Part shown: positions 1 through 62,290 of the stretch, piece by piece
How the letters are laid out: the number at the start of each line of letters is the position of its first letter
Numbering within the stretch: the first letter of the stretch is position 1
DNA from: a virus
Lineage: Duplodnaviria > Caudoviricetes
DNA: 62,290 nt
Virus record (IMG/VR): IMGVR_UViG_3300005529_000038
Span: 1 to 62,290 of that record
Strand: one strand, 5' to 3'
The notes under the pieces: generated by a model
Seen by the model: the letters and a program-made list of their open reading frames with translations, nothing else
The model's database searches: none
Told to the model about the DNA's origin: nothing
Made by a program: the position numbers and the translations under genes

Positions 1-326
1 GACCATTGCTTTGCTCGACGCGCCACACCTATCCGGCCATCCCCCGCCCCTCCTGACGACGCCTTGCCCATCCGAGCGTTACCCGACCCGGCCGGCCGCT
101 CCCCGCCATGCCTTTGCAAAAACCGCCGGTCCATTCCTTGCCTGCCTTGCCTCGTCTCGCCGGGCCTGGACCTGGCTGTCATTCCTGGCCGCGCCAGCCC
201 GACCATGCCTTTGCACAAGCTGCCATGCCACACCGCACCGGAGCGCGGACTCGCCTCGCCTGCCACGCCGGGCCTCTCATGGCACGCCTAGCCAATCCGG
301 AGAGCGCCGCACCATTCCTGCCATGC
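1..326 (-). repeat. GG(Y)-NN pentamer array 1 (about 6 units, runs off the window edge), candidate guide ncRNA
   Basis: Minus strand reads ta-GGC-at-GGCA-GGA-at-GGT-gc-GGC-gc...GGC-ga-GGC-ga...GGT-gc-GGT-gt-GGC-at... with 5-nt periodicity and 4-nt GGCA/GGCC/GGCT phase breaks near 320, 261, 221, 196, 143, 94 and 35; no credible ORF. Confidence 0.85.
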
Positions 327-824
327 CTAAGCCGCCGGGCGATCGTCACGCGCGGCATCTTCAAATGCGCGTTCGGCTTCGACCGCGATGTCGAGCATCC
401 GCTCGAAATGCGATGCGAGGCCGAACACCTTTGCGAGTGATCGACCGCGTGACAATGCGCCCTTCACTCTGGAAAGTTCGTCTTCGAGTTGGGCCCGAGC
501 CGCGGCACCGCGCCGCGCGATGCGCATCGTTTCGATGTAGCCCGTCTCGTCTTGCGACTGATCCGCGACGTAGTAAGGCGCGCTGATTTTGACGTCCTCG
601 AAGACGATCTGCAGCCGCACTTCCTTGATCAACGATCGCGCGGTGTCGCGCCAATGGGCCTCAGCTGCTTTCTGAATGTCCCATTGGAAACAGCTGTGCA
701 GCACGCTCTTGGGGTTGCGGGCAGCCGCGACGACCGTGTCAGGATGGACGCGGCCACTGCGGTCTGCGCAGGCCTTGATGGCCTTCGCCCTCAATTCCAG
801 GAGTGTCGTTGCTTTCTTCGCCAT
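327..824 (-). CDS. Conserved phage protein, companion of the RAMP-like gene
   Basis: 165 aa, motif HPDTVVAAARNPKSVLHSCFQWD..AAEAHW...ARSLI; lies between the RAMP-like gene and array 1. Confidence 0.8.
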   Translation of the reverse strand: MAKKATTLLELRAKAIKACADRSGRVHPDTVVAAARNPKSVLHSCFQWDIQKAAEAHWRDTARSLIKEVRLQIVFEDVKISAPYYVADQSQDETGYIETMRIARRGAAARAQLEDELSRVKGALSRGRSLAKVFGLASHFERMLDIAVEAERAFEDAARDDRPAA

Positions 825-1458
825 GGTTCACCGTCTGAGAGTTTTGGCGCCGGCGCGATCACGCGAAACTGACCGTATGATCCGCCCTTCTGCGGGCGCC
901 AGTCACCGAGACCGACAATGATGCCGGCGGCGGCGAGCAGGTTCACGATCTGCGATTCCTTGATCAGCGATGCAACGAACCTAACCTCGACAGTGCAGCA
1001 CCACGACGGGAATATCGGCCGCGTGCGAACGTCTGGCGTGCGCGCCATGTCGCTCGATCGCACCATCGCCATGAACATTTCCGGCAGGCCGAAGACGTTG
1101 ACCTGCGTCGACGCGATCGACGTAAGCGCGACATCTGCGCTTTCGTCGCGCCGGGAATATCAACCGCGGCAGCGGCCAGCGCTTTGCCAAATGCGTTGCT
1201 CGGATAGTGAAACAGCGCGGGCTCGGCGTTCGATCTGTTCTGATACAAGGCCTCGACGAATTCGGCCTTCGGGTCATGCTTCAGCGATTCCGACTTTTCG
1301 GCGCTGTTCTTTTTGCCGCTCGGTAGCAACAATTCATGCCACGCTTTTGAAGCGAAACGATGCATGACGAGCGGACTTGTCCCGACCAGGTTTGCCCTGA
1401 TCGTACCCATTCGAATTTCCTGGATCTCGACTGCGGTCTCTTTTGCCTTCTTCACCAT
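791..1458 (-). CDS. Cas7/RAMP-like RNA-binding protein (Vipr-like), 1-nt frameshift near 1123-1127
   Basis: N-terminal beta strand NLVGTSPLVMH, internal YPSNAFGKAL and VRTRPIFPSW, and C-terminal glycine-rich loop AGIIVGLGDWRPQKGGSYGQFRV typical of RAMPs; joins ORFs 964..1713 and 791..1078; AGAGGAG RBS upstream of ATG 1458. Confidence 0.75.
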
Positions 1459-1528
1459 GACAACGAAAAACTCCTCTGTTGTTCGCATTTGGTTGAGATT
1501 ATCCGGCCCAACCTTCCGGTCTTTGAAA

Positions 1529-1595
1529 TGCCGGCCCTGCCATGCCATGCCCAGCGAGGCCTTACCGCTCCACATCAATCCGCGCCTGCCTCGCC
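1529..1595 (-). repeat. GG(Y)-NN pentamer array 2 (single unit of 10 pentamers)
   Basis: taa-GGC-ga-GGCA-GGC gc GGA tt GAT gt GGA gc GGT aa GGC ct CGC tg GGC at GGC at GGC ag-GGCC-GGC. Confidence 0.85.
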
Positions 1596-2924
1596 TTAAC
1601 TCTTGTCCGCGTCCCTGATCTCGCGCTGCTTCTCGGCCAGCCGCTCCTGCAACGCCTCGCGCGATTCGGAGGAGACGTTGCACTTGTTGCGCATCGTCTT
1701 CTCGCCGGACCATTGCTTGTCGCCAGCATCGGCGTCGACCAGCGCCTCGATCCAGCCTTGTGCGTGCTCGATATATTCGCGCTCATTGGCCGGAGCCCTG
1801 GGTGAGTCAGCCGGCTTGTCCTTCTCGGCTGTGGATGGCTTCGACTTGTCCACCGTTTCAACAGGCTTGGCCTTGTCGGCCGTCTTGCTGCCGGCATCGG
1901 CTTCTGTAGAAGTGGCCGGGCTCGCGGATGCTTTGCCTCCTGCATGCGTCCCGGCCTCCGAAGATTGCGCGGTCGTGGAGACCTCTTCGGCAGATTTCTT
2001 CGCTGACGAATTCGCCGCCTCGTCAGCGCTCGCGGCCTGGCCTTTGCCCGCCTCCCCGGCTGCGTTGGCCGGGCCGCTAGTCACCTCGCCAGTCGCTGGA
2101 TCGATGTGCTCGCCCTTCGGCGGGAAGCAATCATCGGCTGTTGCCATGCCGTCGGCGATGGCCTTGCCCATCGCGATGATCTTGGCAATGTCGGGCGCCA
2201 GCCAGTCCTTGCGCGCGCGGCCGAGCACAGCCTCGGCGCGGCTCACGTCGACGCCGATATTGGCAAGGCTCGCCGCGATCCTCTCGCGCCACTTCGCAAG
2301 GTCTTTGCCGATCTTCTCGACCAGCGAGTTCTTGGCCTGGTCGAACGCGTAGTCGGCGAAGGTCTGCAAGCTGTTGACGACGACGTTGCGGACGGCTTTC
2401 GAAACGCCGATCTGGAACGCAATGTCGAGCCGGCGCGCGTCGTCCGTGCCGCCCATCTTCGAACCGCCCTTGTTCTGTTGGAACGGGCGGGTCAGCGCAT
2501 AGCCGCTTTCGTAGTCGATGAACCTGGCATAGATCAACCAGCTCGGCCCGAGATCGATGACGCGGGTATCGATCTCGCAATTGCCATAGATGCGCGCGAG
2601 GTCATTGGCGAGCTTGATCGACGGGCCTTCGATGAAGTCCTGCACCCACTCGTCTTTGCCGGTCTCCTTGTTCTTGATCTTTTTGCGCACCGGGAATCGA
2701 TAGTACCAATCATCGCCGGCGGCGGCACCGAGCGCGGCGAGCTTCTGCAGCACGCGCTGTTCATCGCGGTAAATCGCGACCTTCTGCGCGCCGAACATGC
2801 GGTCGACACCGCCGGACGACATTGGCATGACCTGCAAGCCGTTGTCCTCGCGCGGCGCGGCTTGTGCGAAGGCATCGAGCGCACTGCGCCTGGACTCGCG
2901 TTCATCGTGGTCGATCGTGCTCAT
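1596..2924 (-). CDS. Putative single-strand annealing/recombination protein with low-complexity C-terminus
   Basis: Motifs EGPSIKLANDLARIYGN and IGVSKAVRNVV; same operon as the YqaJ exonuclease; GGAGAG RBS before ATG 2924. Confidence 0.55.
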   Translation of the reverse strand: MSTIDHDERESRRSALDAFAQAAPREDNGLQVMPMSSGGVDRMFGAQKVAIYRDEQRVLQKLAALGAAAGDDWYYRFPVRKKIKNKETGKDEWVQDFIEGPSIKLANDLARIYGNCEIDTRVIDLGPSWLIYARFIDYESGYALTRPFQQNKGGSKMGGTDDARRLDIAFQIGVSKAVRNVVVNSLQTFADYAFDQAKNSLVEKIGKDLAKWRERIAASLANIGVDVSRAEAVLGRARKDWLAPDIAKIIAMGKAIADGMATADDCFPPKGEHIDPATGEVTSGPANAAGEAGKGQAASADEAANSSAKKSAEEVSTTAQSSEAGTHAGGKASASPATSTEADAGSKTADKAKPVETVDKSKPSTAEKDKPADSPRAPANEREYIEHAQGWIEALVDADAGDKQWSGEKTMRNKCNVSSESREALQERLAEKQREIRDADKS

Positions 2925-2932
2925 GGTCTCTC

Positions 2933-3712
2933 CTATTTGCGCCAGCGCGCTTTGTCGGTTTCGAAGATGCGGGCGCCGGTGATGGAGTGGCGGCCGGATT
3001 TGACGTAGGCGCGGAGCGCCTTCTCGATATCGGCCGCGGCGAGGAACGGCCGCAGCGCCTCCAGGTCGATGATATTGAGGTCGACGCTGTCGAAGGTCCA
3101 TTCGGTCTGCAGGCCGGCGGTGCCGCCGGTGGTGCGGGTGTGCGCGAGCGATGCCATCGGTGCGGCGGCTTCGCGTTCCTTGGCATTGGCGAAGGCGGTC
3201 AGGGCGCTCGCCTGCGCATCGGCCTTGATCGCCTCGACCGCATGCACGATTCCTGGCGCGGTCTCCGTCTTGGCCTTGGCCTCCTCGGCCTTGCGCAGCG
3301 CTTCGGCGGCGGCCTCAGCTGCGGCCTTGGCCTGCGCTTCGCGCGCCAGCCGTTCGCGCTCGGCCTTCTTTTTCAGATACGCGGTCCCGACCTTGTCGAG
3401 CACGGCGGCGCGGGCCAATGCACGCTGCTGCAGGCCAACCTTGAAAAAGGATTGGATGATGTTGCCGGCATCGATAATGGGCCGCTTTTCATCTTCGCGG
3501 ATGCCGTCAGTTTTCTTCTCAAAGGCCTTGAGGTCGGTGATGGTCTTGGTGAGCAGCGCCAGATCCTCTTCGTCCTCGAGGACCGGCGGCGTCTCGATGG
3601 CCTCCAGCGCCGCCAGCTCGGTTTCGAGGTGGGCATAGTCGGCCTTGAGCGATTCCGCGGTGACGATCGGCGGTCGCTGGTTGTCCTTCGGCGTGATGGC
3701 GCGCTCAGTCAT
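2933..3712 (-). CDS. Coiled-coil phage protein of the recombination module
   Basis: 259 aa, Ala/Glu/Lys-rich helix, C-terminal ALRAYVKSG..ITGARIFE; translationally coupled to its neighbours. Confidence 0.7.
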   Translation of the reverse strand: MTERAITPKDNQRPPIVTAESLKADYAHLETELAALEAIETPPVLEDEEDLALLTKTITDLKAFEKKTDGIREDEKRPIIDAGNIIQSFFKVGLQQRALARAAVLDKVGTAYLKKKAERERLAREAQAKAAAEAAAEALRKAEEAKAKTETAPGIVHAVEAIKADAQASALTAFANAKEREAAAPMASLAHTRTTGGTAGLQTEWTFDSVDLNIIDLEALRPFLAAADIEKALRAYVKSGRHSITGARIFETDKARWRK

Positions 3713-4659
3713 TTCTTCAAGATCCTCATGACGCGGTGGCCGCCCGGCGGGACCACATAGCTGCCGCGCTCCTGGTAGCGGTGGGAGATCCTGCGGCCGC
3801 CGGCGATCGTGATGATGCTGGCCTCGCCGAAGGCGTCGGCGAGCACGGTCTTGGCCTGCGCCTCCGCCTTCTCGGCTTCTTTCTTCATCTGGCGGGCGGC
3901 CTCGAGCTGATCGACCCAGCCAGGCAATTCGTTGTTGGCCGACAGATCAAGCTCGATGCCATTGTCGCGCGGATAGAGCGCCTTGATGATCTCGCCGTCG
4001 CGCTCGCTGTCGACCGGCGGCTGCAAGCCGGTGTCGAGATAGTTGGTGCGGAACGCCGCGACGCGCTCGCAAATCTTCTCCCAGGCCGCTTCGTTGCGCT
4101 CGAGATAGAACGGCTCGAGCGTCCACTTGAAGGCGTCGACCACCAGCGCGGCGATCAGGCCGCGGGCGCCGTCGGCGAGCATCGTCTCGGTCAAGGTCTG
4201 AAGCTGGTAGGCGAGCGGAGCGACGACAGGGCTGGCTTTGTCGCCGGGGTCCGCTCGCCAATGCAGGTCAAAGAACGGGCGTGACACCACCTTGGCCTGC
4301 ACGATCGTGATGCCGGGCAAACCGGGAATGATCGCGGCGCCGTCCGGCGTCGCGCCGATCCGCTTCTCAACATCACGGAAATAAACCTTGGCGCGGCGCA
4401 CCTCCCAATCCGGATAAAGATCCTCGATTGCGGAGAACACGGCCGCCTCGCCCCAGAGCCCGCGGCGCATCGCGTCGGTGGTCTCCTGCTGCGGCAGCTT
4501 GCCAAGCTTCTCGGCCCAGACCCGCACCGCGGTGTGGCCGTCGAAGATCGATTCGCCGCAGACGGCAGAGACGTCGGAGGCGGTGACGTCCTGCATGCGC
4601 AGCGCGAGCCAGGTCTCGCGGTCGCGCGCCGGGTCGATGGAAATGCGCTGGATCGTCAT
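3709..4659 (-). CDS. YqaJ-like viral recombinase / lambda-exonuclease family
   Basis: WLALRMQDVTASDV, MRRGLWGEAAV, IGATPDG, QAK and YQLQ motifs. Confidence 0.85.
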   Translation of the reverse strand: MTIQRISIDPARDRETWLALRMQDVTASDVSAVCGESIFDGHTAVRVWAEKLGKLPQQETTDAMRRGLWGEAAVFSAIEDLYPDWEVRRAKVYFRDVEKRIGATPDGAAIIPGLPGITIVQAKVVSRPFFDLHWRADPGDKASPVVAPLAYQLQTLTETMLADGARGLIAALVVDAFKWTLEPFYLERNEAAWEKICERVAAFRTNYLDTGLQPPVDSERDGEIIKALYPRDNGIELDLSANNELPGWVDQLEAARQMKKEAEKAEAQAKTVLADAFGEASIITIAGGRRISHRYQERGSYVVPPGGHRVMRILKK

Positions 4660-5009
4660 CAGTCTGGCACCTTCGGGTTGGGGTGGTTGCCGCCAGCCCG
4701 CAGCGCCAACCGAGAGACCTCAGCGGCATACTCGATATCGTGCTCTTGCGCCTTGGATGCGTAGTGAGCGAGCGCGTGACCGGCATTCCGATCGCGCAGG
4801 CGCATGACGAAAAACTCAGTGTCGATAGTGTCGCCCCAATCGATCACGCCAGCGCGCTCGAGCAGCGCGACCGCGTCATGGATTGCCTGGAGATCGGGGA
4901 CGTCGCCGTCGCCGCCATCATAAAGCTTTTCGATCTCAGCGAGCCGGCGGTTCTTGATCAGGCCATATTTGCCGTGGCCGTCGGCGTTGAGGTTGCGATC
5001 TAGTTTCAT
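4659..5009 (-). CDS. Hypothetical phage protein
   Basis: 116 aa, overlapping start/stop with neighbours, EFFVMRLRD..A..AL..YA. Confidence 0.7.
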   Translation of the reverse strand: MKLDRNLNADGHGKYGLIKNRRLAEIEKLYDGGDGDVPDLQAIHDAVALLERAGVIDWGDTIDTEFFVMRLRDRNAGHALAHYASKAQEHDIEYAAEVSRLALRAGGNHPNPKVPD

Positions 5010-5290
5010 CGGCTGTCGACCTCGACCTGCGGCCAGCGCTCGCCGGTGACGCGATAGACGCCGGTGATCTCTTTCTGGCCGGCGGCGTCCATCTGGCGTG
5101 CGAGGCTGACAGCCTCCGTCGCCTTGATGAACGCGATATGCGTCGGTCCAAGATAGACAGCGACCGCGTTTGGATCGTGCGGATTCTCTGGATCGCGGCG
5201 CAGCGTCAGCGCCGTGCCAGCACTGAGGGATGCAACAAGCCGCTCACTCTTGCGATGCTGCATCCCCACCAATGTTGCGAGCTGCCTCAT
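5006..5290 (-). CDS. HIRAN domain protein
   Basis: LVGMQHR...LTLRRDPENPHDPNAVAVY...HIAFI; AGGAGG RBS before ATG 5290. Confidence 0.85.
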   Translation of the reverse strand: MRQLATLVGMQHRKSERLVASLSAGTALTLRRDPENPHDPNAVAVYLGPTHIAFIKATEAVSLARQMDAAGQKEITGVYRVTGERWPQVEVDSR

Positions 5291-5360
5291 AGTGCCCCTC
5301 CTGGCCAAGCCCTTGCCATTGCCCGCCACGCCATCACGTTCCTAGCCATGCCGGCCTCGC
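5291..5360 (-). repeat. GG(Y)-NN pentamer array 3
   Basis: ta-GGC-ga-GGCC-GGC at GGC ta GGA ac GTG at GGC gt GGC...GGC aa...GGC ca GGA gg GGC ac; starts at the stop codon of the upstream gene. Confidence 0.75.
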
Positions 5361-5576
5361 CTAATCATCTTCCGACTCCGGTTCCTCGAAGGTTTGCAGT
5401 CCCCACCACTTGCTCATGCAGGCCGTGCAGAATTGCGCGGCATGCTTGTCGTTGAACAGGATCAGCGGCACTTCGCGCTCGCCGATCGACGTGAAGCAGT
5501 AGGAGCACAGCGCCGATTGCGTTGGGCTCCAGGCCACGCGGCTCCAATCGAAGCCGGGTTTTGGCTTGAGCGTCAT
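5361..5576 (-). CDS. Small Zn-finger-like protein
   Basis: CSYC...CTAC; ATGA overlap with the upstream gene. Confidence 0.65.
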   Translation of the reverse strand: MTLKPKPGFDWSRVAWSPTQSALCSYCFTSIGEREVPLILFNDKHAAQFCTACMSKWWGLQTFEEPESEDD

Positions 5577-5848
5577 GCGGTGACCAGATCGTACGCCTTG
5601 GCGAATTCGGCCTCGACGCAAAACGCCATCTGACTGAGCTGGTGGGCCAGGGCGTGAAGATCGCCGTTAAGCTTGATCACCTCATCATGCCGGCGCATCG
5701 CCCGTGCGACCTTGACGGCGCGGCTGATCTCGACCGCCTTGAGCAGCGCAATGTCGATCTCGACCTGGAGGTAAATGGTCCGGCTGTATTCGTCCGGCTG
5801 TTCCAAAACTGAAACTGCTGTGCGCAAGAAATCTGCCACCACGCGCAT
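5573..5848 (-). CDS. Hypothetical protein, first gene of the leftward operon
   Basis: GGAG RBS; directly downstream of the leftward promoter. Confidence 0.55.
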   Translation of the reverse strand: MRVVADFLRTAVSVLEQPDEYSRTIYLQVEIDIALLKAVEISRAVKVARAMRRHDEVIKLNGDLHALAHQLSQMAFCVEAEFAKAYDLVTA

Positions 5849-5869
5849 CTGAAACACTCCTGAGTTGCG

Positions 5870-5985
5870 TTAACGATATGCATGGGGAATTACCCAAGTC
5901 AACCCGGATTACACCAAATAAAATTTAAGTGGAACACCGTGCAAGTCACGGTTGACAAAATGGGTAATTTCCCATCCATCATTCG
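5870..5985. promoter_or_regulatory. Divergent promoters with two inverted operator copies
   Basis: TTGACA at 5952 (+) and TTGACT at 5897-5902 (-); TGGGGAATTACCCA (5883-5896) and TGGGTAATTTCCCA (5961-5974) are 13/14 inverted copies lying in the promoter spacers. Confidence 0.7.
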
Positions 5986-5987
5986 GC

Positions 5988-6227
5988 ATGGTCAACATCG
6001 AGCAATTTTTCCAACTGGTCGAGCGCTACGCGGCCGTTAAGGGTCTGTCGGAGTCGACAGTCTCTCTGCGGCTGTTCAACGACGGCCAGCGACTGAAGAT
6101 CATGCGCGATGGTGGCGATCTCGGCCTGAGAAAGACGGCAGCTGCGGTGCAGCAAATGTCCGACGACTGGCCGGAGGGCGTCGCTTGGCCGAAGGGCATC
6201 AAGCGACCGAGGACGAAGGTGCAGTAG
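5988..6227 (+). CDS. Cro-like HTH regulator
   Basis: 79 aa, GLSESTVSLRLFNDG..L, C-terminal WPEGVAWP; first gene after the rightward promoter. Confidence 0.7.
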   Translation: MVNIEQFFQLVERYAAVKGLSESTVSLRLFNDGQRLKIMRDGGDLGLRKTAAAVQQMSDDWPEGVAWPKGIKRPRTKVQ

Positions 6228-6354
6228 AGGTTGGGGAGTATCGCGGCCGGCATCACCGCCGCGAGGCATCCACGGAACAAGGATTTTCGACAGCCCCGCT
6301 GATGCCGGCGCGGGCCACGGATTTTTATTGCGTTTGGAATTGGAAGGTTTGGAA

Positions 6355-6852
6355 ATGCCGGAAGGCGATTGGACAGATTCGCGCATCAGGCTTCTCAGGC
6401 AGCTGATCGAAGCTGGCGCATCGGCCGGGCAGGCGCGCGATCAGATCAACGCGGCGATGGGCACTTCGTTTTCCCGTAACGCGGTCATCGGCAAGATGAG
6501 GCGGCTCGGCATCGTCTCGCAAAACAAGTGGGGCAAGCAGCCGGCGGACACCGTCAAGCTGAAACAGCCGAAAGAGTCCAAGCGCACCATCACCGTCCGC
6601 CACGCCGTGCCATCGCAGTCGCCCAAGCTGCCGGCGATGAAGGCCGCGCCGCCCCCGCAGGAAGTGATCAAGCCGTTCAAGCTACGCGAGCTTTACGGCG
6701 TCGCGGCCGAGCGCTGCACCTACACCGATGATTGCGATGAGCCGCCGGTCAGGGGCCGGTTCTACTGCGAAGCGCATTGCATGATCGTCTATCGGCCGCC
6801 GACGCAGCCGAGACAACCGCAACGTCCCCACCACCGTCCAACCAGGAGATGA
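6355..6852 (+). CDS. GcrA-family cell-cycle regulator-like protein
   Basis: WTDSRIRLLRQL..G.SA....SRNAVIGKMRRLG and C-terminal YCEAHC..VY. Confidence 0.8.
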   Translation: MPEGDWTDSRIRLLRQLIEAGASAGQARDQINAAMGTSFSRNAVIGKMRRLGIVSQNKWGKQPADTVKLKQPKESKRTITVRHAVPSQSPKLPAMKAAPPPQEVIKPFKLRELYGVAAERCTYTDDCDEPPVRGRFYCEAHCMIVYRPPTQPRQPQRPHHRPTRR

Positions 6853-6856
6853 CGAC

Positions 6857-7387
6857 ATGGCGAAAGCCAATGGCGAAGCTGCGACCGGGCCGCAACTGTC
6901 GAACGAAATGAACGACGACCAGCGCCACAAGCTGACGTCGGACTACTGCACGCGCTATGAGGCCGCGCTCGCGGCCAAGAAAGCGGCCGACAAGGCGATC
7001 AAGGATATCGGCAAGCTGGTGAAGGCCGATCTCGGCAAGAACGGCATGCGCGACATCCGCGACATGATCGAATTGCGAGATCCTGAGGGCGAGGCCCGCA
7101 TCAAGGAAGAGATGGAGGCGCGCGCCCGCGTGCTGCGCTGGATGAACGTCCCGATGCATACGCAGACGGAGCTGTTCCCCGACGTCGATCGCCGGCCGAT
7201 CACCGAGAAGGCTTTCGGCGACGGCAAGAAAGCCGGCATCTCCGGCGCTCCGCACGCCAACCCGTACCACCCGACCAACGACGGGCACGATGCCTGGAAC
7301 AAGGGCTACATCGCCGGCCAGGACGTCAACCTCGCCAAGATCAAGCCGATCGACACCGAGGCCGCGGCCGATAGCCTGGCGAGCTGA
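6857..7387 (+). CDS. Hypothetical protein, GapR-like N-terminal helices plus RMF-like C-terminal motif
   Basis: IKDIGKLVKADLG...IRDMIELR; AFGDGKKAG...NPY...AWNKGYIAG. Confidence 0.5.
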   Translation: MAKANGEAATGPQLSNEMNDDQRHKLTSDYCTRYEAALAAKKAADKAIKDIGKLVKADLGKNGMRDIRDMIELRDPEGEARIKEEMEARARVLRWMNVPMHTQTELFPDVDRRPITEKAFGDGKKAGISGAPHANPYHPTNDGHDAWNKGYIAGQDVNLAKIKPIDTEAAADSLAS

Positions 7388-7389
7388 TC

Positions 7390-7944
7390 ATGCTGCTCGA
7401 GCGCGGTGAAGTCTGGGCCATCGATCTGTCATCGCGGAGCGCCGGGTTCGCCTATGGCGTGCCCGGCGACAAGCCGCGGCTGTGGACCGTCGACTTCATG
7501 CGCGACGGTGACCTGCATGACTTCTACGCCAACCTGACCGCCTATGCCGCGACGTTCCTGCGCGACAATCCGGTCAAGCTCGCCGCCATCGAGGAGCCGG
7601 TCGCGCCGGCGGCGGCGATGGGCCACACCAACCACAACACGACGATGATGACGATCCCGGGTTTTGCAATCGTCGTCGGCGTCGTGAAGTGTAAGAAAAT
7701 TCCGTATCAGCCGGTCCGCGTCGAGACGTGGCGCAAGCACTTCATCGGCACGGGCCGGCTCACGCACATCAAGAAGGCCGCCGAACGGCGGAAGGAAGGG
7801 AAGCGGCTCGCTGTGCAGCGCTGTCGTCAACTCGGCTGGAAGGTCGAGAACGACGACGAAGCGGACGCAGCGGGAATTTGGGATTGGGCAGGGGCTACGC
7901 ATATGGGCGCGCGGCAGGCGCGCCTGCAAATGTTTGGCAATTGA
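7390..7944 (+). CDS. RuvC-like Holliday junction resolvase
   Basis: WAIDLS..G, AAIEEP, WRKHFIG, DDEADA acidic motifs. Confidence 0.8.
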   Translation: MLLERGEVWAIDLSSRSAGFAYGVPGDKPRLWTVDFMRDGDLHDFYANLTAYAATFLRDNPVKLAAIEEPVAPAAAMGHTNHNTTMMTIPGFAIVVGVVKCKKIPYQPVRVETWRKHFIGTGRLTHIKKAAERRKEGKRLAVQRCRQLGWKVENDDEADAAGIWDWAGATHMGARQARLQMFGN

Positions 7945-7965
7945 AAAACGAGGGGGAAGCATACC

Positions 7966-8265
7966 ATGGCTAACTTCGGTGAGATGGGCGTCGCGTTGCT
8001 GGTTGCTCGGCACAGCATCGAGAATGAGATCGCGCGCGTGCGCCAGGTCGCCGGGCGGATCGGGCTGCACAAGGGCAGCGTGATGATCGCGATCGAAGGT
8101 TTCGAGCGCGACATCCACGCGATCGATGAAGCGGCGTCCTTGCTCAAGCTGATGGCCGAGCATGAGGCCGAGATCAGGGAGTTCGTGAAGCGCAAGGGCA
8201 GCGCCGGCAAGACCTGGATGGCGCGCCTGATGGATGTTGCGACGGCTGCCAGCCTGATGCTCTGA
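7966..8265 (+). CDS. Hypothetical protein
   Basis: 99 aa ORF with RBS, in operon. Confidence 0.55.
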   Translation: MANFGEMGVALLVARHSIENEIARVRQVAGRIGLHKGSVMIAIEGFERDIHAIDEAASLLKLMAEHEAEIREFVKRKGSAGKTWMARLMDVATAASLML

Positions 8266-8267
8266 CA

Positions 8268-8657
8268 ATGGCAGAGCGCAAGCGTTCATTCCGCTACACC
8301 ACCAAGTCCGTCGCGCAAATTCGGGAGTACGCGCGGCGGCGGATGGACGCAGTGCGCATTGCCGACAAGATGCATTGCCGGGTCTCGACGGTCGAAGCGA
8401 TCTGCGCCAAGCATCAGATCGCCCTGGTTGCCATCGCCGACGGCGCCCCGCCGGTCGGTGTCCACACGATCGACGGCAAAGCCACGCGCGTGCGCTACGC
8501 CGTAGTCAACGTCACGATCGCGCGCGATCTCCTGGCAAAAATCATCGATGAGGCGGCGCGGCGCGGCACCAAGCCGCAGAGCCTGATCGGCCGCCTCGCC
8601 GAGGTGGTGGCGCGAGACAATTTATTTTCCGCGGTGTTCGATGACTTCAGAACCTGA
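8268..8657 (+). CDS. Hypothetical, possibly DNA-binding protein
   Basis: HTH-like IADKMHCRVSTVEAI and a ribbon-helix-helix-like C-terminus. Confidence 0.5.
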   Translation: MAERKRSFRYTTKSVAQIREYARRRMDAVRIADKMHCRVSTVEAICAKHQIALVAIADGAPPVGVHTIDGKATRVRYAVVNVTIARDLLAKIIDEAARRGTKPQSLIGRLAEVVARDNLFSAVFDDFRT

Positions 8658-10488
8658 CAGGCCCAAACGCACCAAGCAGGGCGCGCTGACCGAGCGCGTG
8701 GCCATGCTGTTGCTGGGGCAGCCGTCGGGCGTCGACCCGGCGAAGGGACAGGTCCGCTTCAATGACATCGTCGTCAACTACACGACCGGCCGCTACTACG
8801 ATATGGAGGAGGAGGAGGGCGGCGATCACCTCGCGCTGATCCGCAAGTTCAAGCGGCTGGAGAACGGGCAGGCCGAGGCCTGGCTCGAGGAGCACGTCAC
8901 CAAAGCGCCGCGCACGGTCGCGCCTGAATTGGAGGCCGAGCGCATCCTGATCGGATTCCTGGCGATGCGGCCCGACCTGATGGCCGTCATCGAGGAGGAG
9001 ATCACCGCCGATGCCTTCGTGCTGCCGCTGCACAAGCAGCTGTTCGATGCCATCTTCCACTGGACCGACCCGACCAAGCCGGTCAGCTCCAAGCGCTTGA
9101 TTGACGCCGGCAGCGGCGATCCGATGGCGCCGGTGGCCGGCGCCGATGGCTTCACGCTGGCCACCTACATCGCCAAGCTGATCGCGGAAGCACCGAGCGA
9201 GATCCCGGACGCGGCGCATTTCGTCCGATCGCTGGCAACGCGGATACGGTCCGAGGCCAACCGCGAGGGCGAGGTCGAGGACGATTATGATCTCGAGCCC
9301 GAACCGCCGCCGTTCGAATCGAAGTTCGGCGGCATCCCGTTCGAAGCGCTCGATGAGCCGGGTCCGGAGCATGAGCACCTGATCGACGGCATCCTCACCG
9401 TCGGCGACAAGTCGATCATCGGGGGCGCCTCCAGGTCGGGCAAGTCGTTCCTGGCGATCGACATGGCGATGAGCATCGCCACCAAGCGCAATTTCTTCGG
9501 CCACAAGGTCATGAAGCAGGGGCTAGTCGTCTACCAGGCCGGCGAGGGCACGCGCGGCATCAAGAAACGGTTCCGCGCCTGGCGGCAGTATTACCAGCTC
9601 GACCCGGCGACCAAGATCCCGCTGTTCATCCTGCCGGCCAAGGTCGACATTCACTCGGCCGACGGCGACACCGGCAAGCTGATCGACGAGCTCGCCGGCA
9701 TCGAACGGCTCTACAACATGCCGATCGTCGCGTTCTTCATCGATACGCTGGCGCAGGCCTCCGGCGCCGCTGACGAAAATTCCGGCAAGGACATGAACCT
9801 GGTGATGAGCAACGTCACCAAGATCGCCGACGCATTTCCCGACATGCACGTCTGCCTCGTCCACCACATGAACGCCGGCGGCACCAAGCTGCGCGGCCAC
9901 ACCTCGGTGGCCGCCGGCGTCGATCAAGTCATCCTGGTCACGCGCGATGAAGCCAACCCGCGCATCCGCACCGCGGTGCTCGACAAGCAGAAGGATGAGG
10001 AGGACGGCGCCAAGATCGTCTTCGAGCTCCAGCGGATCGTGATCGGGCACCGCCCGATCGACCGGCAGGAGATCACCTCATGCGTGCCGCTGCCGCTGGG
10101 GGCCGAAGTCAGCATGACGGCCAGGGGCCCGATGATGGACCGGTCGCAGCGGCTGTCGACCGGCCAAGCCGTGATCTTCCAGGCCCTGAAGGACGCGATT
10201 GCCGATGAGGGGATTCCGACGCCGCCGACCCTGAAGCTGCCGAAGGCCATCACCCGGGTGGTCGACGTCCGGCATTGGCGCAGTCACGTCCGGGCGAAGG
10301 CCGACGATATTTCGGACAGCGCGATCAACAAAGCGATGAAAGCAGCATCTGAGAAACTTTTGTTTCTTAAGCTGATCGGCCGGGTCAATCCCTACGTCTG
10401 GCTCACCAACCGCGGAACCGTGAACGTCTCCGACCCGTCGCATGGGCATGTCGGGGCGCCCGATCAGGCCGAGTTCCCAGAGGGCTGA
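8641..10488 (+). CDS. RecA-type (AAA_25/RepA-like) replicative helicase with DnaB-N-like region
   Basis: Walker A GASRSGKS, YQAGEG, FFIDTL, DENS, VHH, LRGHTS, KQKD; AERILIG motif. Confidence 0.85.
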   Translation: MTSEPDRPKRTKQGALTERVAMLLLGQPSGVDPAKGQVRFNDIVVNYTTGRYYDMEEEEGGDHLALIRKFKRLENGQAEAWLEEHVTKAPRTVAPELEAERILIGFLAMRPDLMAVIEEEITADAFVLPLHKQLFDAIFHWTDPTKPVSSKRLIDAGSGDPMAPVAGADGFTLATYIAKLIAEAPSEIPDAAHFVRSLATRIRSEANREGEVEDDYDLEPEPPPFESKFGGIPFEALDEPGPEHEHLIDGILTVGDKSIIGGASRSGKSFLAIDMAMSIATKRNFFGHKVMKQGLVVYQAGEGTRGIKKRFRAWRQYYQLDPATKIPLFILPAKVDIHSADGDTGKLIDELAGIERLYNMPIVAFFIDTLAQASGAADENSGKDMNLVMSNVTKIADAFPDMHVCLVHHMNAGGTKLRGHTSVAAGVDQVILVTRDEANPRIRTAVLDKQKDEEDGAKIVFELQRIVIGHRPIDRQEITSCVPLPLGAEVSMTARGPMMDRSQRLSTGQAVIFQALKDAIADEGIPTPPTLKLPKAITRVVDVRHWRSHVRAKADDISDSAINKAMKAASEKLLFLKLIGRVNPYVWLTNRGTVNVSDPSHGHVGAPDQAEFPEG

Positions 10489-10673
10489 AACGCGAAATTC
10501 CGCGACAACCAAAACGCAAAACGCCCTACGTCACGATGGCGCAAAATGGCGCCAAAACAACCATAGGAATTTTTGGCTTAAGTATCTGATCCAGCTGATA
10601 GACGTTGGTTCCAAACAACCTTTTCCAGAAAAGGTTGTCGGGAGCGAGGTTGTTTTATTCCCCGACCGATCAC

Positions 10674-10973
10674 TTAGCGCAATCCGGTGGCCGCCTCTAT
10701 GGCGGCCTTTTTGCACCGTTCCCAGAGCTGGTTGTCGAGCCGGCGGAGCCTGACGGCATCGATCCGGTCGGGCGATCCGGCCGGGTAGTGCCAGGGCGGG
10801 TTATCGCCGAATCGGCGGCGGTACCGGCGCGCCAGGCGTGACCGCCGGCGGCGCCAGGCGGCCGGCGCGAGGCGCCAGTGCTTGCCGCAAATGATCTCGC
10901 TGCAATGGGGGAATTTGGCGCGCGATGCGGTGCGCCGGCAGTAGGGGACGCAGCACGGGATGCGGTCGGTCAC
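10674..10973 (-). CDS. Cys-rich hypothetical protein
   Basis: RIPCCVPYCRRT...ICGKHW; GTG start overlaps the upstream TGA. Confidence 0.65.
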   Translation of the reverse strand: MTDRIPCCVPYCRRTASRAKFPHCSEIICGKHWRLAPAAWRRRRSRLARRYRRRFGDNPPWHYPAGSPDRIDAVRLRRLDNQLWERCKKAAIEAATGLR

Positions 10974-11261
10974 AGCTGGGCCCAGCACCGCCAGCAAACA
11001 GCCGCCAGGTTCGCCCGGCGCGCTCGCCCGGTGGACAATCTGATTCGGGCACCATGCGCACGTCACGACGACGTCCGCATCGTCGGCGGGCGGCGGGTCG
11101 CGCGGCTCGCCCACGATGGCACAGATCAGGACGCCTTCGCCCGGATCAAGCTTGGCGATCTCGGCATTGGCCATGACCCGCGCGCGCCGGCGGCCTGGGT
11201 GGTCCGCCGGCCATTCGGCATCGGTGCGGGTGGTGATGGCGGTGATGATGCGCTTGGTCAT
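10970..11261 (-). CDS. Zn-finger-like protein with apparent +1 indel at 11014-11016
   Basis: Removing one base gives CAWC...ANLAAVCWRCWAQL-stop. Confidence 0.55.
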
Positions 11262-11530
11262 GCCCGCAACCTTTTCAGGATCGTCGTGGCCATGGCGTCG
11301 CGGAAGGCCGGGCTGGCGGTGTTATCGGCGACCTGGGCGAAGGTCTCGAGCAGCGCGGCCACCGGGCCGCTCGGCCCGTCGCCGTTCTGCCATTTGCGGA
11401 TGGTGTTGGCGCCGTTGCGCTCCGGGTCCTCGAGCCCGCAGAGCTTCGCCATCTCGGCACGCGTGAGCCGGCGGCCGATGGTGGCGATGCCGATCGTGGC
11501 GCGCAGGTCGTTGAGATCATCGCCGTTCAT
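11258..11530 (-). CDS. Small HTH (XRE-like) regulator
   Basis: LTRAEMAKLCGL...ANTIRKWQNG.GPSGPVAALL. Confidence 0.7.
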   Translation of the reverse strand: MNGDDLNDLRATIGIATIGRRLTRAEMAKLCGLEDPERNGANTIRKWQNGDGPSGPVAALLETFAQVADNTASPAFRDAMATTILKRLRA

Positions 11531-11903
11531 GGGTTTCTCTCGCCGTGATGGCGTTGTTGTAGGCCGGCATCGCTTTGCCGGCGAGCGCGCACGAATAGCC
11601 GAATCGCTTGGCGTGATCGCCTCTGCAAAAATACAGGTCTTTGTAGCTGATGCGGTCCCAGACAAAGGCGGTGCGGACGCCGTCGCCACTGTAGACGACG
11701 GTCAGCACCTCATCGGTGCAGAGCCGCCGCACCTCAGCGAGGTTGGCCGGCAGCTTCGCCACTTCGACGATGGTCGGGCTGCCGTCCTCCGCGCGATTCT
11801 TCCACGGCGTCGCGTCGAGCACGAACATGATCATCCTGGAACGCTTGCCGATCGGCTTGCCGCAGTAGCGGCACAGCGGGGGAGCCTGCTTCACGTCGGC
11901 CAT
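11517..11903 (-). CDS. Hypothetical Cys-containing protein
   Basis: CRYCGKPI...FC...HAKRFG; coupled ORF. Confidence 0.6.
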   Translation of the reverse strand: MADVKQAPPLCRYCGKPIGKRSRMIMFVLDATPWKNRAEDGSPTIVEVAKLPANLAEVRRLCTDEVLTVVYSGDGVRTAFVWDRISYKDLYFCRGDHAKRFGYSCALAGKAMPAYNNAITARETHERR

Positions 11904-12184
11904 CAGTGCCTCTTTGCGCGGATGATGGCGCGGGCCTTGAGCAGGCTATCGAGTTCATGGTGCAGGATCGCGGCGCGCTTGACCGCGAAGCTGTAGCGCT
12001 CGGTCGACATGGTCGGGTAGGGGTCCTCTGGGCGCTGCGCCCGCTCCAAGGTGTGGGCCGCGGACAGCAGCTCGCCGGCGAGGCCGCGATAGATGGCGGC
12101 CACCTCACTGGCGAGCAGCAACACAAGCTGATGATGCGCGACCGCCGCAGGCGGCGGTGCCTTAGGTTTCTTGCGAGGCGTCAC
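11903..12184 (-). CDS. Hypothetical protein
   Basis: GGAGG RBS, GTG start, coupled. Confidence 0.5.
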   Translation of the reverse strand: MTPRKKPKAPPPAAVAHHQLVLLLASEVAAIYRGLAGELLSAAHTLERAQRPEDPYPTMSTERYSFAVKRAAILHHELDSLLKARAIIRAKRH

Positions 12185-12524
12185 GTCTTCCCTCCTCCTG
12201 CTCTCTTTCGAATTCGGCGATCGATTGCCAGCGCCGGCAGAATTCGACCAGCCAGAGGCGCTGTGCATCGGTGAGACGCGGATCGACCAGGTGTTCGTCG
12301 GCCGAGCCGAGCCAGGTGATGCGGTGCTTGAGACCGAAGGTTCGATATTCGATCTCGAGGATGGCATAGGTCAGCGGGTTGGAGCGCGCGTCGCGCATCG
12401 CTTCGTCGAGGTTGACGTAAGCGCGATCCGTGTCGCCGACCTGGATCAGGTCGCCCCAGCGCTGGCTGATGACGTGGCGCAGCTGGTGGCCGGCGATGGC
12501 CGGGTATTCGTTAAGCGATCTCAT
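12162..12524 (-). CDS. Hypothetical protein
   Basis: Coupled ORF in the leftward island. Confidence 0.55.
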   Translation of the reverse strand: MRSLNEYPAIAGHQLRHVISQRWGDLIQVGDTDRAYVNLDEAMRDARSNPLTYAILEIEYRTFGLKHRITWLGSADEHLVDPRLTDAQRLWLVEFCRRWQSIAEFEREQEEGRRDASQET

Positions 12525-12864
12525 GGGCCTCTCGCTTGCGCGTCTCGAGTCCGCGCGCGTGGCGTTCGGCGCCTTCGACCGACTTGAGCGCACGCTGCAC
12601 ATAGTCGGCCGCCTTGTCGGCGCCGGCCGCGCGCAGATGCGCGCGCGCAGCGCGGATCAGCATCGCCGCCAGCTTGATGTTGTCGGCCTTGGTGCGGTGG
12701 ATGTCTTCAAGCAACTTGACCTTGCCATCGCTTGTCTGGAGGCGTTTGATCTCCGCCAGCGCAAGGTCGGCTTGCGCCGACGGGCTGTCATTGTCTTCGT
12801 CCGGAACGTCGATCTTCAGCGCATCGAGAATGTCGTCGGTGAAGTCGGTACAGCTGTAGGTCAT
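12511..12864 (-). CDS. Hypothetical protein
   Basis: ATGA-coupled ORF. Confidence 0.55.
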   Translation of the reverse strand: MTYSCTDFTDDILDALKIDVPDEDNDSPSAQADLALAEIKRLQTSDGKVKLLEDIHRTKADNIKLAAMLIRAARAHLRAAGADKAADYVQRALKSVEGAERHARGLETRKREAHEIA

Positions 12865-13091
12865 GGCGCCACCCATCCGGTTGGCGAGGCCGGCATGCCG
12901 ATCGCGATGTAACACTCGGTGCAGGCGAAGTGCCCGTTCTCGCGGTTGTAGGTGCCCTCCTCGCGCTTGACGTAGTCGTCAGGCGTCATGCCGAAATCGT
13001 CGGCGGCCTCGATGTATTCCTCGATCTCCGCCGGTCGCTTGCCGCAGTAGGCACAGATCGGTCCTGGTAGCAGTCTCTTGATGTCAGTCAT
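12861..13091 (-). CDS. Small Zn-binding hypothetical protein
   Basis: CAYC...EEGTYNRENGHFACTECY. Confidence 0.65.
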   Translation of the reverse strand: MTDIKRLLPGPICAYCGKRPAEIEEYIEAADDFGMTPDDYVKREEGTYNRENGHFACTECYIAIGMPASPTGWVAP

Positions 13092-13093
13092 GG

Positions 13094-13375
13094 TCAGTCC
13101 TCATACACGTCGAGATCGGTCAGCTGATCCGCGTCGCGATCGAACAGGATGTAATCGGCGCCGTGCTGGCGCGCGTACGTCATGCAGGCGAAGGCGTCGG
13201 ACGGGATGCTGTCGTCGCCGTTCTCTTCATCGCAGTAGAGAAACCAACCGTAGGGCGCCACCCAATGGCTAAGGTTGCCCTGGTCGCTCGAAACGCGCTC
13301 GAGCCATTCACGCGTCGACGGCTTCAGATGCGCGGTCGACAGGTCCATGAAGTTGCGGAGGTTCGGGTGCGTCAT
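13094..13375 (-). CDS. DUF5983-like protein
   Basis: MDLSTAHL, YGWF, YILFDRDA motifs. Confidence 0.65.
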   Translation of the reverse strand: MTHPNLRNFMDLSTAHLKPSTREWLERVSSDQGNLSHWVAPYGWFLYCDEENGDDSIPSDAFACMTYARQHGADYILFDRDADQLTDLDVYED

Positions 13376-13737
13376 GCCAGCACCGATGCCATCGCTTCGT
13401 TCATGTCGGAGAAGTAGACGCGCCACTCTTCGCCGCGCCACACCGCGCGATCGTCGGGCGGCATGTGCTCGTCACCGTCGCCGACGACGATGTAGTGTGA
13501 CCACTCGCCGGCGGCGGCAGATGCGGCGTCGACCTTGATCAGCTTTGCGGCTCTTTCCCTGGCGCGCGCTTCAAGCCGCGCCTCGACCTTTTTGCGGTAG
13601 CGGTCGAATTCGGCGAGCGTCCGATCCTCCAGGTAAACCCAATGGTCGACGCCATCGCGCGGCGCGCGCAACTTGAAACCGAAGCCGTCGAACGATGCAT
13701 AAAGGCCGTCGTGCAGGTACTCTTCGCGGTCAGGCAT
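13372..13737 (-). CDS. Hypothetical protein
   Basis: YLHDGLYASFDG...LRAPR...VYLE. Confidence 0.6.
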   Translation of the reverse strand: MPDREEYLHDGLYASFDGFGFKLRAPRDGVDHWVYLEDRTLAEFDRYRKKVEARLEARARERAAKLIKVDAASAAAGEWSHYIVVGDGDEHMPPDDRAVWRGEEWRVYFSDMNEAMASVLA

Positions 13738-13738
13738 T

Positions 13739-13948
13739 TCAGCGCTCCCAGACCATGTTGTCATCCATGTCGAGGACGGCATAGACGCTTTCATCCTTGA
13801 TGTCGTCGCCGGCGCCCCAATCCTCGACCGTGCCATCGCGGAGCATGGCCTCGCCCCTAGCCATCGCAAGTTCCGGCGTGTCAGCCTCGATCATCACAAA
13901 CGCCGTCTCCTCGACGTATTGCTGTACGCACACTTTGAATTTCGGCAT
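13739..13948 (-). CDS. Small acidic hypothetical protein
   Basis: AAGGAG RBS; MIEADTPELA motif. Confidence 0.6.
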   Translation of the reverse strand: MPKFKVCVQQYVEETAFVMIEADTPELAMARGEAMLRDGTVEDWGAGDDIKDESVYAVLDMDDNMVWER

Positions 13949-14004
13949 CTGGTCTCCTTCTGATGTTCGGCGCCGCACGATCGCGGCGCCGTCTCTGAAG
14001 CCGC

Positions 14005-15078
14005 TTAACCGGCCATCTCCATCACCTTGCTCGCGGCGACGTCGAGCGCGGTCCGATCGGCGGCGTTCGGCATGTCGCGGGCGATCTCGGTCAGGCCGCC
14101 GGCATAGCCCCACACCGAGCGCGGCGAGCCGTACCAATCGACCCGCTGCTCGGCGAGGTCATAGGCCTCGCTTGCGACCTTCCTGGTGATCGCCGACAGC
14201 TTCAGCTTAAAGATCGCGTCGAGGACTTCGTCCTTGCTCGCGCCGATCTCGACCGTGCGCATGCGCTCGATCCGGGCTTCATCGTCGGCGGCCGAGCCCT
14301 CGGCATACTTGGCAACTTCGATCCGCATCTGATCGAAGGCCTTGCTTGCCTGGTCGTTGCCGATGTGGATGACCTTCACCTGCTCGACGTTCTGCATGCC
14401 CCAAATGCGATGGTTGCCGCAGATGTATTCGTACAGGAACGTCCAGAGGTTATAGGAGCCGTCACCGACTTCGCTGTTCGACGTGCAGAAGCCGCGGGAC
14501 AATCCGCCGCCGGGCAGCGTCTCGAAGATGCGCCGTTCGTTGTCGACCAGGAAGGCGAACATATCGCGCTCGCCAAGGTATAGGCCGCGCTTGCCGTCGA
14601 AGGCCGCCGGCGCCGGCTTCCACGTTCCCTCCGCCTCAAGGTCCAGCAACCGCGAGGTGATATCGCTGTTCCAGATCCTGGAGTACTTGCCGGAGGTGAT
14701 CGCCCGCGCTCGCGCAACATTGCCGCTCTTGCCGAACAGCATCATCGCGTCGGCATCTTCGGCGCGCTTATCGAGCCCGTCGTTGATGCACTCCGCCGCC
14801 AGCGGCGCGGGCAGCTGGGCGAGGTAGCCGGCGGGCGCCTTGGCGCGCTCGCAGACCTGCCGGAAAGCCCAATTGCTCATTCCGGCGCCGTCATACTGCG
14901 GCAGGATCAGATCATCGCCCTGGGCCGCGACGCGCAACGCATTGGCCTTGATCTGCTCGACCGTGGCGGTGGTCCGCCACTTCGACGCCGCGGCGTGAAG
15001 CTCGGCGATGCTCTTGAAGCATTCATCGTCCGGCCGACTTGCCCATTGGCGATGGGCGATTTCCATCATGCTCGACAT
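14005..15078 (-). CDS. DUF932-family protein
   Basis: QWASRPDDE.F, YSRIWN, RGF..SNSEVG, ICGNHRIWG. Confidence 0.75.
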   Translation of the reverse strand: MSSMMEIAHRQWASRPDDECFKSIAELHAAASKWRTTATVEQIKANALRVAAQGDDLILPQYDGAGMSNWAFRQVCERAKAPAGYLAQLPAPLAAECINDGLDKRAEDADAMMLFGKSGNVARARAITSGKYSRIWNSDITSRLLDLEAEGTWKPAPAAFDGKRGLYLGERDMFAFLVDNERRIFETLPGGGLSRGFCTSNSEVGDGSYNLWTFLYEYICGNHRIWGMQNVEQVKVIHIGNDQASKAFDQMRIEVAKYAEGSAADDEARIERMRTVEIGASKDEVLDAIFKLKLSAITRKVASEAYDLAEQRVDWYGSPRSVWGYAGGLTEIARDMPNAADRTALDVAASKVMEMAG

Positions 15079-15220
15079 TCACACTCTCCTGGTTGTGGCG
15101 GGCCGTCGGCCCTCCGGTGAAAAACTCGATTACCCGATCTCGCCTTGGCCGGCGCCAGCACGGGGCGGCGCTTCAGCCAGCTTGCGGCGACCAGCACGCC
15201 GGCGGCAATCCAGATGGCGG

Positions 15221-15829
15221 TCATGCGGCAACTCCGATCGCTGCGGCCTTCGCCGCCAGATTCCGCCGCCTGGTCTCCGCGGCCTTCAGGCCCGCGGCCC
15301 GCCAGTCGACCGGCTTCTTTGCCGGCTTGACGATCGCCGCGACCGCCTTCGCATCCGCCGCCGAAACGGCCTTGGAGAATTCGGGCTCGCTCGACGCGGC
15401 CGCGGCTCGCGCGGCCTTCTCAATCATCGCGGCCCGGTACATCGATTCGACGGCATCGGGCTTCCGCTTGGCCCACGACGCGGCCAGCGCACCCGCCAGC
15501 GCGCGGGAATGCTCGGCCCTGATCCGCGCGCCAACGTCTCGGCAAGGCGCATCAGCGGCGGCCAGACCGGCCTTCCACCAAGCATTGTTTTTGGCGTGGA
15601 TGGCGCGCTCAATCGCGGCCGCATAGGCGTCCCGGTCCGCCCGGGACATGGCGGACACGCTGCCGGCGGCCGCGGCGATCTTGCGGAACTTGGCGACCGA
15701 GGCGCCCATTTCGGGATAGGCCGGGCCAAGCTCGGCATCGAGCGAGCTGCGGCCATCTTCAATCCGCTTCAGCGCAGCTGCCGACAATTCGGCGCGCTCG
15801 CCGCGGGTCATTTTGAGAAGGGAAGCCAT
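15221..15829 (-). CDS. Ala-rich basic hypothetical protein, first gene of the island
   Basis: 202 aa directly after the promoter; C-terminal AAGLKAAETRRRN. Confidence 0.6.
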   Translation of the reverse strand: MASLLKMTRGERAELSAAALKRIEDGRSSLDAELGPAYPEMGASVAKFRKIAAAAGSVSAMSRADRDAYAAAIERAIHAKNNAWWKAGLAAADAPCRDVGARIRAEHSRALAGALAASWAKRKPDAVESMYRAAMIEKAARAAAASSEPEFSKAVSAADAKAVAAIVKPAKKPVDWRAAGLKAAETRRRNLAAKAAAIGVAA

Positions 15830-15876
15830 GTCCGGAACTCCATTGCTGGCGGGCCGATGGCCCTGGGGACAAGGAG

Positions 15877-15905
15877 AATATACGACATGGCGACGTAGGA
15901 AGCAA
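15877..15905 (-). promoter_or_regulatory. Sigma70-like promoter containing a 17-bp operator
   Basis: TTGCTT-17-TATATT, operator TACGACATGGCGACGTA at 15881-15897. Confidence 0.75.
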
Positions 15906-16027
15906 GGGGTTTTGGAACGAAATTTTGTTGCGTTGTTGCCTGGCGCAACACTGTTTCACGCTTGTTTCATATGAAACAGGCCCGGGATTGAGTGATTTTT
16001 GAGTATTTTCGGAGCATATCCGAGGCG

Positions 16028-16309
16028 ATGACGCCCGACAAGATCAGCGCCCTGGTCGAGGCCTTCCTGGCCGAGCTGCCCGAAACGGTGCGCGCGACGC
16101 CTCAGGCGCGCGCTGAGGCCGAGCTGTCGGTCGAGCGGGTGATCTTCCTTGTCGACGCCAAACGCCGCACGGGCGGCCTCGCAGGCCTCAACGCGGCCTA
16201 TCGGGAGGGAAGGCAAGCGGGCGAGATCAGGGTGAGCTACGCGGCTTGGTTTGAGCAGCTTATCGAGGCCGAGGTCCGCGCGGCGGCACATACTTTCCAG
16301 CGCAGTTGA
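16028..16309 (+). CDS. Hypothetical protein
   Basis: GAGG RBS before MTPDKIS. Confidence 0.45.
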   Translation: MTPDKISALVEAFLAELPETVRATPQARAEAELSVERVIFLVDAKRRTGGLAGLNAAYREGRQAGEIRVSYAAWFEQLIEAEVRAAAHTFQRS

Positions 16310-16541
16310 AGCCGCCGAGATCCTCCTCGACCAGGAGATCGCCGGCCTGGACGTCGTCGAGGACGCGGCCGCGCTGGTAGTAGTGCTCCGGCCGCGGCGT
16401 TGGATCGCCGCGGGTTTTCCACACCCGCCGATAGCTACGGAGGTTCCGCTCCTCCTGCAATTCGCGCGACCACCAGCCGAGCACGAAGGCCAGCGCCAGG
16501 CCGGCAACGATCAGGATCAGCACAAGCCAGTCTGGCAGCAT
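16260..16541 (-). CDS. Small membrane protein
   Basis: N-terminal hydrophobic helix WLVLILIVAGLALAFVLGWW. Confidence 0.45.
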   Translation of the reverse strand: MLPDWLVLILIVAGLALAFVLGWWSRELQEERNLRSYRRVWKTRGDPTPRPEHYYQRGRVLDDVQAGDLLVEEDLGGFNCAGKYVPPRGPRPR

Positions 16542-16778
16542 GCGGGTCTCCGGTTATGAAAAACGCCCCGCGGAGCCGGCTCGGAACCGCGAGGCGTTCT
16601 GGCTCCCCGGAAGAGACCACCTGTCAGAGTCGAGCCCTCAGGGGAAACGTCACCATGACGCTTTCGCGCTACGACGTCAAGTCGCAATCCGCGCGCGCGG
16701 CGCGCTGTGCAAAACGCATATCTGTGCGACTCGGTACGAAATTTATGGAAAGCCGAGCCGGTTTCATATCGCAACCAC

Positions 16779-16917
16779 CCGGGGAGTTTTTTTCTACGCC
16801 ATCATGTCGTATAGGTTGTTTCGACCTTAAGCCGCTGGCCGCGCTCGCAAACTGCATCAATCTTTCCACTGTCACAGGAATAGAGGAACACGCCATGGTG
16901 GCGTAAAAACTCCCCGG
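16779..16917. repeat. About 30-bp imperfect inverted repeat, each arm containing the 17-bp operator
   Basis: CCGGGGAGTTTTTTTCTACGCCATCATG ... CATGGTGGCGTAAAAACTCCCCGG. Confidence 0.75.
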
Positions 16918-17484
16918 CGGATTTCTCGACTTCCTTTCAAATATTATTCCTCCGCAAAATCAGGCACCTCCAGAATCTTATCCACATTTTCCACTGCTCC
17001 TCTATTGACACGCGGTTTTTCGGAATGCTCCCTTCGCGCGGCCTCCACCCCGCGCAATCTCTTCCATCCCGTGCTGCTTCGAAGCGCGAGGGGCGCACCA
17101 AGCGCCCCCGATAGAGCGCGGGCATCTGGGACGACGCCACAAACGCCTTTCCGAGGTCTCCGCTCCGGGTTTTGGTGAGAGGTGTGTCTTCTCGACGTTC
17201 TACAGCGAACCCGCGGACTCGCGCTTGAGGCGCGGTCCGGCTCACAACGATCACGCCAAGACCTATTCGAAATCACCATCAGCACCGAGGCCTGCCGAGC
17301 CTCTGAAAAATTGGGGCGATCCGCGCGTGTGCCGATGGCCGGGGCCGTCCCGGTCAAAACGACACCGTGTCGCTTTTTCTGTGCGCCACCACCCGGAGCT
17401 TCACACGTCGTTAAGACGTATGGGGGAAGGTTCCACCCGCATCACGGTCTGCGCCGGTTCGCGCGCGAATGTCGGATGGGGAGT

Positions 17485-17820
17485 ATGCTTGGCATGTTCA
17501 AGCACATTGGGACGCAGTTGATGCTCGCGGGCGCTCGACTGAGCGCCGGGCCCGCCTTCAACCTGGAGGCGCTGCAGCGTCAGCTCGAGGCCGCTAAGGC
17601 CCGCAGCTCATTCGAGAAGCGCACCGCGACCGAGCGCAAGACCACCTTCCACGTTGCCAATGGTCAGCGGGAGCGCGAGCGGCGGATGCGCCAGGGCGCG
17701 CATGAGCGCCAGCTCGCCAGCCATCGCGACGTGTTTCGCTGGAATGATTTTCCGAGGTCTCTCGACGGCACGCAGTTCCGGAGCGTCAAGCCTGCGCACA
17801 TCTTCGGGCGCGACGCATGA
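17485..17820 (+). CDS. Hypothetical protein
   Basis: 3' part of ORF 17182..17820, GGGGAG upstream, start uncertain. Confidence 0.45.
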   Translation: MLGMFKHIGTQLMLAGARLSAGPAFNLEALQRQLEAAKARSSFEKRTATERKTTFHVANGQRERERRMRQGAHERQLASHRDVFRWNDFPRSLDGTQFRSVKPAHIFGRDA

Positions 17821-18256
17821 CCAAGCTGGCCGAATCGATCTTCGATCCCACCTACCTTCTGAGCGATGCGAAGCTCGCGCTGCGCGCGCGCATCTGCCTG
17901 GCTTTCGGCATGGCCGGCTTTGCGGCTATGGTCACCTTGCTCGTTCTCGCAGTCAGGAAACCACCCCATGACGAATTCCGTTCGGCACCCGCACTTGCGA
18001 AACCGGCAATCGCGCTCGGCCACGTTTCCTCAGCCTCTGAGGTTGGAGACACCGGCGCCATCCAAGCCGCAACGGGGGACGATCCCGCTGGTCTTCCTCG
18101 CGGTCTATCTCGGCTACATGGTGGTGATCGGATTGATCTTGAGCCCCAGCGCACCGGCCTGGGTGAAGGCCTTCCTGCAGTAATAAACCCCGAGAAGGGC
18201 GGCGATCGATCGACTGTCGACGCATCGGCGCCGGCACGCCGCCCGTGGGGGTCTCA

Positions 18257-18448
18257 ATGAAGGTTTTGCTCGGCACCTGGCGCGACCATCACATCGAGCT
18301 CAATGAGCAGGACATGCGCCGGCTCGAGGCCGGCGAGATCCTGAAAGCCGATGGCGTCGAAATCATGGTGGAGCGGCACAAGTTCACCGAGCTGCCAAAG
18401 ACGGCCGACGGCCGCCGGCGGTTCCTGCGCGAGGGAAGGGCGGAGTAA
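18257..18448 (+). CDS. Hypothetical protein
   Basis: Short ORF with typical codon usage. Confidence 0.45.
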   Translation: MKVLLGTWRDHHIELNEQDMRRLEAGEILKADGVEIMVERHKFTELPKTADGRRRFLREGRAE

Positions 18449-18450
18449 GC

Positions 18451-18669
18451 ATGCCGATCGAACAGCACCTGGTTGTCACCGAACCGATTCTGCAATTCTT
18501 CGAATTCAGTCACCTGCCGCAGGCGCTCGCCGCGGTGTCGGCGCCGTTCGGTGATCTCGCCGTGCAGATCGTCGAGACGCTGCCGCGCAATCCGGAACGC
18601 ACCGTCGCGCTGCGCAAGCTGCTCGAGGCCAAAGATGCAGCGGTGCGCGCCAAGCTGATGCGGAGATGA
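18451..18669 (+). CDS. Small helical-hairpin protein, possible Acb2/Tad1-like nucleotide sponge
   Basis: EPILQFFEFSHLP...LPRNPERTVALRKLLEAKDAAVRA. Confidence 0.5.
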   Translation: MPIEQHLVVTEPILQFFEFSHLPQALAAVSAPFGDLAVQIVETLPRNPERTVALRKLLEAKDAAVRAKLMRR

Positions 18670-18867
18670 AGTCGACCGCGCTCATGCTGCTGATCGCATG
18701 CGAGAGCGCGGTTTTGTTTTTCTGCATTCGTGACGTGGTTTTGGCAGGCCGCATCCTGGGAGTTTGGTGATGATGCATATCGTTGACTGGCCGGAAGCCG
18801 CGGTTTTTATGACCGCGATCATCTGTTTCACCGTCTATCGCCTGGCGACCAAAGCGGGGACGAAGTG

Positions 18868-19098
18868 ATGACGAACGATCAGATCGACGACGACATGGCC
18901 AAGCTCGCCGCGGCTGTTGCCGCCGGCATGACGCCAGGTTTGCCAAAGAAAGCATCCGATGCCGCGCTGGTCGAGGCGCTGGGCGCCGCCTTCGGCCTGA
19001 TCGGCGGCTTTCTGAAAAACATCAACGATATCGCTGCCAACGCGCGCGACGATATGAAGTCCAGGAATGCGCTTTTGGATGAGCCGCGAGACAACTGA
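18868..19098 (+). CDS. Hypothetical protein
   Basis: TGATG-coupled to the ParB-like gene. Confidence 0.5.
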   Translation: MTNDQIDDDMAKLAAAVAAGMTPGLPKKASDAALVEALGAAFGLIGGFLKNINDIAANARDDMKSRNALLDEPRDN

Positions 19099-19685
19099 TG
19101 ACGACCGAGCCGATCATCAGCACCAACGAAGAACGCGCGCTCGCCTCACTGACCGTCGATCCGAAGAACGCGCGCCGGCATAGCGAGGCGCAGATCGCGC
19201 AAATCGTCGCATCGATCGAACGGTTCGGCTTTGTCGCGCCGATCATCATCCGCCCCAACGGCCAGATCATCGGCGGCCATGCCACGGTGATCGCGCTGAA
19301 GCGGCTCGAGCGCAGCGACGTCGTCGATTGTCGCGTCGTGCACGGGTTGAGCGAGGCCGGCTACCAGGCGCTGGGCGTCGCGCTCAACAAGATTCCGGAA
19401 AATTCGAGCTGGGACGACGCGGTGCTCCGCGACGTCCTGGCCTCGCTCGATGAGCTGGGCGAGGACACGTCCGGGCTCGGCTTCTCCTCCAATGAGCTGA
19501 CCAAGCTGCTCGCCGAACCGGAGGAGCTGGAGCTTAAGGAAATCGACACGACCACGGTCGAGGATGAATTCTGGATATCGATCCGCGGGCCGCTCGCCGA
19601 GCAGGCCAATGCGCTCAAGGCGCTGCGGGAGGCGATGAAGCCGTTCGCCGGCGTCACCGTCGAGCAGGGGACGATCGCAATCTGA
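19098..19685 (+). CDS. ParB/Srx-like N-terminal domain protein
   Basis: PKNARRHSEAQIAQIVASIERFGFVAPIII...IIGGH; NKIPENSSWD. Confidence 0.8.
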   Translation: MTTEPIISTNEERALASLTVDPKNARRHSEAQIAQIVASIERFGFVAPIIIRPNGQIIGGHATVIALKRLERSDVVDCRVVHGLSEAGYQALGVALNKIPENSSWDDAVLRDVLASLDELGEDTSGLGFSSNELTKLLAEPEELELKEIDTTTVEDEFWISIRGPLAEQANALKALREAMKPFAGVTVEQGTIAI

Positions 19686-20269
19686 TGCTGACCAAGATCA
19701 ACCACAAGCTCGACGAAGTGATCGGCCTGCTGATGGATGGCCGCGCACCGCCGCGCCAGCTCGCGCTGCCCGTCGTCGAACCCAACGAGGAGCACGCCGC
19801 GCAAATCGCGCAGCTGCTCAAGAACCTAAGCACCTTCGAGGAACGATCGCGGGGAGCTGCGATCCAGCAAGCGCAACTGTTGGCCGCCATGGCCACGAAA
19901 CTGGAAAGGTTGGAATGCATGTCGCAAGCCCTAATCGACGCGGTCGCAGCCCTGGCCGCGAACGTGCAGACCTTGACCGACACCACGGCCGCGCACGACA
20001 CCGAGGTGCAGGCCGGCATCAAGGCGCTCACTGACGCGCTCGCCAAGGGCGGCGCGCCGATCGACCCCGACGTCGCCTCTGCGGTCGAGCAGCTGTCCAA
20101 GCTGTCGACCCTGGTCAAGACGTCGGCCGACACGATCAACGCGGAGACCCAGTTGATTGCCGCTGCGGTCACGCCGCCGCCACCGCCAGAACCTGCACCG
20201 GCGCCCGCGCCTGCCGCTGATCCTCATCCGGCGGTGACGTTGGACCCTCCGCCGGCCGCAGGCTCCTAA
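19685..20269 (+). CDS. Coiled-coil hypothetical protein with Pro-rich tail
   Basis: 194 aa coupled ORF. Confidence 0.5.
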   Translation: MLTKINHKLDEVIGLLMDGRAPPRQLALPVVEPNEEHAAQIAQLLKNLSTFEERSRGAAIQQAQLLAAMATKLERLECMSQALIDAVAALAANVQTLTDTTAAHDTEVQAGIKALTDALAKGGAPIDPDVASAVEQLSKLSTLVKTSADTINAETQLIAAAVTPPPPPEPAPAPAPAADPHPAVTLDPPPAAGS

Positions 20270-20312
20270 GCGGCGGGAGCATCTGGCAGTTCTGATCCTG
20301 CCAATACGAACG

Positions 20313-20339
20313 CCCCGCGGCGATCGACACGCCGCGGGG
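20313..20339. other. GC-rich hairpin
   Basis: CCCCGCGGCG-atcgaca-CGCCGCGGGG, no U tract. Confidence 0.6.
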
Positions 20340-20587
20340 AGTAGTGCCGGGAAACTCAGGGGGTGACGGTGCCGCCGTCCTGGCGTCCTAACCGGACCTG
20401 CGCAGCCCCTTCGATCGGGACGGACACCCCGACCGAAGGATGGGAGCTTGGCACGCCGCGCGGGCGAAGCGGTTCATGAAACTCCTAAGGTCTGGAAGCG
20501 GCCCATTAATCTTTTCTGGTTGAGGTGTGAGCCCGTGGCCTCGAGGCTTCGTATCGGCCACCAGTTTTAGGCGGGAGTGTGATTGCG

Positions 20588-20803
20588 ATGGCGACCGGTG
20601 TCGTCAGGTTTTTCATCAGCCAGAAGGGCTATGGCTTCATCCTCCCCGACGATTCTGGCGCAGAGCTGTTCGTGCATCGCAGCCAGCTTGCCCGCGGCGT
20701 CTTCGAATTGAAGCCGCGTGATCGCGTCTCATTCGAGATCGGGCCCGCCAACCAGGGCAAGGGCGATGGCCGCCAGGCCGTCAACGTCAAGGTGATCGGC
20801 TGA
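20588..20803 (+). CDS. Cold-shock domain protein
   Basis: MATGVVRFF...KGYGFI (RNP1), LFVH (RNP2), QAVNV. Confidence 0.9.
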   Translation: MATGVVRFFISQKGYGFILPDDSGAELFVHRSQLARGVFELKPRDRVSFEIGPANQGKGDGRQAVNVKVIG

Positions 20804-21453
20804 TGGCTGCACCACGCCGCAACGCGATCGGCAAGCTGTCGACGCCTGGCTTTGAGAAGTCCGACAACAACCCGCAAGCGCACGACGCCAAGGTCAAGCT
20901 GCGCGAGCTAGTGATGGCGCAAATTCCGGTCCCCAAGGTGTTCGACGCCTTCGCCGGGAGCGGCGCCATGTATAGCGCGGTGTGGCGCAAGGCGCAGAGC
21001 TACACCGGTTGCGATCAAAAGCCGCAGAGCGATGAACGGCTGATGTTCTGCTGCGACAATCGCCGCGTGCTGCGCGCGATCGACCTGGCGCCATTCAACG
21101 TGTTCGATCTCGATGCCTACGGCTTCCCCTGGGAACAGGCGATCATCATCGCCGCGCGCCGGCCGATCGCCAGCGGCGAGCTCATCGGCTTCTGCTTCAC
21201 CGAGGCCGGCGGCATCATGTACAAATCCAATGGCGTTCCCAATGCGGTCACGATGTTGGCCGGCATCAAGGCCGGCAGCGTCGGGCTCGGCCGCGCACGG
21301 CATCAGCTGTTCGAAAAGACGCTCGCCGGCTTCCTCAAGATGACGCAGTGCGACGTCGTCAAGCGCTGGCAGGCCGTCGCGAAGCTGACCGCCAACGGCA
21401 AGGCCAGCGGCAATCAAACCATCTATTGCGGCGTCGTGCTCAGAGGCCGTTAA
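20803..21453 (+). CDS. SAM-dependent methyltransferase-like protein
   Basis: VFDAFAGSG motif I; FDLDAYGFPWEQ. Confidence 0.7.
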   Translation: MAAPRRNAIGKLSTPGFEKSDNNPQAHDAKVKLRELVMAQIPVPKVFDAFAGSGAMYSAVWRKAQSYTGCDQKPQSDERLMFCCDNRRVLRAIDLAPFNVFDLDAYGFPWEQAIIIAARRPIASGELIGFCFTEAGGIMYKSNGVPNAVTMLAGIKAGSVGLGRARHQLFEKTLAGFLKMTQCDVVKRWQAVAKLTANGKASGNQTIYCGVVLRGR

Positions 21454-21866
21454 CACATCGGCGCGAGACTTGCCTCAATCGGAGGCATCACCCGATGAAA
21501 ATGCAGCCATGGTTTGATCCGATCACCGAGCGCTGGCAGGACCCGAAGACGCCCAGCGCAGAGCCGCTGACCTACGCGGATCAGCAAATCATTCAACGCC
21601 TGGAGCAGGAAGACAAGGCGCGGGTGTTCTCCGTGCCGCGCATCTGGGAAGCGCTGCAGGCGACTGCGATCTCGAGTCTGATGGAGGCGCCGGCGGTTGA
21701 GCCGCCGGCAGATCCTGCGCCGAATGCCGAGGTGCCAAACTCCTGCGTCGTGATCATCGACGAAGCAATCGGAGGGATGGACTGATGCGCCGTCGCCGCG
21801 GTCCAGTGCTCCCGCATCATCCGGAGCTGATGAAGCGCATCGGGCTCTACGTGCCCGACACCGAAT

Positions 21867-23684
21867 TCAATCGCCGGGCGGCGGCTTACGCGAAGGAAGC
21901 GGCACGACGTTGCTACGTGAAGGCTCCACCGGAGCAGGTGAGGGCGCAGCGCCACCGGGCGGGCAAGCTGGGGGCTGCCGCCCGTTGGGGAAAGCCATCG
22001 CGACAATCGACTGGCGCAGAGCCATCACAGCCTTGAACAATTCGGCGCCGGTTTGATTCGTCGTATCGGCCAGGGCGGTGCGCTCCTCGAGCGTCATGCG
22101 CTCCACCGACCTGATCAGCATTTCCACCGAACGCATCAAGGTGATGACGTCGTCGACCTTCACCTTTGAGCCCGTGGCGAGATAGAGCCGCACGGCGTCC
22201 TGGACGCCCATGCGCGCGACGTCGAGATGCCGCGCGACGATATCGTCGGGAATGTCGGTCATAGGCCACCTTCGCTCTTTGGGCGCGTCACCGCCAGAGC
22301 CTTTTGCCCCGCTTCGGTGACAAAAAATGTCGTCCCCTCGCCAATGACAAATCTCTCTTCCAGGAGACCGATAGCAGCGAGCCGATCCATGACGCGCCAG
22401 TCGCTGGACAACGTGGCGCTCTTCGTCAGACCAGATGGGGTCTTTACCCCGCCTACCAAAGAGTAGCGGGTGTTAATGAACCGCAGCACAGCAAGCTGCG
22501 CAGATCCAAGCTTTCTCATGGCTTGCGCGCTTCCTGCGGTAGTGCATTGAGGCGGTCGTCGGCTTCGCGGGCGAGGTCCAGGATTGCATGCTCGTATTTG
22601 CTCCAGTTTTCCTGACCGCCAGCCGCCTCCTGCATCAGCGCAGCGGCGCGTGCCGTAAAGGGCATCTCCGCATCGCCAGTCGCGGCAGATGAGGGCGCAA
22701 CCGTTGACGACTGCATCGCATAGCGGTTGAGCGCAATCGCGACCCGCACCGCGTTGTCCCAGGTCGAGCCCTGCGCGATCACGGCATCAGGAATCGTCGT
22801 CGCGTTCGGGTCAACCAGTTCGAAGACGTCGGCATCGTGCGGGATGACAAAGAAGCGATCGACGCCGCGGACGTTGTGGCGAACGGCTTTATAGGTTGTC
22901 AAAGCTCGCTCCTCCCCATTGCGTGACGTCGGCCTCCGTGGCCAATCCGGTCAAGGCGTGTGCGAAGTTTGCCGGCGCGATCTCCAGCCGGATCACCACG
23001 CCAGGCTTGTCGGTCCGACGAACCACGATGCAGATCGGTGCGACGTCTTCACCCTCGATGCGCGAGATATTGACCAGCGCCTTGGCGAAGGCCTTCGGCT
23101 TGCTCATTCCTCGCCACCTTGCTGCGCCTCGAAGCTATCCGCCAGCGAGCGCGCCAGTTTCTTCGCGGCCCTGGCGATCGTATCGATGCCGGCATCAGAT
23201 TGCGCCAGGCCATCGATGCTTGTCATCGCCCAGAAGCCGAGGATGAGCGTGAGCATGGCGCCGACGTCGGCCGGCGAGCGGCCGGCAATCATGTGGTCGA
23301 AATAGGCCTTCGCGGCCGCGATGTGTTTGCTGTCGTCTGACATTCGCTCGCTCCTCAGAACGGAATGCTGTCGCTGTAGTCGGGGCAGGCGTTCATCGCC
23401 GCGACGTGAGCCACCTTCAGCGCGTCCACCTCTGGCGATGATGGGGCTTTCGCTAGAGCCGCCTCAACCGCCTTGTGCAAGTCCTCCAGCTTCGGCTTGG
23501 CGCGCTCGCGCGCCTGCTCCAGGTGGCGCGCGTGATTGGCGTGGTTGATTGCATCGCGCCGCACTTCATTGCGTTCGCCTTCAGCCACGTTGCAGCGGCG
23601 ATCGGATGCCTCCCTGACCGCGACAAGATCGATGATGCGGTCGACCAGCCGATCGAAAGCATCGGCTCCGGTGAATTCAGACAT
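21867..23684 (-). other. Run of six small hypothetical ORFs (21867-22262, 22259-22519, 22516-22902, 22889-23107, 23104-23343, 23355-23684)
   Basis: Tightly coupled leftward ORFs with RBSs downstream of the radical SAM gene. Confidence 0.6.
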
Positions 23685-23693
23685 GGCAACTCC

Positions 23694-24500
23694 TCAGTGA
23701 TGCTGCGGCACGCGCAACGGGTTGTGGTAACCAGGCGGCAAAAATGGCTGCAGGTCTTTCTTGATGTAGTGGGCCTTGCCGAGCGCCTGCAGCTTGTCGA
23801 TCATGCGCAGCGTGTAGTCGCGCCAGTCGAGCACGTTGGTGATCGACGGCACGTAGTTGGCGCGCCCGACCTTGTAGAGATCGACAAAGCCGTGTGTCGC
23901 GTCGACGATCGACAGCGACGACTCGAGATCAAGCGTCGGCTCGAGCGACACCCAGGTGAAGATGCCGCGCTCATGAAACTTGCGCAGCGTCTCGATCCTG
24001 TTCCACGGCAGCGCCGCGTTGCGTTCCCATTTCTCGGAAAACCTGGCGTCGAGCGAGGTCAGCGTCGAGGCGAAGGCGTCGCGATCGGGACGGAACGCAT
24101 AGAGATCCTGCAAGGCCCGATCGCCGCCCTTGGTCAGCGTGCAGAAGCCGAGCCCTGCACCGCGCAAATATTCCAGCGTCGTGCGGGTCAGGTGATTGTC
24201 GCCAGGATGGTACGGGTCCGTCGTGAAACTGAGCATCACTTGCTCGGTGACGCCGAGCTGCTGATACTTGCGGCAATCGGCTGTCAGCCGCTCGATGAAG
24301 TCGGCGCGCGGCACCGCGCCGGCGTCGAATTCCTTGCGGTCCTGCTTGGTCACGCGCGGCACGTAGCAATAGGCACAGCCGTGCCCACATCCGCGGTATG
24401 GATTGCAGGCCAGCGGGGCGTATTCGCCCGCCTGGCCCTTCGGCGCATAGATGATCGTGCAGCCTTTGACGGACACTCCGTCGTCGTTGAGCGTCGGCAT
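23694..24500 (-). CDS. Radical SAM protein (spore photoproduct lyase-like)
   Basis: NPYRGCGHGCAYCY (CxxxCxxC), TTDPY, TLTK, WVSLEP. Confidence 0.85.
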   Translation of the reverse strand: MPTLNDDGVSVKGCTIIYAPKGQAGEYAPLACNPYRGCGHGCAYCYVPRVTKQDRKEFDAGAVPRADFIERLTADCRKYQQLGVTEQVMLSFTTDPYHPGDNHLTRTTLEYLRGAGLGFCTLTKGGDRALQDLYAFRPDRDAFASTLTSLDARFSEKWERNAALPWNRIETLRKFHERGIFTWVSLEPTLDLESSLSIVDATHGFVDLYKVGRANYVPSITNVLDWRDYTLRMIDKLQALGKAHYIKKDLQPFLPPGYHNPLRVPQHH

Positions 24501-24528
24501 TGTAAACCCCGTTAACTGTGATGAGATA

Positions 24529-24557
24529 AACATACGTCATCGCGACGTATGACGCTA
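24529..24557 (-). promoter_or_regulatory. Promoter with 17-bp operator
   Basis: TAGCGT-17-TATGTT; TACGTCATCGCGACGTA at 24533-24549. Confidence 0.6.
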
Positions 24558-24566
24558 GGGCGTAGC

Positions 24567-25115
24567 ATGGGCAAAAGTGAAAAAAAGAAGCCGGCCGAAT
24601 CGGGCGACAAGCCGCGCGAGCGCAAGCGACTGGCGAAGATCGAATTCACGCCGGAACAGCGCAAGATCGTTGCCGGCCTCTCCGCGATCGGCTGCTCGCT
24701 CGATGAGATCGCCGCAACGCTGCGATCCTCCGGCCTGAAAATCTCCAACCGCTCGCTCGACGTGCATCTCAAAAAGGATGAGCTGCTGCGGCAGCAATAC
24801 GACGACGGCATCGCGACACGAAACGTCAAGCTTCGATCGCGCATGTTCCAGCAAGCGATGATGATGAACGGCGCTGGCGTGCATCAGGCTCAGTTCCTCG
24901 CGGTCAACTGGCTCGGCATGAAGCGCAACCCAGAGATCACCGACGAAGAGACCGCAAAGAATCAGGCCAAACATGACCAGGAGGCAGCAACTGCCCGCGA
25001 GCGCGTCACTGCTAAGCTCGAAGCTCTCTCCAAACGCCTCGCTGGCCGAGTTGCTGGCGGAGACACCGACGGAATTAAAAAGCTACCTGCGCCAGCTCAA
25101 GCAGAAGGAAATTGA
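24567..25115 (+). CDS. terS: Terminase small subunit
   Basis: HTH-like GCSLDEIAATL; immediately upstream of and overlapping terL. Confidence 0.7.
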   Translation: MGKSEKKKPAESGDKPRERKRLAKIEFTPEQRKIVAGLSAIGCSLDEIAATLRSSGLKISNRSLDVHLKKDELLRQQYDDGIATRNVKLRSRMFQQAMMMNGAGVHQAQFLAVNWLGMKRNPEITDEETAKNQAKHDQEAATARERVTAKLEALSKRLAGRVAGGDTDGIKKLPAPAQAEGN

Positions 25116-26421
25116 AGCGCTCGAATATGACTGGCGGTTCTGGGCGCGCCGCAACCAGATGGAGCCGCCCGGCGAAGCCTGGTCGATCTGGGCGATCATT
25201 GCCGGCCGCGGTTTCGGCAAGACCCGCACCGGCGCCGAATGGATCCGCGGCCTTGCCTATCCCCGCGGCTCGACGCCGCTGACCGGCGGCAAGATCGGCC
25301 ATATCGCCCTGGTCGCAGAGACCGCGGCCGACGCCCGCGACGTCATGGTCGGCTACGGCAAGGGCCCGGGCGAGGCCAGCGGCCTGCTCCAGGTCTGCCC
25401 GCCGGACTTCCGCCCGACCTATGTCGGCTCGACCCGGTCGGTGACCTTCCCCAATGGCGTGAGCTGCACGCTCTACAACGGCACCGAGCCCGACCAGCTG
25501 CGCGGCCCGCAGCACGGCGCCGCGTGGTGCGATGAGCTGGCCAAATGGCGCTATGCGCAAGAGGCCTATGACCAGCTCGAATTCGGCCTGCGCATCGGCG
25601 ACAACCCGCGCACCGTGATCACCACGACACCGCGGCCGATCAAGCTGCTCAAGGATATCCTGGCCGAAGAGACGACGGTGATGACGCACGGCTCCACCGA
25701 GGAGAACCGGGCGAACCTGTCGGCCAAGTTCATCAAGCGCGTCATCGAGAAATACGAGGGAACGCGGCTCGGCCGGCAGGAGCTGGCGGCCGAGATCCTG
25801 GACGACACGCCTGGCGCGCTGTGGTCGCGCGCCATGATCGACGCCCAGCGTATCAAGCCGCATCAGCTGCCCGACCTGGTCAGGGTCGTCGTCGCGATCG
25901 ACCCGGCGGTGTCGACCAACGAAGACAGCAACGAAACCGGCATCATTTGCGCCGGCAAGACCGACGGGCCCGATCCCGATTACTACGTGCTCGAGGACGC
26001 CAGCGACGTCCACACCCCGGGCGAATGGGCAAAGGAAGCAGTCGCGCTGTTCGACGCCAGGCATGCCGACCGGATCGTCGGCGAGGTCAACAATGGCGGC
26101 AACATGGTGGAGTCGACCGTGCGCAATGAGCGCCCGCATATCTCCTACCGCGCCGTCCACGCCTCCCGCGGCAAGTACACCCGGGCCGAGCCGATCTCAG
26201 CGCTTTACGAAAAGAAAAAGGTCCATCACGTAGGAAGCTTTGCCCGGCTCGAGGACCAAATGTGTGCCTTCACCTCCGACTTCGACCGCAAGGCCAACGG
26301 CTACTCGCCCGACCGCATGGATGCGCTGGTCTGGGCGTTAACGGAGCTTAATTCGGTCGTGGTCGATGATGACGTCGGCGGCGTGGTCTCGGTCCCGAAG
26401 CCCGCTCAAACCCTATGGTGA
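24973..26421 (+). CDS. terL: Terminase large subunit
   Basis: AGRGFGKT Walker A, LRGPQ..AWCDE Walker B, TTTP, AIDPA, SPDRMDA. Confidence 0.95.
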   Translation: MTRRQQLPASASLLSSKLSPNASLAELLAETPTELKSYLRQLKQKEIEALEYDWRFWARRNQMEPPGEAWSIWAIIAGRGFGKTRTGAEWIRGLAYPRGSTPLTGGKIGHIALVAETAADARDVMVGYGKGPGEASGLLQVCPPDFRPTYVGSTRSVTFPNGVSCTLYNGTEPDQLRGPQHGAAWCDELAKWRYAQEAYDQLEFGLRIGDNPRTVITTTPRPIKLLKDILAEETTVMTHGSTEENRANLSAKFIKRVIEKYEGTRLGRQELAAEILDDTPGALWSRAMIDAQRIKPHQLPDLVRVVVAIDPAVSTNEDSNETGIICAGKTDGPDPDYYVLEDASDVHTPGEWAKEAVALFDARHADRIVGEVNNGGNMVESTVRNERPHISYRAVHASRGKYTRAEPISALYEKKKVHHVGSFARLEDQMCAFTSDFDRKANGYSPDRMDALVWALTELNSVVVDDDVGGVVSVPKPAQTLW

Positions 26422-26427
26422 TCGACC

Positions 26428-29361
26428 TTGGCTGAAGACGAGATCAAGAAAGAGGCGGCCGTCGCGCCGCCTGGGCCGCCCAACGTCGAGCGCGACGCCA
26501 CGCTGGTCACCATCACCGGAGATCCCAAAGCCGGCCCGATGGCCGAGATCGGCGTCTCTGGCCTCAAGGCCTTCTCCGGCTACATCAACGAAGAATACCT
26601 GCATGAGCTGCAGGGCCAGAAGGCGATCAAGGCCTATAACACGATGGGGCATGACCCGATCGTGGCCGCGGTGCTGCAGGCGATCACGCTGATCCTGCGC
26701 GCCGTCGACTGGCGCATCGAGCCGGCCGACGACGGCAGCGACGTGCAGAACGATCACTCGGCCCAGGCCGAGAAGGAAGCCGAGTTTGCACAGCAGCTGC
26801 TCGACGACATGTCCCACACTTGGGAGGACACGGTCGGCGAGATTTGCAGCATGCTGCAATACGGCTGGAGCTATCTCGAGATCGTGCTCAAGACCCGCAA
26901 CGGTCCCGACCAGGACGACGGCGCGCGGCGATCGAAGTACGACGACGGCCGCATCGGCATCCGCAAGCTGCCGCTGCGCTCGCAGGACTCACTGTATCGC
27001 TGGCAGCTGCAGACCGACGGCGGCGTCGATGGCATGTGGCAGCAATCGCCGCAGGGCGGCCCGCAGCTGTTCATCCCGATCCAGCGCGCGCTGCTGTTCC
27101 GCACCACCTCGAAAAAGAATTCGCCGGAAGGCGTGTCGATCCTGCGCGCGTCCTACCGTCCTTGGTACGTCAAGCGCGGCATCGAGGACCATGAGGCGAT
27201 CGGCATCGAGCGCGAGCTCGCCGGCCTGCCCGTGGTCAAGATCCCGAAGAAATATCTGGCGCCCAACGCGGCGCCGGCCGACATCGCATTCATGAACAAG
27301 ATGACGGCGCTGGCGCGCGACGTGAAGATGAATTCGCAGGCCGGCGTGGTGCTGCCGAGCGAGACCTTCGTCAATCCGGACGGCACCTGGTCGTCGGTGC
27401 CGATGGTCAGCCTCGAGCTGTTGTCGAGCGGCAGCTCAAAGCGCGGCATCGACACCGACCCGGTGGTGAAGCGCTACAATCGCCTGATCGCGATGGCCGC
27501 CCTCGCCGACTTCCTCACGCTGGGCGATGAGAAGGGATCGTTCGCGCTCTCGCAAAACAAAAGCGAGCTGTTCCTGCGGGCCTGCAAAGCCTACCTCGAC
27601 CAGATCGGTTCGGTGATCAACCGTTTCCTGTTCCCGCGCATGTTCTCCTACAACGGCATCGCGCATGAGCTGTTGCCGACGGCCAAGCCTGGCCGCCTGT
27701 CACCGGTCAACCTCGCCGAGCTTGGCAACTACATCGCGCAACTGGCCTCCGCCGGCGCGCCGCTGTTCCCGAACCAAGACCTTTCCGATCATCTCGCCGA
27801 CGTCGCCGGCCTGCCGGAGCCGCCACAGGATATCGGTCTGTTGGCCGAGCCTGGCAGCGTGCCGCGCATGGGCCAGATCAATCCGGACACCGGCGAGCCG
27901 ATGACGCTCGACGAACACGCGGAGTTTCAGCAGGCGCAATACGGCGACCAGTCGTTCGAAGACCAGGCCATCACGCCGGCCGCAGCGCAAGGCGCAGGCG
28001 CGGCCAAGCGCCGTTTCTTCCCGGTCGGAGGCGCGCGCAAGCGGGCGCCCCTCCCTTTTTCGAAGCGGACGACGACGAAGTTTAACCAGGCGCACGATCA
28101 GCATGGCCGGTTCGCCGCGGCCACCGGCGCCGATTCGGATCATGGCGTCGTCCCGCCGAAGATGGCGGACGATGAGTGGCACCGCATCCTCGCCGAAGCC
28201 AAAGAGCGCAACGACACCACCGAGGCCCACGTCAACGACGTTCTCGGCTCGAAGAACAACATGGCGGTGTACACCCATCCAGATCGCCCGCAGCGACGCG
28301 TGGTCGTGTCGCGATCTTTGGACGCGCGCTACGGCATGCGGGTCACCGACTTTGACGAGAAAGGCCCGATCGGGCATCGCGAGTATTCGACCGGCGATCG
28401 GCGCGGCCTGCATTCGGAGATCAGTCAGGCGCTCGCCGGCGGCATGAAACGCACGGTGCTGAAGTATGACGAAAGCCTGCATCCGCGCGATGAGCACGGC
28501 CGCTGGACGTTCGGCAACGGTACCAACGGCATGGCGACCGCGCTCTACCAGCAAACGCTCGAGCCCAACGTCAAGCCGGAGGACATCTATAACCGCGTCG
28601 ACCCCGATGCGCAGCGCGCCGCGACCGAGCTCGAGGCCGACATGGCCAAACGCGTGCCGTCAGATCAGCCCGTCGAGCACGGCGGTTTTATGCGGCCAGA
28701 TGGCAGCTACACGCCGGAGCGCCAGGCGCTGCATGAGAAGCTGCTCGATCACGTCTTCACGCCGGAGCGGATCGATGCCGCAACGCCGGTGGAAGGCGAG
28801 AAGCCGACAATGACGATGCTGGGCGGCCGCGGCGGTTCTGGCAAAAGCTTCCTGACCGACCCGTCGAAAGGTGGTCCGGTCGACCCGAACCGAACCATCG
28901 TGCTCAACTCCGATGACTTCAAAACGCCGCTGGCGAAGGCGTCCGGCCTCGATGAGCGCTATGCAGCGCTCTACCATGAGGAATCCGATCACGTCCTCAA
29001 GATGGCATCGGCGCGCGCCAAGGCGCTTGGCGTCAATGTCGCGTTCGATGCGACGATGAAGAGTGAGAGTACCGCGGCCGCGCGCATGCTGGAGTATCAA
29101 AATGCCGGCTACGTCATCAACGGCCACTACGTTCACACGGCGCCGCAGCTGGCGGCGCAGCGTTCGATCGGGCGGTTCTACAAAGGCGGCAAGGCCAATG
29201 GTCGCTACGTGCCGCCGGCAGTGATCCTGGGCAACGTCAACAACGAAAAGAACTTCGACAAACTCAGTCCCAACTTCCGCAGCTGGTCGATCTGGGATAA
29301 CAACGGGTCCAAGCCCGCGCTGGTCGCGCATAGCCCGACCTTCAAACCGAGCTTTAGGTGA
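26428..29361 (+). CDS. Portal protein (DUF935-like) fused to a C-terminal zeta-toxin-like P-loop kinase
   Basis: First ~470 aa portal (YGWSYLEIV, PEGVSILR.SY, GIERELAGLP, GSFALS); C-terminus GGRGGSGKS, LNSDDFK, VAFDATM, GRYVP. Confidence 0.85.
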   Translation: MAEDEIKKEAAVAPPGPPNVERDATLVTITGDPKAGPMAEIGVSGLKAFSGYINEEYLHELQGQKAIKAYNTMGHDPIVAAVLQAITLILRAVDWRIEPADDGSDVQNDHSAQAEKEAEFAQQLLDDMSHTWEDTVGEICSMLQYGWSYLEIVLKTRNGPDQDDGARRSKYDDGRIGIRKLPLRSQDSLYRWQLQTDGGVDGMWQQSPQGGPQLFIPIQRALLFRTTSKKNSPEGVSILRASYRPWYVKRGIEDHEAIGIERELAGLPVVKIPKKYLAPNAAPADIAFMNKMTALARDVKMNSQAGVVLPSETFVNPDGTWSSVPMVSLELLSSGSSKRGIDTDPVVKRYNRLIAMAALADFLTLGDEKGSFALSQNKSELFLRACKAYLDQIGSVINRFLFPRMFSYNGIAHELLPTAKPGRLSPVNLAELGNYIAQLASAGAPLFPNQDLSDHLADVAGLPEPPQDIGLLAEPGSVPRMGQINPDTGEPMTLDEHAEFQQAQYGDQSFEDQAITPAAAQGAGAAKRRFFPVGGARKRAPLPFSKRTTTKFNQAHDQHGRFAAATGADSDHGVVPPKMADDEWHRILAEAKERNDTTEAHVNDVLGSKNNMAVYTHPDRPQRRVVVSRSLDARYGMRVTDFDEKGPIGHREYSTGDRRGLHSEISQALAGGMKRTVLKYDESLHPRDEHGRWTFGNGTNGMATALYQQTLEPNVKPEDIYNRVDPDAQRAATELEADMAKRVPSDQPVEHGGFMRPDGSYTPERQALHEKLLDHVFTPERIDAATPVEGEKPTMTMLGGRGGSGKSFLTDPSKGGPVDPNRTIVLNSDDFKTPLAKASGLDERYAALYHEESDHVLKMASARAKALGVNVAFDATMKSESTAAARMLEYQNAGYVINGHYVHTAPQLAAQRSIGRFYKGGKANGRYVPPAVILGNVNNEKNFDKLSPNFRSWSIWDNNGSKPALVAHSPTFKPSFR

Positions 29362-29366
29362 GTATC

Positions 29367-29558
29367 ATGGCCGACGACAGCACCAACAGCACCGGCATCA
29401 AATCGAAGGCTGGCCCGATTCCTGATGCGGCTTTCGAGAACGATGCGGCCGCGGCGCTCGGCGATCCGCAGTTCAACGCGGAGGGCAAAAAGGCCTTCGA
29501 CGAAAAAACAGCCCGCCTCATCTCTGAGCGGGCTGCGCGGTTGGGTCGATCGACTTAG
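29367..29558 (+). CDS. Small protein downstream of the zeta-like domain, possible immunity protein
   Basis: Short acidic ORF coupled to the portal stop. Confidence 0.4.
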   Translation: MADDSTNSTGIKSKAGPIPDAAFENDAAAALGDPQFNAEGKKAFDEKTARLISERAARLGRST

Positions 29559-29752
29559 GCTGCCAGGGTCTCCGGCGCCAGTTCACTTTCCGCCTCGCGG
29601 ATCGCCTCCGAGGTGATGACCTCGAAATTGCTGAGTAGCAGGTTGGCTTCCGAAAGAGTCTTGGGCGGGTTGAGCTTGATCGCCTCATTCATCACCGAGA
29701 CGATGTAGAGCAGTTTCTTTGCCGTGGTGATCGGCAACGGCTTGTAGGCCAT
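29555..29752 (-). CDS. Hypothetical protein with its own promoter
   Basis: AGGAGGAAAGG RBS region; promoter at 29804-29832. Confidence 0.55.
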   Translation of the reverse strand: MAYKPLPITTAKKLLYIVSVMNEAIKLNPPKTLSEANLLLSNFEVITSEAIREAESELAPETLAA

Positions 29753-29803
29753 TTTCGGCCTTCCTTTCCTCCTTTTTTGCCAGCGGGACCATCCCGCAAG
29801 CTC

Positions 29804-29841
29804 AATATATGCCCTGGCGTCGCATACGTCAATATGACGTA
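29804..29841 (-). promoter_or_regulatory. Promoter with tandem 17-bp operators
   Basis: TTGACG-17-TATATT; TACGTCAATATGACGTA at 29825-29841. Confidence 0.8.
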
Positions 29842-29967
29842 GTTCCGGAATTCCGGATAGGATCGAAACGGTCCTAGTGGCGGAAGATCAGGACGTAGCC
29901 CAACGCGATGATCACCACCAATATGGCAAGGTTGGCGAACATCGCATAGGCGAATGGTGTGGGGCGC

Positions 29968-30180
29968 TTACGCATCGAGCAACTGCTCGGCTGGGATTTG
30001 GTGAATCTCCACAAGCCGCAGCAGCTTGCCGATCGGCTTCGGCACCGGCGAGGTGCCGGAATCGATCCGCTGGCACTGCCGCTTGCTGATGCCGAGATAG
30101 GGCGCGGCGCCGACGATCGACAGGCCAAGCTGCTCGGTGACAATGGAATGGAATTCTTTCCGGGTCAGGGGCTTCGCCAC
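29968..30180 (-). CDS. Small HTH repressor (candidate binder of the 17-bp operator)
   Basis: LGLSIVGAAPYLGISKRQCQRIDSG..PVP..I.KLLRL; GAGGAG RBS. Confidence 0.75.
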   Translation of the reverse strand: MAKPLTRKEFHSIVTEQLGLSIVGAAPYLGISKRQCQRIDSGTSPVPKPIGKLLRLVEIHQIPAEQLLDA

Positions 30181-30219
30181 GGCTGTAGTCTCCTCAAGAT
30201 GCTTGCCGGCTCGAAGCGA

Positions 30220-30257
30220 TATCTATGACACCATGACGCTTACGTCAATGTGGCGTA
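30220..30257 (-). promoter_or_regulatory. Promoter with tandem 17-bp operators
   Basis: TATGACACCATGACGCT + TACGTCAATGTGGCGTA; TTGACG-17-TAGATA. Confidence 0.75.
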
Positions 30258-30258
30258 A

Positions 30259-32620
30259 TCACTTGCCGCGTCTCGACTTGGCGTCACCTCTCCGCGGCTC
30301 GGTCAGGTATTCGCGCGCCTTGCGCAAATTGCGCAGGTACAGCTCGGAATAGACCCACTCCTCGGTCAGCTCCGCCTTGTAGAGCATCCGCGTGTTGCTA
30401 TCGACGCGCACGATCAGCTTGGCGATGGCGCGCGTTGCCTGGCGCCGCAGCTCGCGCATCGAGTCCTTGTCGGTGTTGCTCATGGCCGCATCCTCGCCCG
30501 CTCCAGCTGCCGCAACTGCTCATCGAGCAGCCTGATCCGCAGCAACAGCAATTCGATGTAGCGGAGCCGCAGCAATTCCGAGCGCGGCAGATTGACATTG
30601 ATCATGTGTGCGCCTTCGCCGCGATGCATTCGACCTTTTCGAGTTCGATCAGCAGCACGCGTGCCGTCGAGTCGGTGAGCGATATCAACGTGCCGCCGCC
30701 GGCGATCTGGATCGTGCCCTGGTAGTTGCGCAACGTGGTCCAGACGTCGACGATGGTCTGAGGTCCGATCCGCAGGCGGTTCACCGCCGCGTTGAAGTCG
30801 GCCGGCGTCATTCCTCGCCCCTGTCCTTCACGTCGGGGATCGACTCGGCCTCGGCCTCAGCTTGTGTCGCGCCGCGCATCTTGCGCGTGCCGGCAGCCGC
30901 GGCGAGCAGCTGGCTTTCGAGCTTGGCTTTGCCCTTATCGAATTTGCGCACGCCCTTGGGCGACAGCGCGATGCCATCAGGCCGCTTGTGCAGGCCGTTG
31001 TGGACGGCCGAAGTGAGCACGGCGAGCAGTGCAAACCATTCGTCGCCGCGCATGGTGACGGTGACGTTGTCAGTCGAAAAGGCCATGTCAGTCTCCGCTG
31101 TCGATCGTCATGTCGAGGCCGCACTTGGAACAGCGGCCGGGATGCCAGCCGCGCGAGTGATTGGCGCCGGGATCGTCGACCTTGGTGTGCTGGCAGATTG
31201 CGAATTTGAGGCCCGTGGCGGTCGAGCACTGCTTTTCGGCGTTCCACTCCGTCCAGGCCACGATGCCGGAGCCGTAGAGCTGACCGCCCTGGCCGTGGTC
31301 GAGGCAGAAGCTCACATTCCACCTTTTCGATTTGCCTGGCACGACGACAGAGCAGCCGCTGTGCAGCTGGCCATAGTGCAGCAACAGCGCGCCGATATCG
31401 CCCTTGATCGGCTCGGGATTCGGCAGCGGCACGTCACCGCGCATGATCGGCATCAGGTCGCCGTCGAGCGTGTAGACCTTGCGCTCAGCCATGGGCCAGC
31501 TCCCGTTCCATCAGCACGCTTTCGATCTTGTAGGACAGCCGGCCGAGCAAGTAGCCGACATGGATCGACGACGGTGTCGTCTCGCGGATATCGTCGAGCA
31601 GGCTCTTCAGCTCAGCTTTCGAGAGCTTGCGAAGATCCTCTTTGGTCATCGTCATCGGCGTCATCGTTCTCCTCCTCAATAGCCGGCGACGACGTCACCG
31701 GGCTGATACTTGTCGCGATCGATGGGCGTGAACCGAACCGCCATGCCGCTGGCGCTGATCCAGCGGATCGCGTGCTCGCCGTCAAAGCGGTAGTAGTAGC
31801 CAGGCCGATCGTCGGGATCGCGACTGCCGTCATAGCTGCCAGTGATCGTCAGCCTGCGGCCGTTCGATTTAAAGCGCGCGCCGATCACCGCACCACCTCC
31901 ACCTTGATGATCTCCAGGTGTTCAAACGTCGCGGCCCACCACTCGCGGATCGCGGCCTCGCTCTTGCCGTCGTAGAACGTCGAACGGATGCGATGACCGT
32001 CGGTCCAGAGGATGCGGAAGCGGATCAAAGCTCGGACTCCACATCGAACGGCGCCGGCATCTGGCGCCTGATCTTGAAAGCGACGGCGCGCATTCTGACG
32101 GCCATTTCAGGATGAGACGTGGTTGCGGCCTTGCTCAATGCGATGACGATTGTCATCAGCTCGCTGACGTCGAGCGTATCGCCGCCCGGCAGTTCGATCG
32201 GCTTAAACATCATGCCCTCTCATCTTGCTCGTAGCGCTTGGTGTTCGGGTTGTAGAACATCAGGCCTGGCCGATCGCGCATGAACTTCTGGAGATCGGCA
32301 GAGGCTTGCGGCGTCGAGACTTCGAACATCCGTTCAAGATGCCCGCGATTGATGAAGCCATAGACGCGCAGCATCTGCGCAATCCATTCCTGGCGGTGAC
32401 GTGCAAACCAGCGATCAGACATCGGGACAGCTCCAGCCCTCGCGATAGAAGATTTGGACCCAGCCGTCGGCGAGGTCGCGCCAGCCGTCGATCCAGATGA
32501 ACTTGCCGCGCCAGTTGCGACGCTGGCCGACGCGTTCGACCCAGATGGCGGCATCGGCGGCGGGAATGGTGAAACTCTGGCGGGTTGACATGTTGGAACC
32601 TCACAATCAATGTACGTCAC
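30259..32620 (-). other. Run of small hypothetical ORFs (e.g. 30259-30483, 30602-30811, 30808-31086, 31088-31492, 31485-31679, 31676-31888, 32025-32213, 32210-32423)
   Basis: ATGA-coupled leftward ORFs inserted between the portal and MuF genes. Confidence 0.6.
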
Positions 32621-32646
32621 GATGGCGCTTGCGTCAAGGTGACGTA
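32609..32646 (-). promoter_or_regulatory. Promoter with tandem 17-bp operators
   Basis: TACGTCACGATGGCGCT + TGCGTCAAGGTGACGTA; TTGACG-17-TACATT. Confidence 0.8.
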
Positions 32647-32837
32647 ATGGGCCTGGCGCGGCGGCGATTGAGCGCCGCCAGTGAGCGCGCGTTGTGGCAG
32701 ACCTTGCAGGTGCTCTGCCGCCACGGATAGCCGTTGGCCACGCGATAGAATTCGGTCTCCGGCTTTTCGACCTGGCACATCCGGCAGACCTTGCGCGGCG
32801 TGTCCGCGGTGGCGATCTCAGGTTTCGTGCATTTCAT
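32634..32837 (-). CDS. Small Zn-finger protein
   Basis: KVCRMCQVEKPETEFY...STCKVC. Confidence 0.65.
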   Translation of the reverse strand: MKCTKPEIATADTPRKVCRMCQVEKPETEFYRVANGYPWRQSTCKVCHNARSLAALNRRRARPITSP

Positions 32838-32912
32838 CGTCGAGCACCATCAGGAAGGCCAGCAACGAAACTTCGTGGAAGATCAGCCAGAGCATCACGG
32901 CATCGTAGAGCG

Positions 32913-33272
32913 TCACGGCTGCTCTCCGAGCAGCGCGCGCATCTCCGGGGTCAGCTCGCCCTGGTCGTCGAAAACGGCGATCGGATCGAAGCTGTCATCG
33001 CCGTCGCGCTCCGCGTACAGCGGCCACGGCCGCCGGCTGTTGAGCGGCCTTGTCAGCGTGTAGGAATGCCGGCCGATCTCCAGCGGCAAATTGTAGACGA
33101 AGATCGCGCCATCGCTCTCGCGCTGCATGATCTCGAATCGCGGCACGTCTTCATTGCGAAAGCGCGCCTCGCAGCCGGCCAGCCGCTCCATCGCGATGTA
33201 AAGCTGGCCGTAGCACTTGAGCAGGTTGGCCTCGTTGAAGAGGTCGCGGGGGATCACGCGGCGATAGGTCAT
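32913..33272 (-). CDS. Hypothetical phage protein
   Basis: MTYRRVIPRDLFNEANLLKCYGQL...PLNSRRPWPL. Confidence 0.7.
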   Translation of the reverse strand: MTYRRVIPRDLFNEANLLKCYGQLYIAMERLAGCEARFRNEDVPRFEIMQRESDGAIFVYNLPLEIGRHSYTLTRPLNSRRPWPLYAERDGDDSFDPIAVFDDQGELTPEMRALLGEQP

Positions 33273-33565
33273 TGCTTCAACTCCGGTCCAAAGACATGAC
33301 AGGGTTTGTCGGCGCCGTTCTGCTTGCGGTACCACTCAGGCGGATTGCTGGGCTGAACGATGACGCCGAGGAAACCGCACTCCTCGAAATAGGCGAGCAC
33401 CTTGCCCGGGCCGATCTGGTTGACGCCGACGATGACGTCGGCGCCGATCGCGGGCGGAGGTTGCTTGCCGCCCCACTTCATCGGGTCGTCGCGGTTGACG
33501 ATCTGATCGCCGCTCCAGATCAGTTGCTGCCATTCCGGCAGAGCGTCGAGCTTACGAATTGCCAT
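33269..33565 (-). CDS. Hypothetical protein
   Basis: AAGGAG RBS, coupled. Confidence 0.6.
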   Translation of the reverse strand: MAIRKLDALPEWQQLIWSGDQIVNRDDPMKWGGKQPPPAIGADVIVGVNQIGPGKVLAYFEECGFLGVIVQPSNPPEWYRKQNGADKPCHVFGPELKQ

Positions 33566-33711
33566 TGTCCGACTCCTTCCGTTCGATCTCCCAGGCTGGC
33601 GGGGGAGGCGGCGGCGCGTACAGACCGCGCGCCGCTTCGTTCTGGCGGTCGCGCTCCTCGCGCTGCCGCTCAAGGTCCCAGATTATCCAAGGCTTCACGA
33701 TGGTCACCTCC

Positions 33712-33942
33712 TCACTTCGTCCAGCCGGACAGCGCGATCTCCTCCGCCCCAAACACCAGGGACAGGCCGCAATCGTCGCAGGGATAGCGCCGAGCATCCG
33801 GCTCACAGGCATCCTTGCTGGCGCCGCACGCGACGCAGAAGCCCATGTTTTCGTCGGCCGCGCGCTCAAGGCGCTCAACCGAGAAGCGCTTGGGAATGAT
33901 CTTGCCCGACGCGCTGCGCTTGATCTTTAGGGAAGTCGTCAC
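33712..33942 (-). CDS. Small Zn-finger protein, first gene of the island
   Basis: GFCVACG....CEPDARRYPCDDCG..VFGAEE; GAGGAGG RBS. Confidence 0.7.
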   Translation of the reverse strand: MTTSLKIKRSASGKIIPKRFSVERLERAADENMGFCVACGASKDACEPDARRYPCDDCGLSLVFGAEEIALSGWTK

Positions 33943-33988
33943 CGTTTTCCTCCTCAATGGCGGGCCGATGGCCCTTCGGGACACCATC

Positions 33989-34017
33989 AATATACGCCAT
34001 AGTGACGTAGCACGCAA
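33989..34017 (-). promoter_or_regulatory. Promoter with 17-bp operator
   Basis: TTGCGT-17-TATATT; TACGCCATAGTGACGTA at 33993-34009. Confidence 0.8.
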
Positions 34018-34027
34018 GGGGCGAGTT

Positions 34028-35077
34028 TTGGCAATTTTGGTCGCAAAACGGGCCGTTCGGCCGGGCGGGATTGGGCACAATTCGGGCCTGTTCGCAAAGA
34101 CCGAAGCCGACGCGGAAACGGTCGACCGCCTCCTCGCGCAAAGCGACAAGATCAGCGCCCAGGTTCGGCAAGCCTATGTCGACGCGGTGCGCCGGCTGCA
34201 AAGTCAGGTCGACGTCGCGCGCATCAGCGATCTGCTCGAGGCCGGGCGCATCTCCGAAGCGCTGCAACAGATCAACGCGCAAAGCGTGGCCGCCGGGTTC
34301 ATGCCGGTCGTCGACGCCATCACCGCAGCGACGTTCGGCGTTGCGCGATCGACCGCGCAACTGGCGACGCAGGCCTCAGGAATCCAGTTCTCGTTTTCGC
34401 AGGTCAACCCGGAGGCGGTCAGCTTCGTCCAGCACTACGAGATGAACCTGATCCGCGAGATGACCAGCGAAACGCTCAAGACGGTTCGCGGCATCATCAA
34501 TGCCGGCGTCACCGCCGGCGACAATCCGCTCGACATTGCGCGCGAGCTTCGCGCGCACATCGGGCTCACCGAGCGCCAGGCGCAGGCGGTGCGCAACTAT
34601 CGTCGCCTCCTGGAGGATGGTGATGGGCAGGCCCTGCAGAGGCAGCTTCGCGATCGACGTTTTGATCGCTCTGTTCGGAATCATGTTGCTGGCACTCGCG
34701 CTCTATCGTCTGAGCAGGTCGACAACATGGTCGAGCGCTACTCGCAGCGGTACCTCAAATATCGCGCCGAGACGATCGCCCGCACCGAGGCCAAGCGCGC
34801 GCTAGGCACCGGCAATCAACTGCTCTGGAACCAAGCGGTCAAGGACGGTCGCGTCGCCGAGGACGACGTCACCAAAACCTGGATCACCGTCGGCGACCAC
34901 AAGGTCAGGCCCACCCACCGCGAGCTGCACAAACAAACTGTGGGTCTCAACGACACGTTTACCTGTTCGGAAGGGGACATCAGTTACCCGGGAGATCCTG
35001 GCGCAGACGTCGGGCTCACTGCGAATTGCCGATGCACCTGCGTCTATCGCTTCAAGGTGAAGGGGCAGCAGCCATGA
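34028..35077 (+). CDS. MuF-like minor head (head morphogenesis) protein
   Basis: RAETIARTE, KTWITVGDHKVRPTH, YPGDP, NCRC; start uncertain. Confidence 0.85.
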   Translation: MAILVAKRAVRPGGIGHNSGLFAKTEADAETVDRLLAQSDKISAQVRQAYVDAVRRLQSQVDVARISDLLEAGRISEALQQINAQSVAAGFMPVVDAITAATFGVARSTAQLATQASGIQFSFSQVNPEAVSFVQHYEMNLIREMTSETLKTVRGIINAGVTAGDNPLDIARELRAHIGLTERQAQAVRNYRRLLEDGDGQALQRQLRDRRFDRSVRNHVAGTRALSSEQVDNMVERYSQRYLKYRAETIARTEAKRALGTGNQLLWNQAVKDGRVAEDDVTKTWITVGDHKVRPTHRELHKQTVGLNDTFTCSEGDISYPGDPGADVGLTANCRCTCVYRFKVKGQQP

Positions 35078-35451
35078 CGAGGAGTGACTACGTCCGATTT
35101 TACAGCACTGGATTTGCCGGCATCCTGATCGCGGTCGCGCTGACCTGCGCGGCCTGGGCGCACGACCACAACAGGCCGGAGCTCAATGACTGGTTTGCCT
35201 CGCTGAGGTCCGGCAACGGATCGTGCTGCGACGGCTCCGACCAGAAGGGTCTCGACGATCCGGACTGGCAGGCCACCGGCGACGTCGACAATCCCTACAA
35301 GGTCCGGCTGCCGGGGTCGAAGGAATGGACGCTGGTTCCGAAGTCCGCGGTGGTCGACGGGCATAACCGCGCCGGGCATGCGGTGGTCTGGCCGATCGCC
35401 GGCTACATGGGCGTCTCGATTCGCTGCTTTATGCCGGGCTCGATGACCTGA
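35074..35451 (+). CDS. Secreted Cys-containing hypothetical protein
   Basis: Signal-peptide-like N-terminus; SCCDGSD, RCFMPG. Confidence 0.65.
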   Translation: MTRSDYVRFYSTGFAGILIAVALTCAAWAHDHNRPELNDWFASLRSGNGSCCDGSDQKGLDDPDWQATGDVDNPYKVRLPGSKEWTLVPKSAVVDGHNRAGHAVVWPIAGYMGVSIRCFMPGSMT

Positions 35452-35656
35452 TCAGGTCCGCCAGTAGCGAAACCGTTAATCCCGCGGAAGCAATTCGCGA
35501 ACGAATATCGGCTAGGACGATCCGCAACGCCGGGTCGGTCGTCGCGGCCAGCCTGATCTCGAGCTGTTCGTCGAGGTCAGACAGGAAGGCCAGCGTGGTC
35601 CCGTGAGGGCCGCCAGGCGCGTCGACCGATCCGTCTCGCTTGTAGAGGACCAAACC

Positions 35657-36358
35657 TTGCCCCTGACCACGACGCAATTGTCGCCCGTCCAGAAGTTTCT
35701 GCCGCCGGCGGCGATGGAGATTTTCACCAAGGCGGCGAACGACGCCGACGGCGCCGGGCAGGCCTTCAATGACTGCATCCGCGCCGGCTGGGCCGCAACC
35801 AAGGAAGCCGGCTGGCAGGCGCCATCCACCGGGAAAAAGTGGGTCCTGGTTAACAAGGGCGAACCTGGCGTCGGCGACGTGCACGCCACGGCGCCGATGG
35901 GCGGCAAGAAGCCGAAGAAACCCGGCGACACCACGGTCGACGATGACGGCGACGGCGCCGACTGCGCCAAGGAATTCACCGCCAAGGTGCTCAAGGTCGA
36001 CGGCGGCCACGGCCTGGTGTTCGGCTGGGCGATCGTCTGCAAGCAGGCCGGCGAGGACTATTTCGACACCCAGGGCGACCACATCCCTGAGGACTCGATG
36101 CTGGCGGCCTCGCTCGATTTCATGCTCAACGCCCGCGTCGCCAAGGACATGCATCAGGGCGAGGAGATCGGCCCGATCGTGTTCGCCTGGCCGATGACCG
36201 GCGACATCGCCAAGGCGATGGGCGTCGAGACCGGCGGCCAGACCGGCCTGATGATCGCGATGAAGCCGCCGGCCGACATTCTCCAAAAATTTAGGAACGG
36301 CGATTACACGGGTTTCTCGATTGGCGGCTCGCGGGTCGAAGACGAGGAAGTTGCGTGA
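35657..36358 (+). CDS. Prohead protease (XkdF-like) with ChaB-like N-terminus
   Basis: LPPAAMEIFTKAAN...AGWAA; LVFGWA, DTQGD, DMH, TGFSIGG. Confidence 0.75.
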   Translation: MPLTTTQLSPVQKFLPPAAMEIFTKAANDADGAGQAFNDCIRAGWAATKEAGWQAPSTGKKWVLVNKGEPGVGDVHATAPMGGKKPKKPGDTTVDDDGDGADCAKEFTAKVLKVDGGHGLVFGWAIVCKQAGEDYFDTQGDHIPEDSMLAASLDFMLNARVAKDMHQGEEIGPIVFAWPMTGDIAKAMGVETGGQTGLMIAMKPPADILQKFRNGDYTGFSIGGSRVEDEEVA

Positions 36359-36702
36359 TCCAGTTCGGGCTTGCGTCGCATTCGGCGGTCCGGTGGTTGA
36401 TCGGCTCGGAAAAGGCGATCTACGACCGCGTGATCGATTTCTACATGGGCAATGCTGACACCGACATCGTCGAGGTGGTTGGCCCGCCCACCGAAAAGGA
36501 CTTTGAGGCCGCGAAGAAACGCGGCCATGGCGATCCGGTACCGCTCCCTGTCGTGCGGCTGCAGATGAAGCTGGCGACGAACATGTTGACGGGCGAAAAG
36601 GGCGTGGAAGTGGTTTGCAGCGACGCTGATCTCGATGAGGTCAAGCGCTGGGAGTTGAAGGCGCTGCTCGATTCGTTCAAGGCGAAAGGGATGCCGCAAT
36701 GA
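36355..36702 (+). CDS. Hypothetical protein
   Basis: GTGA/ATGA-coupled in the head operon. Confidence 0.6.
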   Translation: MIQFGLASHSAVRWLIGSEKAIYDRVIDFYMGNADTDIVEVVGPPTEKDFEAAKKRGHGDPVPLPVVRLQMKLATNMLTGEKGVEVVCSDADLDEVKRWELKALLDSFKAKGMPQ

Positions 36703-37763
36703 GCCGGCGCATTATGCGAGCCTTCAAGATGGCGGAGATTTCCGCCGTCGACTTCCCCGCCCAGGTCGGGGCGCGCGCGACGATCCTTAAGCGCGATGAC
36801 AGCGAACCCTATTGGAAGCGCGATTTCACTCAGGAGCAGCGCGACCGAGCGGCGAGTTCCGGTGCGGCGTTGCCGGATGGCTCATTCCCGATCCAGAACG
36901 GGAGCGACCTGGAGAACGCCATCCACGCAATCGGCCGGGCAAAAGACCCGGCCAAGGCAAAGGCCCACATCATCGCACGGGCGAAAACCCTGGGACTAAC
37001 CAGCAAGCTGCCCGACGGATGGACTACCAGCAAAAGGATCGACGACATGACCGAAGCAGAAATTCAGGCGATGCTGGAGAAGGCGGTCGCCAAAGCGACC
37101 GCTCCGCTCCAGGCGGAAATCACCACGCTCAAGGCCGATCTCGAGAAGGCCAAGAAGGCTCCCCCGAAGCCCGCCGATGGCGACGATGAGCCGGACGACG
37201 ACGACGCCACCAAGAAGGCCTGGCGCCCGTACGTCACCAAGATGGTCGAGAAGGCCAAGGCCGCGATGCAGGCCGAGTTCGACAAGGCCAACGCGATCGC
37301 GAAGGGCGACGAAGTCCTCAAGGACGACGCCGGCAACGAAATCCGCAAGTCGGTGGTCGGCGAACAGACCTTCAACTTCATGAAGGCCCAGGCCGAGAAA
37401 ATCGAGCTGGCCGAATTCGGCAAGCGCGCGGAAACGGAAATCCCGCACCTGCCGGGCGAGCAGACGCTCAAGGCCAAGTGCCTGCGCGCGATCTCGAAGC
37501 TCGACAAGGACATCCGCGAGGGCGTCGAGGCCATGCTCAAGGGCGGTTCTGCCGCCGTGAAGTCCATGACCAAGTCGAGCGGTCACAGCAACCCCGTCGC
37601 CAATTCGTCCGAGGAAAAGCTCGAGCAGCTGACCAAGGACCTGATGGCGAAGGACACCAAGCTTTCGCACGCGGAGGCCTACACCAAGGTGCTCGAGTCG
37701 ACGGAAGGCGCCGAGCTGTACCGCGAGATCAGCGTCGCCAAGCGCGCCGCCGCCGCTCGCTAA
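36699..37763 (+). CDS. Scaffold-like head protein
   Basis: EISAVDFPAQ, ALPDGSFPI...NAI.AIGR, K/A/E-rich helices; located before the capsid genes. Confidence 0.7.
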   Translation: MSRRIMRAFKMAEISAVDFPAQVGARATILKRDDSEPYWKRDFTQEQRDRAASSGAALPDGSFPIQNGSDLENAIHAIGRAKDPAKAKAHIIARAKTLGLTSKLPDGWTTSKRIDDMTEAEIQAMLEKAVAKATAPLQAEITTLKADLEKAKKAPPKPADGDDEPDDDDATKKAWRPYVTKMVEKAKAAMQAEFDKANAIAKGDEVLKDDAGNEIRKSVVGEQTFNFMKAQAEKIELAEFGKRAETEIPHLPGEQTLKAKCLRAISKLDKDIREGVEAMLKGGSAAVKSMTKSSGHSNPVANSSEEKLEQLTKDLMAKDTKLSHAEAYTKVLESTEGAELYREISVAKRAAAAR

Positions 37764-37839
37764 AACCCAACCCCAACGGTTCTTGCGGTGCGACCCACCG
37801 CAAGACCGCGTTAACCCTGGATAGGATAGGGGAGAAGCT

Positions 37840-38217
37840 ATGTCTTTCGATACCGTCAACCACCTCGACCAGTCGCTCGAAGCGGCCGCCGATCTTTCGG
37901 CCAAGCAGTATCGCTTCGTGACGATCGATTCGAACGGCCAGGCTGCACTGGCCACCCGCGGCGCGCTTGCCGTCGGTGTGCTGCAGGACAAGCCGAATGC
38001 CGCCGGCCGCGTCGGTGCGGTGCGCACCGTCTCCGGCCTGCCGACCAAGATCGTCCTGGGCGGCACCGTCACCAAGGGTCAGGCGCTTGTGTCTGACGCC
38101 AACGCCGCCGCGGTCAACGCGTCGTCGTCCGACAATGCTTACCTCGGCTTCGCGATGGAATCCGGTTCGTCCGGTCAGATCATCGCGATGCTCTGGCAGC
38201 CGCGTGGTCTGAGCTAG
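37840..38217 (+). CDS. Capsid cement/decoration protein
   Basis: AAADLSAKQYRFV, VGVLQDKP, GGTVTKGQAL. Confidence 0.75.
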   Translation: MSFDTVNHLDQSLEAAADLSAKQYRFVTIDSNGQAALATRGALAVGVLQDKPNAAGRVGAVRTVSGLPTKIVLGGTVTKGQALVSDANAAAVNASSSDNAYLGFAMESGSSGQIIAMLWQPRGLS

Positions 38218-38247
38218 TCGCTCCAGATCACACCCACCCAGCCATGA

Positions 38248-38283
38248 GAGGGCCGCCCACCTGATACGGGCGGCCTTTTCTTT
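38248..38283 (+). terminator. Rho-independent terminator
   Basis: GGCCGCCC-loop-GGGCGGCC-TTTTCTTT. Confidence 0.75.
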
Positions 38284-38318
38284 GGCACCGACGAAGATCC
38301 GGCACAGAGGAAACCCCA

Positions 38319-39347
38319 ATGCCGAATCCCACTGCATCAGACGTCCACGTAAGCGTACCGCTCACCAACATTTCGATCGCCTACATGCAGAAGCCTGATG
38401 GCTTCGTGGCCGATCAGGTGTTCCCCAACATCCCCGTGCAGAAGCAGGCCGATCGTTATTGGGTCTACTCGCGCGCCGACTTCAACCGCAACAGCTTCAA
38501 GCGCCGGGCTCCCGGCACCGAATCTGCGGGCGGCGGCTGGCGGATCGATTCGACGCCCAACTACTTCTCGGAGAAGTGGGCGCTGCACAAGGACATCGAC
38601 GACGACACCCGCGCCAATGCGGATCAGCCGCTCAACATGGATCGCGACGCCACGCTTTGGCTCGGTCAGCAGGCGCTGATCAATCGCGAAGTCAATTGGG
38701 CGACGAAGTTCTTTGGTACCGGCATATGGACCGGCGCCAGCGTCGACGTCACCGGCGTTGCGGCCTCGCCGGCCGGCAACAGCGTGCTGCAGTGGAATGA
38801 CTCCAGCGCGACCCCGGTCAAGGACGTCAAGACCTACAACACCAAAATCCAGCTCGGCACCGGCCTTCGCGCCAACCGCCTGGTGATGGGCCGTCAGGTC
38901 TGGGACGTGCTGTCGGAGCATCCGTCGATCACGGACCGCATCAAGTACGGTGCGAGCCCGAATGCGCCGGCGATCATCACCAAGCAGGCCGTTGCCGCGC
39001 TGATGGAGATCGACCAGCTCATGGTGATGGAGGCGATCGTCAACAACGGTGTTGAGAACGACGCCCAGAACACCGGCGGCGCGATCAACTCCGGCGAGTC
39101 GAACGCCTTCATCGGCGGCAAGTCGGTGCTGCTCGTCTACGCAGCGCCCCAGGCCTCGCTGATGACGCCGTCCGGCGGCTACACCTTCAGCTGGACCGGC
39201 TACACCGGCGCCGGCCCGCTGGGCCAGCGCGTCAAGAACATCCGCATGGAGCCGATCGGATCGGACCGCATCGAGATGGAGATGCACTACGATCAGAAGC
39301 TGGTCGCTGCCGAGTGCGGCGTGTTCTTCACTTCGATCGTCGCCTGA
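38319..39347 (+). CDS. Major capsid protein
   Basis: 342 aa, PLTNISIAY, VFPNIPV, L..HP.I.DRIKY, PSGGYTF; position in the head module. Confidence 0.85.
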   Translation: MPNPTASDVHVSVPLTNISIAYMQKPDGFVADQVFPNIPVQKQADRYWVYSRADFNRNSFKRRAPGTESAGGGWRIDSTPNYFSEKWALHKDIDDDTRANADQPLNMDRDATLWLGQQALINREVNWATKFFGTGIWTGASVDVTGVAASPAGNSVLQWNDSSATPVKDVKTYNTKIQLGTGLRANRLVMGRQVWDVLSEHPSITDRIKYGASPNAPAIITKQAVAALMEIDQLMVMEAIVNNGVENDAQNTGGAINSGESNAFIGGKSVLLVYAAPQASLMTPSGGYTFSWTGYTGAGPLGQRVKNIRMEPIGSDRIEMEMHYDQKLVAAECGVFFTSIVA

Positions 39348-39396
39348 CGGACCGAGGGGTAAGGGCAGCCCGGCCTCAACCCGCTCACGTCAGAAG

Positions 39397-39427
39397 CCCT
39401 CGGCCGAAAGGCCGGGGGTTTTCTTTT
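39397..39427 (+). terminator. Rho-independent terminator
   Basis: CCCTCGGCC-GAAA-GGCCGGGGG-TTTTCTTTT. Confidence 0.85.
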
Positions 39428-39472
39428 GGCCATCAACGTACAATTTACGTTTCGGGCAGAGCTTCCTGCCCC

Positions 39473-39868
39473 ATGGCACAACCGGCTGCAAAATTCTGGC
39501 AAGACAAGTTCGACCCCGCCGCGACGCTGGTCGTCGCCGCCTGGCCGTCGGGCTTCACCCACAAAGGGCGCGCACCGCGCCGCGGCGAGATCCTGGACAA
39601 GTCCGGCGTGGCGCCGAACATCCTGCGCGCGATGTACGAATCGCGCTGGGTCCGGATGGCCGAGCCGCACGAAATTCCCCCTTCGGTGTCGCCATCTCCT
39701 ACCGGCAACGTCACGCAAACGACGGGAGAACCGTCCGGCGAGAGCCCGCCAGCAACCGCGGCCATGGGCCTTAGTGACGGCACCGAACCTGACCCGAAAG
39801 CCGCCTATGCCGAGAAGCTTGCGGCTGAAGGCGCAACTGCCGCGCCGCCCCAGCGCAAGCGCAAATGA
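39473..39868 (+). CDS. Hypothetical protein
   Basis: ORF after the capsid gene, ATGA-coupled to the next gene. Confidence 0.55.
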   Translation: MAQPAAKFWQDKFDPAATLVVAAWPSGFTHKGRAPRRGEILDKSGVAPNILRAMYESRWVRMAEPHEIPPSVSPSPTGNVTQTTGEPSGESPPATAAMGLSDGTEPDPKAAYAEKLAAEGATAAPPQRKRK

Positions 39869-40602
39869 ACGCGCTGCGGGACATCGCAGCGCGGCACGGA
39901 ATCGCCATGGCCCAAGCTCCAATGTCCCCACTTCCACCGCTCGGCCGGGTGGAGGCGCCATGGTGGGACGACAAGCCGCTCGCGATCGTCGGCACCGGAT
40001 CCTCGCTCAACGGCTTCGACTTCGCATCGTTCGACAACCCGCGCTTTCGCGTGCTCGCCGTCAAAGAGGCGGTGTGGGATTTGCCGTTCGCCGCGGCGGT
40101 GTTCGGCCTCGACCGGCCTTGGATCAATCGCCAGGCGCAGCGGCTGCAGGATTGCCCGGTGCCCAAGGTGCTGTCCGTCGAGCCTGAGGTGCGGCCCTGC
40201 GCACAGATCGACGGCGCGCTGTACCTGATGCGCCAGCGCTTCCCGGGCTTCTCCGACGATCCGGCGGTGATCCAGAGCGGCGCCAACTCCGGCTTTGGCG
40301 CGGTCAACTACGCCTACCTGAAACGCGCCAAGCACATTTGCCTGTTCGGCTTCGACTACAAGCCGGGCCCGCACTATTGCCAGGACCGCTACACCGACGG
40401 CAACGGCAACCCGCAGCCGGCCGATCACAACGCGCGCTACTGGCTCAATTGGGGCGACAATTTCAACGACTGCCGGGCGCAGCTCGAGCGCGCCGGCGTC
40501 ACGGTCATGAACGCATCGATCCACTCGACCGTGAAGGCTTTTCCAAAGTGTTCCATCGAGGAGGGGTTACGGTGGCTGATCAACATCCCGCAAAGGTCGT
40601 AG
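39865..40602 (+). CDS. Putative glycosyltransferase (Maf/DUF115 or sialyltransferase-like fold)
   Basis: AIVGTGSSL, NSGFGAVNYAY, ICLFGFDY, VMNAS. Confidence 0.65.
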   Translation: MNALRDIAARHGIAMAQAPMSPLPPLGRVEAPWWDDKPLAIVGTGSSLNGFDFASFDNPRFRVLAVKEAVWDLPFAAAVFGLDRPWINRQAQRLQDCPVPKVLSVEPEVRPCAQIDGALYLMRQRFPGFSDDPAVIQSGANSGFGAVNYAYLKRAKHICLFGFDYKPGPHYCQDRYTDGNGNPQPADHNARYWLNWGDNFNDCRAQLERAGVTVMNASIHSTVKAFPKCSIEEGLRWLINIPQRS

Positions 40603-41378
40603 GCGGCAAGCGGCGAATCTTCATCGGCTTCGATCCGCGCGAGGTGGTCGCGTTCGCCATCGCGCGGGACACCTGCCGGCAGCACATGACATTGCCGGCG
40701 CCGATTTATGGCCTGATGCTGTCCGACCTGCAGCGCAGCGGACTGTATCAGCGGCCGATCGAAATGCGGCCGTCGGCCGCCGATCGCCCGGTGATGTGGG
40801 ACGTGGTCAGCGACGCACCGATGGCCACCGAGCACGCCAATGCGCGTTTCTTCGTGCCGCTGCTCGCCCGCAACGGGTGGGCATTGTTCACCGATGGCGA
40901 CGTGCTGTTTCGCGGCAATGTCTGCCGGCTGTTCGACCAGCTCGACGACAGCAAGGCGGTCTATTGCGTCAAGCACAACCATCAGCCGGCGACCGGCATC
41001 AAGATGGATGGACAGATACAGACGCAATACAGCCGGAAAAACTGGTCGAGCGTCATCGCCTTCAACTGCGATCATCCCGCCAACGCCAAGCTGCGGTCAT
41101 TGAGCTTCCTCAATTCGACGCCGGGCCGCGACCTGCATCGGCTGTGCTGGATCGACGATGACGATCTGATCGGCGAGCTCGCTCCCAACTGGAATTACCT
41201 GGTCGGCTACACCGACCCGTCGATCTCCGCCACCATCGTGCACTTCACGAACGGCGTTCCGGACATGCCAGGCTATGAGACGCAGCGGTATGCCGATGAA
41301 TGGTTCCTGGCGCGCGAACGCTGGATTCGCGGTGGCAGCGGCCTTCTGGTCGACACCTGGATTCAGGGGGGCAAGTGA
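40572..41378 (+). CDS. GT-A (GT8-like) glycosyltransferase
   Basis: IFIGFDPRE, RFFVPLL, ALFTDGD (DxD), RKNWSSV, WNYL, VHFTNG. Confidence 0.8.
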   Translation: MADQHPAKVVGGKRRIFIGFDPREVVAFAIARDTCRQHMTLPAPIYGLMLSDLQRSGLYQRPIEMRPSAADRPVMWDVVSDAPMATEHANARFFVPLLARNGWALFTDGDVLFRGNVCRLFDQLDDSKAVYCVKHNHQPATGIKMDGQIQTQYSRKNWSSVIAFNCDHPANAKLRSLSFLNSTPGRDLHRLCWIDDDDLIGELAPNWNYLVGYTDPSISATIVHFTNGVPDMPGYETQRYADEWFLARERWIRGGSGLLVDTWIQGGK

Positions 41379-41602
41379 TGTGCTTCGCCCCGGATGACAG
41401 GGTCAGGCTCACGCCGGCGATGGCCGCGACGATGATGAAGGGCCTCGCGCCAGGCCTGCGGCGGGCTTCGAAGGTCGATTGGCCGAATCGCGTCGGCACC
41501 GTGCACCACGTCGGCAAGCATGTTGCCCTGCGCTGGGACGGCATGAAGACGATGGACCACTGGCCAGAACGCGCGCTGGAGCTGGCCGATGGGGTTCGGT
41601 GA
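41378..41602 (+). CDS. Hypothetical protein
   Basis: Short coupled ORF. Confidence 0.45.
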   Translation: MCFAPDDRVRLTPAMAATMMKGLAPGLRRASKVDWPNRVGTVHHVGKHVALRWDGMKTMDHWPERALELADGVR

Positions 41603-42416
41603 CGAGATCATCGGCGCGGGCCTAGCGCGCGGTGCGGCCGCGCGCGGCAAGCGCGTGGCGTTCGGCGACGGCCAGCGCGTCATCTGGCACGACAACGCCC
41701 GCTTAATCTTTGCCCGCAATCCTAACGTCGCGCCGCCGGGGACGGAGTGGTGCGGAGACGTCGAATGGATCAAGCACTACCCGGGCCGGCGCGTCTATTG
41801 CGACATCTGCCACGATCGCAGCGGCCGGCACTGGCGCTTTACGCCGGGCCGGGTCACGCCGGGCGAGATGTATTTCTCGGCCGAGGAGATCGCGGCGGCC
41901 GCGGCGATGGCGCCGGAAAGCTTCATCCTGATCGAACCGAACACCAAGCATCAGGCGCCGAACAAGCAATGGGGCCATGATCGCTATGCACAGATTGCTC
42001 GAGCACTATCAGCGCAGGGCTGTCGGGTGGCTCAATTCGCTGCCGGCGGGGTGGCTCTTGATCGTGTCGAGCAAATCCGGACCGTGGATTTTCGTGTCGC
42101 CTGCGCGGTTCTGCAGCGCGCCAGACTGTACATCGGTCCTGAAGGCGGCCTGCACCACGCCGCCGCGGCGCTCGGTGTCCCCGCCGTCGTCATCTTCGGA
42201 GGCTTCATCTCCCCAGCGGTGACCGGCTATGCGATGCACACGAACATTTTCACGGGCGATGAGCTTGGGTGTGGTCGGATTGATCCGTGCAATCATTGCC
42301 GGCAGGCTATGAGCCGGATCGGCGTCGCGCACGTCCTGCACGAAGCTCACAAGATCCTGGAGGCGTGCGATGAGCGCGGTCGGGCGGACGCTGTCGAAAG
42401 CGTATCGCAAGCTTAA
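41589..42416 (+). CDS. GT9-like (heptosyltransferase-like) glycosyltransferase
   Basis: MGFGDEI, NKQW, YIGPEGGLHHAAAALGVPAVVIFG. Confidence 0.8.
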   Translation: MGFGDEIIGAGLARGAAARGKRVAFGDGQRVIWHDNARLIFARNPNVAPPGTEWCGDVEWIKHYPGRRVYCDICHDRSGRHWRFTPGRVTPGEMYFSAEEIAAAAAMAPESFILIEPNTKHQAPNKQWGHDRYAQIARALSAQGCRVAQFAAGGVALDRVEQIRTVDFRVACAVLQRARLYIGPEGGLHHAAAALGVPAVVIFGGFISPAVTGYAMHTNIFTGDELGCGRIDPCNHCRQAMSRIGVAHVLHEAHKILEACDERGRADAVESVSQA

Positions 42417-42885
42417 TACGCGGCTGCATGAGCGGGCGCCGCACTATGGCTGCTCCGGCCAGCTGCACGCCGCGCGCATCCGCACGCTGATGATGGAATT
42501 CGAGACGTCCGATGTGCTCGACTACGGCTGCGGCAAGCGCACGCTCGAGTCCGCGCTCGGCATCGCAATCCACAATTTCGATCCTTGCATCCCGGCGCTG
42601 GCGCGGCCGCCGCAGCCGGCCGACATCGTCGCCTGCATCGAGGTGCTGGAGCACATCGAGCCGGATTATCTCGCACCGCTGCTGACCGACCTGCGGCGCC
42701 TGACCCGACATGTGCTGTTCGCCACCATCGCGGTGGTGCCGTCGACCAAGCTGCTCGATGATGGCCGCAACGCGCACCTGATCGTCGAACCTGAGGATTG
42801 GTGGTTACGCCATATTGACGCGGCGGGGTTCGCCGTGCGTAAGCTGGACCGGCATGACTTCGGGTTCTACGTCACCGCAACATGA
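42370..42885 (+). CDS. Class I SAM-dependent methyltransferase
   Basis: VLDYGCGK, IVACIEVLEHIEP, GRNAHLIV. Confidence 0.85.
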   Translation: MSAVGRTLSKAYRKLNTRLHERAPHYGCSGQLHAARIRTLMMEFETSDVLDYGCGKRTLESALGIAIHNFDPCIPALARPPQPADIVACIEVLEHIEPDYLAPLLTDLRRLTRHVLFATIAVVPSTKLLDDGRNAHLIVEPEDWWLRHIDAAGFAVRKLDRHDFGFYVTAT

Positions 42886-42895
42886 GGAGTCACCG

Positions 42896-43171
42896 GTGGA
42901 AAGACGAACATTCCTGACGGCGCTTGGCCTGGCGCCGGCCGCGATCGGCACCGACGCGTTTCTCGAAAGCTCGCTAAAGAACTTCCCGCAGCAGGCGAAG
43001 GATGCGACGCGCGACAAGATCGCCGCAGCGCTCGATGGCCTGGCGCGCGAGGTGCGAGAAGGCCGCGCGGAAGTCGCCAAGATCAGCGTGCATTCCGACA
43101 TCGCGCCGGCCTCGCTCGTCATCCACAACGTCACGATCAGCCTGCACTACCAGCCGGAGGATATCTCTTGA
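42896..43171 (+). CDS. Small protein with twin-arginine-like N-terminus
   Basis: ERRTFLTALGLAPAA; GAGGAG RBS. Confidence 0.55.
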   Translation: MERRTFLTALGLAPAAIGTDAFLESSLKNFPQQAKDATRDKIAAALDGLAREVREGRAEVAKISVHSDIAPASLVIHNVTISLHYQPEDIS

Positions 43172-43821
43172 AACAGGTCCGCGGCTTTTGGCTCCCCGAT
43201 GCCGAGGAGCATCTGATTCCGTTCCTGCAAAGCGGTCCGGAGTTCGCAGGCGGCCCGACCTATCAGCTGCACAAGCTGATGGCCTGCATGCCGTTCATCA
43301 AGAATTTTGGTCACGCGATCGACGTCGGCGGCCATTGCGGATTGTGGTCGCGCCCGCTGGCGGCGATGTTCGGCAAGGTCACGGCTTTCGAGCCTGTGCT
43401 CGAGCATCGCGAGTGCTTCAAAAAGAACGTCGAAACCTATCCGCCGGGAAATGTCTGGTTGCTGCCTTTCGCGCTCGGCACCCATGACACCACCATCACG
43501 ATGCACACAGGCCAGGCATCGAGCGGCGACACCTGCGTTTCGCTAGGTGGCGAGCATGCCGCGGAGATGCGCACGCTCGACAGCTTCGCGCTGCCGCGCG
43601 TCGACTTCGTCAAGATCGATTGCGAGGGCTATGAGCTGTACGTCCTGCAGGGCGGCGAGCAGCTGATCCGCAAATGGCGGCCGACGATCATCGTCGAGCA
43701 GAAGCCCGGCAAGGGCCGCCAGTTCGGCCTCAGCGACACCGCGGCCGTGAAACTGCTGCAGGATTGGGGCGCGCAGCTGGTCAAGGAAATATCCGGCGAC
43801 TACATCATGAGATGGCCGTGA
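43168..43821 (+). CDS. FkbM-family methyltransferase
   Basis: IDVGGHCG, AFEP, TLDS, FVKIDCEGYE..VLQG. Confidence 0.9.
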   Translation: MKQVRGFWLPDAEEHLIPFLQSGPEFAGGPTYQLHKLMACMPFIKNFGHAIDVGGHCGLWSRPLAAMFGKVTAFEPVLEHRECFKKNVETYPPGNVWLLPFALGTHDTTITMHTGQASSGDTCVSLGGEHAAEMRTLDSFALPRVDFVKIDCEGYELYVLQGGEQLIRKWRPTIIVEQKPGKGRQFGLSDTAAVKLLQDWGAQLVKEISGDYIMRWP

Positions 43822-43959
43822 GCAACCTGATCCTGAATTTGCGCGTCTGGTATTGGCACCTGCAGATCGATCGCGATCGATGGTGGGCGCCGCGCATCAC
43901 CTTCAACGACTACCGTTGGGAGCTAGGCGAACGGTCACCATGGATCGAGCTGTGTTGAG

Positions 43960-44748
43960 ATGCTGTGGTGCTGTATAGAGCCGGAGCGCGTCCAGAAGAC
44001 GACGCCGATCATGGAAGCGATGGCCGCCGGGTTCGGCGGACGGACCTGCCTCGGTGAGCCGCCCGACGATGGCGAAATGTTCGTCACCTGGGGCCAGCTG
44101 TGGAACGCGCTGAAGACGATCCCCAAGGCGCTGAAGCAGGGCCGCCCGTTCCTCCACATCGATAACGGCTATATCGATCCGGCGCGCGGGCTGGCGACAG
44201 GCTATTACCGCATCACCTACAATTCACCGTCGCCGATCATGTGGCCAGACGCGCCGAAAGCGCGCCTGGTCAAGTCGATGGCGCCGTGGCGGGAGAACGG
44301 CCGCGGCATCGTGATCGGCCTGCCCAGCGGATTCTTCGGCCGCGCCTGGGGCATCGACAGCCAGGTCTGGCAGGCCAGCTGCGTCAAAGAGCTGCGGCGC
44401 TACACCGAGCGGCCGGCCTTCACCCGGCTGAAGAAAAGCCCGGTGCCGCTGGCGCGCGACCTGCAGCACGCCTGGGCGCTCTACACCCATTCCAGCAATG
44501 TCGCGGTCGACGCGGTGCTGGCGGGAATCCCGGTGTTCTGCCAGCCCACCTGCCCGGCCGCCCCGGTCGGCAACCTCGACATCGCCCAGATTGAGCGGCC
44601 GGCGATGCCGGACCGGCAGGCATGGTTCAACAGCTTAATCGCCCAGCAATACACTGTGGATGAAATGCGCTCCGGACTGGCGCGCGACCATGTCGCCGCC
44701 GTGATTGCGAGGGCAAATGCAGGTTCTCACCCCGACCGGGTACGTTGA
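43960..44748 (+). CDS. GT-B-like / capsule-modification-like protein
   Basis: HIDNGY, YYRI, THSSNVAVDAVLAGIPVF, QYTVDEM.SG. Confidence 0.6.
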   Translation: MLWCCIEPERVQKTTPIMEAMAAGFGGRTCLGEPPDDGEMFVTWGQLWNALKTIPKALKQGRPFLHIDNGYIDPARGLATGYYRITYNSPSPIMWPDAPKARLVKSMAPWRENGRGIVIGLPSGFFGRAWGIDSQVWQASCVKELRRYTERPAFTRLKKSPVPLARDLQHAWALYTHSSNVAVDAVLAGIPVFCQPTCPAAPVGNLDIAQIERPAMPDRQAWFNSLIAQQYTVDEMRSGLARDHVAAVIARANAGSHPDRVR

Positions 44749-45976
44749 TCCCGCCACGCTGGCGGACGGGGCCGAGCTCTGCGCGTTCGACGCCACCACC
44801 GGCGCGCCGATCGTCAACACCGTCGAGAACATCGATTTCGTCGACTATGCCGAGTGGTGCCGATGGTGGCAGCTCGAGGACACGGTGCCGGAATTCACCT
44901 GGTACCGCATCAATGGCGGCACGCTGCTGTTTCGCGAGCAGAGCATCTGGCGCAACGGCACGAACGTCTGCCACGTCCGCGATCTCGTCATCGGCGATGT
45001 GATCTATGACGATCATGACCACGACGTCACGATCACGTCGATCGATGCGGTCGAAGATCGAACGATCAACTGGTACCGCTTCGACGTCTCCGGCGATCAC
45101 TCCTACATCGTCGACGGCATCACGGTGCACAACGCCTCGCGGTTCTGGGTTGGCGGCACCGGCACCTGGGATTCCTCCACCACGACGCATTGGGCGTCGA
45201 CCACGGGCGGCACCGGCGGCCAGTCGGTGCCTGGCTCGGCCGACACCGCCACGCTTGACGGATCGAGCGGCGGCGGCACGGTGACGATGAATTTCGGCGG
45301 CACCGTCACGATCCAGTCGCTGACCATGGGCGCCTTCACCGGCACCTGGGACAACAGCGTCAACAACAACAATTTCACGCTGAGTACGGCCTTCACGGGC
45401 AGCGGCACCGCGACCCGGACGTTCAAGATGGGGAGCGCCACCTATAACCTCACCGGCACGGCCGGCGCCGTCTTCAACTTCAACTTGGTGACCGGTCTGA
45501 CGCTGACCGCCGGCTCGGAGACCTGGGCGATCGGCGGCGTGGCACAGGGAGGCCGATCGCTCATCACACCGTCGGCTGCGGCATCGTTCGGCAATCTCAC
45601 CATCAATTCCGGGGCGGGGCTTGTCCAGCTCAACAATCAGGGTGCCACGACCTTTGCTGCGATCACGATCAACAGCGGCGTCACCCTCTACTCCAACACT
45701 GGCACGGTGAATGCGACCTCGCTGACCGTGACAGGGACGGCGGCATCGCCGTGCCTCATCGAGGGCGGCACGCAAGGGACGCAGTCGACCTTTAGCGTGA
45801 CCAGCGGGACGCAAACGCTCAAATGGGCCGGGATACGCGACGTGGTCTTCACCGGCGGTGCGACCTTCGTCGGCAGCGACTGCTTCGATCTCGGCCACAA
45901 TTCCGGCATCACGATCACCCCTCCAGCCGGCCTTGCGCCGGCGCCGATGGTGGTCCGGGCCGGGGCACCCTACTGA
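44705..45976 (+). CDS. Virion protein with N-terminal Hint domain and Gly/Thr-rich beta-repeat body
   Basis: QVLTPTG...YRFDVSGDHSYIVDGITVHN/A followed by SRFWVGGTGTWD. Confidence 0.75.
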   Translation: MRGQMQVLTPTGYVDPATLADGAELCAFDATTGAPIVNTVENIDFVDYAEWCRWWQLEDTVPEFTWYRINGGTLLFREQSIWRNGTNVCHVRDLVIGDVIYDDHDHDVTITSIDAVEDRTINWYRFDVSGDHSYIVDGITVHNASRFWVGGTGTWDSSTTTHWASTTGGTGGQSVPGSADTATLDGSSGGGTVTMNFGGTVTIQSLTMGAFTGTWDNSVNNNNFTLSTAFTGSGTATRTFKMGSATYNLTGTAGAVFNFNLVTGLTLTAGSETWAIGGVAQGGRSLITPSAAASFGNLTINSGAGLVQLNNQGATTFAAITINSGVTLYSNTGTVNATSLTVTGTAASPCLIEGGTQGTQSTFSVTSGTQTLKWAGIRDVVFTGGATFVGSDCFDLGHNSGITITPPAGLAPAPMVVRAGAPY

Positions 45977-45989
45977 AAGGAAACGAACG

Positions 45990-46493
45990 ATGCGCTTTCT
46001 GATGAACAACGGGCCGATGCAGACCACCGCGGCGCCGTCGTCGGTGACGACCAGCGCGGCGATCAAGACGCTGATGCAATTCAAGCCGCTCGTCCCCTGC
46101 AAGATCATCGAGTGGGGCATCTCATTTGACGGCTCGGCCGCGGCGACGCCCGGCAAGGTCGAGCTGATCGAAACCGACGTGGCGGCAACGGTGACTGCCT
46201 TCGTCAACAACGACATCACCAAGTATGATGGTGAGGCACTGCAATTCGGCGATCCGACGTCAAACTATATTTCGGTCGGCACGTCGGCCTCCGGCTACAC
46301 CGCCACCGTCGAAGGCTCGACCACGGCGGTGCGCGATCTCGACGGACCGCAGCTGATCGCCCCGACCAGCCAGTTCGTCAAGCAATTCCCGCTCGGCCGT
46401 GAGCCGCTTGTCCAGGCCAACAAATTCGCGCGCGTCCGCGTCACCTTCGGGTCGGCGATCAACGCCTACACCTACATGATCGTGGAATTCTGA
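45990..46493 (+). CDS. Putative virion structural protein
   Basis: IIEWGISFDG, VKQFPLGREP; late operon. Confidence 0.6.
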   Translation: MRFLMNNGPMQTTAAPSSVTTSAAIKTLMQFKPLVPCKIIEWGISFDGSAAATPGKVELIETDVAATVTAFVNNDITKYDGEALQFGDPTSNYISVGTSASGYTATVEGSTTAVRDLDGPQLIAPTSQFVKQFPLGREPLVQANKFARVRVTFGSAINAYTYMIVEF

Positions 46494-46496
46494 GCC

Positions 46497-47501
46497 GTGG
46501 CGATCTTCGGCCGCGCCTATCCCAGCCAAGCGGCCGTCAAGATCCTGCGGCCGGTCAGTGGTGGCACGACCTACGACAATTCGATCAGCCTTGGCGTCGT
46601 CGCCGGCATCGCGACCGCCGACACGGTCGACGCGGCCGCCGCAGCCAGCTTGAACACCGTCATGGGCGATGCGGCCGCCGCCTTCGTCGGCGCGCCTGGC
46701 GCAGCCAGCTTCAACGTCGTGGCCGGATTGAGCGAGGCCTGCTCGGTTGGCGCCGCGGGCGCGGCGAGCTTCAATGTGGTGGCCGGCTTTGCGCCGGCCG
46801 TCACGGCCGATGCCGTCGGCGCGGTCTCCATCAATACCGTCGCAAGCCTGTCCGAGGCGGCAACCCTGGACGCGCCGGCCAGCGTCGCCCTTGGCGTCGT
46901 GGTCGGGGTTGCGGCGTCCGGTTCCGTCAGCGTCGAGCTGGCAATGGCCCTGGGAGCCGTTTTAGGGGCCGTGGATGGGGCATCCGTCGACGCGGTAGGG
47001 AGCAGCGACCTTGGCTTGGCGCTGGCACAGGGCGCCGCGGCGGGCCAGCTGGTCGACGTTTCGATCGCGATCGGACTTGGCGTCGGGTTTACCCCGGCGG
47101 CCAGCGTCACCATCGAGGGCACCGTGAGCCTGCCGGTGGCGGTCGGTGCGGCGTCCGGCGCCGCGGTTGGCGCCTCCGCAAGTGCGGCCTTCACGGCGGT
47201 CCTCAGCATGGGGGACGGGGCTTCGATCGACGCCGCCGCGGCGATCTCGCTGGCAGCCAGCATCGCCGCGGGCATGGTCGGGCACATCCAAGCGCCGTTC
47301 CCGGTCGGCTCGACCGTCACCCTGCAGGGCACGGTAAGCAATCTTTTGCAGCTCGCCGGTATCAAGGCGGACACCGCGGCCGTCCAGGGAACAGTAAGCA
47401 ATCTTTCGCAGGTAGCCGGTATCAAGGCAGGCACCACCACGGCAAACGGCATCATGGCGGTCACGGTCACGGTTGCGGGACAGACCGACCGCCTCAACTG
47501 A
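46497..47501 (+). CDS. Ala/Val/Gly-rich repeat structural protein
   Basis: About 21-aa periodic repeats; 60-bp duplicated unit at 47325/47385. Confidence 0.6.
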   Translation: MAIFGRAYPSQAAVKILRPVSGGTTYDNSISLGVVAGIATADTVDAAAAASLNTVMGDAAAAFVGAPGAASFNVVAGLSEACSVGAAGAASFNVVAGFAPAVTADAVGAVSINTVASLSEAATLDAPASVALGVVVGVAASGSVSVELAMALGAVLGAVDGASVDAVGSSDLGLALAQGAAAGQLVDVSIAIGLGVGFTPAASVTIEGTVSLPVAVGAASGAAVGASASAAFTAVLSMGDGASIDAAAAISLAASIAAGMVGHIQAPFPVGSTVTLQGTVSNLLQLAGIKADTAAVQGTVSNLSQVAGIKAGTTTANGIMAVTVTVAGQTDRLN

Positions 47502-47517
47502 AGCGGAGAAAATTAAC

Positions 47518-48078
47518 ATGCAGAACATCCAAGGCTCCGACTTCGGCCTCGAGGCCAGCGCCGGGCTCGATGCGGGCGCCACCGGACGGCACGGCATCAC
47601 CTTCAAGAACGTCTACAAATTCGAGGCCTATGATGCCGATGGCAACCTGAAATGGACCGAGGAAGCCGAGAACACCGTCGTCAATGTCGGGCTCAACGAC
47701 GTCCTGACCAACTATCTGAAGGGCTCGAGCTACACCGCGTCATTCTTCGTCGGCCTCAAGGACAATGGCAGCATCGCGGCCGCCGACACCATGAGTTCGC
47801 ACGCCGGCTGGACCGAGGACACCACCTATTCGAATTCGACCCGGCCGGCGCTGACGCTCGGCTCGGTCGCCTCGCAATCGGTGGACAATTCGGCGAGCAA
47901 GGCGGTGTTCAACATCAACGGCTCGACCACGATCTATGGCGCCTTCATCACGACGTCGTCGACCAAGGGCGGCACCACCGGCGTGCTGTTCGGCGCCGCC
48001 GACTTCGGCGCGAGCCGCGCGCTGCTGTCTGGCGATACGCTCAACGTCACCTGCACCCTGACCGCGAGCTCGAGCTGA
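47518..48078 (+). CDS. Putative fibre/structural protein
   Basis: ENTVVNVGLN, FNINGSTTIYGAF, GDTLNVT. Confidence 0.65.
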   Translation: MQNIQGSDFGLEASAGLDAGATGRHGITFKNVYKFEAYDADGNLKWTEEAENTVVNVGLNDVLTNYLKGSSYTASFFVGLKDNGSIAAADTMSSHAGWTEDTTYSNSTRPALTLGSVASQSVDNSASKAVFNINGSTTIYGAFITTSSTKGGTTGVLFGAADFGASRALLSGDTLNVTCTLTASSS

Positions 48079-48461
48079 TGCCGGCAACTGACCAGTCTGT
48101 CGAGATTTGGGCCGGTGACAGCTTCACGATCCGGATTCCGATCCTGGACGCCAACGGCGCCAAGGTCGATCTGGCGAGCGCGCAATCGGCCAAATGGTGG
48201 ATGGGCAAGAGCGCGAAGGCGATCGGCACCGACGTCTATCTGAAAAAGGCGCTGACATCGGGCGTGGTGCTCGACAACGAAACCGACGCATGGGTGATGG
48301 TGATCACGCTTAACCCGGCCGACACCGAGACGGGCGTCGGCTCCAACCCGAAGCCGGGCACGTACTACCATGAGGCCGAGATCATCGACGCCGACGGCAA
48401 CATCTCGACGGTCACGACAGGGCAGTTCACGATCCATCCGACCATTGTGAGGAACCCGTAA
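48078..48461 (+). CDS. BppU-like Ig-fold structural protein
   Basis: GDS..I.I.D.NG..VDL, ITLNPADT, YYHEAE, TVTTG. Confidence 0.6.
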   Translation: MPATDQSVEIWAGDSFTIRIPILDANGAKVDLASAQSAKWWMGKSAKAIGTDVYLKKALTSGVVLDNETDAWVMVITLNPADTETGVGSNPKPGTYYHEAEIIDADGNISTVTTGQFTIHPTIVRNP

Positions 48462-48462
48462 C

Positions 48463-48882
48463 ATGGCGATCGATCTCGACACGGTCCGCGTCCTGGTCGG
48501 CGATGCCGACCCCGACACGCAATTGCTCGACGACGATTCGATGACGTTCGCCATCGGCGACATCTCGACCACATATGCGGCCGCCGCCGCGGTCGCGCGC
48601 GCCATCGCCGCCAAGTTCTCGCGCAAGGTCGACTTCAGCCTCGAGGGCCTGCGCTTTTCGAATTCGCAGAAGGCCAAGGCCTATCTCGAGCTGGCGCAGC
48701 GGCTCGACGTGCAATCCAACAACAGCGACTCGAGCGCAATCGGCGTCGTCATCACCGGCACATCGCTGGGCGACATGAACAGCGTGCAGCAGGATTCGGA
48801 TCGGCCGCGCGACCTATTCGAAGTCGGCATGCAGCAAGATCCCGCGGTGCGCGGCGGCTCAGATGCGGACTATGACGCATGA
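48463..48882 (+). CDS. Head-tail adaptor
   Basis: VRVLVGD.D...LLDD, AAA.ARAIAAKFSRKVD. Confidence 0.7.
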   Translation: MAIDLDTVRVLVGDADPDTQLLDDDSMTFAIGDISTTYAAAAAVARAIAAKFSRKVDFSLEGLRFSNSQKAKAYLELAQRLDVQSNNSDSSAIGVVITGTSLGDMNSVQQDSDRPRDLFEVGMQQDPAVRGGSDADYDA

Positions 48883-49247
48883 CGCTGGCCACCGACCTGC
48901 AGGACGATATCGCGGAGCTGCTCGACGATCCCGACGTCGGCCGGGCGATCGTGATCTCGCGCGCCGCCCCTGGCGCCTATGATCCGTCGACCGGCGCGGT
49001 GACGCCGGCGACGCCGCAGACCTGGCGCACCCAAGGCCTGTTCCTCAATTACAAGGATACGCTGATCGATGGCACCAACATCAAGCGTGGCGATCGGCGG
49101 CTCTACTTCAAGATCAAGGGCCTGACCTATCAGGCGGCGATCGACGACATCGTCATCGCCGGCAGCGATATCTACACTGTGATCAACTTCAACACCATCG
49201 AGCTCGGTGGCACCGTCGTCATCTTCATCATGCAGGTGCGCAAATGA
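48879..49247 (+). CDS. Head closure/stopper protein
   Basis: GAYDPSTG, IDGTNIKRGD, terminal QVRK. Confidence 0.7.
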   Translation: MTLATDLQDDIAELLDDPDVGRAIVISRAAPGAYDPSTGAVTPATPQTWRTQGLFLNYKDTLIDGTNIKRGDRRLYFKIKGLTYQAAIDDIVIAGSDIYTVINFNTIELGGTVVIFIMQVRK

Positions 49248-50044
49248 CCACCAAGCCATGGCTGGCGCCCGACATCGCGCAATCGATCAGCAGCGGCAAT
49301 CCGGCGCCATGGCTGGCGCCTGATCTTGCCAGAGCGATCCGCACCAAGGCGCCGCCATCTTGGATTGCGCCGGACATCGCCAATGATATCGTCGAGGCAG
49401 GCATAAGCAGCGGCACCTTTCCACCCGCTGACGCGCTGGTCGCGTTGGATTTTGTGAACGGCCAATACTACGCCGGCGGGACAGTTGCCCTTGCGGGTGT
49501 CATCGATCAGACGGCCTACGTTCACGATGGGGCGTTGAACCTGCGATCGACCGACGTCGCGGCCCAGATCATCGGCGCCGCCGCTACGCCCCTGCTGGAT
49601 TTGCGAACCGGGTGGACCGTCGTCGTTGATCTTGAGGGCGTCGATATATCGCGGGACATGGGAGGCGCGGCGATAGCGGTCGGCGACGCAAGCGACAATG
49701 ATTTTCTGGACATCAACGGTCGCACGACGGGCACTGGAACAAATTGGACATTTGAGCGGGACGGTGGTCCCGACGTCCTCTTTGCGGTAACGCCGGCCGT
49801 CAACGTTGCCACAACGCGAGTGAAGATCGCCGCGACCTACACCGATGCCAAGATATCGATCTCGGTCAACGGCTCCGATGTATCGTCCGAGAGCACGGCG
49901 ATCCCGGTCACGCCGCAAACTTCCGTGGTCTATCTCGGCAACTACATCAACAATTCCAATAGCGACCAGAACCTCAAGTTCTATTCGGTCGTCGTGTATG
50001 CGCCGAAGGATGACGCTGATCTCGCTGCGTTGAGTGCGCCCTGA
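49244..50044 (+). CDS. Lectin/LamG-like virion protein with N-terminal PWLAPDIA repeats
   Basis: Three PW(L/I)APD(I/L)A repeats; LDFVNGQYY; KIAATY...SVNG. Confidence 0.6.
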   Translation: MTTKPWLAPDIAQSISSGNPAPWLAPDLARAIRTKAPPSWIAPDIANDIVEAGISSGTFPPADALVALDFVNGQYYAGGTVALAGVIDQTAYVHDGALNLRSTDVAAQIIGAAATPLLDLRTGWTVVVDLEGVDISRDMGGAAIAVGDASDNDFLDINGRTTGTGTNWTFERDGGPDVLFAVTPAVNVATTRVKIAATYTDAKISISVNGSDVSSESTAIPVTPQTSVVYLGNYINNSNSDQNLKFYSVVVYAPKDDADLAALSAP

Positions 50045-50072
50045 TGCTGGAAGAACGTTATGAGGTGACGCG

Positions 50073-51146
50073 ATGACTGCCAAGCCCTGGATAGCCCCAG
50101 ACATCGCGCGATCGATCGCAACCGGCACGCCGGCGCCATGGCTGGCGCCGGACATCGCTGCGGCAATCCGAAGTAAGGCACCGGCGCCCTGGATCGCGCC
50201 GGACATCGCCGGCGACATCATCGAGGACGCGCCGGGCGGGGATGCCGCTGTTGCGCCGTCCAACAGCGCCGCGCCATCGATCAGCGGCACCGCAGCGATC
50301 GGCCAGACGCTGACCTGCGATCCTGGCACCTGGGACGGCACCGCGCCGATCGATTACGCCTATCAATGGAAGGTCTCCGGCGGCGCCGACATCGGTGGCG
50401 CGACGGCCAGCACCTTCGTGCTGACGTCGGCGCAGTTCAACAAGCAGATCGTCTGCACCGTCACCGCGTCCAACACGGCCGGCAGCGCGTCGGCTGCGAC
50501 CGATCCGACCAGCGCGGTGACTGGCACCAAGAGCTATGTGCAGGGCAAGCTGCACGCCAATGGCGCTAGCTCCGTTGACAATGTGAGTGTGACGTTTGAC
50601 GCTGCCGTGCAGAGTCACAGCTCAATCTTGGTCTCGGTCGGGTTTGCCTCCGGCACCGGGGCTGTCAGCAGCATCACGGACGACAAGGGCAACACCTATG
50701 GTCTGCTCGACTCGACCGTAACGTCTGATAGCAGCTACACCTGGGCAACGGCCATCGCCACAGACGTTGCCAACGCCCCATCGATGGTCACCGCGACGCT
50801 CGATGGCGCGCACAACTTCGTCACCATCATGATCGATGAGGTGGCATATGCCACGGCCGTCAGAAGCCACGCGGCGCACACAAGCAACGGCATCGGCAAC
50901 GGCACCGATGCGGTGACGTCGACCAGCGTCGCTGCTCAGATCGGGGACTTTGTCTACGGGTCAGCCGTCGACGCTTCCAGCACCGGTATCCACCCCGGTA
51001 CTGGTTTCACCATGGGCCAACTCACCTCGTCGACGTTCATCTCAGAGTACAAGACCGCCGCGGGAACGACGGTCGCTGCGACGTTTACGGCTGATGCCGG
51101 CGACGTGTCGGATAATCTGGTCGCCGCCGTGGTGGTGCTGCACTGA
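50073..51146 (+). CDS. Virion protein with PWLAPDIA repeats and Ig-like domain
   Basis: Same N-terminus as the preceding gene; PSISGTA..GQTLTC..GTW...YAYQW. Confidence 0.65.
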   Translation: MTAKPWIAPDIARSIATGTPAPWLAPDIAAAIRSKAPAPWIAPDIAGDIIEDAPGGDAAVAPSNSAAPSISGTAAIGQTLTCDPGTWDGTAPIDYAYQWKVSGGADIGGATASTFVLTSAQFNKQIVCTVTASNTAGSASAATDPTSAVTGTKSYVQGKLHANGASSVDNVSVTFDAAVQSHSSILVSVGFASGTGAVSSITDDKGNTYGLLDSTVTSDSSYTWATAIATDVANAPSMVTATLDGAHNFVTIMIDEVAYATAVRSHAAHTSNGIGNGTDAVTSTSVAAQIGDFVYGSAVDASSTGIHPGTGFTMGQLTSSTFISEYKTAAGTTVAATFTADAGDVSDNLVAAVVVLH

Positions 51147-51559
51147 TGCTCAAGATCGACTTCCCGATCGATGAGATCCTGGCGAACATCGAGGGCGCGC
51201 AAAAGAAGACGCTGCGCTTTGCCACCGAGTTTCTGCAGGACATGAATCAGCACGTCGTCGAGAACACCCCGTTCCTGACCGGCAATCTGCGCGGCTCATG
51301 GTACGCCGGGCTCAATGGCGAGCCCGACGCCGGCAACGGGCCGCCCGATCCGGGCGGCGGCGCGGTGGCGCGGCTCAATCTGACATTGACCGACCTGAAG
51401 CTGGGCGATGTTTATTATGCGGTCAACGGCGCCAACTATGCCGGCTTCGTCGAGTACGGTACCCGACACATGTGGCCGCACAGCTATGTGCGGGTGACCG
51501 TCGGCCTGGCGGCCGTCTATGCCGAAGAGACGGCGGCGCGCATCGCGGCGGAGGATTGA
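51146..51559 (+). CDS. HK97 gp10-like tail completion protein
   Basis: TPFLTGNLRGSW, YAGFVEYGT. Confidence 0.8.
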   Translation: MLKIDFPIDEILANIEGAQKKTLRFATEFLQDMNQHVVENTPFLTGNLRGSWYAGLNGEPDAGNGPPDPGGGAVARLNLTLTDLKLGDVYYAVNGANYAGFVEYGTRHMWPHSYVRVTVGLAAVYAEETAARIAAED

Positions 51560-51560
51560 T

Positions 51561-51974
51561 TTGAGCATCCACCAGGACATTCGCGGCGCGCTGCAAAATG
51601 CCGCCATCGCCGTCCCCGGCTTCCCGCCGTCGGCGCAGCGCGCCTATGACGGGCTGACCTTCACCCCGACACCAAAGACGCCATGGGCGCGGCTGGCGTT
51701 CATGCCGCAGCCATCGCGGCCGTTCGCGATCAAGGGCACCGATCAGCTCATCGGCCTCTTCCAGGTCAGCCTGTTCTACCCGCCGAATCTCGGCACTGCG
51801 ACCGTGGAGGCCATGGCCGATGCGGTGGTCGCGGCCTTCCCGACCGAGACGCCGTTGCTGTTCGGCACCGCCCGCGTGCAGATCCTGTCGAGCGGCCGCG
51901 GGCCCGGCCTGCCGGAGGCCGATTGGTACCAGGTCCCGGTGACGGTTCGCTGGCAGTGTTTAACGGCGTCTTGA
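51561..51974 (+). CDS. Tail terminator-like protein
   Basis: FTP....PW.R, GLFQVSLFYP, WYQVPVTVRW. Confidence 0.75.
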   Translation: MSIHQDIRGALQNAAIAVPGFPPSAQRAYDGLTFTPTPKTPWARLAFMPQPSRPFAIKGTDQLIGLFQVSLFYPPNLGTATVEAMADAVVAAFPTETPLLFGTARVQILSSGRGPGLPEADWYQVPVTVRWQCLTAS

Positions 51975-52062
51975 CGGTTTGCGGGCTATTCCCGGGCCTG
52001 ATCACTGAGCACGAGGCCACAGGAGTGTCATTTGGCCGCCTTCCCTCTAGGAGACTGCCAAC

Positions 52063-52530
52063 ATGGGTACTCCCGGCCTTGTCAATGCCTCGCTTGGGTG
52101 CACGATCGCGATCGGCACCACGGCGACCAACCAGCTCACCGACAGCTACACCGACATCGGCGAAGTCGTCACCATCCCGCCGATCGGTCTGGCCTACGAT
52201 TCGATCAACTTCGCGGCGCTCGCGGACGGCTTCGAACGGTTCTTCAAGTCGATCGGCAAGGGCGGCAACCCGCAAGTCGGTGTCGGCCGCAAGGCCTCGG
52301 ATGCCGGCCAGGCGGCCTGCTTGCTCGCGCTCGCCTCGCATCTCGATTACAACTTCCTGGTCACGCTCAACGATTCGAGCGAAGTGACCGGCAGCCACGG
52401 CACCCAGATTTATTTCAAGGCCAAGGTCATGAGCTACCAGACCGGCCCGTTCACGATCACGTCGGTCGTGATGGCGACGATCCAGCTCGGCATCAACGCC
52501 GCGACCTTCATCGACGTCGCCGCGACCTAA
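52063..52530 (+). CDS. Major tail tube protein
   Basis: YTDIGEV, DAGQ, YNF.VTLND, YFKAKVMS; followed by a terminator. Confidence 0.8.
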   Translation: MGTPGLVNASLGCTIAIGTTATNQLTDSYTDIGEVVTIPPIGLAYDSINFAALADGFERFFKSIGKGGNPQVGVGRKASDAGQAACLLALASHLDYNFLVTLNDSSEVTGSHGTQIYFKAKVMSYQTGPFTITSVVMATIQLGINAATFIDVAAT

Positions 52531-52551
52531 GCCTGATCGATTGACGATATC

Positions 52552-52580
52552 GGGGCCGCGCATGGTGCGCGGCCTCTTTC
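52552..52580 (+). terminator. Probable terminator
   Basis: GGGGCCGCGCA-tgg-TGCGCGGCCTC-TTTC. Confidence 0.6.
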
Positions 52581-52599
52581 GTGAGGAGGAGTGCCCGTC

Positions 52600-53046
52600 A
52601 TGGGTTTTGATCTGAGCGCAGTCGAGACGCGCAAGCACGTTGAGGTCGGCAAGTATTTCCCGATCAAGCACATGGTCACCGGCGAGGTGCTGGTCGACGA
52701 CAAGGGCAAGCCGCTCGAGATTTGCATCTCTGGCGCCGACGCATCCCGCATCAAGAACGCCGTCGAGGCGCGCCAGAAGCAGCGCCGCGCCGCGATCGAA
52801 GCGGCCAAGCCCGGCGAGACGCCGCCCGACTTCAACACCTGGGAGCAGCGCGAGCAGGACATCGTCGACGATCTTGTGCTGCTGACCGAGGGCTGGAGCG
52901 ACAACATCGAGCTCGATGGCAAGCCGTTCCCGTTCTCGAAAGAAAACGCCGCGATCCTCTACCAGCGCTTTCCGGAAATTGCGCAGCAGATGGTGGCCCA
53001 CGCGACCGACCGCGTGAATTTTATGCCGGCCTCGTCCAAGAAATAG
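52600..53046 (+). CDS. Tail assembly chaperone (G)
   Basis: Between the tube and tape measure genes; GWS..ELDG...FSKENA..LY...P; ends DRVNF. Confidence 0.8.
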   Translation: MGFDLSAVETRKHVEVGKYFPIKHMVTGEVLVDDKGKPLEICISGADASRIKNAVEARQKQRRAAIEAAKPGETPPDFNTWEQREQDIVDDLVLLTEGWSDNIELDGKPFPFSKENAAILYQRFPEIAQQMVAHATDRVNFMPASSKK

Positions 53047-53450
53047 TCGACTTCGCTGAGGCCGAAACCCTCCGGGCGCTGGGCCATGGCGATCTGATCG
53101 CCTGGCAACCCAAGACCCCGCGCCCTGAGCTTCGACAAATCTGGCGGTGGTTCTGCCACCTTGACGAATTCCGGGACCGGCCGCGGTTGACCGCGCCGAC
53201 AAACACGCCCGATGGACGCCTTGCCTGGCAGGTGCAGGCCCACACCAAGCGCCTGCAGCCCACCGAGATCCTGGCTTGGAGCCAGCTCGCGGCCGTCAGG
53301 CTCGAGCCATGGCACCTCGCCGCGCTGGCCTTGATTGACGATTTCTTCGTCCGGACAAGCAATGATCCGCCCAAGCCCCAGGTCCGTGCTACCGCGGAGG
53401 GGCTGAAGACGATGTTCAAGATGCTGGCGAAGGGCAGGAAATCGAAATGA
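53016..53450 (+). CDS. Tail assembly chaperone frameshift extension (GT)
   Basis: Open -1 frame with no start of its own; IWRWF..L, EILAWSQL, IDD.F. Confidence 0.65.
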   Translation, partial: EFYAGLVQEIVDFAEAETLRALGHGDLIAWQPKTPRPELRQIWRWFCHLDEFRDRPRLTAPTNTPDGRLAWQVQAHTKRLQPTEILAWSQLAAVRLEPWHLAALALIDDFFVRTSNDPPKPQVRATAEGLKTMFKMLAKGRKSK

Positions 53451-56400
53451 CCGATCTCGCGAAGGTTGGCTTTAGCGCCGATACGGCGCCGCTGCAGACC
53501 CTTAACGACCAGCTCGACACCACCAAAGACAAGGTCCGCGGCCTCAACGATGAGATGGCCAAGACCAACGCGGCCGCCGCCGGCGCCGCCACCGGGCTCA
53601 ACCAGGTCGGGGCCGCGGCACAGAACGTCAAGAACAGCGCCGCCGACACCGCGATCTCGAATGTCGGCCAGGGCCTCGCCAAGGTCACCGACGCGACCAC
53701 CGCGGCCGCAACCGGGCTCGGCAAGACGGCCGACGCGACCAAGTCGGTGTCAACGGCGCTGGATCAGAACCTGGCGCCGTCGCTGCAGCGCTCGACCGGC
53801 TTCCTATCGTCCTTCAAGCAGGCCTTCACCGACGGCTTCAACAACGCGATCAGCCAGGCCAACGCGCCGATCGCGCAGGCAGGCCAAGTCACCCGGCAGC
53901 TCGAGGACTACGTCAAGGCAACCGGCCTGTCGTACGAACAGGCTGCCGAGGCGATGAAGAAAGTCGCGACCGCAGAGACGGCGCTCAACACCACCACCAA
54001 GGACTCCGGCGGTTTCTTCAACACGCTCAAGACCACCGTGGCCGGCTTCGCGCAATCGCTGACCTCGACCAACACCGCGGTGGTCGAGCACACCGCCAAA
54101 GCCAAGGAAATGGGCGAGGCGCACCGCGAGACGGAGTCGGCCGCCAAAGAGTTGCGCGAGACGATGCACACGCTGGAGGGGCCGCTCGACGCGCTCGGCC
54201 TGCAATTCTCCACCGTCTCGCAATTTTCCGGCGCCGCGCGCGCCGGCATGCTGGCGCTCGCCGCGTCGATCGCCGGCACGGTGCTGGTCGAGCTGCAGAA
54301 GCTGACCGACGAATCCAAGACGCTCGAGACCAGGCTGCAGGGTCTCGCCGGCGTCCACATGGGCGAGCACATCGCCCAGGAATTCGAGACGGCCGTCAAG
54401 GGGGCCGAGCATCTGCCGGCCGCGCTGGCACCGGCGCTCGAGGCGCTGATCAAGCTGCAGCAGCAGAATTTCGATCCGCACGTCATCCAAGCCGCCGGCA
54501 AGGAATTCGAGAGCGTTGGCGTTAGTGCGCAGCGTTCGATCGATGCGGTGCAGAGCCTATACGAATCGATCCGGCTTGGTGGCGCTTCCAGCGCGCAAGC
54601 GGTCGCGGCCACCACCAAGTTCTTCCAGGACTTGCAGACCCAGGGCAAGGTCACCGAGCAGACGTTCCGCTCATTGCAGGATGCATCGCCCGCGACCGCG
54701 CAGGCGATTGCCAACATCTTCACGCAAGGCCGGATGAGCGCGACGCAGTTCGCGACGACGCTCAAGGACCACCCGATCGAGATTCAGAAGGTTGTCAGTG
54801 CGCTCCAGAAGATGAAGGACGCGAACGACGACGCTTACAACGACATGATCGAAAGCCCGAAGGATCTCGAGTCCGCGCTCGAAAAGCTGAAGGGCAAGTT
54901 CATCGATCTGACCAAGCCGGCGCAGGACTCGCTGTTCGGCGTCGACCAAAAAGTTGGCATGGTCACCGAGGCGATCAACCTGCTCGCCGATGGGCTTGAT
55001 GAGCTCAACACCAGGGGCCTGCCTGGTCTCAAGCAGAGCTTCGACCTTGCCACCAACGCCTCGAAAAGCTGGGGCGACATGATCAAGGTGGTCGACGATC
55101 AGAATTCGATCTTCGGCAAGTCGCTCGAGATCGACGTCGTCGGCGCCATCGAGAAAGCGCTGATCGAACTCGGCAACTTCGCGACGCGCGCGCCGCAAGC
55201 GGTGACCGACTTCGTCAGCCAGTCGCTCACGGCGATGGGGCAATGGGGCGCCAGCTTCGTCGGCGCGATCCAGAGCGGCCTGTCCGCTGCCATGACGGCG
55301 ATCTCGAATTTTGTCAGCAGCGCGACCGCCGCGCTGCAGTCTGTTGCCAACGCGGTCTCCAATATCGCGAGCGCCGGCGGTGGCACGGGCAACAACCCGT
55401 TTGTGTCGGCGACCAACAATTATTCCAGCCCCGGCGCCGGAACGGGTGACCAGCTTGGCAGCGGCACACCCGCCGATGAAGGCCTCGCTGGCTTTGCGAC
55501 CGGCGGCAGCTTCACGGTTGGCGGCAGCGGTGGCACCGACAGCCAGCTGATCCAGTTCATGGCGACGCCTGGCGAGCAGGTCACGATCGAGCAGCCCGGC
55601 ACCTCAGGCACCGGCGGCGGTGCGCCGCAGACGCTCGGCAGCCTGATCCCGACACCGGGCACCGGAACAGGCGGGGGCACCGCGGCCGATGACATCCAGC
55701 AAGCCAAGTTCGTCGACGCGCTGAAGACCCAGACGCTTGACCTGAAAGACTCGGCGCTGGCGAACCGCAACGCGATCGTCGCCACCATCAACACCACCAC
55801 CGCGCAAATCGTCGCGGCGATCAAAACCCTGGTGGTCAGCTCCGGCGTTGCCGCCTCGACGTCGACGACGTCATCGAGCAGCGGCACCTCGGCATCGTCG
55901 AGCAGCAGCAGCGTCGCGCCCAACTCGACGGTCAGTTCTGCCGCCGGCGGTGGCGGCGGTCTATCGCCGAACATCAACAAGGACGGCCAGTTTGGCTCGC
56001 CGTGGAACATCTTTGGCGACGACAAGAGCACCACATCGTCGGCAGATCAGCAGGCCTCGCGGCCGATCAACATCCCGGCGCCGCAACAGTCAGGCCTAGC
56101 GTCAGGGCGAGGCGGGCTTGTTAAGGGCGGCACGCCCGGGGGCGCCTACAGCGTCGGCCCGGATGGCAACATGACGCCGTTTGTGCCGGGCCAGCAGCTC
56201 GGCACCAACGGGCTGCAAGCGCCAACGCCGGAGGCCTTGAGCAACCAGATCGGCAACGGCGTCGCGCAGGCGATGGCAGCGCCGCCGCTGCTCGAGCCGG
56301 GCCAGCCGGGGCAGGGCTGGGAGGTTGCCAAGGGCGGCGCGGACGTCAAAGAGCAGACCCAGACGCTGAAGCAGTCGCAGGACACCGGCTCGAAGACGGT

Positions 56401-58531
56401 CGCCGACAAGGTCACCCAGCAAATCCAGGAAACCAAGACCATCGGCGACAAGTCGACGAGCTCGCTCGACAAGGTCAGCACCGCGTCGCAGGACGCAGCG
56501 AAGGCCAGCGACGAAACCGCCAAGGCGACGGACGACGGCAACCAGCAAGCCAAGACGATCGGCGATGACACGACGAAGTCGATCGACGACGGCACCGATG
56601 CGACGAAGGGAGTCGGCGATACGACCAGGTCGGTCGGCGATGCGACGCAGCAGTCGATCGATCAGTCCGGGACGCAGGTCGCCGACGCGACCAACACCGG
56701 CTCGAGCAACATCGTCAACGCCGTTGAGCAGATGGCCAGCTCGGTCGCCAGTGCGATCGGCAGCGCGCTTGCGCAGGCGGCATCGTCGCAGACCGCGAGC
56801 CCGGCCAACGACAACGGCAACCCCATCGGCTCCAGCGGCGGAGGTGGGGACATCGGCGGCGGCACCACCGATCTCGGCAGCAGCAATCCAGGCGGCGGCG
56901 ACACCACCGACAACAGCGGCGGCGCGCCTGGCGGCTTTGCGACCGGCGGCCAGTTCTCCGTCGGGCTGCCGCGCTTCGCGACCGGCAACCAGTTCATGGT
57001 CAAGGGCCCGGGGCATGCCGATACAGAGCTGATCCAGTTCATGGCCTCGCCTGGCGAGACCATCACGATCACGCCGCCGGGCGGCACGCCGCCGCCCAAC
57101 CCGACGATGGACTCGCATCCGAACCTGGGACGCAAGAGCGGCTATGCCACCGGCGGCCAGACCACGCTGGGCGGCCTGTTCGGCACACCGAGCATGCCGG
57201 ATGGCGCGGCCAATGACCTGGTCGCGGCGCACGTTGCCGACAGCATCAACCAACAGAACGCGGACATCGGCAGCAAGATCAGCGACATGACGTTGACGCT
57301 GCTTCGCGCGACCAACGATTCGACGGACGCGATCGTCGGCAAGATCGCGAGCATGGCGAGCAGCCTGCCGATGCCTGCGCCGGCATCGTCGGCGTCGTCA
57401 TCGTCTTCGGCGCCTGCGCCTAGCAGCAGCTCGGCATCGTCCGGGCTCGATTTCTTCGGCCGCGACCAGTCCATCGCCAACGCCATCCTTTCCTCCGGCG
57501 GAACGTATGGCGTCCCGATCGGCGTCCCGGTTGGCGGCGGCAACCTGGGCGGTCCGAGTGGGCTCGCCGCGCCGACGCGCTTCGCCACGGGCGGTCAGTT
57601 CTCCGTCGGCACCACTGGCCTGCGCGGCTTCGCCACCGGCGGCCAGACCACCGTCGGCGGCGACACGGGTCCGACGTCATCAGGCAGCATCGATGCGCTG
57701 ACGGCGACGCTTGACCATCGGCAGCAAAACCAGACGCTTTCGATCAAGGACTCGATCGGCGCCAGCACCAACCGCATCTCTCAGACCATCAGCAACAATG
57801 CATCGAGGGTGACGAGCGGGCTCGACGCACTCAGCGCCGCGATCAATGCGTCGATCGACGCGGTACGCGCCAGCTCGCGCGCTTCCTCGACGCCGTCCTC
57901 GACGTCAGCTGCGTCGAGCAGCGGGTCATCGTCCAGCGATGGCGGCCTCTTGCTGTATGGTCGCGATCCGTCCATCGCCAAAGCCATCCTCGCCTCTGGT
58001 GGCACCTACGGCACGCCTGTAGGGAGCTATCAGACGGTCCTTGGACTCATGTCCGGCAAGACCCCGGGCAATGGCGGCGGCCTCTACGGCTTCGCCACCG
58101 GCGGCCAGTTCCAGATCGGCGCCGGCAACATGGCCGAGGGCGGCGCCTTCACCGTGCCCGGCGGCCAAAGCGGGTCCGACAGCGTCGACGTCGCGATCAA
58201 GGCCTCGCCGGGCGAAAAAATCTTCGTGGTGCCGCCGCAGGAGGCCAGCAAGTTCAAGGCCGCGCACGACATGGTGCGGCCGACGCTGGAGCCGATCGAC
58301 AGCTACCTGCCGCGCCCGATGAGCGTCCCCGGCAACGACAATGCCACCGCGACCCAAGCGGCGGTAAGCGGTTGGAAGGGATCGGCGTCCTATCAAGGCG
58401 AGGCCGTCGCAGGCTCCGGCATGGGCGGCGCACCGCCGGCGCCGGTGATCATCCAGGTGCAACAGGGCGTGCAGGCCGATGACTTCATCCGATCGCGCGC
58501 GCAAATCCAGAGGGCGATGAACGGGAAATGA
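53447..58531 (+). CDS. Tape measure protein
   Basis: 1694 aa, A/T/S/G-rich, multiple FATGG motifs, follows the chaperones. Confidence 0.9.
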   Translation: MTDLAKVGFSADTAPLQTLNDQLDTTKDKVRGLNDEMAKTNAAAAGAATGLNQVGAAAQNVKNSAADTAISNVGQGLAKVTDATTAAATGLGKTADATKSVSTALDQNLAPSLQRSTGFLSSFKQAFTDGFNNAISQANAPIAQAGQVTRQLEDYVKATGLSYEQAAEAMKKVATAETALNTTTKDSGGFFNTLKTTVAGFAQSLTSTNTAVVEHTAKAKEMGEAHRETESAAKELRETMHTLEGPLDALGLQFSTVSQFSGAARAGMLALAASIAGTVLVELQKLTDESKTLETRLQGLAGVHMGEHIAQEFETAVKGAEHLPAALAPALEALIKLQQQNFDPHVIQAAGKEFESVGVSAQRSIDAVQSLYESIRLGGASSAQAVAATTKFFQDLQTQGKVTEQTFRSLQDASPATAQAIANIFTQGRMSATQFATTLKDHPIEIQKVVSALQKMKDANDDAYNDMIESPKDLESALEKLKGKFIDLTKPAQDSLFGVDQKVGMVTEAINLLADGLDELNTRGLPGLKQSFDLATNASKSWGDMIKVVDDQNSIFGKSLEIDVVGAIEKALIELGNFATRAPQAVTDFVSQSLTAMGQWGASFVGAIQSGLSAAMTAISNFVSSATAALQSVANAVSNIASAGGGTGNNPFVSATNNYSSPGAGTGDQLGSGTPADEGLAGFATGGSFTVGGSGGTDSQLIQFMATPGEQVTIEQPGTSGTGGGAPQTLGSLIPTPGTGTGGGTAADDIQQAKFVDALKTQTLDLKDSALANRNAIVATINTTTAQIVAAIKTLVVSSGVAASTSTTSSSSGTSASSSSSSVAPNSTVSSAAGGGGGLSPNINKDGQFGSPWNIFGDDKSTTSSADQQASRPINIPAPQQSGLASGRGGLVKGGTPGGAYSVGPDGNMTPFVPGQQLGTNGLQAPTPEALSNQIGNGVAQAMAAPPLLEPGQPGQGWEVAKGGADVKEQTQTLKQSQDTGSKTVADKVTQQIQETKTIGDKSTSSLDKVSTASQDAAKASDETAKATDDGNQQAKTIGDDTTKSIDDGTDATKGVGDTTRSVGDATQQSIDQSGTQVADATNTGSSNIVNAVEQMASSVASAIGSALAQAASSQTASPANDNGNPIGSSGGGGDIGGGTTDLGSSNPGGGDTTDNSGGAPGGFATGGQFSVGLPRFATGNQFMVKGPGHADTELIQFMASPGETITITPPGGTPPPNPTMDSHPNLGRKSGYATGGQTTLGGLFGTPSMPDGAANDLVAAHVADSINQQNADIGSKISDMTLTLLRATNDSTDAIVGKIASMASSLPMPAPASSASSSSSAPAPSSSSASSGLDFFGRDQSIANAILSSGGTYGVPIGVPVGGGNLGGPSGLAAPTRFATGGQFSVGTTGLRGFATGGQTTVGGDTGPTSSGSIDALTATLDHRQQNQTLSIKDSIGASTNRISQTISNNASRVTSGLDALSAAINASIDAVRASSRASSTPSSTSAASSSGSSSSDGGLLLYGRDPSIAKAILASGGTYGTPVGSYQTVLGLMSGKTPGNGGGLYGFATGGQFQIGAGNMAEGGAFTVPGGQSGSDSVDVAIKASPGEKIFVVPPQEASKFKAAHDMVRPTLEPIDSYLPRPMSVPGNDNATATQAAVSGWKGSASYQGEAVAGSGMGGAPPAPVIIQVQQGVQADDFIRSRAQIQRAMNGK

Positions 58532-59148
58532 CCCTAACAGCCTTCACCAAGATCCCGAACTCGATTGCGATCGGCGCGCAAGTGTCGTTCACGATCAGCA
58601 CGGCGAAGAACCCAAGCGAGAGCGGCAACTCGAGCCGCAAGTCGATGCGCCCGATCAAGCGCAACTACATGGTCAGCGTCTCGCCGGATGATTCGGATGA
58701 GATGCAGGCCATCGTCATGGCGATGCTGGGCGACCGCTACCCGGTCGCGATGCGCGATTACTCCGCCTACCTGATCACCGATGAGCCGTGCCAATTCGAC
58801 AACGCCACCGGCGATTGGCTGATCGGCCGCACCTGGACGCCGTCGACCGGAACACGGACGTTCTTTGAGCGCATCTTGGTGCCCGACGATATCGTGGTGC
58901 TGGTCAACGGCTCGCCGGCAACCACCAGCGGCTTCACCCTCAAGGACTTCGGCCGCATCAGCTTCTCCGGCGGCGTCACCACCGGTGACGAAGTCTCGGT
59001 AACAGGCACCTACCTTCGCCCGGTCGCGCTGGTCGACGCGCCGTCGGCCAACCTGTTCGGCGCCGTCGGCGGCGTGACGCAATATCAGTTTGCCTCGATG
59101 CGCTTTGAGGAGCTTTACGAGGCCGAGCTTGTGGAGCTGTTCTCGTGA
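58528..59148 (+). CDS. Distal tail protein (DUF2460-like)
   Basis: Position after TMP; ESGNSSR, RD..Y, GRISF...TG.Y.RPV. Confidence 0.65.
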   Translation: MTLTAFTKIPNSIAIGAQVSFTISTAKNPSESGNSSRKSMRPIKRNYMVSVSPDDSDEMQAIVMAMLGDRYPVAMRDYSAYLITDEPCQFDNATGDWLIGRTWTPSTGTRTFFERILVPDDIVVLVNGSPATTSGFTLKDFGRISFSGGVTTGDEVSVTGTYLRPVALVDAPSANLFGAVGGVTQYQFASMRFEELYEAELVELFS

Positions 59149-60203
59149 GGAGCTTTCCGTTTTCGCCGACGGCTCTGGGGCTGCACTATGCCATCACGAT
59201 TTTCCAGCCCAATCAGACGATCCGGCTGACCACCTATTTCGAGAACGTCACGATCGGCGGCGAAGTCTTCAAGGCGTCCGGCGCCGTCAACATCACCCAG
59301 ATTCTCTACACGGCGGACGGCAGCCCCAGCAATGCCGACATCCGCATCAACACCACTTCGTCCGGCAGCATTCGTCCTGGCCTTGCCGCCCGCGGCCTGA
59401 TCGATGGGCTCCCCATCCAGGTCCAGGCCTTCGACCCGAAGAACCCCGGCCTCGGCGCCTTCGACGTCATGCCAGGCGCCACCATCGGCAGCGTCACCGA
59501 AGCATCCAGCGGCTCGATTGTGCTCGCCGTGCAAGGGCGCCTGGCGCTGATGAAGTCGCCGATGTGCGAGGTCTACACGACTGTCTGCCGCGCCCGCCTC
59601 GGTGATGCGCGCTGCCGCGTCCCGATCCTGGTCGACGACGTCAAGCGATCCACCGGCTACATCCTGAAAGACACCATGCAGCTGGCCAACGGGACTCAGT
59701 GGGGCGCCTCGCAAGCGTGGGTCCGCAAGCTCGAGGGCGGCAGCTACAATGACCGCGTCTACGAGTGCACGACGGCAGGCACGACGGCCGGATCGGCACC
59801 GACCTATCCGACGTCGATCGGCTCGACGGTGACCGATGGCTCGGCTGTCTTCACCTGCCGGCAGGCCTGGCTGGTTGCCGCCACCGGCCAGGCGCTCGAT
59901 TTCTTCAACATCCAGCTCGCCGCAGCGCCCAGCGTCGATCCGTCGATCCTCGGCAATCTGATCCCGCAGACGGGCGAGCTGAAGAACACGCGCATCCCGA
60001 TCAAGGCCTACGATTCAGGGACGCTGATCGTGACGACGTGGCAGCCGTTCGCACCGAGCAACTTCCCGGCCGCGACCCAATTCCTGCTGCATCCCGGCTG
60101 CGATCGGACGATGGCGACCTGCCGCGACGTCTTCGACAACCTCAAGAACATGCGCGCGGAGCCGTACGCGCCCAACTCTGATCTCGCCACGGGGAGGGCC
60201 TAA
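59145..60203 (+). CDS. Tail hub protein (DUF2163/BR0599-like)
   Basis: CRARLGDARCRV; PGCDRTMATCRDVFDNLKNMRAEPYAP. Confidence 0.8.
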   Translation: MRSFPFSPTALGLHYAITIFQPNQTIRLTTYFENVTIGGEVFKASGAVNITQILYTADGSPSNADIRINTTSSGSIRPGLAARGLIDGLPIQVQAFDPKNPGLGAFDVMPGATIGSVTEASSGSIVLAVQGRLALMKSPMCEVYTTVCRARLGDARCRVPILVDDVKRSTGYILKDTMQLANGTQWGASQAWVRKLEGGSYNDRVYECTTAGTTAGSAPTYPTSIGSTVTDGSAVFTCRQAWLVAATGQALDFFNIQLAAAPSVDPSILGNLIPQTGELKNTRIPIKAYDSGTLIVTTWQPFAPSNFPAATQFLLHPGCDRTMATCRDVFDNLKNMRAEPYAPNSDLATGRA

Positions 60204-62290
60204 TGTCCTGGGACGACGATCCGGTCACCTACTATCACCTCAACGGCACGCTGATGGCGGATTGGGGGACCACGTCGACCGGTTCCTACGGCGCTTTCCC
60301 TCCAGGGACCTATGCCTACCAGCCAAACGGGCCGAGCGGCACGTACCAGTGGAATCTGATCTCCGCGCCGGCGTCGCCTGCCCCGGCGCCGTCGACGGCA
60401 CCGACGCCGACGCCGACGCCGCAGCCGCCGCACCTGCAATTTTCAGCGACGACGATCGGCTCGCCGCTGTTCCTCGCGCACGGCAGGTGCAAGCTGCCTG
60501 GTCAGATCATATGGGCGCTTGGCATCGATGCATCCAACGACATCCTGGACACCTCGTTTCTGACGTTTGCGGCCGCCTATTGCGAGCCGATCGACCCCAA
60601 CGAGTCGGTGCGCATTCAAGGCATGTGGGCCAACGGAACGCAGTTCTACGACTACGACCAGGGCGGCATCCTGCAGGTCGCGAACATCGATTCGGTGGCG
60701 CAGAGCTACCTGCAGAGCTGCATCGACGGCATGGAGATTCACCTCGGCACCGAGACGCAGCAACCGTCGTCGATCATCGCGAGCTACCTCGGCGCCGCCA
60801 ACGTGCCGGGCTATCGCGGCTTGCGCTACCTGGTCTTTCCCGACTTCCCGCTGATCGTTTCCAACAATGCGGTGCCGAACATCGTGGTCGAATGGCGGCC
60901 GGTCAGTGCTGGCCTGCTCAACGTCGCTGACGAGATGACGCTGCTGATCGAGCACGTCAACTTGCGCTCGGAAAGCTCGCCGGTGTTCGCGGCTCCCACC
61001 ATCTCCGGCATTGACGACCTTTGCCTTGGCGTGACCATCACGGATCAAAGCTCGCTCATCGACCACTTCGGCAAGCATCGCAACGTCTACAACTTCCAGA
61101 TCAAGGAAGCTGACCCGATCGCGATCCAGCGGCGTGTGGTCGGCAGTAGCCTGGTCATTGATGTTTCGGTTGACGAGGTCGATCTCATCACCAACGGCAA
61201 CAATCCGGCCGTCGTGACGAACCGCGCCAACCCGACCGACTTCCCGGTCGGCATGAACCTGACCTACACCGACCCGGACCACAACTACGACACCAAGGTC
61301 GCGCCGGCGATGTTTGACGGCTCGCAGCCTGGCCGGTCGTCGTCGACGTCTTCCGCAGTCATGACCGCGCAGACGGACTATATCGTCGACGCCACCACGG
61401 CGCGGTCCCTCGCCTACAATGCCCTGTTCAACCTCCGATCCTATGCTGGCCGCGTCACGCTGGAGATGAAAGACCTGCGGCCTGAGGTCGGCGACACCAT
61501 CGCCGTGACGACACGCGAGGGTGACGTCTACGTGCTCCTGGTCGAGCAGCAGACCATCACCAAGCAACGATCCAACAGCATCATGGCGATGCAGCTGCTG
61601 ACCGCCCCTGGCGCGGACGTCAACGGCGACGGCGGCAACGACGGCGGCACGATCAACAAAAAATACTGGCCTGAGGACGTGCTAGGCAAGGCCTTCATCG
61701 TCGACCCGCGCGCCGGCATCGATCGGGTCTGGAGCATCCGCGACATCACCAGCACATACGTGATCGGCATGAATGCGATGAGCGCGCCGACGCGCAAGCT
61801 GTCACCGCTGCGCTGGCGCAACATGCCGGCGAACGATCCGGCTCAGATCGAATGGGGCGCGGCGGCCAGCTGCGCCATCGCCGCCGGCCCGATGTTCGAT
61901 GATGACTTCTACACCTATTGGATGCCGGGCAATGCACTGATCGTGACGCGGCTGTTGAAGACGGCCGACAACATCGCTGGCGTTGAGACGCTGGTTTTCC
62001 CGCCGGGCTTCGGCCTCTCCTGCGTCAACGCCAACGACGCCGACAACAACGTCTTTGCCTTCAAGGACGGCAAGCTCTACCTCGGCTGGAACGGCCAGTG
62101 GAACGGCGCCGGCGGTGACACGACAAATTTCAAGTTGATCGTCGTCGACATCAACGCCTGGGACGCATCGGCGATCAACGTCTACGACTATTATGTGCCA
62201 GGCGCAGACATCCCCTTTGCGACGGCGCTCGAGGTCACCGACAACGGCATGGTGGTGATCGCGACCACTCTCGGCTCGCCGCTCACGGCG
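60203..62290 (+). CDS. Tail tip / central fibre protein (GTA-like), truncated by the window end
   Basis: Frame from ATG 60203, absent from the ORF track (no stop before the edge); IGSPLFLAHGRCKLPGQIIWA and PGYRGLRYLVFPDFPL. Confidence 0.75.
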   Translation, partial: MSWDDDPVTYYHLNGTLMADWGTTSTGSYGAFPPGTYAYQPNGPSGTYQWNLISAPASPAPAPSTAPTPTPTPQPPHLQFSATTIGSPLFLAHGRCKLPGQIIWALGIDASNDILDTSFLTFAAAYCEPIDPNESVRIQGMWANGTQFYDYDQGGILQVANIDSVAQSYLQSCIDGMEIHLGTETQQPSSIIASYLGAANVPGYRGLRYLVFPDFPLIVSNNAVPNIVVEWRPVSAGLLNVADEMTLLIEHVNLRSESSPVFAAPTISGIDDLCLGVTITDQSSLIDHFGKHRNVYNFQIKEADPIAIQRRVVGSSLVIDVSVDEVDLITNGNNPAVVTNRANPTDFPVGMNLTYTDPDHNYDTKVAPAMFDGSQPGRSSSTSSAVMTAQTDYIVDATTARSLAYNALFNLRSYAGRVTLEMKDLRPEVGDTIAVTTREGDVYVLLVEQQTITKQRSNSIMAMQLLTAPGADVNGDGGNDGGTINKKYWPEDVLGKAFIVDPRAGIDRVWSIRDITSTYVIGMNAMSAPTRKLSPLRWRNMPANDPAQIEWGAAASCAIAAGPMFDDDFYTYWMPGNALIVTRLLKTADNIAGVETLVFPPGFGLSCVNANDADNNVFAFKDGKLYLGWNGQWNGAGGDTTNFKLIVVDINAWDASAINVYDYYVPGADIPFATALEVTDNGMVVIATTLGSPLTA

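Follow-up and report, generated by a model that had tools for sequence, protein, structure and literature searches.

At the left end of a soil phage genome lies a tract of G-rich pentamers whose five-nucleotide phase is repeatedly reset by shorter elements, which raises the question of what the tract is and whether its phase breaks divide it into separate guide RNAs. The window, that is, the whole stretch of DNA analyzed here, covers an entire IMG/VR virus record, linear and 62,290 bases long (completeness about 80%, 64% G+C), whose left 6 kb forms a leftward, minus-strand early operon that includes a YqaJ/RecE-like exonuclease gene and a HIRAN-domain gene. An initial annotation had read the tract as a guide array and its breaks as processing sites that release several guides from one transcript. 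The evidence assembled below makes it likely that the tract, array 1, is the worn downstream vrRNA array of a staggered-type VIPR system, and that 4-nt units of this kind mark the limits of separate guides in its clade.

Read on the minus strand, positions 327 to 20 parse into 63 tandem units, comprising 29 canonical GGYNN pentamers, 19 degenerate 5-nt units, 11 4-nt units, and four 6-nt units. This strand is strongly G-rich (146 G in 326 nt), and 35 GG-to-GG pairs occur at a lag of 5, against 11.1 ± 4.3 in 2000 first-order Markov simulations of the array's own strand (largest simulated value, 36); the parse and the lag-5 excess confirm the phased array annotated at 1–326. All seven of the phase resets annotated near 320, 261, 221, 196, 143, 94, and 35 are indeed 4-nt units, with start-to-start distances (58, 40, 25, 53, 49, and 59 nt) that match the units of roughly 25–60 nt described, but four more 4-nt units and the four 6-nt units had been missed, so the phase of array 1 shifts more often than had been stated. 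The four GGCA breaks listed in Table 1 are GGCA-GG junctions at irregular spacing, and the third unit position is often a purine (GGA). The 13-mer annotated at about 107 and 203 recurs exactly (Table 1), and both copies belong to a longer imperfect direct repeat (41 nt, 73% identity). No inverted repeats were found in array 1, nor tails like those of Escherichia phage SUSP1, which carries a type II VIPR system. Over the 72 five-nt units of the window's three arrays, the GGY positions carry 1.50/1.27/0.46 bits and the NN positions 0.07/0.05 bits, in a parse that was itself fitted to GGY.

At its upstream end, the first unit of array 1, GGCAT (327–323), shares the G of the vap stop codon TAG (329–327), and at the other end the array reaches position 1 of the window. 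All three GG-pentamer arrays of the window lie on the minus strand, the same as vipr, and each starts at, or overlaps, the stop codon of the preceding gene. The transcription, strand, and RNA ends assigned here to array 1 are predictions from this gene orientation and from the abutment of arrays on stop codons. A promoter and terminator scan of positions 1–1800 returned no minus-strand terminator and one weak promoter-like site, at 1527–1498 on the minus strand. The sole public run that contains the window DNA is one DNA run, which may be the source sample, and its contig also breaks at window position 1; the exact 40-mer of window positions 1–40 had no match in metagenome_contigs, so array 1 could not be extended leftward.

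Table 1. Arrays, genes, and register-breaking units at the left end of the window
Feature	Position	Strand	Description
Array 1	1-327	-	downstream vrRNA array; GGYNN pentamers without a tail, register broken by 4-nt units; truncated at the contig end
4-nt break GGCA	322-319	-	from parse
4-nt break GGCA	264-261	-	from parse
4-nt break GGCA	224-221	-	from parse
4-nt unit GGCT	199-196	-	from parse; restores register lost at the 13-mer spacer just upstream
4-nt break GGCA	146-143	-	from parse
4-nt break GGCC	97-94	-	from parse
4-nt break GGCC	38-35	-	from parse
Further 4-nt units	GGCG 288-285, GGCG 127-124, GACA 180-177, GCCA 176-173	-	from parse
11-unit in-phase run	93-39	-	6/11 canonical GGY; between two GGCC breaks; 59-nt spacing (5n+4)
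9-unit run, provided that TTTTT and GCAAA are taken as degenerate units in phase	142-98	-	between GGCA 146-143 and GGCC 97-94; 49-nt spacing; alternative parse
13-mer CCATGCCTTTGCA, copy 1	106-118	+	exact; minus strand TGCAAAGGCATGG, an A/U-rich interruption of the G-rich tract
13-mer CCATGCCTTTGCA, copy 2	203-215	+	exact; 97 nt from copy 1
vap-like accessory gene (family B, phrog_15946)	327-824	-	165 aa, intact; motif LH..F.WD...AA..R...AR
vipr (family A, RAMP-like guide-binding protein)	794-1458	-	two frames, 1-nt gap near 1127-1132
Array-2 guide match site inside vipr	1343-1371	+	codons 30-39, LVMHRFASKA; 17/20 informative positions
Array 2, upstream vrRNA array	1520-1595	-	begins immediately downstream of the 501-aa gene, whose stop is at 1598-1596
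Array 3	5290-5361	-	short GG-pentamer tract filling the gap between the 86-aa gene and the HIRAN-domain gene; in-phase runs of at most 5 units

A Rfam gathering search of the whole window gave no matches, and Pfam searches of ten early-operon proteins gave YqaJ and HIRAN matches only. Relatives were collected with an exact 16-mer from array 2, which is present in at least 119 viral contigs. Among the matches listed, GG(N2-3) arrays of 50 nt or more, the longest reaching 1,160 nt, are present at 74 of 119 loci, on contigs of 42–74% G+C, and the remaining 45 listed are coding or unrelated occurrences. Clustering of the ORFs within 2.5 kb of the relatives' arrays yielded two families, A (vipr) and B (vap-like), both of which the window carries. 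Among the matches listed, family A occurs at 58 loci with 58/58 ORFs on the G-rich strand (median distance 136 nt), and family B at 52 loci with 55/55 ORFs on that strand (median distance 28 nt). Three relatives reached through the 434-aa neighbour (L002–L004, 48–63% identity) have one or two short GG chains each.

The identity of family A came from profile comparison. A profile of 26 family-A proteins matches PDB 36pp_D, annotated as "SUSP1 Vipr protein", with an E value of 5.9e-18 over profile positions 19–193 of 211, and the C-terminal piece of the window's own vipr (794–1126) matches SUSP1 Vipr by itself (E 1.8e-4). The segment VRTRP...GLGDWRP of the window protein aligns with SUSP1 residues 135–183, which include R138 and D177/W178/R179, and equivalents of H17, R138, D177, W178, and R179 are all kept, across both halves of the gene. 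Four other candidates, a TRAP- or CsrA-like protein-binding RNA, Chi-like or R-loop/G-quadruplex DNA, Rho loading sites on the C-rich strand, and pentapeptide coding, were dropped once the link to Vipr emerged.

VIPR, first described in 2026 and divided into seven types, is a CRISPR-related phage DNA silencer composed of Vipr, a minimal RAMP protein with an RRM core, a G-loop, and a thumb, an accessory gene, vap, and vrRNAs (10.64898/2026.04.26.720920). It is a minimal RNA-guided DNA-binding system and has been put forward as an ancestor of CRISPR RAMP proteins. According to the text of that preprint, vrRNAs consist of 9–16 YNNGG repeats with a conserved GGY and a hypervariable NN, double-stranded DNA is read by the NN with one base skipped per unit, and in SUSP1 one vrRNA lies upstream and three lie downstream of vipr-vap1. 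Vipr is reported to bind as one protomer per repeat, with H17, R138, D177, W178, and R179 holding GGY and each GGY gripped jointly by two neighbouring protomers (10.64898/2026.04.26.720927), and VIPR arrays are reported to be recoverable by their 5-nt entropy period (10.64898/2026.10.21.760802). The guide repeats that the initial annotation had recognized are thus vrRNA repeats of a VIPR system, whose order on the minus strand of the window runs from array 2 (1520–1595) through vipr (794–1458) and the vap-like gene to array 1.

Type II VIPR (the SUSP1/P. fulva clade) is marked by a structured, conserved 3′ tail on every vrRNA and by vap1 as accessory gene. Since the vrRNA tail is absent and the accessory protein is unrelated to Vap1, the window system is VIPR but not type II. 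Comparison of the vap-like family with SUSP1 Vap1 by hhalign gave a probability of 0.1, that is, no detectable relationship; Pfam searches of 24 vap-like and 26 Vipr members found no family above chance; and close relatives of the vap-like protein were found neither in viral_contigs nor in metagenome_contigs. The family-B protein was modelled with a pLDDT of 88.8. Its N-terminal half, helices and a beta-hairpin, weakly resembles winged-helix domains (Foldseek E 0.08–0.2, probability up to 0.80), no Foldseek match to the fold reached E 0.001 or better, and a wider fold search (VIA) was dominated by the C-terminal helical hairpin. The architecture of the arrays corresponds to one already published: staggered vrRNA arrays, in which guides follow one another with 1-nt overlaps and neither spacer nor ribozyme intervenes, are mentioned in the main text and in the fig. 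S18 legend (10.64898/2026.04.26.720920), and a 4-nt GGCA followed by GG is how a 1-nt overlap of two pentamer registers looks in DNA. In the passages of that preprint that deal with confirmation by sRNA-seq, it is given only for two other architectures, not for the staggered one. Figures for 4-nt punctuation were not found in the text and passages of the VIPR preprints, whose supplements may contain them.

To describe the breaks quantitatively, 94 non-redundant arrays (26.6 kb) were taken from the matches listed, to which all figures in this paragraph refer, and parsed with all GGYN 4-nt units scored alike. They contain 3,907 canonical and 618 degenerate pentamers, together with 499 canonical 4-nt units; GGCA makes up 424 (85%) of the latter, and after removal of the 47 breaks that lie inside the search 16-mer, GGCA still accounts for 377 of 452 (83%). 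Because the search 16-mer itself contains a GGCA break and canonical units, the reference arrays are biased to tidy ones. The initial annotation had proposed that GGY should be conserved and NN variable across relatives, and this is what 4525 of their units reveal: 1.71/1.62/1.08 bits at GGY against 0.12/0.02 bits at NN. From one break to the next, the runs of canonical pentamers (n = 189) most often span 7–11 units, with a mode of 9 and a minor peak at 1–2. Around 348 breaks the flanking NN are variable, the sole bias being towards A, which fills the first N of the unit before the break in 59%. Where uninterrupted segments could be followed (42 of them), the last break lies 1–2 units before the end in 23, and the first break comes after 1–2 units in 16; the 50 nt past the ends of the 94 arrays contain no shared motif, CAAAG occurring in 7 of 94. 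The cleanest grammar is that of L112, in which GGCA plus 7–10 pentamers is repeated seven times between vipr and vap. Pairs of relatives also differ at breaks: an 83-nt indel between L088 and L115, present in L088, consists of two GGCA-bounded runs, or modules, and a guide common to L071 and L093 ends at GGCA, beyond which nearly every NN differs and GGC persists.

These features fit the staggered vrRNA arrays mentioned in the preprint (10.64898/2026.04.26.720920), and it is on this fit that the breaks look like guide boundaries. The claim that the breaks separate guides is therefore supported by the relatives listed, with their 85% GGCA, their modal run of 9, and their break-bounded modules, but array 1 follows it in small part, most of its pieces being too short. 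Its interior in-phase runs are 6, 4, 3, 3, 1, 2, 3, 4, 3, 1, 3, and 11 units long; with a median of 3 against the published 9–16 repeats, and with some of the "breaks" merely compensating a +1 shift at the 13-mer spacer, the 25–60-nt pieces are mostly not credible guides. Run 93–39 is the sole clean guide-length in-phase run of array 1. When the published length of 9–16 repeats is used as the criterion, array 2 has one run of 10 units and array 1 one of 11; counting two non-GG units gives array 1 a further run, of 9.

The relatives' runs (470, among the matches listed) have a median of 8 and an interquartile range of 5–10, and array 1 differs from them with a Mann-Whitney p of 4e-4; among the matches listed, 2 of the 48 reference arrays that have 6 or more runs show this much fragmentation. 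Its canonical fraction, 29/63 or 0.46, compares with a lowest value of 0.48 and a median of 0.78 in 64 reference arrays among the matches listed, and GGCA makes up 4 of its 9 GGY-type 4-nt units, versus 85% in the relatives. The greater part of array 1 can probably no longer serve as guides. The nearest Vipr relative among the matches listed, L022 (51–53% identity), also has an array rich in degenerate units, and part of the apparent erosion may be a trait of the subclade to which it belongs. Array 3 is possibly a solo or remnant vrRNA.

Array 2 holds a 10-unit in-phase run at 1586–1537 flanked by GGCA (1590–1587) and GGCC (1536–1533). When its guide is read with every third base skipped, one outstanding site appears in the window, at 17 of 20 informative positions, the next best scoring 14; this site lies inside vipr itself (Table 1), and each of the nine skipped bases occupies the third, wobble position of a codon. 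Codons 30–39 encode the conserved strand with the H17 equivalent, and the three mismatches would read Ile31, Arg34 as AGR, and Thr37. Unit-shuffled array-2 guides reach a score of 17 in 0.35% of 2000 trials (p ~0.004), and reference guides do so in 2 of 184. Against the 58 other vipr ORFs among the matches listed, the guide scores at most 16/20, in L043, and the homologous motif is its best site in 17 of the 20 top-scoring ORFs (the best 20 of 58). This match at 17/20 with wobble skips suggests that the locus was once, or still is, active. The guide may be meant for the vipr of a rival, or it may instead dampen the phage's own gene.

Searches for other targets gave negative results. The exact skip-rule patterns of the window's 10-unit and 11-unit runs had 0 and 0 matches in viral_contigs, and no targets were found for array 1, the best mismatch-tolerant score of its 11-unit run in 2 Mb being 16/22, no better than shuffles. 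A scan of 325 reference and 2 window guides (one window guide mis-registered) against about 1 Mb of viral DNA found the skip-1 rule no better than skip-0, skip-2, or shuffled guides, the counts at an identity of at least 0.85 being 30 for skip-1 versus 18, 20, and 25, respectively. Against 94 vipr and vap genes the reference guides gave no excess (0 at an identity of at least 0.85, versus 0–4 in shuffles), from which we infer that targeting of vipr is not general in this clade.

How, then, should the breaks of array 1 and its poor state be explained? The strongest form of the initial proposal is that the RNA is cleaved at every 4-nt break in array 1 and that all of the 25–60-nt pieces are working guides cut from one transcript. 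The breaks are real in array 1 and are specific and evenly spaced in the relatives, and the fig. S18 legend mentions "boundaries of individual processed vrRNAs" in staggered arrays (10.64898/2026.04.26.720920); against this, all but two of array 1's 14 in-phase runs have 1–4 units, the exceptions having 6 and 11, most pieces hold 2–12 informative bases, far under the published 9–16 repeats, a spacing of 5n+4 fits just two of the six intervals between the named breaks (49 and 59 nt), and the two-gene module encodes no nuclease, all of which leaves universal cleavage very unlikely. The true units might instead be vrRNAs of about 97 nt delimited by A/U-rich 13-mer spacers (minus strand TTTTTGCAAAGG and CTTGTGCAAAGG) that host RNases cut, with the internal 4-nt shifts tolerated or a product of decay. 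Such a layout would account for the exact recurrence of the 13-mer at a 97-nt spacing inside the 41-nt repeat, for the degenerate third copy (GCAAAGCAATGG) at 19–8, some 100 nt beyond, and for similar AAAG interruptions in L022 and past array 2 (TTTCAAAG), and SUSP1 vrRNAs are likewise about 100 nt long, each preceded by a T-run and a conserved leader. Yet no conserved structured tail is present, array 1 lacks inverted repeats, the 94 reference array ends share no motif, and each 97-nt unit would contain several register shifts, at which a single filament should break under the model of one protomer per pentamer; we regard the spacer-delimited layout as improbable, if somewhat less so than cleavage at every break.

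A different question is whether the locus works at all. If vipr were a true frameshift pseudogene, the whole VIPR locus could be dead and array 1 a decaying, functionless relic. The gene does lack one base in codon 111, and, among the matches listed, 46 of 48 reference arrays are less fragmented than array 1 and all 64 have a higher canonical fraction. The frameshift, however, lies within 6 nt of the ends of two independently assembled contigs: the sole run that holds this DNA assembles 1–1119 and 1127–1700 separately, at depths of 7.1 and 10.2, and a third contig of that run shares 18-mers at 1105–1122. Given its position at an assembly junction, the frameshift may have arisen in joining the contigs or reflect a mixture of strains. 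The RNA-contact residues are kept in both vipr halves, the vap gene is intact, and the array-2 guide still has 10 units in register and matches vipr non-randomly, so that death of the entire locus seems unlikely, although it is the alternative we take most seriously. That array 1 is no set of guides, forming a structural element (a G-quadruplex or R-loop former, a protein sponge, or iterons) or low-complexity coding sequence, is scarcely credible. The strand is strongly G-rich, and ORFs stay open across the array, as expected of any GGCNN repeat, but the array is fully accounted for by the tight, strand-consistent linkage to Vipr at 58 loci among the matches listed and by its likeness to the published vrRNA repeat, the 4-nt and 6-nt units disrupt every reading frame, and Rfam returned no match.

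We therefore return to array 1 as a staggered vrRNA array that has become worn. If the published mechanism applies here, the G-rich RNA would be coated by Vipr, one protomer per GGYNN pentamer; GGY would be buried in protein, the NN would pair with and read double-stranded DNA with every third base skipped, and the outcome would be the silencing of rival mobile elements. The 4-nt units are −1 register shifts, which in this Vipr clade are nearly always GGCA and come every 8–11 pentamers. Since each GGY is held jointly by two adjacent protomers, a −1 shift should stop the filament; Vipr would then be unable to hold register over the shift, and each in-phase run would become its own guide ribonucleoprotein.

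In a broader scheme, the −1 shift would be a boundary code free of both nuclease and tail, a transcript being split into guides by phase, with a break needed 1–2 units from the array ends as a cap. The upstream guide, aimed at the conserved RNA-binding motif of vipr, would be an autoregulator or an anti-rival weapon, and array 1 would be a turnover zone in which segmental duplication and slippage make and destroy guides. Taken as a whole, the scheme is speculative and rather unlikely to be correct as drawn.

VIPR itself is already in print, in preprints, and what the window locus adds is a staggered member with numbers. In-depth study of VIPR has so far been limited to tailed type II arrays; this locus and its ~70 relatives quantify the staggered architecture, with a specific GGCA boundary, guides of 8–11 pentamers, turnover of modules at breaks, and array ends near a break. 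The numbers indicate where RNA ends should be sought and which single-base insertion should fuse two guides, and the eroding array and the guide that spells vipr bear on the decay, self-regulation, or mutual conflict of VIPR systems.

The closest known counterparts are the staggered VIPR arrays, which, as described in the preprint text, share with the window a Vipr homologue and one accessory gene, tail-less back-to-back GGY/NN guides, carriage by a phage, and adjacent guides offset by one base, seen in DNA as a 4-nt unit (GGCA, then GG). Array 1 differs from them in shifting register far more often, with its median run of 3 and its GGCA share of 4/9. The type II system of SUSP1 (NC_028808.2: vipr 28474–29061, vap1 28031–28471; PDB 36pp) has the same arrangement of an array, vipr, an accessory gene, and downstream arrays on one strand, and a homologous Vipr whose H17, R138, D177, W178, and R179 are kept in the window protein. 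In contrast to array 1, SUSP1 vrRNAs are separate genes of ~100 nt that lack 4-nt breaks, contain ~12–15 GGTNN units in phase, and end in a conserved hairpin/pseudoknot tail, whereas array 1 is tail-less, and the window's accessory protein is unrelated to Vap1 by profile comparison.

Within the SUSP1 family, guides are reported to be aimed at rivals' vipr and to have lower self-match scores (10.64898/2026.10.15.759431). The array-2 guide resembles the vipr-targeting and solo vrRNAs described there in spelling early vipr codons with wobble skips and in its imperfect self-match of 17/20; unlike them, as far as that preprint describes them, it belongs to a phage that carries vipr itself, and no better-matching rival was found among the matches listed. 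At a greater distance stand the crRNA-Cas7 filaments of class 1 CRISPR systems, from which VIPR differs in having no repeat-spacer units, Cas6-type processing hairpin, or adaptation genes, and in its period of 5 nt with two informative bases per unit; common to both is a RAMP protein that polymerises along a guide RNA, with bases flipped out at a fixed period.

Codons 30-39 of vipr (LVMHRFASKA), which make up a conserved RNA-binding strand, are spelled by the guide predicted from array 2, the GGYNN-pentamer tract upstream of the gene, with agreement at 17 of the 20 informative bases provided by its ten units. Every base skipped by the guide falls on a wobble position, and no other site in the window reaches a score of 15 or more. 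Judged from these sequences, the array-2 guide would either be aimed at the vipr of rivals, with the phage's own copy escaping through the three mismatches, or else serve as a self-regulating guide.

The single-base frameshift in vipr lies no more than 6 nt from the ends of two independently assembled contigs (1119-1132), of depths 7.1 and 10.2, in the only run holding this DNA, and a third contig of that run has 18-mers in common with the window at 933-950 and 1105-1122. Taken together, the contig junction, the depths and the third contig suggest either variation between strains or an artefact of joining at the point where the block comprising the 3' half of vipr, the vap-like gene and the array begins.

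Each of the three arrays in the window starts at the preceding gene's stop codon or overlaps it, leaving no room for promoters of their own; the arrays are therefore probably transcribed within the operon transcript. Array 3, situated 3.8 kb from vipr, runs into the GGAGG ribosome-binding site of the HIRAN-domain gene and may represent a vrRNA, either solo or a remnant. The phrog_3657 and phrog_10477 genes, whose proteins matched no Pfam family, lie upstream of the VIPR module and adjoin a YqaJ/RecE-like exonuclease gene, and the three look like a recombination module. The sole tRNA gene of the record, tRNA-Gly(TCC), lies at 16380-16465 (+).

Features of the VIPR region and its surroundings
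Feature	Position	Strand	Remark
Array 1 start, at/overlapping upstream stop	327-329	-	TAG
Match site of array-2 guide	1343-1371	+	within vipr codons 30-39; 17/20 informative bases
Array-2 predicted guide, 10 units	1537-1586	-	upstream array
Array 2 start, at/overlapping upstream stop	1596-1598	-	TAA
phrog_3657 protein	1599-3101	-	upstream of VIPR module; low-complexity tail rich in alanine and acidic residues
phrog_10477 'exonuclease'	2936-3712	-	upstream of VIPR module
Array 3, third short GG-pentamer tract	5290-5361	-	fills entire gap between 86-aa gene and HIRAN-domain gene
Array 3 start, at/overlapping upstream stop	5361-5363	-	TAG

Some related viral loci (L112 (1632-1931), L036, L122, L057 and L019) carry very long clean staggered arrays, in which predicted back-to-back guides are separated by 4-nt register breaks; these extend to 1,160 nt, and the longest hold up to about 20 predicted guides. 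Among the matches listed, 13 loci have the array separating vipr from vap instead of following vap. A protein-level tblastn search with a single sequence, the Vipr of related locus L022, revealed homologues, annotated only as 'hypothetical protein', in the records of 34 cultured phages: phages of Mycobacterium account for 27 and phages of Gordonia for five, and the other two are Pseudomonas phage LESphi2 and cyanophage Cy-LDV1.

Follow-up and report, generated by a model that had tools for sequence, protein, structure and literature searches.

Ten in-phase GGY/NN pentamers at 1586..1537 on the minus strand, lying upstream of a gene for a RAMP/Cas7-like protein, very probably form a vrRNA guide unit belonging to a VIPR locus of this phage. 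VIPR itself is known, and this phage locus is a new example of it. Judging from its sequence, the locus runs in the order upstream vrRNA, vipr, vap-like gene and downstream array, occupying about 1595..1 of the minus strand. The copy in the window (the whole stretch of DNA analyzed, a virus record of 62,290 bp from a soil metagenome, with terminase, portal, major head and tail genes) is worn.

VIPR, first described in 2026 in three bioRxiv preprints, is a CRISPR-related RNA-guided DNA silencer. Its parts are (i) a phage-encoded ancestral RAMP protein (Vipr); (ii) an accessory gene (vap); and (iii) vrRNAs, each with 9–16 YNNGG repeats, in which NN is hypervariable, and an invariant 3' end (bioRxiv 10.64898/2026.04.26.720920). 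The same preprint takes at least four tandem YNNGG beside vipr as the criterion for a vrRNA candidate, and reports 667 systems of types I–VII, with Escherichia phage SUSP1 as the exemplar of type II. According to that text, the targets are double-stranded DNA, mostly of competing phages, read as NNxNNx, i.e., with a 1-nt skip; substitutions in GGY abolish silencing, and internal degeneracy is frequent (bioRxiv 10.64898/2026.04.26.720920). One Vipr protomer is assigned to each repeat; its H17 and D177 read G1, R138 and W178 read G2, and a pocket containing R179 holds Y3 (bioRxiv 10.64898/2026.04.26.720927).

The original prediction had read a single-guide unit from this stretch, with ten in-phase pentamers and the dinucleotide series GC TT GT GC AA CT TG AT AT AG, and exactly this series, taken from pentamer positions 4–5, is found at 1586..1537. 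The pentamers are GGCGC GGATT GATGT GGAGC GGTAA GGCCT CGCTG GGCAT GGCAT GGCAG, and they are followed by GGCCGG. The tract begins at a G that it has in common with a preceding GGCAG, and is itself closed by GGCAG. That preceding word belongs to GGCGA GGCAG (1595..1586, minus strand), with which an earlier, vestigial unit ends; it overlaps the next one by 1 nt in a staggered junction, GGCAG/GC. Three of the ten repeats have degenerate anchors (GGA, GAT and CGC), which counts against the guide-unit reading in view of the published effect of GGY substitutions; over 1595..1537, GGY is present in 8 of 12 pentamers and the phase is unbroken. Set in the YNNGG frame, seven of the ten repeats are perfect (CGCGG, TGTGG, TAAGG, CTGGG, CATGG, CATGG, CAGGG), the final four of them consecutive, so that the tract lies within the published definition of a vrRNA candidate beside vipr. 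At gathering thresholds, Rfam gave no matches over the window, including none to a CRISPR direct-repeat family. The sole sequencing run that carries 300–3000 is a DNA run, possibly the source of the record; no RNA run is listed.

We consider it exceedingly improbable that the pattern is merely chance periodicity in a G-rich spacer. When tested over the full 1500–1598 stretch, period-5 GG reached only P = 0.04, but over the core at 1530–1592 its power was 1.65 against a shuffle mean of 0.20, a value attained by none of 2000 dinucleotide-preserving shuffles. Across the window there are five regions of in-phase CC, all on the plus strand and within the first 5.4 kb. Local mononucleotide shuffles (200; a cruder and less decisive test) gave a mean of 1.6 such regions and a maximum of 6, and thus can exceed the observed count; against this, the five regions share one strand and one operon, and long perfect arrays stand at homologous positions in related phages.

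The operon in which the tract is located is a minus-strand early operon of recombination type. It includes a YqaJ/RecE-like exonuclease gene (3709..4659), a HIRAN-domain gene (5006..5329) and a gene for a 442-aa protein with no assigned function (1596..2924; phrog_3657), the TAA stop of which is at 1598..1596. The host is likely to be a soil alphaproteobacterium, because homologues of the 442-aa protein bear the name Bradyrhizobium in public records. Comparison of window positions 1–6000 with cultured phages by blastn returned a 56-nt chance-like match and nothing else, and scanning viral_contigs with the 442-aa protein as a single query gave no match, an alignment being required. The closest relatives found for the window are at 57–61% protein identity. 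Elsewhere in the window, a 1721-aa ORF in the tail region (53366–58531, plus strand) is without a PHROG match at E ≤ 1e-5, and a tRNA-Gly(TCC) lies at 16380–16465.

The gene that follows the tract, previously called RAMP-like, encodes a Vipr homologue. It spans 791..1458 (minus strand) in two frames, with an N-terminal piece at 1458..1126 and a C-terminal piece at 1135..791 (P0001), the latter aligning with residues 138–187 of SUSP1 Vipr (E 7e-10, 35% identity). In SUSP1 numbering, the C-terminal piece retains the thumb arginine R138 (in TRPIF) and the GDWR residues D177, W178 and R179, while the N-terminal piece retains the histidine of GTSPLVMH, which aligns to H17. The relationship extends to the clade, since hhalign of the clade Vipr profile (A2) against SUSP1 Vipr gave Prob 96% and E 4e-9, and the Vipr of one related locus (L047) matched it at E 1e-12. 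We located the SUSP1 VIPR locus in NC_028808.2, where GGT-NN arrays are visible. The intact orthologue in another related locus, L058, has 284 aa, is 53–60% identical to the window's vipr product and has 736 relatives at E ≤ 1e-3, without a Pfam domain. Neither a Pfam family (E ≤ 0.1) nor a PADLOC model was matched by the window piece or by the Vipr proteins of L058, L047 and SUSP1.

When cultured phages were searched with the clade Vipr by tblastn, matches were obtained in Gordonia phages ODay, Ecliptus, Pipp and UmaThurman (E 1e-16 to 1e-18), and further ones in Cyanophage Cy-LDV1, Pseudomonas phage LESphi2 and Mycobacterium phage LittleE, all in genes annotated as hypothetical. These phages are possible VIPR carriers among isolates that can be grown.

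With reference to the intact L058 orthologue, the frame of the window's vipr breaks near 1120–1130. This break is one reason to ask whether the locus is a dead relic, in which the vrRNA has decayed, the VIPR locus no longer works and any resemblance of the tract to vipr codons is due to chance; we regard such a relic as doubtful, yet a possibility to be taken seriously. In the only run with this stretch, however, one Logan contig stops at 1119 and another, independent one starts at 1127 (depths 7.1 and 10.2). As the contig break coincides with the change of frame, the frameshift may reflect an assembly join or strain mixture instead of a lesion, and the record may have fused two strain variants at 1119–1127. 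The residues that read GGY, moreover, are all retained.

Between the repeat tract and the ribosome binding site of vipr lies a tail or leader (1477..1536, minus strand), which starts with an eleventh in-phase pentamer, GGCCG, at 1536..1532. A stem of CCGGC and GCCGG had been proposed here. The pairing of CCGGC (1534..1530) with GCCGG (1507..1503) is indeed part of the predicted minimum-energy structure, which nonetheless does not stand out from those of shuffled sequences (z -0.73; 46 of 200 shuffles fold equally well). The ribosome binding site itself was correctly identified: the Shine-Dalgarno sequence GAGGAG is at 1476..1471 and the ATG at 1458. Similarity to related loci is seen in the tract and in the leader: the first ~20 nt of the tract resemble an L058 unit, and the leader stretch ATAATCTCAACCAAA resembles the leader of L058 and L070. 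The leader also contains a sigma-70-like TTCAAA-18-GATAAT (1498..1527, minus strand; one promoter-like site against 0.1 expected), which may be a separate promoter for vipr. This site sits in a stretch of ~33 nt that is apparently absent from the L058 leader. A sigma-54 promoter reading of the TGGCA...TGCA words was rejected, as the spacing is wrong.

The guide-unit interpretation draws its support from the tract, from the Vipr homology and from clean arrays beside vipr in relatives. Using an alignment (A1) of homologues of the 442-aa protein, we fetched 69 loci, in which period-5 GG arrays are found 37 times on the sense strand and three times on the antisense strand. Clean units of 11–21 GGYNN are present in L023, L032/33/59, L046 and L047; in all of these except L023, each unit closes with GGCAG, after which a conserved tail follows. 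A GGCAG junction with a 1-nt overlap parts the units in L071, L075, L088 and L092, just as at window position 1586 and within 1–340. A lone unit directly upstream of vipr, the arrangement seen in the window, recurs in L070, L071, L074, L084, L094 and L097.

Two of these loci, L046 and L047, have near-identical genes yet differ in unit number and in NN, and the dinucleotides are therefore the fast-evolving part. In the segments compared (L046:6100-9100 and L047:6000-9250), four versus two units follow vipr, and one versus five follow a ParB-like/HTH gene; in both loci the gene that accompanies Vipr is ParB-like, and almost every gene is preceded by arrays. A very large array is found in L023:8067-9412, where ~1.3 kb of continuous staggered array (271 pentamers, 83% GGY, junctions GGCTG/GC) follows first a vipr homologue (6705..7550) and then a vap-like gene (7561..8064).

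These relatives also bear on a G-rich regulatory leader that would have nothing to do with Vipr, whether as two-tier G-quadruplexes, as an R-loop-prone stretch or as the site of a TRAP-like ring protein; in the last variant, triplets with a 2-nt spacer would be bound and the leader would affect translation or termination of the downstream gene. Period-5 GG could indeed make two-quartet G-quadruplexes, and the tracts lie just upstream of ribosome binding sites and on the sense strand only. Nevertheless, we hold this explanation to be very improbable: the third position is a conserved pyrimidine (GGC/GGT), for which a G-quadruplex has no need; a vipr homologue is encoded in every locus with strict arrays of at least 20 GGC pentamers (L023, L032/33/59, L046, L047, L058 and the window); and the repeat grammar is tied experimentally to Vipr binding in SUSP1 (bioRxiv 10.64898/2026.04.26.720920, 10.64898/2026.04.26.720927). 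Switch-region-like R-loops, recombination linkers, TRAP-like ring binding and G-quadruplexes had all been entertained, and were dropped once the match to the VIPR literature was found.

Downstream of vipr is a conserved gene for a 165-aa protein (327..824, minus strand; phrog_15946), which we consider a candidate vap accessory gene. Among the 30 loci fetched by Vipr alignment (L070–L099), a homologue of this partner adjoins vipr in 24, and it does so in L023 as well. No similarity to SUSP1 vap1 was detected. The structural model of the partner is confident (pLDDT 91), with weak hints of a winged helix; Foldseek gave no match to it at E ≤ 1e-3, and a wide VIA-align search mainly returned a generic helical hairpin.

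The partner gene is followed by an eroded GGY/NN array (1..340, minus strand) that reaches the contig end and comprises 67 pentamers with several GGCAG junctions (period-5 P 0.002). Immediately upstream of the HIRAN-domain gene there is another, short GGY/NN tract (5300..5362, minus strand; period-5 P 0.0045), with GGY in 10 of 12 pentamers and four phase breaks. It is 3.8 kb from vipr and may be a stand-alone guide.

The state of the downstream array returns us to the relic. Only 60% of its pentamers have GGY and it has eight phase breaks (2.3 per 100 nt), compared with 93% and 0.4 per 100 nt in L092, and, in the upstream tract, perfect YNNGG is confined to the seven repeats listed above. Yet arrays of similar degeneracy (55–59% GGY) occur in L058 and L071, although vipr is intact in both, and internal degeneracy is described as frequent in published VIPR (bioRxiv 10.64898/2026.04.26.720920). 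We read 1586..1537 as a probable vrRNA guide unit, in a worn copy of the locus.

The original prediction proposed searching for targets with gapped patterns and comparing the hits with shuffled strings. Four skip rules were applied to the window and the related loci (~0.9 Mb; 1.87 million positions on both strands). The best scores of the tract were 16, 17 and 15 of 20 for skips of 0, 1 and 2 nt, respectively; the 3-nt rule returns the trivial self-hit. Inspection by eye had yielded no convincing match in the window, which is right only in part: the best 1-nt-skip match in all of the scanned DNA, 17/20, is in the window's own vipr, antisense to it at 1343..1371 (plus strand), over the LVMHRFASKA codons with the skipped bases at wobble positions. 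The score is marginal, a maximum of at least 17 having P = 0.035 in 1500 shuffles of the NN order. This self-match is equaled by the best non-self match, also 17.

Under the 1-nt rule there are 13 matches of at least 16 (eight distinct sequences), and all of them are antisense on one early vipr site, the conserved L-I/V-M-H-R-F-x-x-K-A codons, again with the skipped bases at wobble positions. As many as 13 such matches occurred in none of the 1500 shuffles (maximum 10, mean 0.5), a comparison in which the real matches are homologous and non-independent and the site was noticed post hoc. The convergence of the 13 best matches on one site, in wobble register, speaks against the chance resemblance that a relic would entail, whereas the P value of 0.035 is in its favor.

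For the family as a whole the excess over shuffled guides is weak. With 123 guides and the ~0.9-Mb database, matches of at least 80% numbered 10, 13, 4 and 11 for skips of 0–3 nt, against about 8 in shuffled sets (8.3 for the 1-nt rule). The top match falls in vipr for 3 of 123 guides compared with 28 of 984 shuffled ones, and there is thus no family-wide preference for vipr. Five guides, chosen because they had beaten 20 shuffles, were tested with 300 shuffles each, and three of them, all from L071, gave strong matches in other phages. One L071 guide matches 21/24 on the vipr codons for VRNSDxNxTPDV of related phages, another matches 19/20 on an AEKKGLRPP motif in a gene upstream of the 442-aa anchor gene (at least 14 loci), and a further one matches 25/30 in L034-36; in each case 0 of 300 shuffles did equally well. 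The L071 guides are located at L071:2816-2959 and 4068-4127. On these sequence comparisons, the 1-nt-skip rule does appear to work in the window's clade.

Larger collections (viral_contigs, metagenome_contigs and Bradyrhizobium genomes) were searched with the 1-nt-skip pattern of the tract. There were no exact matches in viral_contigs. The lone exact match in metagenome_contigs is on an AT-rich contig with a reverse-transcriptase-like ORF and was judged to be chance, as was the one match with at most two mismatches among 401 genomes of the genus of a Bradyrhizobium locus, which is out of register and neighbors a citrate-synthase-like ORF. Two Bradyrhizobium genomes gave two matches at up to three mismatches. 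No target at 90% or more was identified in viral_contigs, metagenome_contigs or the 401 genomes, a result that also fits a relic.

Compared with the VIPR of SUSP1, the window locus has the same kind of protein, a lone phage-encoded RAMP with the G-loop GDWR, the thumb R and the beta-1 H; the same kind of guide, made of GGY/NN pentamers; and the same layout, in which vipr is preceded by one unit and followed by a small partner gene and then an array. Vipr is about 20–35% identical between the two. The differences are that (i) the window's clade anchors its repeats with GGC, SUSP1 mostly with GGT; (ii) the window has no recognizable pseudoknot tail, and its units overlap by 1 nt; (iii) the partner gene is dissimilar to vap1; (iv) Vipr in the clade usually has a C-terminal extension of ~75 aa, which is absent from the window copy; and (v) the likely host is a soil alphaproteobacterium. 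Overlapping units have a published counterpart: the legend of Fig. S18 describes "staggered" arrays with a 1-nt overlap, each unit beginning where its predecessor ends (bioRxiv 10.64898/2026.04.26.720920), and, compared by that legend, the GGCAG/GC junctions here and GGCTG/GC in L023 are alike. With respect to class 1 CRISPR, there is no Pfam RAMP match to relate Vipr to Cas7 (Csm3/Cmr4). VIPR has a 5-nt step with three bases sequestered, in contrast to the 6-nt step with one base flipped of Cas7, and carries its repeats within the guide, whereas CRISPR spacers lie between repeats.

By analogy with the published system, the tract would be transcribed along with the early recombination-gene operon, one Vipr protomer would bind per pentamer and sequester each GGY, and the NN pairs would read double-stranded DNA with one base skipped per pair (NNxNNx...), so that transcription of the bound gene would be silenced. 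In the staggered layout, a unit would close with GGCAG and the next would begin at its G. The weakest step is the last, namely that the tract acts on the vipr of rivals or feeds back on its own. Since the code of the tract is most like early vipr codons of the clade, rival or own vipr is its most likely role; that it is aimed at vipr genes as a working anti-VIPR or self-limiting guide is nonetheless a tentative proposal, and the targeting is suggestive, not proven. Precedent exists in vrRNAs aimed at early vipr codons of relatives, for which a self-match below the non-self match is reported (bioRxiv 10.64898/2026.10.15.759431). The best matches of the tract resemble these in that they keep codon register and cover conserved codons near the start of vipr; in contrast to them, self and non-self are equal here at 17/20, the support is marginal, and the phage family and host differ.

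Taken alone, this 99-bp stretch is a worn example that introduces no new principle. VIPR is only months old, though, and its diversity is still being mapped; this locus and about 40 related ones document a large clade of soil phages, with GGC-anchored staggered arrays, a partner gene that is conserved but different, and bioinformatic targets in early genes of rivals. The locus is, in addition, a natural test of how far the anchors of a vrRNA may degenerate and of how general vipr-aimed guides are. If the proposed targeting is true, the ten dinucleotides spell the beta-1 motif P-L-I/V-M-H-R-F-x-x-K-A, which holds the guanine-reading histidine of Vipr, and the phage would shut down vipr in relatives infecting the same cell or restrain its own copy. 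Combined with the L071 guides on vipr and a recombination gene of related phages, this would amount to VIPR-versus-VIPR conflict, reported so far in enterobacterial phages, among soil alphaproteobacterial phages with staggered arrays.
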